A stretch of DNA of 23,995 nucleotides from contig CAYVSA010000021.1 of assembly GCA_964454175.1 (NCBI GenBank), positions 1 through 23,995 on the forward strand. The letters run 5' to 3'. Each line of letters begins with the position of its first letter. Position 1 is the first letter of the stretch. This DNA is from an uncultured Pseudomonadota bacterium (lineage in GTDB: Bacteria > BMS3Abin14). Below the pieces are notes generated by a model. That model was not told the origin of the DNA. It saw only the letters and a program-made list of their open reading frames with translations, and made no database searches. Positions 1-23,995 of this stretch are shown here, in pieces. The position numbers and the translations under genes are program-made.

Positions 1-115
1 GTACAGGCTCCGGTTCCGGTGCTGGCTCGGCAGCGGCTTCTTCAGCTGGCGCTTCTTCAGGTACAGGCTCCGGTTCCGGTGCTGGCTCGGCAGCGGCTTC
101 TTCAGCTGGCGCTTC
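1..115. repeat. 60-bp-period tandem repeat inside the Rho-N protein (20-aa unit EAPAEEAAAEPAPEPEPVPE)
   Basis: Bases 1-55 are identical to 61-115; more copies may lie outside the window. Confidence 0.95.
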
Positions 116-295
116 CGCGGCCGTTACCTCTTCAGATGGTGCTTCTTCAGGGGCAGCCTGATCTGCTTTTTCGCTTGTTATAGCAGCAATAAGATCAGCT
201 TTTTTCATGGCTGAGTAGCCAGTCAGTCCAATTTCCTTTGCCATCTGCTTCAAGTCTGCAACTTTCATTGTTTCCAGGTTCATGTCATCTCCCAT
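1..295 (-). CDS. Rho termination factor N-terminal-domain protein with acidic Ala/Glu/Pro repeats (partial, runs off window start)
   Basis: Not in ORF track; manual translation from ATG 295: MGDDMNLETMKVADLKQMAKEIGLTGYSAMKKADLIAAITSEKADQAAPEEAP...; L-x-x-M-K-V-x-D-L-K-x-x-A-K-E-x-G-L-x-G-Y-S-x-M-K-K-x-D-L-I is the Rho_N pattern; SD AAAAGGAG just upstream. Confidence 0.8.
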   Translation of the reverse strand, partial: MGDDMNLETMKVADLKQMAKEIGLTGYSAMKKADLIAAITSEKADQAAPEEAPSEEVTAAEAPAEEAAAEPAPEPEPVPEEAPAEEAAAEPAPEPEPV

Positions 296-394
296 GGTGA
301 ACTCCTTTTCTTAATTGCCGCGACAGGTGCCCGGCTATTGTTGCGGCGGACCGAGGGTGGAAAAATGTCCGGCAACTGTTCATAATAGCCGTCA

Positions 395-1333
395 ATGACT
401 AGCAGAATGATGAAAAAGAGTCAACAGCCGCCTCTCCCCTACAGGTCTCTTGCCGGATACCTGCGCAGCATCTTTGGTGAGCCGGTCAGGAAAGTCCCGG
501 TGGACCCGGGGTTCGGCTGCCCTAACCGGGATGGAACAGTGGGCATCGACGGCTGCTCTTTCTGCAATCCGGAAAGCTTCGTCCCGCATTATGCTCTTAC
601 CGGGGGAGACCCCGTGGAGCAGGTCAGGAACCACCTCAAGGTGTTTCCAAAGTCCCGGTACATGATCTATCTGCAGGCTGGAACCGGGACCTACACCTCT
701 CCCGAAAAGTTCAGGTCCATGGTGGACAGGCTGATAGTGCTTGATGGAGCTGTGGGTCTGTTTGTGGGGACAAGGCCCGACTGCGTGGATGGTGAAATTC
801 TGGATGTGCTTACTCCCTATTCCGGCCGAAAACTGCTTTTCCTTGAGCTTGGTCTCCAGAGTGCTTCGGATGCTACCCTGGCCGCGATCGGCAGGGGACA
901 CGATGTTGCTGCCTTCATAAGGGCCAGGGCCGAGGCGCGAAAAAAGGAAATTCCCGTGTGTGCACACGTGATACTGGGGCTTCCCGGGGAGGATCACGGA
1001 GACATGATGGAAACTGCACGCTTCCTGGCCGACCAGGGTGTTGAGGGAGTCAAGATGCACCACCTTCAGGTAATAATGGGCACCCCCCTGGCAGAGTCCT
1101 GCATCAGGGGTGAACTGACGACCTTCGACCTCGATGAATATTCTGCCGTTGCAGCTGATTTTCTCGAAAGGCTTCGGCCGGACACAGTGATCCACAGGCT
1201 CGCTGCAGATGCCCCTGAGGACCTGCTTGTTGCGCCGAAATGGCCTTCACGACCGGGGGTTGCAGCAAAGATCAGTGAAAAGCTGCTTACACGAAAGAGT
1301 TTCCAGGGCAAACACTTCCGGGTCGGTGGATGA
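395..1333 (+). CDS. TIGR01212 family (YhcC/YtqA-like) radical SAM protein
   Basis: GFGCPNRDGTVGIDGCSFC cluster motif, GTRPDC, ELGLQS, HVILGLPGE, GVKMHHLQV; start could be 407 or 410. Confidence 0.9.
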   Translation: MTSRMMKKSQQPPLPYRSLAGYLRSIFGEPVRKVPVDPGFGCPNRDGTVGIDGCSFCNPESFVPHYALTGGDPVEQVRNHLKVFPKSRYMIYLQAGTGTYTSPEKFRSMVDRLIVLDGAVGLFVGTRPDCVDGEILDVLTPYSGRKLLFLELGLQSASDATLAAIGRGHDVAAFIRARAEARKKEIPVCAHVILGLPGEDHGDMMETARFLADQGVEGVKMHHLQVIMGTPLAESCIRGELTTFDLDEYSAVAADFLERLRPDTVIHRLAADAPEDLLVAPKWPSRPGVAAKISEKLLTRKSFQGKHFRVGG

Positions 1334-1336
1334 TGG

Positions 1337-2977
1337 TCAGGGAGCCCGGGTGATGTCCTGGTCGAGTTCCTTGAGGCTGCTGCTGATGGATTCCAGAAGA
1401 GGGGTCAGGGTTTTCCTGCGTTTGGCGCTGATGGAGAATGACGCATGACGCCGCTCGATGTTGGCGAGAGTTGACTTGTCTGCAATGTCAGCCTTGTTGA
1501 GCACCAGGAGCCGCGGAATGTGGCTGAGTCCCATTTCATCCAGTGTGGTGTTGACAGTGACGATCTGATTTTCAAGGTCCTGGTGGGAACAGTCCGCGAG
1601 ATGAAGTATCAGGTCGGCCTCACTTATTTCCTCAAAGGTAGCAGCGAAGGCGCGCATCAGCTCGGGGGGCAGGTCCCTGATGAGCCCGACTGTATCTGTG
1701 AGCAGGCATGCGGTATGGTCAGACATCTGCAGCTTTCGGCTGACAGGGTCCAGTGTCGCAAAGAGTTTATTCTCGGCGATCTCTTCGCTTTGCGTGAGGG
1801 TGTTGAGCAGAGTGCTTTTGCCCACGTTCGTATAGCCCACTATGGAAACCACCGGCAGTTTATTCTTCCTCCTTTTCCTGCGCTGGGTATACCGATCTTT
1901 CTTGAGATGCTCAAGCTGCCGCTTGAGTGTTGCAATACGATTCCTGATCCTTCTTCTGTCAACTTCAAGTTTTGTCTCCCCTGGCCCCCTGGTTCCAATG
2001 CCCCCCGCAAGGCGTGAAAGTGCTGTGCCCTTGCCGGTCAGCCTGGGAAGCAGGTAACGAAGCTGGGCAAGCTCGACCTGGATCTTGCCACCCCTGCTCC
2101 GGGCGTGCCGGGCGAATATGTCCAGGATGAGCATTGTCCGGTCTATGACTTTCAGCTCAGTAACTTCCGATATGGCCCTGAGCTGCGAGGGAGACAGTTC
2201 CCTGTCGAAGATGAGCATCTCGGCCCCGCGGTCAAGTGCCTCGATGGCTATTTCCCTGAGTTTGCCCTGTCCTACAACGTAGCGCGGATCGGGCTTGCCC
2301 CTGGGCTGGATGACTGATCCGGTGACCTCCATCCCGCCGGTCCTTGTCAGCTCGGATAGCTCTTCCATGGATTCTTCAGCCATTATGGAAGCCGAGCCCT
2401 TGAGTCCCACAAGCAGGGTCCTGGTAACGCCTTCGGTGATGCGGCCGCCGATGTGCCGGGAAAGCTCCTGTTCCGTTTCTCGGATGAGTTCTGCCGGGTT
2501 GCGGGGCAGGCCGGCTGAGTCCGGAAATGATCGAACTTCCCAGCGGTTTGCAGAAGCTGGTACGAGCATACCCAGGTGAGCCCTTCCGGGGAGACCGTCT
2601 TTTCTGGTGTGCACAGCAATGATCATGTCCAGCCGCAGGAGCAGAAGGTCAGTCAGGTCCTCCCTGGACAGGGCAGAGTCTTCCAGGTGTGTGTGGACGA
2701 GGCGAAGGCCTTTGAGCCTTCCCGGGCTGACCCGGTATCGGGAAAGGTCTGGTATCAGGATGCCTTTCGGATTCCCCGCAAGGACGAGTTCCACGGCCCC
2801 CGCCCGGTTTATCAGTACGCCGAGCTGCCTGCCCGTGTCGCGGGAAAGAGCAGTGAGCGTTTTAAGCGTTTCCGGATAGATGATCACTTCGGGATGGGGC
2901 TTGGTTTTTCCAAGGCGCTGCAGCCGGCGGATCTGGCTGGGCTTCAGGCCGGTAGTTTTTCCCTCTAGTCTGGCGAT
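1337..2977 (-). CDS. hflX: GTPase HflX, long N-terminal form; probable ATC start at 2977 (first canonical start is GTG 2887)
   Basis: GYTNVGKSTL (G1), LFATLDP (G2), DTVG (G3), NKAD (G4), GGIGTRGPGETKLEVDRR, LILDIFA; in-frame upstream extension IARLEGKTTGLKPSQIRRLQRL; SD AGGAG at 2989-2985. Confidence 0.93.
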   Translation of the reverse strand: MARLEGKTTGLKPSQIRRLQRLGKTKPHPEVIIYPETLKTLTALSRDTGRQLGVLINRAGAVELVLAGNPKGILIPDLSRYRVSPGRLKGLRLVHTHLEDSALSREDLTDLLLLRLDMIIAVHTRKDGLPGRAHLGMLVPASANRWEVRSFPDSAGLPRNPAELIRETEQELSRHIGGRITEGVTRTLLVGLKGSASIMAEESMEELSELTRTGGMEVTGSVIQPRGKPDPRYVVGQGKLREIAIEALDRGAEMLIFDRELSPSQLRAISEVTELKVIDRTMLILDIFARHARSRGGKIQVELAQLRYLLPRLTGKGTALSRLAGGIGTRGPGETKLEVDRRRIRNRIATLKRQLEHLKKDRYTQRRKRRKNKLPVVSIVGYTNVGKSTLLNTLTQSEEIAENKLFATLDPVSRKLQMSDHTACLLTDTVGLIRDLPPELMRAFAATFEEISEADLILHLADCSHQDLENQIVTVNTTLDEMGLSHIPRLLVLNKADIADKSTLANIERRHASFSISAKRRKTLTPLLESISSSLKELDQDITRAP

Positions 2978-3026
2978 CTCGTTGCTCCTGCCCTGCCGTT
3001 ACCAGGGCGGTCCGGAAATGCTTGTT

Positions 3027-3731
3027 TTAAGGGCTTGAATCTCTGTGCATCATGGAAAGAAAACTCTTTAGACGGTTTTCGTCTTCTGGACTGAGGGTGA
3101 GAAACTCGATGCCGATACCTTCTGACGAGCCTTCCCTCCCGGGAGAAGTCCACCTCACAACCGCCCTGGTGAAGATAGTGCAGCCTGTGTCCGGGAGCTC
3201 GAAAGACAGTTCGACCGATCTGCCCTTTCCGGGCGCCGGTGAAATGGCAATGAAGGCACCACCCAGGGCAATACTTGTGATGATGCAGCCTGTTGAATGG
3301 CCGTCCGTCACAACCCTGCAGGAGAGGCTTGCAGGCACCCTCTTAAATCGTCTTTTAGCGACCTTGAGATTCTCTTCAATGGTGGCAAGGAGGGTGTCGC
3401 GCTGAATGGGCTTTGACACGAAGCCATTGCATCCGGCTGCGTAGCATCTTTCCAGAACGCCTTCAACGGTGTCCGAACAGGTCATTATAACCGGAGTCTT
3501 GCTGGTCGCGGGGTTTTCCTTGATGAGTCGGCAGACCTCATCACCGTTCATGCCAGGCATGAAAAGGTCCACCAGGACCAGGTCAGGTTCAACCCGCTTC
3601 ATGGCCTCCAGGGCATCTTCGCCCGACCGCGCCGTGAACACCGTAAGTGACTCCCTGGCCAGAAAGCTTTTCTCAAGGTCCAAAAAGAGATCTACGTCAT
3701 CAACGAGAAGGATTTTAATTTCGTCTGCCAG
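3027..3731 (-). CDS. Response regulator with receiver and C-terminal PilZ domain; probable CTG start at 3731
   Basis: The receiver's first strand and acidic pocket (KILLVDD) lie upstream of the track's TTG 3683; LVDLFMPGMNG, FVSKP; PilZ-like RRFKR and SIALGGAFI, ending GIGIEF. Confidence 0.85.
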   Translation of the reverse strand: MADEIKILLVDDVDLFLDLEKSFLARESLTVFTARSGEDALEAMKRVEPDLVLVDLFMPGMNGDEVCRLIKENPATSKTPVIMTCSDTVEGVLERCYAAGCNGFVSKPIQRDTLLATIEENLKVAKRRFKRVPASLSCRVVTDGHSTGCIITSIALGGAFIAISPAPGKGRSVELSFELPDTGCTIFTRAVVRWTSPGREGSSEGIGIEFLTLSPEDENRLKSFLSMMHRDSSP

Positions 3732-3915
3732 TTTCTTAGCCTCACGATATCATGTTGAGTCTTTCGCCATGGCCCGGTTTGAGCTACTATTAACGACCAC
3801 AGCTTCTCACCTGACTGGAGCTTTATCTTTTCGGGTAATTGCCGTTCTGTCAAGGACGTCCTGGCGTGGATGGCTGGAGATGCTCAACTTTTGAACCAGC
3901 TGATCAGGGTCTGAT

Positions 3916-4929
3916 TTGTTCTCATCCGCATCTGTAAAACAAGCTGTACTGACTCTGGGCGCTGCTGCCGCCCTGATGCTCTTTGCACAGGGTGCGTCAG
4001 GGTCAATCACATGCAGCCAGTGTCACGGCGCCTGGATCGACCATGTGTCCACTCGGAGCGTGCTGCACTCCCCTTTTGCTGGAGAGGAATGTGAATCGTG
4101 TCATCGCGACCACGGTAAGACCAACGAGCTGACCCTCACATCCGAATCAACTGAACTGTGTCTGGGCTGTCACCTGAGCCCGGGGGATGGCTCCCTGGCC
4201 CATGTACCGGATAAGAAAGCCTGCCTGTCGTGCCACGATCCCCACGGCTCACGTGGGCCTGGCCTGACCAGAAAACCTTTTACCGATCTTTGCCTGGAGT
4301 GTCACGGCACCGTTGTGAAGGCATCTTACGTCCACAGGGCGCTTTCCGAAAAAGGATGCGGTGAATGTCACACTCCCCACAGTTCGAGTTTCGGGATGCT
4401 GTTGAAATCTGAACAGTCGAAGATCTGTAACAGCTGCCACGCTGTGCTGAACGGTGAAGAGAATGCTCATACAGCCCTTGTGGAATACAGTTGTACAGGC
4501 TGCCATGACCCGCACTCCTCAACAGAGTACCGGCTCCTGAAAGATGTATACGATGACAGGCTGTTTCCAGGCGCCTACAGCCAGGACAAATACAGTCTTT
4601 GTTTTAAATGTCACGACACCTTCCTGGTAACGGGAAAAGATGCCAGCGATACCCGGTTCAGGAACGGCGAGGTGAACCTTCACACCGTGCATGTTGTGGG
4701 TACCGTCCGGTACGAGGGAAAAGGACTGACTTTGTGGGGGAGATCGAGATCATGTGCCAATTGCCACGACCCTCACGGGGCAGTTGGGCCCTTTGACCTG
4801 AAAAAGTATATCGCCTGTACTGAAACTGTGTGCAGGACCCTCACATTCTTTCCGGAGCCGCAGGGAGGCAGGTGCCTTGTCGACTGTCACAAGAGTGCTT
4901 CCTACAACCGCGGCCCGATCCAGCCGTGA
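3916..4929 (+). CDS. Periplasmic multiheme c-type cytochrome (10 CXXCH + 1 CX3CH)
   Basis: CSQCH, CESCH, CLGCH, CLSCH, CLECH, CGECH, CNSCH, CTGCH, CFKCH, CANCH and CLVDCH; N-terminal hydrophobic signal; CHxPH paired-heme repeats. TTG start uncertain. Confidence 0.9.
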   Translation: MFSSASVKQAVLTLGAAAALMLFAQGASGSITCSQCHGAWIDHVSTRSVLHSPFAGEECESCHRDHGKTNELTLTSESTELCLGCHLSPGDGSLAHVPDKKACLSCHDPHGSRGPGLTRKPFTDLCLECHGTVVKASYVHRALSEKGCGECHTPHSSSFGMLLKSEQSKICNSCHAVLNGEENAHTALVEYSCTGCHDPHSSTEYRLLKDVYDDRLFPGAYSQDKYSLCFKCHDTFLVTGKDASDTRFRNGEVNLHTVHVVGTVRYEGKGLTLWGRSRSCANCHDPHGAVGPFDLKKYIACTETVCRTLTFFPEPQGGRCLVDCHKSASYNRGPIQP

Positions 4930-5051
4930 TACTACCCTGGCAAACATAAAACATCTGCAGCAGCCATGGCCCGCCTTGCGGAGCTCTCTTGATAATGATG
5001 TAAGTCCTTGATCTAAAAGTCATAAAGAGGGTTGTCCGGGAAAATTACAGC

Positions 5052-5080
5052 TTGACATAAAGTCTGGTGTCTGGTAGCAA
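5052..5080 (+). promoter_or_regulatory. Possible sigma70 promoter for the second cytochrome
   Basis: TTGACA 5052-5057, 17-nt spacer ending TGG, weak -10 TAGCAA. Confidence 0.35.
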
Positions 5081-5172
5081 ATCCCAGTTTGTTTGATCAC
5101 CGATGGTTTTTTTCAGGACGGCTGAGCCGGGTTCTCCGGGACCGGTGAATTCAGTCGTACCGTGAGGTTTTT

Positions 5173-6183
5173 ATGTCAATAATCACCAGAGTGCTGACTC
5201 TGTGCGCAGCGGCCGTCATTCTGCTGTTTTCATCTACTGCATGGAGCCAGTGCTCAAAGTGTCATGAGGACTGGACCAGAAGCCTGCAGCAGAACAAGAT
5301 CATACACTCCGCCCTGGAGGACGATGGGTGCGAGGACTGTCACGATGATCACGGTGATAATGGCCGCCTGGTCCTGGTAGAAGACGGGAACAACCTGTGT
5401 CTCCAGTGCCATGACGGTCCAGAAGACGGTGCATCGGTCCACGAAGCACTGTCAGATGGTGACTGTACCGACTGCCACGATCCTCACGGCTCAAACAACA
5501 GTTCGCTGCTGGTAGAAACCCTGCCTGAGCTGTGCTTCCAATGTCACGATGACCCTGGTCAGGGAAAGTCTGTCCACGAGGTTGTGTCAGACGGAAGCTG
5601 TACCGACTGCCACGATCCTCACGCTTCAAAAAACAGTGCTCTTCTGGTGGAGGGAACACCGGGCCTGTGCCTTCAGTGCCATGATGTGCCGGAAAACCCC
5701 GGCAGCAAAGCGCACACAGCACTAACCGAGGGAGACTGTACTGACTGCCACAGAGCCCACGCCTCTGAAGAACCTCGACTCCTGGTCGAGCACTACGAGA
5801 CAAAAAGGTTCCCGGGCACTTTCGTCGAGGAGATGTATTCGCTCTGCTTCCAGTGCCATGAAGCGGAACTGGTAACCGGTCCCGCCCGGAGCACCGGATT
5901 CCGAAGTGGTTCAAAAAACCTTCATAACCTCCATGTTATGGGTGAGCTGAAGCCCAACAAATACGGTATTGTCAGGAGAGGCAAGGCCCGGTCTTGTTCC
6001 ATCTGTCACCAGCCCCATGGCTCCGAACAGGGGTTTAACCTCGTGAAGGAGTACAGGCACAACGGTATCCTGTTCTTTGCCCTTGATTATACTCCCACCG
6101 AAAACGGGGGGCGCTGTGTCGTGGGGTGTCACAAACCGAGAAGCTACAGCAGGTCTGTCCCGCAGGCGGGGAAGGCCGATTGA
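5173..6183 (+). CDS. Periplasmic multiheme c-type cytochrome (10 CXXCH + 1 CX3CH), paralog of the upstream gene
   Basis: Signal peptide ending AWS; CSKCH, CEDCH, CLQCH, CTDCH, CFQCH, CTDCH, CLQCH, CTDCH, CFQCH, CSICH, CVVGCH; SD GAGG; internal repeats of about 45 aa. Confidence 0.93.
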   Translation: MSIITRVLTLCAAAVILLFSSTAWSQCSKCHEDWTRSLQQNKIIHSALEDDGCEDCHDDHGDNGRLVLVEDGNNLCLQCHDGPEDGASVHEALSDGDCTDCHDPHGSNNSSLLVETLPELCFQCHDDPGQGKSVHEVVSDGSCTDCHDPHASKNSALLVEGTPGLCLQCHDVPENPGSKAHTALTEGDCTDCHRAHASEEPRLLVEHYETKRFPGTFVEEMYSLCFQCHEAELVTGPARSTGFRSGSKNLHNLHVMGELKPNKYGIVRRGKARSCSICHQPHGSEQGFNLVKEYRHNGILFFALDYTPTENGGRCVVGCHKPRSYSRSVPQAGKAD

Positions 6184-6201
6184 TGCACTTTCTGTCTGCA
6201 A

Positions 6202-6792
6202 TTACCTGACTTCAAGACGTTTTATCACACTATCCCAGAGTTTGCCCGGGTTGAAGGACGAATCCTTCGCCGAGAAGGGAATAACGTCCGCCGAGGGAAC
6301 GGATATATCACGGGCTATTACGGAAATAGATCGCAGACCAGCTGACCGGGAGATCTTGTCAGCCTTTGTGGCGACTACGAGGAACGGTATTTCTCTCTGG
6401 GTCAGGATGTGATTTACGGCAAGATCGTTGCCAGTGGGAGGGTGCCTGATGTCGATGAGCTGCAGTGCCAGATCGGGCCCTGAATCCCTGTCGAGGTAAG
6501 CTTCCACCAGATCCTTCCATCCAGATGCAATTGCCCTCGGCGCCTTGGAAAAGCCGTAACCCGGAAGATCCACCAGCATAACAGAGCCGTTAACCAGGTA
6601 GAAGAATATCCCCCTGGTTTTGCCCGGTGTAGAACTTGTTTTTACAAGTTTTTTCCGCCGCATCATCTTCGCCAGCAGGGATGATTTTCCCACGTTGGAA
6701 CGGCCCATCACAGCCACCTGCGGCAAGGCGATGTGGGGAAGCTGACCTGTGTTGAATGCCTGATCAAAAAGCTCTGCCGAGATTATCTTCAT
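6202..6792 (-). CDS. engB: Ribosome biogenesis GTP-binding protein EngB/YihA/YsxC
   Basis: GRSNVGKSSL, KTSSTPGKT, VDLPGYG, TKADK; MKIISAEL at ATG 6792 fits the family N-terminus better than the track start 6834. Confidence 0.93.
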   Translation of the reverse strand: MKIISAELFDQAFNTGQLPHIALPQVAVMGRSNVGKSSLLAKMMRRKKLVKTSSTPGKTRGIFFYLVNGSVMLVDLPGYGFSKAPRAIASGWKDLVEAYLDRDSGPDLALQLIDIRHPPTGNDLAVNHILTQREIPFLVVATKADKISRSAGLRSISVIARDISVPSADVIPFSAKDSSFNPGKLWDSVIKRLEVR

Positions 6793-6801
6793 ACCCCGCA
6801 A

Positions 6802-6831
6802 AAAGTACCATGACCATGATTTGGTCGTCAA
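6802..6831 (-). promoter_or_regulatory. Putative sigma70 promoter of engB
   Basis: Minus strand TTGACG (6831-6826), 18-nt spacer ending TGG, TACTTT (6807-6802). Confidence 0.5.
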
Positions 6832-6847
6832 CATGAGCTAAACCCCC

Positions 6848-6876
6848 TTGACATTGGACCGTCCGCTCCATATAAA
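6848..6876 (+). promoter_or_regulatory. Putative sigma70 promoter for the nfnAB operon or its leader RNA
   Basis: TTGACA (6848-6853), 17-nt spacer, TATAAA (6871-6876); back-to-back with the engB promoter. Confidence 0.6.
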
Positions 6877-7163
6877 AGTCCGGCCATAAAATGCGGCTGT
6901 CGTATCGGTCTTTTCCCGCGGGCAGTGAAGAGGTGTGCCCGGTTCCGGCAGCCGAACCGATGACAGCCAGATTGCGCCGGGAACCTGTTTGAGGGTCGCC
7001 TGAGCGCGGAATTCGTGATACCTTACCGGTTCGTGCCCGGGCATCTGCCAATGGTCGGGCGCATTATTTTTGCCGAGCACAGGCATGCCTGGATTCAAAT
7101 GCGATATCCTCTTGTATAGGAGGGGTCGCCGGGATATATCAAGGGGAGGAGGCAAGAGATACC

Positions 7164-7994
7164 GTGTTTAAGATCACTGACAAGAAAAGTCTTGCACACG
7201 ATGTGCATTCCATTGAGGTGGAGGCTCCTTACGTTGCCTCCAAGACTCTGCCGGGGCAGTTTGTCATAATCAAGATCAACGAAGAGGGAGAGAGAATACC
7301 CCTGACCGTTGCGGACAGCCATCCCAAAAGAGGAGCCATCACACTGATATTCCAGGAAGTGGGAAAGAGCACAATGCAGTTGGGAGCCATGTCCTCAGGC
7401 GACTTTCTGGAAGATGTCGTCGGTCCCCTGGGAATACCCAGCCATGTGAAGAAACTGGGCCTGGTGGTCTGTGTGGGAGGCGGCATTGGCATAGCGCCGG
7501 TCCATCCCATCGCCAGAGGGTTCAGGGATGCCGGCAGCAAGGTTATCTCCATCCTGGGATCCCGGTCCAAAGACCTGCTGATCATGGAAAATGAGATGAA
7601 AAAAGCCAGCAGTGAACTCCTTATCTGCACGGATGATGGGAGTTACGGCAAGAAAGGGTTCGTGACCAACGTTCTGGAGGACCTCATTAACAACGGCAGC
7701 CCCATTGACCTGGTGGTGGCCATCGGCCCTGTTCCCATGATGGAGGCGGTCTGCAAGCTGACAAAACCCTATGAGATCGAGACCATGGTCAGCCTCAACC
7801 CGATCATGGTGGACGGGACCGGCATGTGCGGGGCCTGCAGGGTCACTGTCGGCGGTGAAACAAAGTTTGTCTGCGTCGACGGCCCGGACTTCGACGGGCA
7901 CCAGGTGGACTTCGGAGAGCTCAGGTTGCGCCAGAGGATGTATCTCAAGGAGGAAAGAGAGGCCATCGAGGCTTTAACCTATATAGGTGAGTGA
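7164..7994 (+). CDS. nfnA: NfnA/SudB-like FAD/NAD-binding [2Fe-2S] subunit of electron-bifurcating transhydrogenase
   Basis: GERIPLT, VGPLG, VGGGIGIAP, TDDGSYG, AIGPVPMM, SLNPIMVDGTGMCGACRVTVGGETKFVCVDGPDFDGH; GTG start with SD GGAGG. Confidence 0.9.
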   Translation: MFKITDKKSLAHDVHSIEVEAPYVASKTLPGQFVIIKINEEGERIPLTVADSHPKRGAITLIFQEVGKSTMQLGAMSSGDFLEDVVGPLGIPSHVKKLGLVVCVGGGIGIAPVHPIARGFRDAGSKVISILGSRSKDLLIMENEMKKASSELLICTDDGSYGKKGFVTNVLEDLINNGSPIDLVVAIGPVPMMEAVCKLTKPYEIETMVSLNPIMVDGTGMCGACRVTVGGETKFVCVDGPDFDGHQVDFGELRLRQRMYLKEEREAIEALTYIGE

Positions 7995-8007
7995 AGAAGG
8001 GATATCC

Positions 8008-9459
8008 ATGACTGAAAAGAAGGAGCAAAAGCCAAAAAAGGAGAAGATCCCAAGGCAGGGCATGCCGGAGCAGGACCCCCCGGTTCGAGCAAAGAATTTC
8101 GATGAGGTACCCCTGGGGTACCCGGAAAAGACCGCAATGCTGGAAGCATCCCGGTGCATCCAGTGCAAAAAGCCCCGGTGCGTCGCAGGCTGTCCTGTGG
8201 GGATCGACATCCCTGGTTTCATCCATGCGATCGAAGTGGGGGATTTTAAGAAATCCATCCGGGTTCTCAAGGAGAGCAATGCTCTGCCAGCCGTATGCGG
8301 CAGGGTCTGCCCCCAGGAGGACCAGTGCGAGGTTCTGTGCATAATCGGCGTCAAGGACGAACCGGTTGCGATCGGGAGGCTGGAGAGGTTCGCGGCAGAC
8401 TGGGAGAGGGACCAGCCTGAATCGGAGATACCCCGGATCGGTACACCCACAGGCAAGAAGGTGGCAGTAGTGGGAGCCGGGCCCGCTGGCCTGACTGTGG
8501 CTGGCGACCTTGTTGTCAAAGGTCACGAAGTAACTGTCTTTGAGGCACTTCACCGGCCGGGTGGTGTTCTTGTGTATGGCATCCCGCAGTTCAGGCTGCC
8601 CAAGGAAATAGTCTACTACGAGATCGACAATCTTGAACGGATGGGAGTCAAGATCATCTACAATATGGTCATAGGAAAGACCCTTGCCGTAAAGGATCTT
8701 ATGGAAAAAGAGGGCTTTGACACGGTGTTCCTCGGCGTGGGTGCCGGATTGCCGTGGTTCATGGGAATCCCGGGAGAGAACCTCAATGGGGTATACTCTG
8801 CCAACGAATACCTCACACGGGCGAACCTGATGAAGGCCTACCTTTTCCCGAAGTACGACACTCCCCTTGCTACCGGTAAAAAAGTTGCCGTCATAGGGGG
8901 CGGCAACGTGGCAATGGATTCAGCCAGGACTGCCTTGAGAATGGGGGCGGAGGAAGTGTCAATTGTCTACCGGCGGTCCAGGAAGGAAATGCCGGCCAGG
9001 GCTGAAGAGATACATCACGCCGAAGAGGAAGGGCTCAAGTTCGAACTCCTGACAAACCCTGTAAGGATGATAGGTGATAAGGATGGATGGGTCACCGGCA
9101 TGGAGTGCATTCGGATGGAACTGGGAGAGCCCGACGATTCCGGCAGACGCAGGCCTGTACCGATCAAAGGCTCCGAGTTCGTGCTTGACGCCGACACCGT
9201 TATAGTTTCCGTGGGAACAGGCGCAAATCCCCTTCTCACCAAGTCAACCGAAGGGCTCGATCTCAACAAGTGGGGCTATGTGGAGATCGACGAGAGAACA
9301 GGCGCTACCAGCCTTCCTGGAGTGTATGCGGGAGGCGACATTGTGCGTGGGGCGGCCACAGTTATTCTGGCCATGGGCGACGGCAGGGTAGCCTCGCGAG
9401 CCATGCAGGCCTATATGATGGGGGAGGAGCTTGAATTCGAGGATGAAGACGGCGGGTAG
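8008..9459 (+). CDS. nfnB: NfnB/SudA (GltD-like) large subunit of NADH-dependent ferredoxin:NADP+ oxidoreductase
   Basis: EASRCIQCKKPRCVAGCPV, VCGRVCPQEDQCE, GAGPAGL, YGIPQFRLP, GGGNVAMD, YRRS, GGDIVRGAATVILAMG; adjacent to nfnA with no gltB. ATG 8008 preferred over GTG 7987. Confidence 0.88.
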   Translation: MTEKKEQKPKKEKIPRQGMPEQDPPVRAKNFDEVPLGYPEKTAMLEASRCIQCKKPRCVAGCPVGIDIPGFIHAIEVGDFKKSIRVLKESNALPAVCGRVCPQEDQCEVLCIIGVKDEPVAIGRLERFAADWERDQPESEIPRIGTPTGKKVAVVGAGPAGLTVAGDLVVKGHEVTVFEALHRPGGVLVYGIPQFRLPKEIVYYEIDNLERMGVKIIYNMVIGKTLAVKDLMEKEGFDTVFLGVGAGLPWFMGIPGENLNGVYSANEYLTRANLMKAYLFPKYDTPLATGKKVAVIGGGNVAMDSARTALRMGAEEVSIVYRRSRKEMPARAEEIHHAEEEGLKFELLTNPVRMIGDKDGWVTGMECIRMELGEPDDSGRRRPVPIKGSEFVLDADTVIVSVGTGANPLLTKSTEGLDLNKWGYVEIDERTGATSLPGVYAGGDIVRGAATVILAMGDGRVASRAMQAYMMGEELEFEDEDGG

Positions 9460-9463
9460 CAAG

Positions 9464-10465
9464 ATGAGTTCCGGCCAGAGGCCTGACATCACACTTGGTG
9501 ACATCAGTGAGCCGGTAAAGAATGACCTCAAGGCGCTTGATCGGCATCTTCACGCGTACCTGAAGACTGATGTGCCTGTCATCGACAGTATCTTTGAGCA
9601 TCTTATTGAGGGTGGAGGGAAGAGGTTCCGTCCTCTCCTCGTCCTCCTGGCGGCTTCCTGCGGGGAGGGAGCCGAAAAGGACGACGTGAACCGACTGGCT
9701 GTGGCCGTGGAGTTCATTCACACCGCGACCCTCCTGCACGACGACGTGGTGGACCAGTCCGATGTGCGCAGGGGCAACCGGGTGGCGCATCACATCTGGG
9801 GAGCGGAGCCGAGTGTACTGTCCGGGGATTATCTCTACTCGAGGGCTTTTTCCATCCTGGTTGAGATCGGCCACCTGGGGATACTGAAGGCCATTTCTTC
9901 TGCAACCACTTCCATGGCCCGGGGTGAAGTGCTTCAGCTGCTCCGTTCCTACAGCACAGCTACAACTGTGGAAGAGTACATCGAGGTGATAAACGGCAAG
10001 ACGGCAAGCCTCATATCCGGAGCGTGCCGAGCGGCAGGATACCTTGCGGGGTTTGATGGTGAACTGGTAGACGCGCTCGAGGCTTACGGCAAGAACCTTG
10101 GCCTGAGCTTCCAGATCATCGATGACTTGCTCGACTACACTGCAGAGGGCGGCGTGCTTGGCAAGACCACGGGAAAAGATTTTCTGGAAGGTAAAGTTAC
10201 ACTGCCGATCATCCTGCTGCTTCAGTGCCTCGACACAGAGAGCAAAAAAGATGTGGCTGACATATTTTTAAAGGAGACTCCAGACCTCGATGACTTTGAT
10301 CGTATGCGGACCATGATGGAGTCTAAAGGCGTATTTGACAAAACAAGGGAGATCGCCGGGCAGTACTCGGCAGCAGCAGGGGAGCAGGTTATGTCCTGCC
10401 CCGACTCTACATCCAGAAGCTGTCTGAATGCTCTTGCGGAGTACGTAGTCTACAGGAGGTCATAA
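9464..10465 (+). CDS. ispB: Long-chain trans-polyprenyl diphosphate synthase (IspB/HepT-like)
   Basis: GGKRFRP, EFIHTATLLHDDVVD, RRG, GKTASL, FQIIDDLLD, GKDFLEGKVTLP; ATG 9464 follows the nfnB stop. Confidence 0.85.
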   Translation: MSSGQRPDITLGDISEPVKNDLKALDRHLHAYLKTDVPVIDSIFEHLIEGGGKRFRPLLVLLAASCGEGAEKDDVNRLAVAVEFIHTATLLHDDVVDQSDVRRGNRVAHHIWGAEPSVLSGDYLYSRAFSILVEIGHLGILKAISSATTSMARGEVLQLLRSYSTATTVEEYIEVINGKTASLISGACRAAGYLAGFDGELVDALEAYGKNLGLSFQIIDDLLDYTAEGGVLGKTTGKDFLEGKVTLPIILLLQCLDTESKKDVADIFLKETPDLDDFDRMRTMMESKGVFDKTREIAGQYSAAAGEQVMSCPDSTSRSCLNALAEYVVYRRS

Positions 10466-10472
10466 AGCGGCT

Positions 10473-10985
10473 GTGACAGGGGAAAAACACCCATACGTTC
10501 AACTCGCACACAGGACCATCCTGGAGTTTGTTCGTGCAGGGAAGAGGCCGGCCCCGCCGCGCGAGCTGGTCTCGGCTGGCCAGGCCGGGGTTTTTGTAAG
10601 CCTCAAAACAGGCGGAAGGCTTCGGGGATGTATCGGGACAATTAATCCCGTCCATGAAAATCTTGCCGAAGAGATCATCGAAAATGCTGTGAGCGCTGCC
10701 ACCAGGGACCCGCGGTTCGCACCCGTCTCCCCTGAGGAACTGGACAGTCTCGACGTCTCGGTGGATGTCCTGACGCCCCCTGAACCGGTAGCTGACAGAT
10801 CAGACCTTGACGCTGCCAGATTCGGTGTCATAGTCAAGAGCAGGGGACTTACAGGGGTTCTGCTGCCCGATCTCGCCGGTGTCGACACCGTGGATGAGCA
10901 GCTCGACATTGCCAGAAAAAAAGCAGGCATAGGCCCTGATGAGAACTTTGAGATCTACCGGTTCGAGGTCAAGAGGTTTCGATGA
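10473..10985 (+). CDS. AMMECR1-domain protein (AmmeMemoRadiSam protein A type)
   Basis: GVFVSLK, LRGCIGT, AATRDPRF, SVDVL, GVLLPDL. Confidence 0.92.
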   Translation: MTGEKHPYVQLAHRTILEFVRAGKRPAPPRELVSAGQAGVFVSLKTGGRLRGCIGTINPVHENLAEEIIENAVSAATRDPRFAPVSPEELDSLDVSVDVLTPPEPVADRSDLDAARFGVIVKSRGLTGVLLPDLAGVDTVDEQLDIARKKAGIGPDENFEIYRFEVKRFR

Positions 10986-12385
10986 TCAGCACTGAACCTA
11001 CAGCTGAAAACCTGTTCAGCCTCCTTGTTGTGGACGATGAGGCCAGCGTCAGGGAGTCCCTCGAGCTTCTCCTTGAGGAGAGCTACAGGGTTTTCAAGGC
11101 TGCCGACGCGCTCGAGGCCCTCTCAAGGATAGAGGACGACGAGGTCGATCTTGTGATCCTGGACGTTACAATGCCGGGGATGGACGGCATGGAAACCTTG
11201 AGCCGCATCATGGAGCAGCCCTTTCCCCCTGAAGTTGTCATGCTCTCGGCAACGGACAGCGCCAGGCTGGGTATCCAGGCGGTAAAGGAGGGCGCCTACG
11301 ACTACATCGCCAAGCCTTTTGACAAGGAGGAGCTGCAGGAGGTGATCCGCAAGGCCCTCAGGAGGAGGAGCCTGGAGCGGGAGGTAACATTCCTCCGGAC
11401 GGAAGTAGATAAGCTCGGAGGATTTGGGGACATCGTTGGTATGTCACCCGTTATGATCGAGCTTTTCAGGATAATAGACAAGGTGGCCCAGACCGACACA
11501 AGCGTGCTCATAACAGGGGAGAGTGGGACCGGTAAGGAGCTCGTTGCCAGGGCGATCTACTCCAGGAGCCAGAGGAAAAAGGGCCCCTTCATACCTATTA
11601 ACTGCGCCGCCATCCCGCGGGAGCTCCTGGAAAGCGAATTCTTCGGCCACGAGAAGGGTGCGTTTACCAGCGCGCACAGCAGGAAGACGGGCAAGCTTGA
11701 GCTGGCAAACGGCGGCATTTTTTTCCTGGATGAGATCTCCACCCTCCAGCTGGAGCTTCAGGCAAAGCTTCTCAGGGTCCTTCAGGAAAGGGAGTTCATG
11801 CGGGTTGGCGGTGAACAGCAGATCCGGGTGGATGTTCAGGTTATAGCTGCCACGAACCAGGACCTGTCCGCGATGGTAAAAGCGGGAAAATTTCGGGAAG
11901 ACCTCTTTTACAGGCTCAACGTCATACCTATAATCCTGCCGCCCCTGCGTGACAGGAAACAGGACGTTCCTTTGCTTGTGAGGCACTTTTTGGATCTTTT
12001 ATGCGCGCGGTTGAGCAAAAAAACGCCAAAGGTTTCTCCCGAAGCCATGAAGGTCCTCAAATCCTATCACTGGCCTGGCAACGCCAGGGAACTTGAAAAT
12101 CTTCTTGAGCGGCTCGTAGTCCTCCTGCCGGAAGGCTCGGTGATCCAGGTTCAGGACCTCCCAATGGAGATAACGGTTGCCGGCAAGATCTCCGAGGCCG
12201 GTTCTGGCCCTGTTTCTGACGGTCTGCTGTCTGCCAGGGACCGTTTCGAAAAGATGTACATCCTGTCGGCCCTCAGGCGGGCCGGATGGAATCAGTCTGA
12301 GGCCGCCAAGCTACTGAAAGTTCACAGAAATACGCTCACCAAGAAAATATCCGCACTGGGGATAATTATACCTGAACAGCAGTAG
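10982..12385 (+). CDS. Sigma54-dependent response regulator (receiver, AAA+, Fis-type HTH; NtrC/AtoC family)
   Basis: LLVVDDE, LDVTMPGMDG, YIAKPF; GESGTGKE, NCAAIP, GHEKGAFTSA, FLDEI, FREDLFYRLNV, WPGNARELEN; HTH NQSEAAKLLKVHRNTLTKKI. ATGA overlap with the AMMECR1 gene. Confidence 0.95.
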   Translation: MISTEPTAENLFSLLVVDDEASVRESLELLLEESYRVFKAADALEALSRIEDDEVDLVILDVTMPGMDGMETLSRIMEQPFPPEVVMLSATDSARLGIQAVKEGAYDYIAKPFDKEELQEVIRKALRRRSLEREVTFLRTEVDKLGGFGDIVGMSPVMIELFRIIDKVAQTDTSVLITGESGTGKELVARAIYSRSQRKKGPFIPINCAAIPRELLESEFFGHEKGAFTSAHSRKTGKLELANGGIFFLDEISTLQLELQAKLLRVLQEREFMRVGGEQQIRVDVQVIAATNQDLSAMVKAGKFREDLFYRLNVIPIILPPLRDRKQDVPLLVRHFLDLLCARLSKKTPKVSPEAMKVLKSYHWPGNARELENLLERLVVLLPEGSVIQVQDLPMEITVAGKISEAGSGPVSDGLLSARDRFEKMYILSALRRAGWNQSEAAKLLKVHRNTLTKKISALGIIIPEQQ

Positions 12386-12404
12386 GCACACACTTTTGAA
12401 CTAG

Positions 12405-12422
12405 TGCACACGATCATGTGCA
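12405..12422. promoter_or_regulatory. Enhancer (UAS) palindrome 1, TGCACA-N6-TGTGCA
   Basis: TGCACACGATCATGTGCA; degenerate neighbour GGCACACACTTTTGAACT 20 bp upstream (12385-12402). Confidence 0.8.
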
Positions 12423-12486
12423 CATCCCCTATCTCACTGAATTAACAGTAAAATTCCACTGAAATCCATGTCAGCAGCAGTTACAC

Positions 12487-12504
12487 TGCACACGATCGTG
12501 TGCA
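12487..12504. promoter_or_regulatory. Enhancer (UAS) palindrome 2
   Basis: Perfect 18-bp palindrome TGCACACGATCGTGTGCA, about 110 bp upstream of the predicted sigma54 start site. Confidence 0.85.
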
Positions 12505-12578
12505 ATAAAAGTGTGACGCGTGTGGGGGCGATTCGCAAAAAAGCAGCAAAAACAGCCAGTTGGAAGTGTCAGCGGTTT

Positions 12579-12594
12579 TGGCAAGAGTCTTGCT
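12579..12594 (+). promoter_or_regulatory. Sigma54 -24/-12 promoter of the small peptide gene
   Basis: TGGCAAGAGTCTTGCT: GG 12580-12581, exactly 10 nt, GC 12592-12593; matches TGGCAC-N5-TTGCW with one mismatch. Confidence 0.88.
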
Positions 12595-12646
12595 TCTTAA
12601 GGGTTAACAGTTGATCTGAAACCCATGTAATTAAAGGAGGCATGAA

Positions 12647-12742
12647 ATGAAGAGGATTATCGCTACGCTGACACTGACTGCTCTTACCGTTATCGGCCTG
12701 GCATCTGTGGCCCTGGCATGCGGGGGTGGTGGGGGCCTGTAA
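12647..12742 (+). CDS. 31-aa secreted-peptide precursor: MKRIIATLTLTALTVIGLASVALA-CGGGGGL
   Basis: SD AAAGGAGG (12633-12640) 6 nt before ATG; basic n-region MKR, hydrophobic h-region, A-L-A cleavage motif; TAA 12740-12742; own promoter and terminator. Shorter than any ORF in the track. Confidence 0.85.
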   Translation: MKRIIATLTLTALTVIGLASVALACGGGGGL

Positions 12743-12772
12743 GAGACATTTGCAGATCGTTCCGTTCCGGAT

Positions 12773-12799
12773 AAGGGGGAGCTTTTGCTCCCCCTTTGT
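12773..12799 (+). terminator. Intrinsic terminator-like hairpin after the peptide gene
   Basis: AAGGGGGAGC-TTTT-GCTCCCCCTT perfect 10-bp stem; short U tail (TTTGT), so read-through is possible. Confidence 0.8.
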
Positions 12800-12970
12800 G
12801 CGTTGAAGCAGTTTTCCTACCTATGCGCTGGTAAAAGACATTTATTTCAGATATAACTTCAATACCTGTTTAAATGGCAGTCTCAGAGTTTTAATTAGCC
12901 ATCAAAGTTGGATCGAATTACGCATCCGGGTTCCCTGGCTGTTCCCGGAGTTGTACGGAGCTGACATCTG

Positions 12971-14563
12971 ATGCAGCAAGCGCGTTTTTACACAGGGGCA
13001 CTCTCCCTGGTCCTGATAATATTTTTCACCTCCATCCTGTCTCTCTCTCCGGCAGAAGCGTCCGGTGTGTTCCGCTTCCCCCTTTTCTGGATAGCTTCGA
13101 CATTCGATCCGGTGTTTGATTCTTCCAACTCTATTTCCTACATAGCTCAGCAGGTTGGAGACGGTCTGGTTGCCTACGACAGGAACCTCAGGGTAATTCC
13201 CGGCCTGGCAAAAAGCTGGAGGGTCAGCAAGGACGGCAGGGAATACCTGTTCACCCTCAGGGACGGCGTCAAATTCCACAACGGCAAACCACTCACTGCT
13301 GATGATGTAGTTGCCTCCATCCTGAGGATCTTCAGGTCGGGCAAGCTGCCGGCACAGGGTATGTTTTTTGAGCGCATAGACGGAGCTTCGGAGCTCCTGG
13401 AGGGAAAGGCTGAAACACTTTCCGGTCTGGAAGCTGTTTCCGAGGGGGAGGTAAGGCTCCGGCTCGCCGAGCCCTATGCGCCCTTTTTGTCCTCCCTGGC
13501 CACGCCCCTTGCCAAGATAATCCCCGCCAATCTCGCCAGGGATACCACCGGAATGTACGGCAGACATCCCGTTGGCACGGGCCCTTTCGTTTTTGTCTCT
13601 GCAGACGAGAAGGAGATCATCCTCAGGGCCAACCCGGATTATTTCAGCGGCCCCCCAAAGTTGGACGAGATCCGCTTTGTGCTTTACAGGGGTGGTGACA
13701 GGGACAAAGCTTTTACCGACTTCAAGGAGGGACGACTCGAAGGCGCGCCCCTTCCCGGGTCCGTCGATCCGGCACAGCTTCGCAAAACAGGCTTCAATGT
13801 GATCTCCAGGCCGCGCCTCTCAATGATGTTCTACGGCATGAATGTAAAAGTCCCGCCGTTCGACAACCCGGATCTGAGGATGGCCCTGGCCCTTGGGACC
13901 GACAGAAAAACAAACGTCAGTAAAAAACTGGGAGGCAGCCACTTTCCGGCCAACCAGATACTGCCCCCCGGCATGCCGGGATACACGCCGGACAACGCCC
14001 TCCTTAAGTATGATCCAAAAAAGGCCGCCAGGCTCCTTGAAAAAGCTGGTTATCCACAGGGCAGAGGCCTCGAGGACCTGAATCTGGCCTCGGCTTCTCA
14101 CTCCAACTTCGCAGTCAGGGAACTGGAGCTTTTCGCAGCTGACATGGCCAGGCTTGGTGTAAAAGTGAGCCCTGTTTTTGTGGACAGCTGGGATGAGTTC
14201 AAAAAAGGTGTTGTTGAAGGCAAATATCCGCTCTTCAGGTATGCCTGGTACGCTGACGCACCTTCACCCGATGATTTCATGGCGCCCCTTTTTGAGACCG
14301 GATCCAGCGCGAACCTGACCCACTTCAGCCGTCATGATGTGGACAGTCTCCTGGAGAAAGCCAGGAAGGAGATAGATCCGGCAAAACGTGCCGGGCTTTA
14401 TAGAAAGGCAGAGAGTACTGTTCTGAATGATGCTCCAGTTATACCCCTCCTGTTCATCTCCACCCAGGCTGTCTTCCAGGCCTGGGTTCATGGCATAGAC
14501 CTTCCTGCCATCGGAAGTCCATACATGCCCCTCAGGCAAGTATCGGTAAGGGGCGCTCCCTGA
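12971..14563 (+). CDS. Family 5 (OppA/DppA-like) periplasmic solute-binding protein; no cognate permease in the window
   Basis: Signal peptide ending AEA; PGLAKSWRVSKDGREYLFTLRDGVKFHNGKPLTADDV signature, PVGTGPF, PPFDNPDLRMAL, YDPKKAARLLEKAGY, DAPVIPL. Confidence 0.93.
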   Translation: MQQARFYTGALSLVLIIFFTSILSLSPAEASGVFRFPLFWIASTFDPVFDSSNSISYIAQQVGDGLVAYDRNLRVIPGLAKSWRVSKDGREYLFTLRDGVKFHNGKPLTADDVVASILRIFRSGKLPAQGMFFERIDGASELLEGKAETLSGLEAVSEGEVRLRLAEPYAPFLSSLATPLAKIIPANLARDTTGMYGRHPVGTGPFVFVSADEKEIILRANPDYFSGPPKLDEIRFVLYRGGDRDKAFTDFKEGRLEGAPLPGSVDPAQLRKTGFNVISRPRLSMMFYGMNVKVPPFDNPDLRMALALGTDRKTNVSKKLGGSHFPANQILPPGMPGYTPDNALLKYDPKKAARLLEKAGYPQGRGLEDLNLASASHSNFAVRELELFAADMARLGVKVSPVFVDSWDEFKKGVVEGKYPLFRYAWYADAPSPDDFMAPLFETGSSANLTHFSRHDVDSLLEKARKEIDPAKRAGLYRKAESTVLNDAPVIPLLFISTQAVFQAWVHGIDLPAIGSPYMPLRQVSVRGAP

Positions 14564-14576
14564 CGGCAGGGTTGAA

Positions 14577-16403
14577 ATGGGCCGTACCACTCTTCAGAAA
14601 AAACTAACATTCCTGTTCGGAGCCATAATTGTAGCTGTCGTTCTGACGGTGGGGGGGATATCTGTCTACCATGCCAGGGACCTTCTCATAGAGCAGGCAA
14701 GGAGGACTGGGACTGCTCTGGCGGGCAGTATCGCAGCCGCATCTTCCAACGATTTTTTCAACTACAACTACGTCGGGCTTGAGCAAAAAGCTGAGGAAGC
14801 AAGCCGCGATCCCGAGGTAGCCTACGTTATCCTTTACGATAAAGAGGGGAAGGTGGCCGCTTATTCCGGGCAGGGCTCTGCTGAAAGCCGGTCTGCGCCT
14901 GAAAACCTGGAACCGGCCCTGACAGCAACAGGCAATACCCTTATCTCCGGAGGTCTCATGGAGGGTTTTTCCGGACGGGGCCTCGATATCATCGTATCAG
15001 TCACCATGGACGAAGGCGGCAGCGCGTGGGGCAGCGTACGCCTGGGCCTGAGGCTTGACCGGATCTACAACAGGATTACGCTGCTGACATGGCTTGTCTT
15101 CTTCCTGTGTCTTGCCGGTATTCTGGTTGGCGCGGCGGCATCGGCAGTTTTTACCAGGCGCATAACAGTACCGCTAAAGAACCTGGTTGACGCGGCAGTG
15201 CAGGTTTCGGAGGGGGAATTCGAGACCCGGATCCGGGTTAAGACCGGTGATGAAGTCCAGGACCTTGCCGACAACTTCAACTGGATGGTAAGCCAGCTTG
15301 CGCAGCAGCGCAGCAGCCTCGAGGAGAATCTCCGGGAAATAAAGCGGCTCAAGCACTACAGCGATCTGGTTATCCTTTCAATAACCAACGGTCTCGTCAC
15401 AATGGGGAGTGACGGGGAAATAATCTCCTTTAACAGGATGGCCGAAAGTATCCTCGACGCACCAGCTGAGGATGTTCTCGGCAGAACACCGACCCAGGTG
15501 TGGGGCAGCCAGGCGGCCGTGGCCGTGATGGAGGCTGCACCGGGCGGCGGCGGGACCCCCAGAGAGGATGAAGTGAGGTGGGTCACATCGGATGGCCAGG
15601 AGCGCACTCTCCAGATGACGACCACCGATATACAGGAGGGGGACGGTACTACGGTTGGACGCCTGGCACTCATTTCCGATCTCACAGAGAAAAAGGAGCT
15701 TGAAAAGCGGGTGAAACGGGCTGACCGCCTGGCCGCCCTGGGCACCCTGGCAGCGGGCTTGGCCCACGAGATAAGGAACCCCCTGACAGCCATCAGGACT
15801 TTTGTGCAGCTCGTACCGGAAAGACATGAAAACTCACTTTTCATGGACAAGTTTAACAGGACCGTTCCCCGGGAGCTTGACCGGGTCAACAACCTCCTCG
15901 AAGATCTCCTCGATCTGGTTCGAAAGCCGACGTTAAACATTACTCAAATCAGGCTGAAAGACTGTGTTGACCATGTTCTGGACACTCTGGGACCCGAGAT
16001 AGACAAGAGGGGTGTGGATGTCCAGGTGAACTTTACAGGTGGGTCCGGTTCTGTCAGGGCGGACATGGACTATCTGACGAGGGCAATGTTCAACGTGATC
16101 CTTAACGCGGTCCAGGCCATGCCTCAGGGCGGCTCACTCCGCATCAGTTCGGAAAGAAATGCCCAGCAGGGAGAGCCCGAGGCAGAAGTCATAACCATTT
16201 CCGATGATGGTTTCGGGATCCCGGACGAATACCTTGATGAGGTTTTTAACCCTTTCTTTACCAACAAGGACAAGGGAACCGGACTTGGGCTGGCCGTTAC
16301 AAACAAGATAATTGAGGATCTTGGCGGCTCCATCTCGGTTCAAAGTGAAAGGGGCAGAGGAACAGATTTCACGATAAGCCTGCCAGTTTTCGAACCGCAC
16401 TGA
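14577..16403 (+). CDS. Membrane sensor histidine kinase (TM, periplasmic domain, TM, HAMP, PAS, HisKA, HATPase)
   Basis: Two TM segments; HAMP (ITVPLKNL...GDEVQDLADNFNWM); PAS (FNRMAESIL); H-box LAHEIRNPL; NVILNAVQAM, DDGFGIP, FNPFFTNK, GTGLGL; starts 13 nt after the binding-protein stop. Confidence 0.95.
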   Translation: MGRTTLQKKLTFLFGAIIVAVVLTVGGISVYHARDLLIEQARRTGTALAGSIAAASSNDFFNYNYVGLEQKAEEASRDPEVAYVILYDKEGKVAAYSGQGSAESRSAPENLEPALTATGNTLISGGLMEGFSGRGLDIIVSVTMDEGGSAWGSVRLGLRLDRIYNRITLLTWLVFFLCLAGILVGAAASAVFTRRITVPLKNLVDAAVQVSEGEFETRIRVKTGDEVQDLADNFNWMVSQLAQQRSSLEENLREIKRLKHYSDLVILSITNGLVTMGSDGEIISFNRMAESILDAPAEDVLGRTPTQVWGSQAAVAVMEAAPGGGGTPREDEVRWVTSDGQERTLQMTTTDIQEGDGTTVGRLALISDLTEKKELEKRVKRADRLAALGTLAAGLAHEIRNPLTAIRTFVQLVPERHENSLFMDKFNRTVPRELDRVNNLLEDLLDLVRKPTLNITQIRLKDCVDHVLDTLGPEIDKRGVDVQVNFTGGSGSVRADMDYLTRAMFNVILNAVQAMPQGGSLRISSERNAQQGEPEAEVITISDDGFGIPDEYLDEVFNPFFTNKDKGTGLGLAVTNKIIEDLGGSISVQSERGRGTDFTISLPVFEPH

Positions 16404-16407
16404 TTTG

Positions 16408-16444
16408 TGCACACGAATGTGTGCACTGCACATGATCATGTGCA
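16408..16444. promoter_or_regulatory. Tandem enhancer palindromes 3 and 4 (same TGCACA-N6-TGTGCA motif)
   Basis: TGCACACGAATGTGTGCA (16408-16425) and perfect TGCACATGATCATGTGCA (16427-16444), 19-bp period. Confidence 0.85.
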
Positions 16445-16467
16445 GCTATGCCGCTGTTGTATGCCTG

Positions 16468-16480
16468 TAACCTCTTGAAT
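16468..16480. promoter_or_regulatory. IHF-like site between enhancer and sigma54 promoter
   Basis: TAACCTCTTGAAT versus consensus YAANNNNTTGATW, one mismatch. Confidence 0.5.
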
Positions 16481-16507
16481 TTACAGAAAACATACTCTTT
16501 CCATTTC

Positions 16508-16523
16508 TGGCCTGTTTCTTGCT
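16508..16523 (+). promoter_or_regulatory. Sigma54 -24/-12 promoter upstream of the two receiver genes
   Basis: TGGCCTGTTTCTTGCT: GG 16509-16510, 10 nt, GC 16521-16522. Confidence 0.8.
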
Positions 16524-16631
16524 GATCAACACCCTGAGGAATTTTCACAGAAGCTGAATCCCTGTGCGTATTGTCTGATCAACACAGTGCGTGGCAGGGT
16601 CGGGGTGCAATATTTGGAAGGAGGCGAATTA

Positions 16632-16997
16632 ATGGATAAGAAAGTCCTGCTCGTAGTTGATGACAGTGTGGGGATTGTCGAGAGCATGAACGTTCTGTTC
16701 AGCGACGATTTTGAAGTGTTTTCTGCAGCCACCGTTACCGAGGCACTGGGTATTTTGGAAAAGATACAGCCGGATATGATCCTTCTTGACTACCTGATGC
16801 CCGGTTTAAATGGGGTTCACCTTTTGCGGGAGATCCGGCAGATGAAAATGGCGTCCAAGGTCATTCTGGTCACCGCGTCAGTTTGGGAGGGAGTTAAAGA
16901 GGAGGTCATGAGTCTGGGCGTAGATGGTTTCGTCCGAAAACCTTTTGACATATGGGAGCTCGAGGCCATTGCAAGGGGTATTCTTGCTGTAGCCTGA
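16632..16997 (+). CDS. Single-domain response regulator (receiver only)
   Basis: MDKKVLLVVDD, LLDYLMPGLNG, VTAS, FVRKPF; SD AAGGAGG supports ATG 16632. Confidence 0.9.
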   Translation: MDKKVLLVVDDSVGIVESMNVLFSDDFEVFSAATVTEALGILEKIQPDMILLDYLMPGLNGVHLLREIRQMKMASKVILVTASVWEGVKEEVMSLGVDGFVRKPFDIWELEAIARGILAVA

Positions 16998-17093
16998 GCG
17001 GTTCATGTTTGACAGGTGCTTGGTTGGGGGACCGGATAGTGCAGCATTACTTTGAATTCACTTTAGATGCCTGGGACATCTTGGGAGATCTTG

Positions 17094-17498
17094 ATGAAGT
17101 ACAGCATCCTGGACAAAAAAGAATACTGCAAAGGCAGGAAGGTGCTTATAGTCGATGACAATCCGGATGTTCTTTGGCTCCTTGACGACCTGTTGAAGCG
17201 GAGCCTGGAAGTTCAGGTTGCTACTGCGGAAAATGGTAAAATTGCACTGGAAACAGCAAGAGAAGTCCAGCCGGACCTTATCCTCATGGACCTTATGATG
17301 CCCGTCATGAACGGTCTGGAAGCTATACAAGAGATAAAGGGCGATGAGAATCTCAGCAGTGTACCTGTTCTGGCTTTTACCGCACTCATTAACACCTTCC
17401 AGCGGGATGAGGTCATGGAGCATGGCTTTGAGGAATGCCTTGAAAAGCCTCTTGATTTTGACGAACTGAAGAATATGGTTTTCAGGTACCTTACCTGA
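17094..17498 (+). CDS. Single-domain response regulator (receiver only)
   Basis: KVLIVDDN, LMDLMMPVMNG, FTA, LEKPL; GGGAG before ATG 17094 (17067 is the alternative start). Confidence 0.88.
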   Translation: MKYSILDKKEYCKGRKVLIVDDNPDVLWLLDDLLKRSLEVQVATAENGKIALETAREVQPDLILMDLMMPVMNGLEAIQEIKGDENLSSVPVLAFTALINTFQRDEVMEHGFEECLEKPLDFDELKNMVFRYLT

Positions 17499-17649
17499 TG
17501 GAAACTAACGCAGCCGCTTAAAGAGTCCGCCACCAGGAAAGCAGTGTCATTTGTTAAGGATAAACTTCGAGTTGGGAACCTTCGAGGTAAGCTGGGGGCT
17601 CACCAAAGAATGTACCAGGGACGAAGATACGGGATTGGTTTGAGGGAGC

Positions 17650-19017
17650 TCAGGGTGTATTGGTAAATTCCAGAACCTTGACCGTAACTTCCTTGCTGTC
17701 CAGCGGCGGGTTCTCCATAACCATGAGGAATGGGATGCTGCCGCCGGGGGGGATCGAAGCATTACTCAGGGACTGCCCGAGTTCGTTGTTCATCGCTGAA
17801 CGTATTTCGGGAAGCCCCAGTTCCCCGAGTTCCACGTCGGTAAAGAGGTTCCCGCAAAAAGATTCGATCTTCGCGAGCTCCTGACCGTCTTCACGTTTGA
17901 ATATAGCCTGAACCTTGATAATGCCTTTATTTACCGAGAAACCGTTCGTCACCCGCCCGCGAATTGTTGCCAGGATGGCCCCGTCACTGCGTTTTAGGGT
18001 CCCCACTGTAATATTCTCAACTGCCATATTCTCGGCAATCTCTGCTGACCTGGATGGTATAAGAGCCTTGATGGAAGGGTAGTTGTAGTATCCGGCAGCC
18101 AGCAAGAGCACAAGAAGGAGAAACAACCGAAGTCCCTTTGAGCTCTTACGGGGAGAAGAAGGTTTCGCATCGGGTTTCTTTCGTACCTTTGTAGATGGTT
18201 CAACGTAGTTTGCCGGCTCCTCCTCCCCTTTGTCAGGATCGTCCGGATCATCAGGCAGGAGATCAGGCGCCGGTGTTGTGATGCCTAAAGTACCTGAATC
18301 ATCCTCAACCGGCTCGCTCTGGTCCAGGGAGATGTTTCCCCAATCCATGGATCCCGGTGTCTGAGTGGCAGACTGCTGATCTGTCTGGACATCCACACCG
18401 GGAGGTTCAGGTTCACTGCCAAGTCCACGGAGGGGCGTGAGGCCGGGCTCATCGAGAGCAGGGTGCGACTCGGGGCCTGGATCCGGTTTGTCTGGAGGCG
18501 AGAGTTCACCGGGTACATCTTCGTCGTGATCGGGAGGAGCCGGGATGGGCGGTTCTTCTACTGGTTTGTCTCCTTCGGACCCGCCGGCTGGTGTTCCGAA
18601 TTCCGGGGTGGCGGGTACAAAAGATTCTTCGCCAGGCTCACCTATCAGCGAACTCAACGCATCGTCAATGTCAGAATCATCTGAAGATTCCCCCCCCGGC
18701 GCTCCAGATTCTGGAGGGCTGACCACAGGCGGTACTGGTGCATCAGGTTCCGGCAGTGGTTCTTCTGCGGGTCCGGGCCCCTTGTTATCTTCCACAGCTG
18801 AAGCCGATGGTTCCCGGAGGTCAGGCGTGTCGTCTGGAGAGGGTATCTCGCTGGGGAGCTGCGGGTCGAGTGCAGGGGATTTTGAGGGCTCAGGAGCAGG
18901 CAGCTTGACGACGAACACATTCTTGCACTTGGCACAACGGACCTTTATACCCTGAGGGAGTATCTTCTCCTCAGCGATCCTGTACTTTGAGCTGCAGCTG
19001 TCGCATTGTACTATCAA
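17650..19017 (-). CDS. Zinc-ribbon (MJ0042-type) protein with acidic Pro-rich linker, TM helix and DUF3426-like C-terminal domain
   Basis: MIVQCDSCSSKYRI...KVRCAKCKNVF; long P/E/D-rich region; TM LFLLLVLLLAAGYY; C-terminal IRGRVTN...IPPGGSIPFLMV. Confidence 0.85.
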   Translation of the reverse strand: MIVQCDSCSSKYRIAEEKILPQGIKVRCAKCKNVFVVKLPAPEPSKSPALDPQLPSEIPSPDDTPDLREPSASAVEDNKGPGPAEEPLPEPDAPVPPVVSPPESGAPGGESSDDSDIDDALSSLIGEPGEESFVPATPEFGTPAGGSEGDKPVEEPPIPAPPDHDEDVPGELSPPDKPDPGPESHPALDEPGLTPLRGLGSEPEPPGVDVQTDQQSATQTPGSMDWGNISLDQSEPVEDDSGTLGITTPAPDLLPDDPDDPDKGEEEPANYVEPSTKVRKKPDAKPSSPRKSSKGLRLFLLLVLLLAAGYYNYPSIKALIPSRSAEIAENMAVENITVGTLKRSDGAILATIRGRVTNGFSVNKGIIKVQAIFKREDGQELAKIESFCGNLFTDVELGELGLPEIRSAMNNELGQSLSNASIPPGGSIPFLMVMENPPLDSKEVTVKVLEFTNTP

Positions 19018-19130
19018 GATATTTTATTCGCGGCCTGATGTTGCGGGTTGAAAAACATTATCGTTCGGGGCTTTCGCCGGCCTCGCCGGGAAGTAGCCCT
19101 GGACCCTGTTTCTGGATTTAATCCAGAAAG

Positions 19131-19159
19131 AGTATATATAATGTATAAACCTCCATCAA
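19131..19159 (-). promoter_or_regulatory. Putative sigma70 promoter for the zinc-ribbon gene
   Basis: Minus strand TTGATG (19159-19154), 17-nt spacer, TATACT (19136-19131). Confidence 0.55.
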
Positions 19160-19220
19160 GTCAAAGAATACACAGGCAGCCGCACGAAAATCACAGGATT
19201 ACTGTGAAAGGAGAAAGAAG

Positions 19221-20024
19221 ATGTCGGAAACTTTAACTCCCGCGTCCCTGGACATCCACCTGCTTCAATTTGCGATCGCACCCGGGGAGGTGGACAGGAA
19301 TCTGGCCACAGCTGACCGTTTACTGGAAAGTGTTGAAACGTCCAGGGGAGATGTGGTCCTTTTTCCCGAAATGTTTTCTTCAGGGTTCTATTACAGGGAC
19401 CTTGCTGCCATGGCGGACCTTTCAGGAGGAGTATTGAAGTGGATGGCAGAAAGATCAAAGCAGCTGGGTGTATTTATGGCAGGATCTTTACCGGTAAAGC
19501 GCGAGGATGGCATAGTCAACGCTATGGTCCTTTGCTCAGATAAGGGTGCCGTGGCAGGTTCCTACGACAAAGTGCACCTCTTTCCCCTGGCGGGAGAAGA
19601 CATGGCCTTTATCCCAGGCAGCACTACCGTAATTCTTGACTGTGCCGGGCTAAGGATCGGGTTATTAGTGTGTTTTGATCTGCGGTACCCTGAGATCTCG
19701 CGAAAGCTGTGCCTGGATGGTGCACAGCTGATCCTTGTTTCTGCCCAGTGGCCGGCTGCCAGAGTAGAGCATTTTTTTGAACTTGTGCGTGTCAGAGCTA
19801 TGGAAAATCAGCTGTTTGTAGCCGCGGCCAACGCCTGTGGGGATGATGGGTCCGGCCTTGTGCTGGGCGGCAGGAGTCTGTGCGCGGATCCAATGGGAGA
19901 AGTGAAGGGTGCTCTCGCAGAAAGTGAGGGGGTGCTGAGTGTTGCCCTGGTCCCGAGTGAGGTTGAAAGGATCAGGAAGGATTTTCCCGTACTGAACAGG
20001 AGAATGCCATGGGTTTACAAATGA
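19221..20024 (+). CDS. Carbon-nitrogen hydrolase (nitrilase superfamily, Nit/omega-amidase-like)
   Basis: Triad motifs FPEMF (E), YDKVHLF (K), VCFDLRYPE (C); RAMENQ; SD AAGGAG. Confidence 0.92.
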   Translation: MSETLTPASLDIHLLQFAIAPGEVDRNLATADRLLESVETSRGDVVLFPEMFSSGFYYRDLAAMADLSGGVLKWMAERSKQLGVFMAGSLPVKREDGIVNAMVLCSDKGAVAGSYDKVHLFPLAGEDMAFIPGSTTVILDCAGLRIGLLVCFDLRYPEISRKLCLDGAQLILVSAQWPAARVEHFFELVRVRAMENQLFVAAANACGDDGSGLVLGGRSLCADPMGEVKGALAESEGVLSVALVPSEVERIRKDFPVLNRRMPWVYK

Positions 20025-20027
20025 TAC

Positions 20028-21287
20028 TTAGCTTTCCCGGGAAAGCTTTTCCATCTTCCTGGCAGCTTCGGTAAAAGAAGGGTTTATTTCCAGGGCCCGG
20101 TTGTAGGACTCGGATGCCTGGTCAACTTTGCCAAGTGCTGCCAGGACGTCCCCCCTCAGGCAAAGGGCGTCTGCAAACTGCGAATTGTCAGCAAGAATTA
20201 TTTCCAGTTCCTCAAAGGCCCTGGAATAATCGTCCGTTTTGATGTATGCCCTTGCCAGGTCAAGGCGCGCGTCGGTCAGGTCCGGGTTCAGGGTAAGGGC
20301 CCGCTTCAGCTCCAGAACAGCTTCCTGGAAGTTCCCCAGTTTTAACAGGGTTTTGCCGAACATGGCCACGAGGTCAGGCCACTGTGGGTTTTTGCCTATA
20401 AGTCTTCTCATTATATCGGCGGCTTCGGAGTAAAGTCCATCCCTCACCATGGCCGAAGCGAGGACCATCTCACCATCAGCCACATCAGGCAGATTCTTTA
20501 ACTCCATCCTCCTGCTGGACCCCAGCATCCAGATGGCAAGCCCGAAAAACAGGGCCATTGCCAGCATTGACGCGATCAGCCCTGGCAGGAATGAACCGAT
20601 CCTTTTTAATGAATCGGTCTTTTCAATATTTTCGCCAGCGCTTCTTTTGGGATTGATGATAGAGCTTATATTCAGGAAACTGGCCAGTTCGCCGATGTCC
20701 CTGCTCTCTGGTTCGGGAGGTAAAAATTCTGTGATGCTGAACGAGGCAAGTTCAATTTTTCTCTCGTCGTTCTGCAGCGCCAGGATACCCACACCGGGAG
20801 CAAGCCATATGTAACCCTGGTAGATGGGGTCAGAAACCTTCCTGTAGCCGATTTTGAAGGTCCCCGGATAGTAACCCGCCGGGACCGTGTAGTTGACCCT
20901 GTCCATAACCGTGAAGGACATGGGCTCCTCGCCCCACGGGGAGATCCACGTATCACCTTCGTGAAGGGGCAGCCTGAGAAGGAGGGTGGGAACTGCCGGT
21001 GTGTCCTCAAGGGGGTTTCCTGGCAGTACGTCGAATCTGTATAGTGAGTCTTTGGTCCGTAAAAAATAAAAAGGTTTCTTCAAGCCGGTGATCATTTCGC
21101 TGAAGGTGATCCCCGACACTGTGAGAGTACGGTTCACCATAAGAGATTCGCCGCCGCTTGTGTCGCTTGTGTAGATCCAGTGACTGCCAGGGTTAAGGGG
21201 GAATACATCGGTAGTCGCCGTAACGACGGCTGGTTCAATGGCTGAGATTGCAAGGATAAAAAATATAGTGTGTAATAGGCGAAGCAT
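20028..21287 (-). CDS. Membrane-anchored tetratricopeptide-repeat protein with exported N-terminal domain
   Basis: Signal peptide; FPLNPGSHWIY...TVPAG...WLAPGVG beta-rich domain; central TM; C-terminal TPRs (ELKRALTLNPD, YNRALEINPSF). Confidence 0.8.
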   Translation of the reverse strand: MLRLLHTIFFILAISAIEPAVVTATTDVFPLNPGSHWIYTSDTSGGESLMVNRTLTVSGITFSEMITGLKKPFYFLRTKDSLYRFDVLPGNPLEDTPAVPTLLLRLPLHEGDTWISPWGEEPMSFTVMDRVNYTVPAGYYPGTFKIGYRKVSDPIYQGYIWLAPGVGILALQNDERKIELASFSITEFLPPEPESRDIGELASFLNISSIINPKRSAGENIEKTDSLKRIGSFLPGLIASMLAMALFFGLAIWMLGSSRRMELKNLPDVADGEMVLASAMVRDGLYSEAADIMRRLIGKNPQWPDLVAMFGKTLLKLGNFQEAVLELKRALTLNPDLTDARLDLARAYIKTDDYSRAFEELEIILADNSQFADALCLRGDVLAALGKVDQASESYNRALEINPSFTEAARKMEKLSRES

Positions 21288-21355
21288 TCAGTAGGGCCCC
21301 TCCTCCGGGTACTCTTAATAGCATAACAGGGAACTGGTGCAAAGGACATGTTGAA

Positions 21356-21853
21356 ATGCGGATCATGGTTGACGGTTACAATCTGATAAGGCGGGTGCCC
21401 GAGCTGGCCATGGCAGACAGGCAGGACCTGGAAGAGGGCAGAAACGCACTGATAGAATCGCTGGCACAGTACCGGGCTGGTACGGGACACAAGTTGACGA
21501 TCGTCTTTGACGGGGCCGGTTCCTGGCATCAGAGCAGCCGGGGAGAAAAGGTCAGGGGTATGACGGTGATCTACTCCAGGCAGGGCAAATCTGCTGATGA
21601 AGTTATTGTTGAGATGTGCCGGGATGGAAAGGCGGATGTTCTGGTAACAGCCGATGTTCCTCTGCAAAAAAGAGCAGAATCAGCAGGTGTGGTATGTGCC
21701 TACCCCGAGCGTATGTGGGACAGGGTTCAGGAGGAAGTTATCAGGAAGCTCAAGGGTCTTGAGCCCGAAGACGACCTGCCGGCACCGGTCAGGACGGGAA
21801 GGAAACTCAAGAAAAAAGATCGCCGCGCCAGGAATCTCCTGTCCAGGCTATAA
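21356..21853 (+). CDS. NYN-domain protein, YacP/Rae1-like ribonuclease
   Basis: IMVDGYNLI, IVFDG, SADEVI, VTAD acidic PIN/NYN motifs; basic C-terminus. Confidence 0.88.
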   Translation: MRIMVDGYNLIRRVPELAMADRQDLEEGRNALIESLAQYRAGTGHKLTIVFDGAGSWHQSSRGEKVRGMTVIYSRQGKSADEVIVEMCRDGKADVLVTADVPLQKRAESAGVVCAYPERMWDRVQEEVIRKLKGLEPEDDLPAPVRTGRKLKKKDRRARNLLSRL

Positions 21854-22441
21854 GCGGCTCCTGAATGAGACTCTCTTTTCCGTCCCATCCAGGATGCGTC
21901 CAATATTCTGTCTGTGCTTCACAGTGAGCAGGGCAGCAGCCCCGAGGCAGAAAAGGGTGAGTCCCCCACTGCCGGAGAACCATGCGAAAAGGGGGCTGAC
22001 AATGGCTGCTGCTATTGCTCCGGCCGAAGAGTATCGCGTAATTCCTACAACCGCTACCCAGACGATCACACATAAGCCGGCAACTGGTGGGCTCAGGACG
22101 AAGAGAGACCCGATAGTAGTCGCTACGCCCTTGCCCCCCTTAAAGTGCAGAAACAAGGAAAAATCGTGGCCGACAATTGCGGCAGCACCGGCAAAGAGCA
22201 TGACATCGGGGAATGAAGGAAAGAACAATTTTGCAAGTACCACAGGGATCACGCCCTTGAGCACATCCCCGGCTAGAGTAGCGGCGGCGGCGCCAGCCCC
22301 AAGAGTTCTAAGGACGTTTGTAGCGCCTATATTCCCCGAACCCCCGGTCCTGGGATCGGCGCCTCCGGTCAGGCGGGCAATTATTACGCCCGAGGGAATC
22401 GAACCGATAAAGTAGGAAAGTATGATCAGAATCAGTTTCAT
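21848..22441 (-). CDS. plsY: Glycerol-3-phosphate acyltransferase PlsY
   Basis: YFIGSIP, GSGNIGATNVLR, DVLKG, GHDFS, FKGGKGVAT, KHRQNIGRILDGTE. Confidence 0.96.
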   Translation of the reverse strand: MKLILIILSYFIGSIPSGVIIARLTGGADPRTGGSGNIGATNVLRTLGAGAAAATLAGDVLKGVIPVVLAKLFFPSFPDVMLFAGAAAIVGHDFSLFLHFKGGKGVATTIGSLFVLSPPVAGLCVIVWVAVVGITRYSSAGAIAAAIVSPLFAWFSGSGGLTLFCLGAAALLTVKHRQNIGRILDGTEKRVSFRSRL

Positions 22442-22485
22442 TGAACCAGAAGGCCCTCCTGTGGCTCACTTATCCAGGACTTAAA

Positions 22486-22520
22486 TTTAACTTTAAACTT
22501 TCGACTTTAAACTTTCAACT
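22486..22520. repeat. Five tandem heptamers TTNNACT
   Basis: TTTAACT TTAAACT TTCGACT TTAAACT TTCAACT. Confidence 0.8.
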
Positions 22521-22542
22521 GCCAGGGGAATGTGTCAGCACT

Positions 22543-22578
22543 GGGGCAAATTTCGCGCATGGGGGCAAAATATGCGCT
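22543..22578. promoter_or_regulatory. Tandem candidate enhancer sites for a different sigma54 activator
   Basis: GGGGCAAATTTCGCGCA (22543-22559) and GGGGCAAAATATGCGCT (22562-22578); 19-bp period; each pseudo-palindromic. Confidence 0.55.
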
Positions 22579-22638
22579 GCCAGGCCACAGGCTGTTATGT
22601 AACATGTTGTAATTAAATGGATTTTTAATATACGCAGA

Positions 22639-22654
22639 TGGCATATCATTTGCT
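22639..22654 (+). promoter_or_regulatory. Sigma54 -24/-12 promoter upstream of the TlpA gene
   Basis: TGGCATATCATTTGCT: GG 22640-22641, 10 nt, GC 22652-22653; preceded by AT-rich IHF-like TAACATGTTGTAA. Confidence 0.8.
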
Positions 22655-22839
22655 ATAAACTGTAGTTGTCCAGTTTCTGAAAATACAGTTGTCATGAAGA
22701 AAGGATCTATTCTGGCACCACAACGCAAACCGCACTTATTAATTAATTGTCTTAATATTATTCCTGCCAGGTATTTCATAATTATCAACGGCTGTTTGAG
22801 ACCTTCAGTCTGGCGGTCATTGTGGAGAGGGCCGATAAA

Positions 22840-23331
22840 GTGAAGAGGGTCATCGCCCTTTCATTCCTGCTCCTGATTGTAGCTGCATGTGCCAGGCCGG
22901 ACGTGGACCAGGAACCGGTCACCGGCGGCGCACCCGATCTCCTGCTGCGGTCCGTGGACGGGACAACCTTGAATCTGTCAGACTACCGCGGCAAGGTAAT
23001 ACTGGTGGATTTCTGGGCTACATGGTGTCCGCCCTGCCAGAGGATGGTTCCTGAACTTGTGGCCCTGTATGAAAAATATGCGTCCCGCGGTCTTGTGGTC
23101 ATTGGCGTCGCCCTGGACCGTGAAGGTGCACAGGTGGTGGAGCCTTTCGTGAAGAAGAACGGGGTAAATTACCTGGTGGCGCTGGGTGATATGGACACGG
23201 CAGGGGCCTTCGGCGGTATTTCCAGCATCCCTGCAACATTCATAATCGACAGGGAAGGCAGGCTTGTCAGAAAGCTTACTGGTTATCACTCGCAGCGCGA
23301 GCTTGCCGGGCAGGTTAAAAAATATCTCTAA
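22840..23331 (+). CDS. TlpA/ResA-like thiol-disulfide oxidoreductase lipoprotein
   Basis: MKRVIALSFLLLIVAAC lipobox; DFWATWCPPC; SIPATFIIDREG; GTG 22840 preferred over 22822. Confidence 0.9.
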   Translation: MKRVIALSFLLLIVAACARPDVDQEPVTGGAPDLLLRSVDGTTLNLSDYRGKVILVDFWATWCPPCQRMVPELVALYEKYASRGLVVIGVALDREGAQVVEPFVKKNGVNYLVALGDMDTAGAFGGISSIPATFIIDREGRLVRKLTGYHSQRELAGQVKKYL

Positions 23332-23447
23332 ACGGACACGTCCCGGGACCAGAGAAATTCTGTTAGGGTTTTAGTTAGAAAACAAAGGGTTGGAAATTAA
23401 ATACTGCATACTGTATTAATCACCTTACTATCCTGTGGAGGAGATTT

Positions 23448-23995
23448 ATGGACAGCAAGAAAACCGTGGTTATCGCAGTTGCCGGAATTGTGGTGGGGCT
23501 CATGGTGGGCATACTGGGGCCGAAAATGTTCTCCGGCGGCACCAGAAATGTTGCGGTAGTTCCTCAGAGCCAGTTCCCTGCGGCTCCCGCGCAGGCGCCC
23601 GTGAAGGATTACTCCCTGAAAATTACCGAGCTCAAAAGGATATTGGACAAAAATCCCAACGACGTTGGGACACTGGTCCAGCTGGGTAACACTTACTTTG
23701 ACAGCAACAATTACCCTGAATCCATCGAGGCCTACGAAAAGGCCCTTGCCCTGAAGCCGGGTAACCCCGATGTCCTGACCGACCTTGGTGTAATGTACCG
23801 GAGGAACGGCCAGGCGGGAGAGGCAGTTCTGCGGTTCAGGAAAGCCGCAAAGGCTGCCCCTGATCACTTCCAGAGCAGGTTCAATCTGGGTATCGTACTC
23901 TTTTACGACCTCAAAGACATTGATGGTGCCAGGGAGGCATTCCAGGATTTTCTCAGGGTCGCTCCCCCCGGATCCCAGGCGGATAATGTCAGGGG
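23448..23995 (+). CDS. Membrane-anchored TPR protein (partial; possibly cytochrome c maturation-associated)
   Basis: Not in ORF track (no stop in window); manual translation MDSKKTVVIAVAGIVVGLMVGILG...LVQLGNTYFDSNNYPESIEAYEKALALKPGNPDVLTDLGVMYRR...SRFNLGIVLFYDLKD; SD GGAGGAG. Confidence 0.88.
   Translation, partial: MDSKKTVVIAVAGIVVGLMVGILGPKMFSGGTRNVAVVPQSQFPAAPAQAPVKDYSLKITELKRILDKNPNDVGTLVQLGNTYFDSNNYPESIEAYEKALALKPGNPDVLTDLGVMYRRNGQAGEAVLRFRKAAKAAPDHFQSRFNLGIVLFYDLKDIDGAREAFQDFLRVAPPGSQADNVR

Follow-up and report, generated by a model that had tools for sequence, protein, structure and literature searches.

The 23,995 nucleotides of DNA analysed here (the window) contain, on the plus strand, a signalling locus built around a micro-ORF of 31 codons. 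Comparison of related loci indicates that this ORF is a conserved coding gene, whose product carries a signal peptide and a glycine-rich tail. The exported peptide is probably detected by the peptide-binding protein and the sensor kinase encoded next to it. We propose that, through these two proteins, the self-made peptide is fed back to the sigma-54 activator of its own gene, a reading that we favour tentatively and place slightly short of even chances. If true, it would represent an undescribed kind of self-signalling loop in two-membrane bacteria; a literature search found no description of such a module.

Layout and control of the locus

A first-pass annotation had described a locus of activator, small ORF, binding protein and kinase. 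This architecture is real, with the small ORF tightly linked to the other three genes, and every feature listed there was found on the plus strand and confirmed. The features are as follows.

10982..12385, plus strand: NtrC-type sigma-54 enhancer-binding response regulator (Pfam: receiver, AAA+ sigma-54 interaction, AAA lid, HTH_8)
12405..12422, unstranded: enhancer palindrome 1, 18 bp (half-sites invariant in 7/7 aligned loci)
12487..12504, unstranded: enhancer palindrome 2, perfect (pattern matches and alignment of loci)
12579..12594, plus strand: candidate sigma-54 (-24/-12) promoter of the peptide gene (1 mismatch to consensus)
12647..12742, plus strand: micro-ORF, 31 codons and stop (translation)
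12773..12796, plus strand: predicted terminator hairpin of 10 pairs (folding: -26.3 kcal/mol, z = -2.8; U-rich run after)
12971..14563, plus strand: exported family 5 (DppA/OppA-like) solute-binding protein (Pfam; N-terminal signal peptide)
14577..16403, plus strand: sensor histidine kinase (Pfam: single-Cache, HAMP, PAS, HisKA, HATPase)
16408..16425 and 16427..16444, unstranded: enhancer palindromes 3 and 4 (pattern matches)
16508..16523, plus strand: second candidate sigma-54 promoter (2 mismatches, spacing correct)
16632..16997, plus strand: receiver-only response regulator 1 (Pfam; start revised to ATG)
17067..17498, plus strand: receiver-only response regulator 2 (Pfam; start may be 17094)

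The activator gene overlaps an AMMECR1 gene by 4 nt at its start. Its product matches the AtoC/NtrC models of NCBIfam below their equivalog cut-offs and has syntenic orthologues with 61-67% identity. The fifth position of the sigma-54 contact loop is occupied by Ser where the canonical residue is Gly, a departure that we count against the proposed module. The genome contains rpoN, as well as the outer-membrane markers LpxC and Omp85.

Each palindrome consists of two 6-base half-sites separated by a 6-base spacer. The 18-bp pattern occurs four times in the window, where 0.01 matches are expected, and none of 100 shuffled versions contained four or more. In the whole genome (2.17 Mb) there are eight perfect palindromes, all arranged in four pairs. 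One pair lies upstream of the peptide gene, one upstream of the two receivers and one upstream of a receiver-PilZ gene; the target of the fourth is lost at a contig end. In relatives, too, a palindromic site lies upstream of receiver and receiver-PilZ genes, and the palindrome between kinase and receiver recurs at the same position in genomes G002 and G021. These patterns suggest that the activator regulon is small and made up of signalling genes only.

By itself, the loose sigma-54 pattern is no commoner in the window than chance predicts (14 matches, 13.5 expected); what makes the two promoters credible is where they lie and how well they are conserved. Alignment of seven upstream regions revealed, in all seven, the two palindromes, the -24 and -12 blocks and the start as the only conserved islands, with both promoter blocks invariant. 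The second promoter lies about 65-100 nt behind palindromes 3 and 4. Thus, with a conserved enhancer and a sigma-54 promoter preceding the small ORF, the suggestion that the activator drives the peptide gene is well supported at the level of sequence.

The micro-ORF is preceded by a GGAGG-type ribosome binding site ending 6 nt before the ATG. A strong site was found upstream of eight of the nine starts listed; for the ninth, L029, an earlier Met had been picked and the likelier start has one. Glycine codons vary synonymously among the orthologues. A hairpin equivalent to that at 12773..12796 follows the peptide ORF in all six loci that were folded. A generic terminator scan left the hairpin unflagged because its T run is short; we predict an intrinsic terminator that closes a transcript of about 200 nt.

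A family of small exported peptides

The product of the micro-ORF has a 24-residue Sec-type signal peptide ending in a small-x-small motif, followed by a Cys, five Gly and a Leu. Whether syntenic loci lack the small ORF, an outcome named in advance as fatal to the earlier interpretation, was checked directly. The ORF was present in all six activator-to-binding-protein gaps first examined and in all three further loci with activator, binding protein and kinase that came out of a scan of public genomes (80 loci). A profile of the peptide matched 17 of 401 genomes. One match was false; each of the other 16 genomes has a single, real one, adjoining the activator gene, the binding-protein gene or both. 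Among 61 genomes searched with both queries, peptide and binding protein were both present in 13 and both missing in 45. The exceptions are G005 and G017, both at contig ends, and G041, where the binding protein matches weakly (33% identity) and lacks a neighbouring kinase. Overall, the small ORF lies between the activator gene and the genes for binding protein and kinase in several uncultured bacteria that are distant relatives of one another.

In a search of 1.84 billion proteins, 43 clusters (at 50% identity) matched the peptide family at E<=0.001. They belong to no Pfam or NCBIfam family; nine peptides gave no significant Pfam match and the window peptide no NCBIfam match. The common plan is a Sec-type signal peptide, one variable residue, 3-7 Gly (mostly 4 or 5) and 0-2 variable residues. 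While the glycine run is common to all three subtypes and to very distant lineages, the leaders differ. In Methylomirabilota-type members, about 20 further conserved residues precede the tail, which is far from the hydrophobic segment, so that simple release of a hexapeptide by signal peptidase cannot be universal. These members also have a Pro at +1 after the hydrophobic segment, a residue that disfavours signal peptidase I at this position.

Variation within the peptide is concentrated at two points. Among 30 unique type B precursors, entropy peaks at the last residue (2.09 bits) and the first mature residue (1.82 bits), whereas signal-peptide positions 9-24 have 0.67 bits or less. The same contrast is apparent in three genomes of one genus: the 24 signal-peptide codons differ seven times, always synonymously, whereas the first tail codon switches between Cys and Ser and the last one varies in each of its three bases. 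The pattern of change at the ends flanking the glycines appears specificity-like. The first-pass annotation had taken CGGGGGL as the exported peptide; its glycine run has turned out to be a conserved core, but its Cys occupies the second most variable position and is found in only 5 of the 30 type B precursors. That interpretation is partly supported: its architecture, its small ORF (a conserved gene), the step from activator to peptide gene and the peptide-type binding protein all stand. Across members, the first mature residue can be Cys, Asp, His, Ser or Asn, and is often Gly or Ala.

Binding protein, kinase and the proposed circuit

In a sequence search of the PDB, the binding protein matched best the peptide-binding protein 8upi and DppA; its structural model (pLDDT 89.6) has DppA (1dpe) as best fold match, and PrgZ (4faj) is among its solved relatives. 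Models of the NikA, NikZ and CntA type are weaker matches. Where DppA has Arg355, which we take to clamp the carboxylate of the dipeptide, this protein has Ala; therefore its binding mode would differ from that of DppA. On the other hand, the residue that anchors the ligand amino terminus is shared: Asp429, invariant in 13/13 sequences, aligns with Asp408, a ligand salt-bridge residue of DppA (PMC3295651, in part). The kinship with peptide binders and the retained anchor bear out the assignment to the peptide-binding kind. Unlike DppA and OppA of ABC importers, the protein has no permease or ATPase genes adjoining (none of the 23 window ORFs scanned has an ABC permease or ATPase domain, as the first reading had maintained), and its gene is coupled to that of the kinase, 13 nt downstream. 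Of three paralogues in the genome, only this one is followed by a kinase, the other two preceding ABC permease genes. Taken together, these traits make the protein look receptor-like.

The kinase has the order TM, periplasmic single-Cache domain, TM, HAMP, PAS, HisKA and HATPase. The model of its sensor domain (pLDDT 81.6) resembles most the WalK extracellular domain, DcuS and CitA. Because the last two bind ligands themselves, the Cache domain could be a ligand binder in its own right. Downstream, the ATG at 16632, which has a ribosome binding site, is a likelier start for receiver 1 than the GTG at 16587. This receiver is kept downstream of the kinase in G011, G002, G013 and G021; the nearest G002 relative of receiver 2 is a receiver-PilZ protein with a palindrome of its own.

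In the circuit we propose, the phosphorylated activator would bind the paired palindromes and, with sigma-54, transcribe a monocistronic message of about 200 nt for the 31-residue precursor. After export of this precursor by Sec, cleavage by signal peptidase I would leave a peptide of 6-7 residues: a variable residue, four or five Gly and another variable residue. The cleft of the transporter-less DppA/OppA-like protein would capture this peptide by its free amino terminus. Once loaded, the binding protein would alter the signalling of the Cache-domain kinase encoded next to it, and the kinase in turn would set the phosphorylation state of the activator, so that the cell would sense its own product in an autocrine or quorum-type fashion. 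That the precursor is cleaved, that the peptide leaves the cell, that the binding protein binds it and that this protein touches the kinase are steps that we infer, as is the sign of the feedback, for which we lean mildly towards positive rather than negative. Since the activator would also drive the receiver and receiver-PilZ genes, the circuit would have outputs beyond the peptide; the induced proteins may convey the signal to c-di-GMP-linked behaviour or act as a phosphate drain. Several points count against the loop: the tails and the +1 Pro of Methylomirabilota-type members, the Ala in place of the DppA Arg, the Cache domain that could bind a ligand directly, the non-canonical contact loop of the activator, and two properties of the peptide. 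Its glycine core is nearly invariant across very distant lineages, whereas classical pheromones change over their entire length, and a run of glycines offers no side chains for recognition.

Other readings and related systems

The most serious rival, which we regard as unlikely but well worth weighing, is that the peptide, cleaved or kept as a membrane anchor whose short tail lies in the periplasm, is a feedback micro-protein that binds the Cache or transmembrane region of the kinase and damps or resets it. The binding protein would then sense a different ligand from outside, for instance peptides or pieces of cell wall. In MgrB-PhoQ and DbfQ-DbfS, the kinase is likewise acted on by a small membrane or exported protein that is encoded alongside the two-component system or induced by it (PMC8404706 and PMC12714742, each in part). 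A peptide gene in the regulon of its cognate activator follows the MgrB pattern (PMC8404706, in part), and DbfQ is a small exported protein encoded beside its kinase (PMC12714742, in part). A functional membrane helix would also explain why the hydrophobic segment is unusually conserved within subtypes (the positions 9-24 noted above), and WalK, whose fold comes closest to that of the sensor domain, is also in the PDB as a model with a partner, YycH (9a5d). However, this reading leaves unexplained the constant company of the peptide with a transporter-less peptide-type binding protein, the retention of the anchor Asp, and the fact that fast evolution affects both ends of the tail and not the helix. 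MgrB and DbfQ have no dedicated peptide-type binding protein and, at about 47 residues or more, form folded or helical proteins, against a hexapeptide tail here; the peptides show no sequence similarity to the MgrB, DbfQ, CpxP or ZraP families (Pfam for nine peptides, NCBIfam for the window peptide).

The conserved leader raises a different thought. Enterococcal sex pheromones are excised from the signal peptides of lipoproteins and serve as ligands of the OppA-like PrgZ. By analogy, the signal might be a fragment of the hydrophobic leader, with the glycine tail, too simple to hold much information, as a minimal "mature domain" for export and cleavage. Strong leader conservation within subtypes and the kinship with PrgZ would fit, but it is the glycine run that is kept across subtypes and distant lineages while leaders differ, it is the tail ends that diversify, and the loci examined contain no linked processing gene, Eep-like or other; we give this idea a slim chance. 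Marginally slimmer still is the case for metal sensing. Through its free amino terminus and backbone amides, oligoglycine chelates Cu(II) or Ni(II), and the NikA/CntA-related binding protein might sense the metal-peptide complex. Oligoglycine offers little for recognition but chelates well through its backbone, family 5 includes nickel and metallophore binders, and Cys, Asp, His, Ser and Asn are among the first residues seen. Yet the best matches of the binding protein are peptide binders and not NikA, the peptide often begins with Gly or Ala, and the locus and regulon contain no metal transporter, efflux or resistance gene. Finally, the ORF could be a cis-acting leader peptide, its Gly codons sensing glycyl-tRNA or stalling the ribosome and so controlling read-through into the binding-protein and kinase genes. 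A run of like codons, a terminator about 30 nt later and then genes without an obvious promoter of their own recall such an arrangement. But folding of the terminator does not depend on the glycine codons in 4/4 loci folded, with no shared alternative pairing, the hairpin lies about 30 nt past the stop codon, out of reach of a ribosome, the downstream genes are unrelated to glycine, and neither the signal peptide nor the variable ends would have a role. This we consider the least probable explanation, and very improbable.

The self-signalling loop, as proposed, has partial counterparts in several known systems. The direct targets of Vibrio LuxO are short transcripts, the Qrr RNAs, which we count as a likeness, while LuxP belongs to a different family of binding proteins. 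In LuxP/LuxQ-LuxU-LuxO, a periplasmic binding protein carrying a self-made signal controls a membrane kinase (PDB 2HJ9; PMC8050422, in part), and LuxO, like the present activator, is an NtrC-type sigma-54 output regulator (PMC8895600, in part). Nonetheless, the signal, AI-2, is a small molecule and not a ribosomal peptide, its synthesis is not under such LuxO control, and LuxQ has a double-Cache-like sensor domain (PMC8050422, in part) and is a hybrid kinase signalling through LuxU (PMC8895600, in part). In the CBP-ChiS system of Vibrio cholerae, an SBP_bac_5 family protein regulates a sensor kinase; its ligand, however, is an environmental chitin oligosaccharide, the CBP gene lies with transporter and signalling genes, and a small peptide gene and sigma-54 activator do not figure in that description (PMC8050422, in part). 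AioX-AioS-AioR responds to arsenite through a protein of the phosphonate-binding family and has no self-made ligand. AioR is a sigma-54 activator, completing a three-component layout shared with the present locus. Its other two components are a binding protein and a kinase with a single-Cache-like sensor domain (PMC8050422, in part). The Gram-positive Agr and Com systems have dedicated export and processing machines, and their peptides bind polytopic kinases directly, whereas in the present case Sec would do the exporting and a binding protein with a Cache kinase the detecting, and the host has an outer membrane. Agr and Com peptide variants differ between close strains. As in the loop proposed here, the response regulator of these systems induces the precursor gene of the sensed peptide, in a positive feedback (PMC8895600, in part).

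The peptide gene and its neighbours

Every feature that the first-pass annotation had listed between 10982 and 17498 was found to be present, on the + strand. The features are as follows.

10982-12385, +: NtrC-type sigma-54 enhancer-binding response regulator (Pfam receiver, sigma-54 interaction, AAA lid and HTH_8 domains)
12405, 12487, 16408 and 16427: 18-bp palindromes, the putative activator sites, each with two 6-base half-sites around a 6-base spacer (pattern search of the window)
12579-12594 and 16508-16523, +: sigma-54 type −24/−12 elements (pattern match)
12647-12742, +: small peptide ORF of 31 codons (translation)
12773-12796, +: 10-pair G+C hairpin with a U-rich run (folding)
12971-14563, +: exported family 5 binding protein (Pfam)
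14577-16403, +: sensor kinase with single-Cache, HAMP, PAS, HisKA and HATPase domains (Pfam)
3′ of the kinase gene, +: two receiver-only genes (Pfam)

The small ORF lies 3′ of a strong ribosome site. Its translation product starts with a basic segment, followed by a hydrophobic stretch with a small-x-small end and a tail of Cys, five Gly and Leu. The hairpin at 12773-12796 went unflagged in a generic terminator scan; hairpin terminators were found 3′ of the small ORF in all six loci folded.

When 61 genomes were searched with the binding protein as query, 15 gave a match at E≤1e-60. Where contigs permitted, gene order was conserved, from the activator through the gap to binding protein, kinase and receiver. 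Loci with this synteny might have lacked the small ORF; instead, a micro-ORF of the same design was present in each of the six gaps first examined. A public genome collection was also scanned with the binding-protein alignment. The matches listed for one degenerate pattern were mostly ordinary family 5 proteins. Of the 80 loci kept, three combined activator, binding protein and kinase. All three contained the small ORF; two are from MAGs of Methylomirabilota/Rokuibacteriota and the third from a MAG labelled Proteobacteria. A profile built from nine peptides matched 17 of 401 genomes. Sixteen of these matches were real, in single copy per genome, and all sixteen adjoined the activator and/or the binding-protein gene. 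The remaining one, inside a 1576-residue frame with neither activator nor binding protein as neighbour, was judged to be false. When both queries were applied to the 61 genomes, 13 contained peptide and binding protein together and 45 neither; the exceptions were genomes G005 and G017, both at contig ends, and G041, whose binding-protein match is weak (33% identity) and lacks an adjoining kinase. A heuristic upstream search found no signal-peptide micro-ORF at three distant loci with a binding protein/kinase pair and no activator (L030, L032 and L026). At loci L035, L036, L025 and L027 the upstream DNA was missing or nearly so.

In the single-contig genome G010 the locus occurs in two pieces (L023 and L022). 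One piece, at 1.47 Mb, carries the activator and peptide genes together with the start of the binding protein (residues up to ~312); the other, at 0.25 Mb, carries binding-protein residues ~144-526 and the kinase. Either a rearrangement that duplicated part of the locus or an assembly error could explain the split.

At the level of whole databases, 5.8 billion proteins were searched by a word index; this gave 993 candidates, of which 660 had E≤10. The best 120 of the 660 (E≤2.7e-5) carried no Pfam domain, and the sole name given to them was "hypothetical protein". When 1.84 billion representatives were searched exhaustively with a profile, 43 reached E≤0.001, a few of them over-extended or doubtful frames. 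A direct Pfam scan of nine peptides produced no significant match, and an NCBIfam scan of the window peptide no match. The best Protein Atlas scores of the peptide, 0.81-0.83, were to unnamed clusters and below the meaningful level.

The precursors fall into three subtypes, all ending in Ala, one residue, 3-7 glycines (mostly 4 or 5), 0-2 further residues and a stop. The window peptide belongs to type A. In type B the end of the leader contains Pro and the tail closes with Pro and one residue. Type C, from Methylomirabilota, is longer (~45 residues), with an invariant stretch of ~20 residues between the hydrophobic segment and a tail made of an acidic residue and glycines. Among 30 unique type B precursors, the most variable columns were the last residue (2.09 bits) and the first residue of the tail (1.82 bits), with leader positions 9-24 at ≤0.67 bits; invariance of the glycine run and the Pro was partly imposed because the filter required both, while variability at the ends was not imposed. 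Three genomes of one genus displayed the same pattern at the codon level. The 24 leader codons differed at seven nucleotides, always synonymously, and the five glycine codons all varied without a change of residue, whereas the first tail codon changed from Cys to Ser and the last codon at all three bases. Within this genus, then, non-synonymous changes are confined to the tail ends, and the glycine core does not diversify. In this small sample the leader and the glycines are under protein-level constraint and the two tail ends are turning over, the pattern expected for determinants of ligand specificity.

Putative control of the peptide gene and extent of the regulon

The activator matches the Pfam receiver (E = 6.6e-29), AAA+ sigma-54 interaction (1.9e-72) and HTH_8 (3.7e-13) domains. 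Its nearest NCBIfam models are AtoC and NtrC, with scores under their cut-offs. The sigma-54 contact loop is present (window 11660-11680, residues ~226-232), with Ser in fifth place where Gly is usual. The window's genome contains rpoN (E = 4.3e-61) as well as LpxC and Omp85; therefore, the host has both sigma-54 and an outer membrane.

The four palindromes compare with 0.01 expected in the window, and none of 100 shuffles gave four. The loose −24/−12 pattern by itself is at chance level (14 matches versus 13.5 expected), so that the window's two sites owe their credibility to position and conservation rather than to the pattern count. When seven upstream regions were aligned, conserved islands were limited to both palindromes, the −24 and −12 promoter blocks, the ribosome site and the start codon. 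As far as sequence can tell, these features point to induction of the peptide gene by the module's own activator.

A genome-wide search (2.17 Mb, one mismatch allowed in the 12 specified bases) located nine palindromes, eight of them perfect and forming four pairs. Two pairs are those of the window. The third stands at the end of contig C27 and is followed by a −24/−12 element. The end of C27 and the start of C15, both contigs of the window's genome (G000), share an exact 55-nt overlap and can thus be joined; the palindrome pair and the sigma-54 promoter then precede the receiver-PilZ gene that begins at the start of C15. The fourth pair, at bases 81-120 of the short contig C124 (1-2677, locus L111), has its target cut off and is adjoined by genes for a YgaP-like membrane protein, a DUF4197 protein and a receiver-HD-GYP protein. 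In relatives, the palindrome precedes three kinds of genes: the peptide gene, the receiver gene 3′ of the kinase, and a receiver-PilZ gene. The latter is divergent from the activator gene in genome G002 and, in genome G011, lies at a separate place beside receiver-HD-GYP and CHASE-kinase genes. Judging from the palindrome positions in this genome and its relatives, the regulon of the activator would be restricted to the peptide gene and to genes for receiver-type signalling proteins, of which several have links to c-di-GMP. Three Methylomirabilota-type loci (L028, L029 and L128) have the same outer half-site bases as the window palindrome, around a spacer one base shorter, which suggests that the DNA specificity of the activator may be conserved across peptide subtypes.

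The window contains a further receiver-PilZ gene (3027-3683, −), a paralogue of the palindrome-bearing genes elsewhere; the window's genome has at least four such paralogues. The genome-wide palindrome search found no palindrome next to the copy at 3027-3683. The activator start is overlapped by 4 nt by an AMMECR1 (AmmeMemoRadiSam system protein A) gene (10473-10985, +), and the two may therefore be co-transcribed. A radical SAM gene lies further upstream (395-1333, +). This AMMECR1/radical SAM neighbourhood is not conserved in relatives.

Binding protein and kinase as a candidate receptor

The genes for the binding protein and the kinase are separated by 13 nt, and their synteny is kept in relatives. 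No ABC permease or ATPase domain was found in the 23 window ORFs scanned. Both paralogues of the binding protein in the genome precede permease genes, whereas the module copy does not. Its closest solved relatives by sequence are the peptide-binding protein 8upi and DppA, and its predicted structure (pLDDT 89.6) matches the folds of DppA, HbpA2, MppA and OppA. The position aligned to DppA Arg355, the carboxylate clamp for dipeptides in that protein, is Ala. Asp429 aligns with DppA Asp408 and does not vary among the 13 orthologues compared, which span all three peptide subtypes. According to a paper on the related GbpA family (PMC3295651), Asp408 of DppA is a salt-bridge residue in the binding of dipeptide ligands. 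The protein thus resembles DppA and OppA in its family 5 fold and in retaining the Asp that pairs with the amino terminus, but differs from them in that its locus has no ABC importer operon. In a tree of 18 binding-protein sequences, the peptide-linked ones fell in one group of 12, with support (84/90) under the tool's star threshold; the group also included one long-branched sequence for which no peptide was found.

Between its two membrane helices the kinase has a periplasmic domain predicted to adopt a single-Cache fold (model pLDDT 81.6). The nearest neighbours of this fold are the extracellular domain of WalK (TM 0.74-0.75), DcuS and CitA. Prediction of a complex between binding-protein residues 31-530 and sensor-domain residues 32-166, from a 13-row alignment for each partner and without controls, gave scores of 0.01 and 0.00, the mark being 0.32, and counts neither for nor against binding.

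To our knowledge, receptors made of a binding protein and a kinase have so far been found for AI-2, sugars, TMAO and arsenite. LuxO provides a precedent for a sigma-54 activator terminating a quorum pathway. The binding-protein-dependent kinases described in a review (PMC8050422) include LuxPQ, TorTS, CBP-ChiS, in which the binding protein is of family 5, and AioXS, with a Cache-like sensor. The present module fits this class in gene layout and sensor architecture: its exported binding protein is encoded beside the kinase and apart from any transporter gene, and the kinase's two membrane helices flank a folded sensor domain in the periplasm. Auto-induced peptide precursors are described in Gram-positive bacteria in another article (PMC8895600), in which kinase-mediated peptide signalling is likewise ascribed to Gram-positives and small molecules to Gram-negatives. 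The present loci resemble Agr and Com in that the precursor gene lies behind putative sites for its own response regulator (7 of 7 loci). In both cases the mature peptide varies between close relatives, here at the tail ends and not in the glycine core. They differ from Agr and Com in having a Sec-type leader on the precursor and no dedicated processing or export gene at the locus. Furthermore, in Agr and Com the peptide binds directly to a polytopic kinase, whereas here the kinase spans the membrane with two helices and carries a Cache domain.

A possible signalling loop and its alternatives

The simplest circuit using every conserved part is a loop, as the first-pass annotation had proposed. 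The activator would drive the peptide gene; the peptide, once exported, would be captured by the binding protein; the latter would modulate the kinase, which in turn would set the state of the activator. The sequences themselves show which parts exist, how they are linked, where the regulatory sites lie and how the peptide varies; precursor cleavage, the interaction of peptide and binding protein, the contact of binding protein and kinase, and the sign of the feedback are the elements of this loop that we infer. A more specific proposal is less likely than not: that a Sec-exported, unmodified ribosomal hexa- or heptapeptide with an oligoglycine core serves as a diffusible autoinducer in several distant outer-membrane lineages, that it is read outside the cytoplasm by an OppA-like protein that has no transporter and docks to a Cache kinase, that the sigma-54 activator amplifies the response, and that the two hypervariable ends define pherotype-like specificity groups. 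Such a design for peptide quorum sensing would be without a described counterpart. The main difficulty for release of a hexapeptide by signal peptidase is type C, because there the tail is far from the leader and Pro follows the hydrophobic segment. In type C either a second cut would be needed or the entire mature peptide of ~28 residues would be active.

The main rival to the loop, framed by analogy with MgrB and DbfQ, supposes that the product of the small ORF is a feedback micro-protein acting directly on the kinase and that the binding protein senses something else. The Cys at the head of the window peptide's tail could also be read as that of a lipoprotein. Elsewhere its place is taken by Ser, Asn, Asp, Gly and others, so that +1 is not an invariant Cys, and just 5 of the 30 type B sequences have Cys there; for this lack of conservation the lipoprotein reading was rejected as a general rule. 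An attenuator would call for alternative terminator/antiterminator pairing over regulatory codons. In the four loci folded for this purpose no common alternative pairing was seen and the terminator folded by itself in all four, and this reading was rejected as well.

Binding-protein-dependent kinases, sigma-54 activators in quorum pathways and auto-induced peptide precursors are each known already; what the literature search did not turn up is the peptide family and the combination. In full-text literature outside subscription journals and supplementary files, we found no description of the family, nor of a Sec-exported micro-peptide together with a transporter-less OppA-like protein, a Cache kinase and a sigma-54 activator in an outer-membrane host. 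We know of no signalling system of such kind described for Methylomirabilota/Rokuibacteriota MAGs. Should the autoinducer proposal be true, a linear, unmodified, Sec-exported peptide would have a kinase-signalling role in outer-membrane bacteria. A gene family of 30-45 codons, for which neither Pfam nor NCBIfam has a model, forms the conserved core of this signalling locus. The predicted ligands are purchasable peptides of 6-7 residues, the binding protein is soluble, and the promoter is expected to be functional in any sigma-54 host.

Elsewhere in the window, two multihaem cytochromes (3916-4929 and 5173-6183, +) have doubled CXXCH repeats and weak matches to MtrC/MtrF-like domains. A 455-residue protein (17650-19017, −) begins with an MJ0042-type zinc ribbon and weakly matches DUF3426 and the start of the gliding-motility protein GltJ.

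Follow-up and report, generated by a model that had tools for sequence, protein, structure and literature searches.

A conserved 31-codon gene in a predicted sigma-54-dependent sensor module encodes a signal-peptide-like product, possibly a novel type of bacterial signalling peptide

Introduction

What does a bacterium do with a gene of 31 codons whose product looks like a signal peptide almost to its last residue? Small proteins of fewer than 50 amino acids are usually missed by annotation, and the micro-gene considered here lies in a stretch of 23,995 nucleotides (the window) from an uncultured bacterium of the GTDB lineage BMS3Abin14 (contig CAYVSA010000021.1, assembly GCA_964454175.1). An earlier note, made from the letters of the window, had described it as a complete mini transcription unit whose Sec-type product would leave the heptapeptide CGGGGGL after cleavage by signal peptidase I (SPI) or, alternatively, a tiny lipopeptide. 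Regarding the setting of the gene, the idea of a unit of its own has stood, but the note had overlooked the surrounding module of a response regulator, a solute-binding protein (SBP) and a sensor kinase, which is the main clue to function.

Results

Mapping the features of the locus (Table 1), we found the open reading frame exactly as claimed, running from an ATG at 12647 to a TAA at 12740–12742 behind a GGAGG Shine-Dalgarno sequence and encoding MKRIIATLTLTALTVIGLASVALACGGGGGL with its seven-residue tail; the relatives have GGAG(G) or AGGAG upstream of their starts. Comparison of 11 ungapped genes (55 pairs) gave a mean pS of 0.68 and a mean pN of 0.26, and the variable columns at codon positions 1, 2 and 3 number 22, 14 and 29 of 31, a pattern by which the reading frame is conserved. 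The varied glycine codons of the tail (GGG GGT GGT GGG GGC, in order) had been taken to speak against a slippage artefact, and the relatives bear this out: all four glycine codons are in use across the 11 aligned genes, and such synonymous variation excludes slippage or misassembly as the source of the G-run. Together, pS, pN and the codon-position pattern indicate constraint on the protein and not on a G-rich RNA, and by these codon statistics the frame is judged to be a real gene under protein-level selection. The reading as a truncated remnant of a longer protein, which the earlier note had named as a way in which it could fail, is excluded as well, since none of 13 matching representative proteins and no genomic or metagenomic locus continues past the stop. 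In the genome itself, tblastn of the peptide found no paralog; the only near match (C87) corresponds to the first part of an ordinary lipoprotein whose linker is CGGGGG.

Table 1. Features of the micro-gene locus, in coordinates of the window
Feature	Position	Strand	Remarks
NtrC/AtoC-like sigma-54-dependent response regulator	10982..12385	+	receiver + AAA+ + HTH
Enhancer site 1 (predicted)	12405..12422	.	palindrome TGCACACGATCATGTGCA; kept ahead of the peptide gene in relatives
Enhancer site 2 (predicted)	12487..12504	.	palindrome TGCACACGATCGTGTGCA; 82 bp from site 1, 74 bp before the promoter
Sigma-54 promoter (predicted)	12579..12594	+	TGGCAAGAGTCTTGCT; -24 GG, -12 GC; TGGCAA-N5-TTGCT
Shine-Dalgarno sequence	12636..12640	+	GGAGG; 6 nt 5' of the ATG
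Micro-gene, 31 codons	12647..12742	+	MKR, 20 uncharged residues, Ala24, tail CGGGGGL
Intrinsic-terminator-like hairpin	12773..12804	+	from folding; 10 bp, loop of 4, short T-tract; stem 12773–12796
Family-5 (DppA/OppA-like) SBP	12971..14563	+	own signal peptide; PF00496, E 8.1e-86
Sensor histidine kinase, AtoS-like	14577..16403	+	TM, sCache_3_2, TM, HAMP, PAS, HisKA, HATPase
Second palindrome pair	16408..16444	.	16408–16425 and 16427–16444; directly after the kinase gene
Second sigma-54-like promoter	16508..16523	+	TGGCCTGTTTCTTGCT; read from the sequence
CheY-like single-domain receiver	16632..16997	+	PF00072, E 3e-23

Forty-one distinct peptides define the anatomy of the family, 34 of them with 31 residues, six with 30 and one with 29; one extra member of 33 residues, with a longer n-region, was missed by the extraction pattern and stands outside the 41. 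Every peptide starts with M1 and K2 followed by K or R, giving MK[KR] in 41/41, and positions 4–24 are uncharged, with hydroxyl residues (Thr/Ser) favoured at positions 7, 9, 14, 17 and 20. Alanine is found at position 12 in 35 of the 41, at position 19 in 39 and at position 24 in all, the last being fixed by the extraction pattern; Ala24 is also invariant in the 12-genome alignment. Position 22 (-3) is V, L, I or A throughout (31, 4, 4 and 2 peptides), position 23 is L, F or M, and the entropies at positions 19, 23 and 24 are 0.28, 0.65 and 0. The tail that follows has seven residues in 34 peptides, six in six and five in one, and is 67% glycine. Its first residue (+1) is never Pro but S in 10, N in 8, C in 8, G in 7, D in 6 and H and A in one each; its last is P in 16, L in 13, I in 9 and F, G and N in one each. 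Cysteine at +1 is found in 4 of the 12 phylum genomes.

By the -3/-1 rule of von Heijne for signal peptidase, together with the charge of the n-region, the uncharged h- and c-regions and the absence of Pro at +1, the product looks like a Sec/SPI signal peptide in every sequence feature, followed by a very short glycine tail. The Sec-type signal with a seven-residue remainder that had been proposed thus fits, with Ala at -1 and V/L/I/A at -3 in 41/41. The source genome encodes BamA and LepB, which indicates a diderm cell with a periplasm.

The hydrophobic part is more alike among relatives than a signal peptide would ordinarily be. Over the same 18 loci (152 pairs), residues 1–24 have a mean pairwise identity of 0.54; in the signal peptide of the SBP itself, the corresponding value for the last 24 residues is 0.24, and the first 100 mature residues of the SBP are 69% identical. 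Conservation beyond that of an ordinary signal peptide points to a sequence-specific role for residues 1–24. Tail ends, which the earlier note had suggested comparing for signs of pherotypes, do vary between close relatives, one identical 24-mer carrying CGGGGGI, CGGGGGP and SGGGGGI, with the counting bias that only distinct peptides were compared, so that pairs identical in residues 1–24 necessarily differ in the tail.

A dedicated promoter had been claimed for the micro-gene, and a conserved promoter-like element does precede it. A sigma-70 promoter scan ahead of the micro-gene found none, and the promoter is for this reason taken not to be of the sigma-70 type; it matches a sigma-54 promoter with enhancer sites, which had been overlooked. 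By itself this match is not significant, with two occurrences in the window against 0.92 expected and two reached by 26 of 100 shuffles. The form TGGCA[AG]-N5-TTGCT is kept in 12/12 related genomes that have the region on a contig, and the transcript start predicted near 12605 fits a sigma-54 start. The two 18-nt palindromes upstream share the form TGCACACGATC[A/G]TGTGCA. TGCACA-N6-TGTGCA has four copies in the window and none in 100 shuffles; the whole 2.17-Mb genome holds eight, always paired, and in eight loci 74–76 bp separate the second palindrome from the promoter. All four palindromes of the complete genome G002 are in one locus, one ahead of the regulator gene, two ahead of the peptide gene and one ahead of the CheY-like gene, which suggests that the module is largely self-contained. 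With rpoN present in the source genome, the locus has by sequence the GG-N10-GC elements, the activator sites and the cognate enhancer-binding protein of a sigma-54 system, and the micro-gene is predicted to be a conserved enhancer-dependent target of the neighbouring two-component system.

Downstream of the stop, the GC-rich hairpin folds at -28.8 kcal/mol (z = -2.13; a fold as stable is reached by 8 of 200 shuffles), and a consensus terminator scan did not call it because its T-tract, CTTTGTGCGTT, is short. A GC-rich hairpin lies 3' of the stop in 12/12 genomes, with unrelated stem sequences, and in this the complete mini transcription unit of the earlier note is recovered, conserved at both ends. 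In 9/12 genomes a TTGACA-N17/18-GA[AT]GAT-like promoter stands between the hairpin and the SBP gene, and there the micro-gene would therefore be its own unit. The source window has only a TTGTAC variant, too near the SBP start to serve the SBP; this variant and the weak T-tract suggest read-through into the SBP and kinase genes here, and the hairpin is probably leaky in the source genome. A scan of the window with Rfam at gathering thresholds gave 0 matches.

The locus order of regulator, two palindromes, sigma-54 promoter, micro-gene, hairpin, SBP and kinase is the same in every genome or metagenome locus whose contig extends far enough. The regulator matches the AtoC (E 7.5e-139) and NtrC (E 7.8e-137) models below their equivalog cut-offs, and is thus placed at family level only. 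The nearest solved relatives of the SBP are peptide-binding (DppA, SBPs of peptide ABC transporters and HbpA), and it matches DppA (E 3e-50) better than NikA (E about 1e-27). In alignment with E. coli DppA, D408, which we take to be the alpha-amino binder, is retained as D429 and is invariant in six orthologs, and R355, presumably the dipeptide carboxylate cap, is replaced by Ala. SBP and kinase genes are separated by 13 nt, and the sCache_3_2 domain of the kinase is periplasmic. No ABC permease or ATPase genes are found in the window or in the G002 locus; adjacent SBP and kinase genes of this transporter-less kind, as in an SBP-dependent sensor kinase, are also seen in the metagenome loci. 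Beyond the kinase, the G002 equivalent of the second sigma-54-like promoter, TGGTTCGATTCTTGCT, precedes the CheY-like gene, which is predicted to be a second local target of the regulator. A TPR protein is encoded at 20028–21287 on the other strand, 7 kb off and outside the conserved module.

The genome collection for the lineage comprises 16 genomes of the phylum, all of one family. A search for SBP orthologs in the other 15 revealed the same small reading frame between the same promoter and the SBP gene, and a peptide profile has exactly one strong match (E 1e-13 to 2e-18) in 12/16. Two genomes of one genus, G001 and G009, have neither micro-gene nor SBP ortholog, and in G001, which has no palindrome at all, palindrome, SBP ortholog and peptide are missing together. 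One genome (G015, 71% complete) gives no strong match, and in another (G006) the contig stops 9 nt into the micro-gene.

Searched against 1.84 billion representative proteins, the profile has only 13 matches at E <= 1e-3, all with alignments that end at the C-terminus or at most three residues from it; four longer entries among them are upstream start-codon calls. A further 21 loci came from a pattern scan over metagenome contigs; all encode a 30–31-aa member, although the pattern itself required a palindrome-promoter unit ahead of the peptide gene. An SBP gene follows the peptide gene in at least 15 of these 21, and five others end within about 300 nt; one contig holds two tandem micro-gene copies. 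The palindrome and sigma-54 architecture is found at 60 loci in a species-level genome collection, and the peptide gene at only seven of them (six complete, one cut by the contig end), all in this phylum. Among the remaining 53, most bear the label Desulfobacterales or relatives, and the genes downstream are different. These distributions indicate that the regulator family is widespread, whereas the micro-gene appears lineage-specific as far as pattern-limited searches can see.

The peptide has no match in Pfam and only sub-threshold noise in NCBIfam (E 0.13–0.16), and a protein atlas returned best feature scores of 0.81–0.83 for unnamed clusters only, with no lead. In open-access text we found no account of the peptide family and no gene-encoded peptide/SBP/kinase loop in diderms; the palindrome is absent from the main text of PMC4641369.

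Discussion

Across a poorly known candidate phylum, a gene of 31 codons appears to be conserved as the inducible target of an entire sensor module, and the function of a whole signalling system would depend on it. Its product, we conclude, probably signals back to the sensor system beside it and may represent a form of signalling peptide new to bacteria. Release and sensing of the tail would make this one of the few instances of ribosomal peptide signalling in outer-membrane bacteria, with an unusually minimal signal; if the peptide remains in the membrane, it would be a new class among the micro-proteins that modulate kinases.

Release of a heptapeptide by SPI, as the earlier note had inferred, is in our judgement the single most likely mechanism. 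The phosphorylated NtrC-like regulator would bind the two palindromes and activate the sigma-54 promoter, producing a transcript of about 190 nt that would end at the hairpin, although in the source genome some transcription would run on into the SBP and kinase genes. The 31-aa product would enter the inner membrane through MK[KR] and its hydrophobic segment, and SPI, as we infer, would cleave after Ala24 to leave 5–7 residues of the form X-Gly(4-5)-Φ (here CGGGGGL) in the periplasm. The freed tail would be a ligand or competing ligand of the adjacent transporter-less DppA-like SBP, which would pass its state to the Cache histidine kinase and so close an autoregulatory loop of putative sign. 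The full chain, in which an SPI-released X-Gly5-Φ (Φ = P, L, I or F) is sensed by the SBP-kinase pair in a feedback loop, is held tentatively, with appreciable but minority confidence.

What favours release and sensing of the tail is that the -3/-1 pattern fits all members, that the tail length is fixed, that the candidate receptor is a peptide-type SBP keeping the presumed alpha-amino-binding Asp, that tail ends differ on identical residues 1–24 (among distinct peptides only), and that one contig holds tandem copies. The strongest point against it is the identity of residues 1–24, which exceeds that of the SBP signal peptide at the same loci. It is further weakened because the Cys variants have a lipobox-compatible context and might be lipidated and not free, because a glycine run holds little information for a specific ligand, and because family-5 SBPs also bind non-peptide ligands, as CBP with ChiS. 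A complex prediction of SBP (31–530), kinase (1–200) and peptide gave a score of 0.02 and a mark of 0.32 in a run without controls, and we count it on neither side of the question of binding. In an extended form, peptide quorum sensing in a diderm, a heptapeptide of about 0.5 kDa released by SPI, whose small size and flexibility would let it pass porins, would be sensed from outside by the SBP, the Cache kinase and the sigma-54 regulator, with autoinduction, CheY-like outputs and variable +1 and last residues as lineage pherotypes; we consider this rather unlikely.

The same identity of residues 1–24 lends weight to two readings in which the hydrophobic part is the active one. The product may stay uncleaved in the inner membrane as one helix, N-terminus in and glycine tail out, and modulate its own kinase by helix-helix contact in the manner of MgrB or SafA. 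Its 21 uncharged residues suffice to span a membrane, its Thr/Ser positions and Ala12, Ala19 and Ala24 are conserved, and variation of the +1 Cys would be neutral; PMC8404706 describes the precedent, MgrB, a membrane protein of 47 aa that belongs to the PhoP regulon and acts as an inhibitor of PhoQ. This reading leaves unexplained the fixed length of the Gly4-5 tail and its P/L/I end, the -3/-1 fit in all 41 and the constant peptide-type SBP partner, and the 31-mer resembles no small-protein family known to Pfam or NCBIfam; on balance we regard it as somewhat improbable, though deserving serious weight. Alternatively, a membrane protease may free a pheromone of about [TS][WL]A[TS][VI]VLA from the signal peptide once SPI, or signal peptidase II (SPII) in the Cys variants, has cut after Ala24, the SBP binding this fragment. 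Conservation does peak in MK[KR] and residues 19–24, the +1 variation among Cys, Ser, Asn and Asp becomes irrelevant, a frame that is nearly all signal peptide is accounted for, and the enterococcal receptor PrgZ belongs to the SBP superfamily (4faj_A, E 6.9e-21, one of 53 matches). Set against this are an extra protease or release step for which the locus has no dedicated gene and a strict glycine run that would be mere stuffer, a poor fit with its conservation; the mechanism is, to our knowledge, known only from Firmicutes, and we think it unlikely here.

Other readings take the loop or the peptide out of the account. An output effector without feedback, which might be membrane-active and depolarise as TisB does or, as an oligoglycine, chelate Ni/Cu for a NikA/DppA-like SBP, would suit a product that is small, hydrophobic and tightly controlled by induction. 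Oligoglycines are chelators of Cu(II) and Ni(II), some family-5 SBPs bind nickel or metallophores, and +1 is often a donor residue (C/D/N/S/H in 33/41); but neither an antitoxin nor an antisense feature came to light, the SBP is nearer to DppA than to NikA, and +1 is Gly in 7/41, and such a role seems to us distinctly unlikely. A glycine-codon leader peptide, functionless in itself, whose Gly-tRNA sensing would govern termination at the hairpin and so the SBP-kinase operon, is suggested by 4–5 Gly codons just 5' of the stop, a hairpin 24–50 nt downstream and the SBP and kinase genes beyond. Attenuation would call for alternative folding and an unconstrained peptide, and the locus offers neither: amino-acid selection extends along the entire peptide, from MK[KR] through the hydrophobic segment to the tail, synonymous changes have shuffled the Gly codons, folding that takes in these codons still has the terminator in its energy minimum, with no alternative pairing, at 12/12 loci, and the SBP gene has its separate TTGACA promoter in 9/12 relatives, all of which makes this reading very improbable. 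As to the lipopeptide, diacylglyceryl-Cys-Gly5-Leu, the general lipobox rule in relaxed form is fitted by [VAI]-L-A-C in the source peptide and seven other distinct peptides. The invariant +1 Cys of a lipoprotein matured by SPII is lacking, only 8/41 distinct peptides having it and the others S, N, G, D, H or A, and identical residues 1–24 occur with Cys or Ser at +1. Because the cysteine is not conserved, the family is not one of lipoproteins, and the earlier note's alternative is refuted as a family trait and scarcely credible for the product at large; any role that needs an N-terminal Cys, such as a disulfide dimer or thiol chemistry, loses its support with the same count.

By sequence or by defining parts, the 31-mer family belongs to none of the systems with which we compared it. 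In function it stands nearest to small proteins that are induced by a regulator and act back on its kinase (MgrB, SafA), to Sec-exported propeptides of the Phr type and to sensor kinases coupled to an SBP (LuxPQ, CBP-ChiS). MgrB and SafA are alike in tiny size and a single hydrophobic segment, and they share a layout in which the gene is under the response regulator of the system acted on, forming a self-contained feedback loop. Sequence similarity and family membership (Pfam, NCBIfam) are lacking, and the 31-mer differs in its sigma-54 promoter with enhancers, in the constant SBP of its module and in an extracytoplasmic part of only 5–7 mostly glycine residues that fits the -3/-1 rule. ZraP is a periplasmic accessory protein whose expression depends on sigma-54 and which acts back on the two-component system that governs it, ZraSR. 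There too an NtrC-type regulator of the system and a sigma-54 promoter drive a small envelope protein beside the sensor genes, but ZraP itself is a folded protein of about 140 aa in the periplasm, without similarity to the 31-mer.

Phr and PapR, of the RRNPP systems of Firmicutes, are Sec-exported propeptides whose C-terminal 5–7 residues are the signal. They resemble the 31-mer in joining a signal peptide to a short C-terminal peptide and in the involvement of a family-5 (Opp-type) binding protein, but their peptides are imported and bind cytoplasmic TPR receptors, whereas the 31-mer is from a diderm, is shorter, has no pro-region and has an SBP paired with a membrane kinase; at the locus, neither a TPR receptor nor a permease gene stands beside the peptide gene. 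The sex pheromones of enterococci, which derive from the signal peptides of lipoproteins and are bound by PrgZ, are similar in that the conserved part is a signal peptide and the candidate receptor is of the OppA family. Their precursors are full-length lipoproteins, whereas the mature part of the 31-mer is a glycine stub, and its detection would be periplasmic, through the kinase. In LuxPQ-LuxO the response regulator, LuxO, is sigma-54-dependent. LuxP-LuxQ-LuxO and CBP-ChiS both place a transporter-less SBP gene beside a membrane sensor kinase, as found here, and differ in their ligands, AI-2 and chitin oligosaccharides, which are not peptides encoded by the same locus; according to PMC12704726, CBP is a periplasmic binding protein that controls ChiS.

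Other palindrome targets in the same genome

Beyond the pair that precedes the peptide gene, TGCACA-N6-TGTGCA palindromes occur in pairs at several other sites of the source genome, one of them in the window (see the table). There, a gene for a CheY-like single-domain receiver is driven by the second palindrome pair and a predicted sigma-54-like promoter, and this gene and the receiver gene that comes after it may provide the system with a phosphate sink or with a branch for its output. The pairs on contigs C27 and C124 are each so close to a contig end (about 100-200 nt) that their target genes are missing from the assembly; on C27 the pair is followed by TGGCTCGATTTTTGCT.

Features in the window, in the source genome (G000) and in related loci
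Feature	Position	Remarks
Two multihaem cytochrome genes	window 3916-6183	upstream; Paired_CXXCH, MtrC/MtrF-like domains
CTGAAA[T/C]CCATGT, 13-nt direct repeat	window 12459-12471 and 12616-12628	two copies
Second palindrome pair, sigma-54-like promoter, CheY-like receiver	window 16408-16997	promoter 16508-16523
Second receiver gene	window 17067-17498	after the CheY-like gene
Two additional palindrome pairs	C27:26918-27046 and C124:81-120	G000 contigs
GCT[T/A]GGGG	between stop codon and terminator	example loci L008, L010, L013, L016, L018, L023

Sequence elements around the promoter and terminator

One copy of the 13-nt repeat sits between both enhancer palindromes and the other in the 5' UTR, immediately 5' of the Shine-Dalgarno sequence; the UTR copy is found in the related genome G006 too. 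The repeat may be a site for a second regulator or an IHF-like site. Past the stop codon of the peptide gene, GCT[T/A]GGGG stands 5' of the terminator hairpin in 11 of the 31 distinct downstream regions of related loci, and it is absent from the window.

Among loci that have the same palindrome and sigma-54 architecture without the glycine-tailed peptide, four (L036, L038, L067 and L086, contigs of MAGs labelled Desulfobacterales) have in common a short TTG-initiated ORF, LKI[RL]R..AL.., located 23-53 nt 3' of the promoter, which could be a conserved leader or merely conserved RNA.

Copy number and neighboring genes

On one metagenome contig, two copies of the peptide gene stand in tandem (L100:1-250, minus strand), separated by a 38-nt spacer with its own GGAGG, the second copy being interrupted by the contig end. 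Two further contigs break at most 10 nt from the start of the peptide gene: G006:C37 at its end (L002:1765-1773) and G014:C613 at its start (L018:1-103). Tandem copies that assembly failed to resolve may be frequent in the glycine-tailed peptide family.

In the G007 ortholog of the solute-binding protein (L009:448-1974), just 11 residues separate the apparent start from the conserved G-V-F-R-F-P-L-F motif that follows, and a signal peptide is not recognizable, which may reflect a start-codon problem, an assembly problem or a real loss. The two multihaem cytochrome genes suggest that the organism is capable of extracellular electron transfer.
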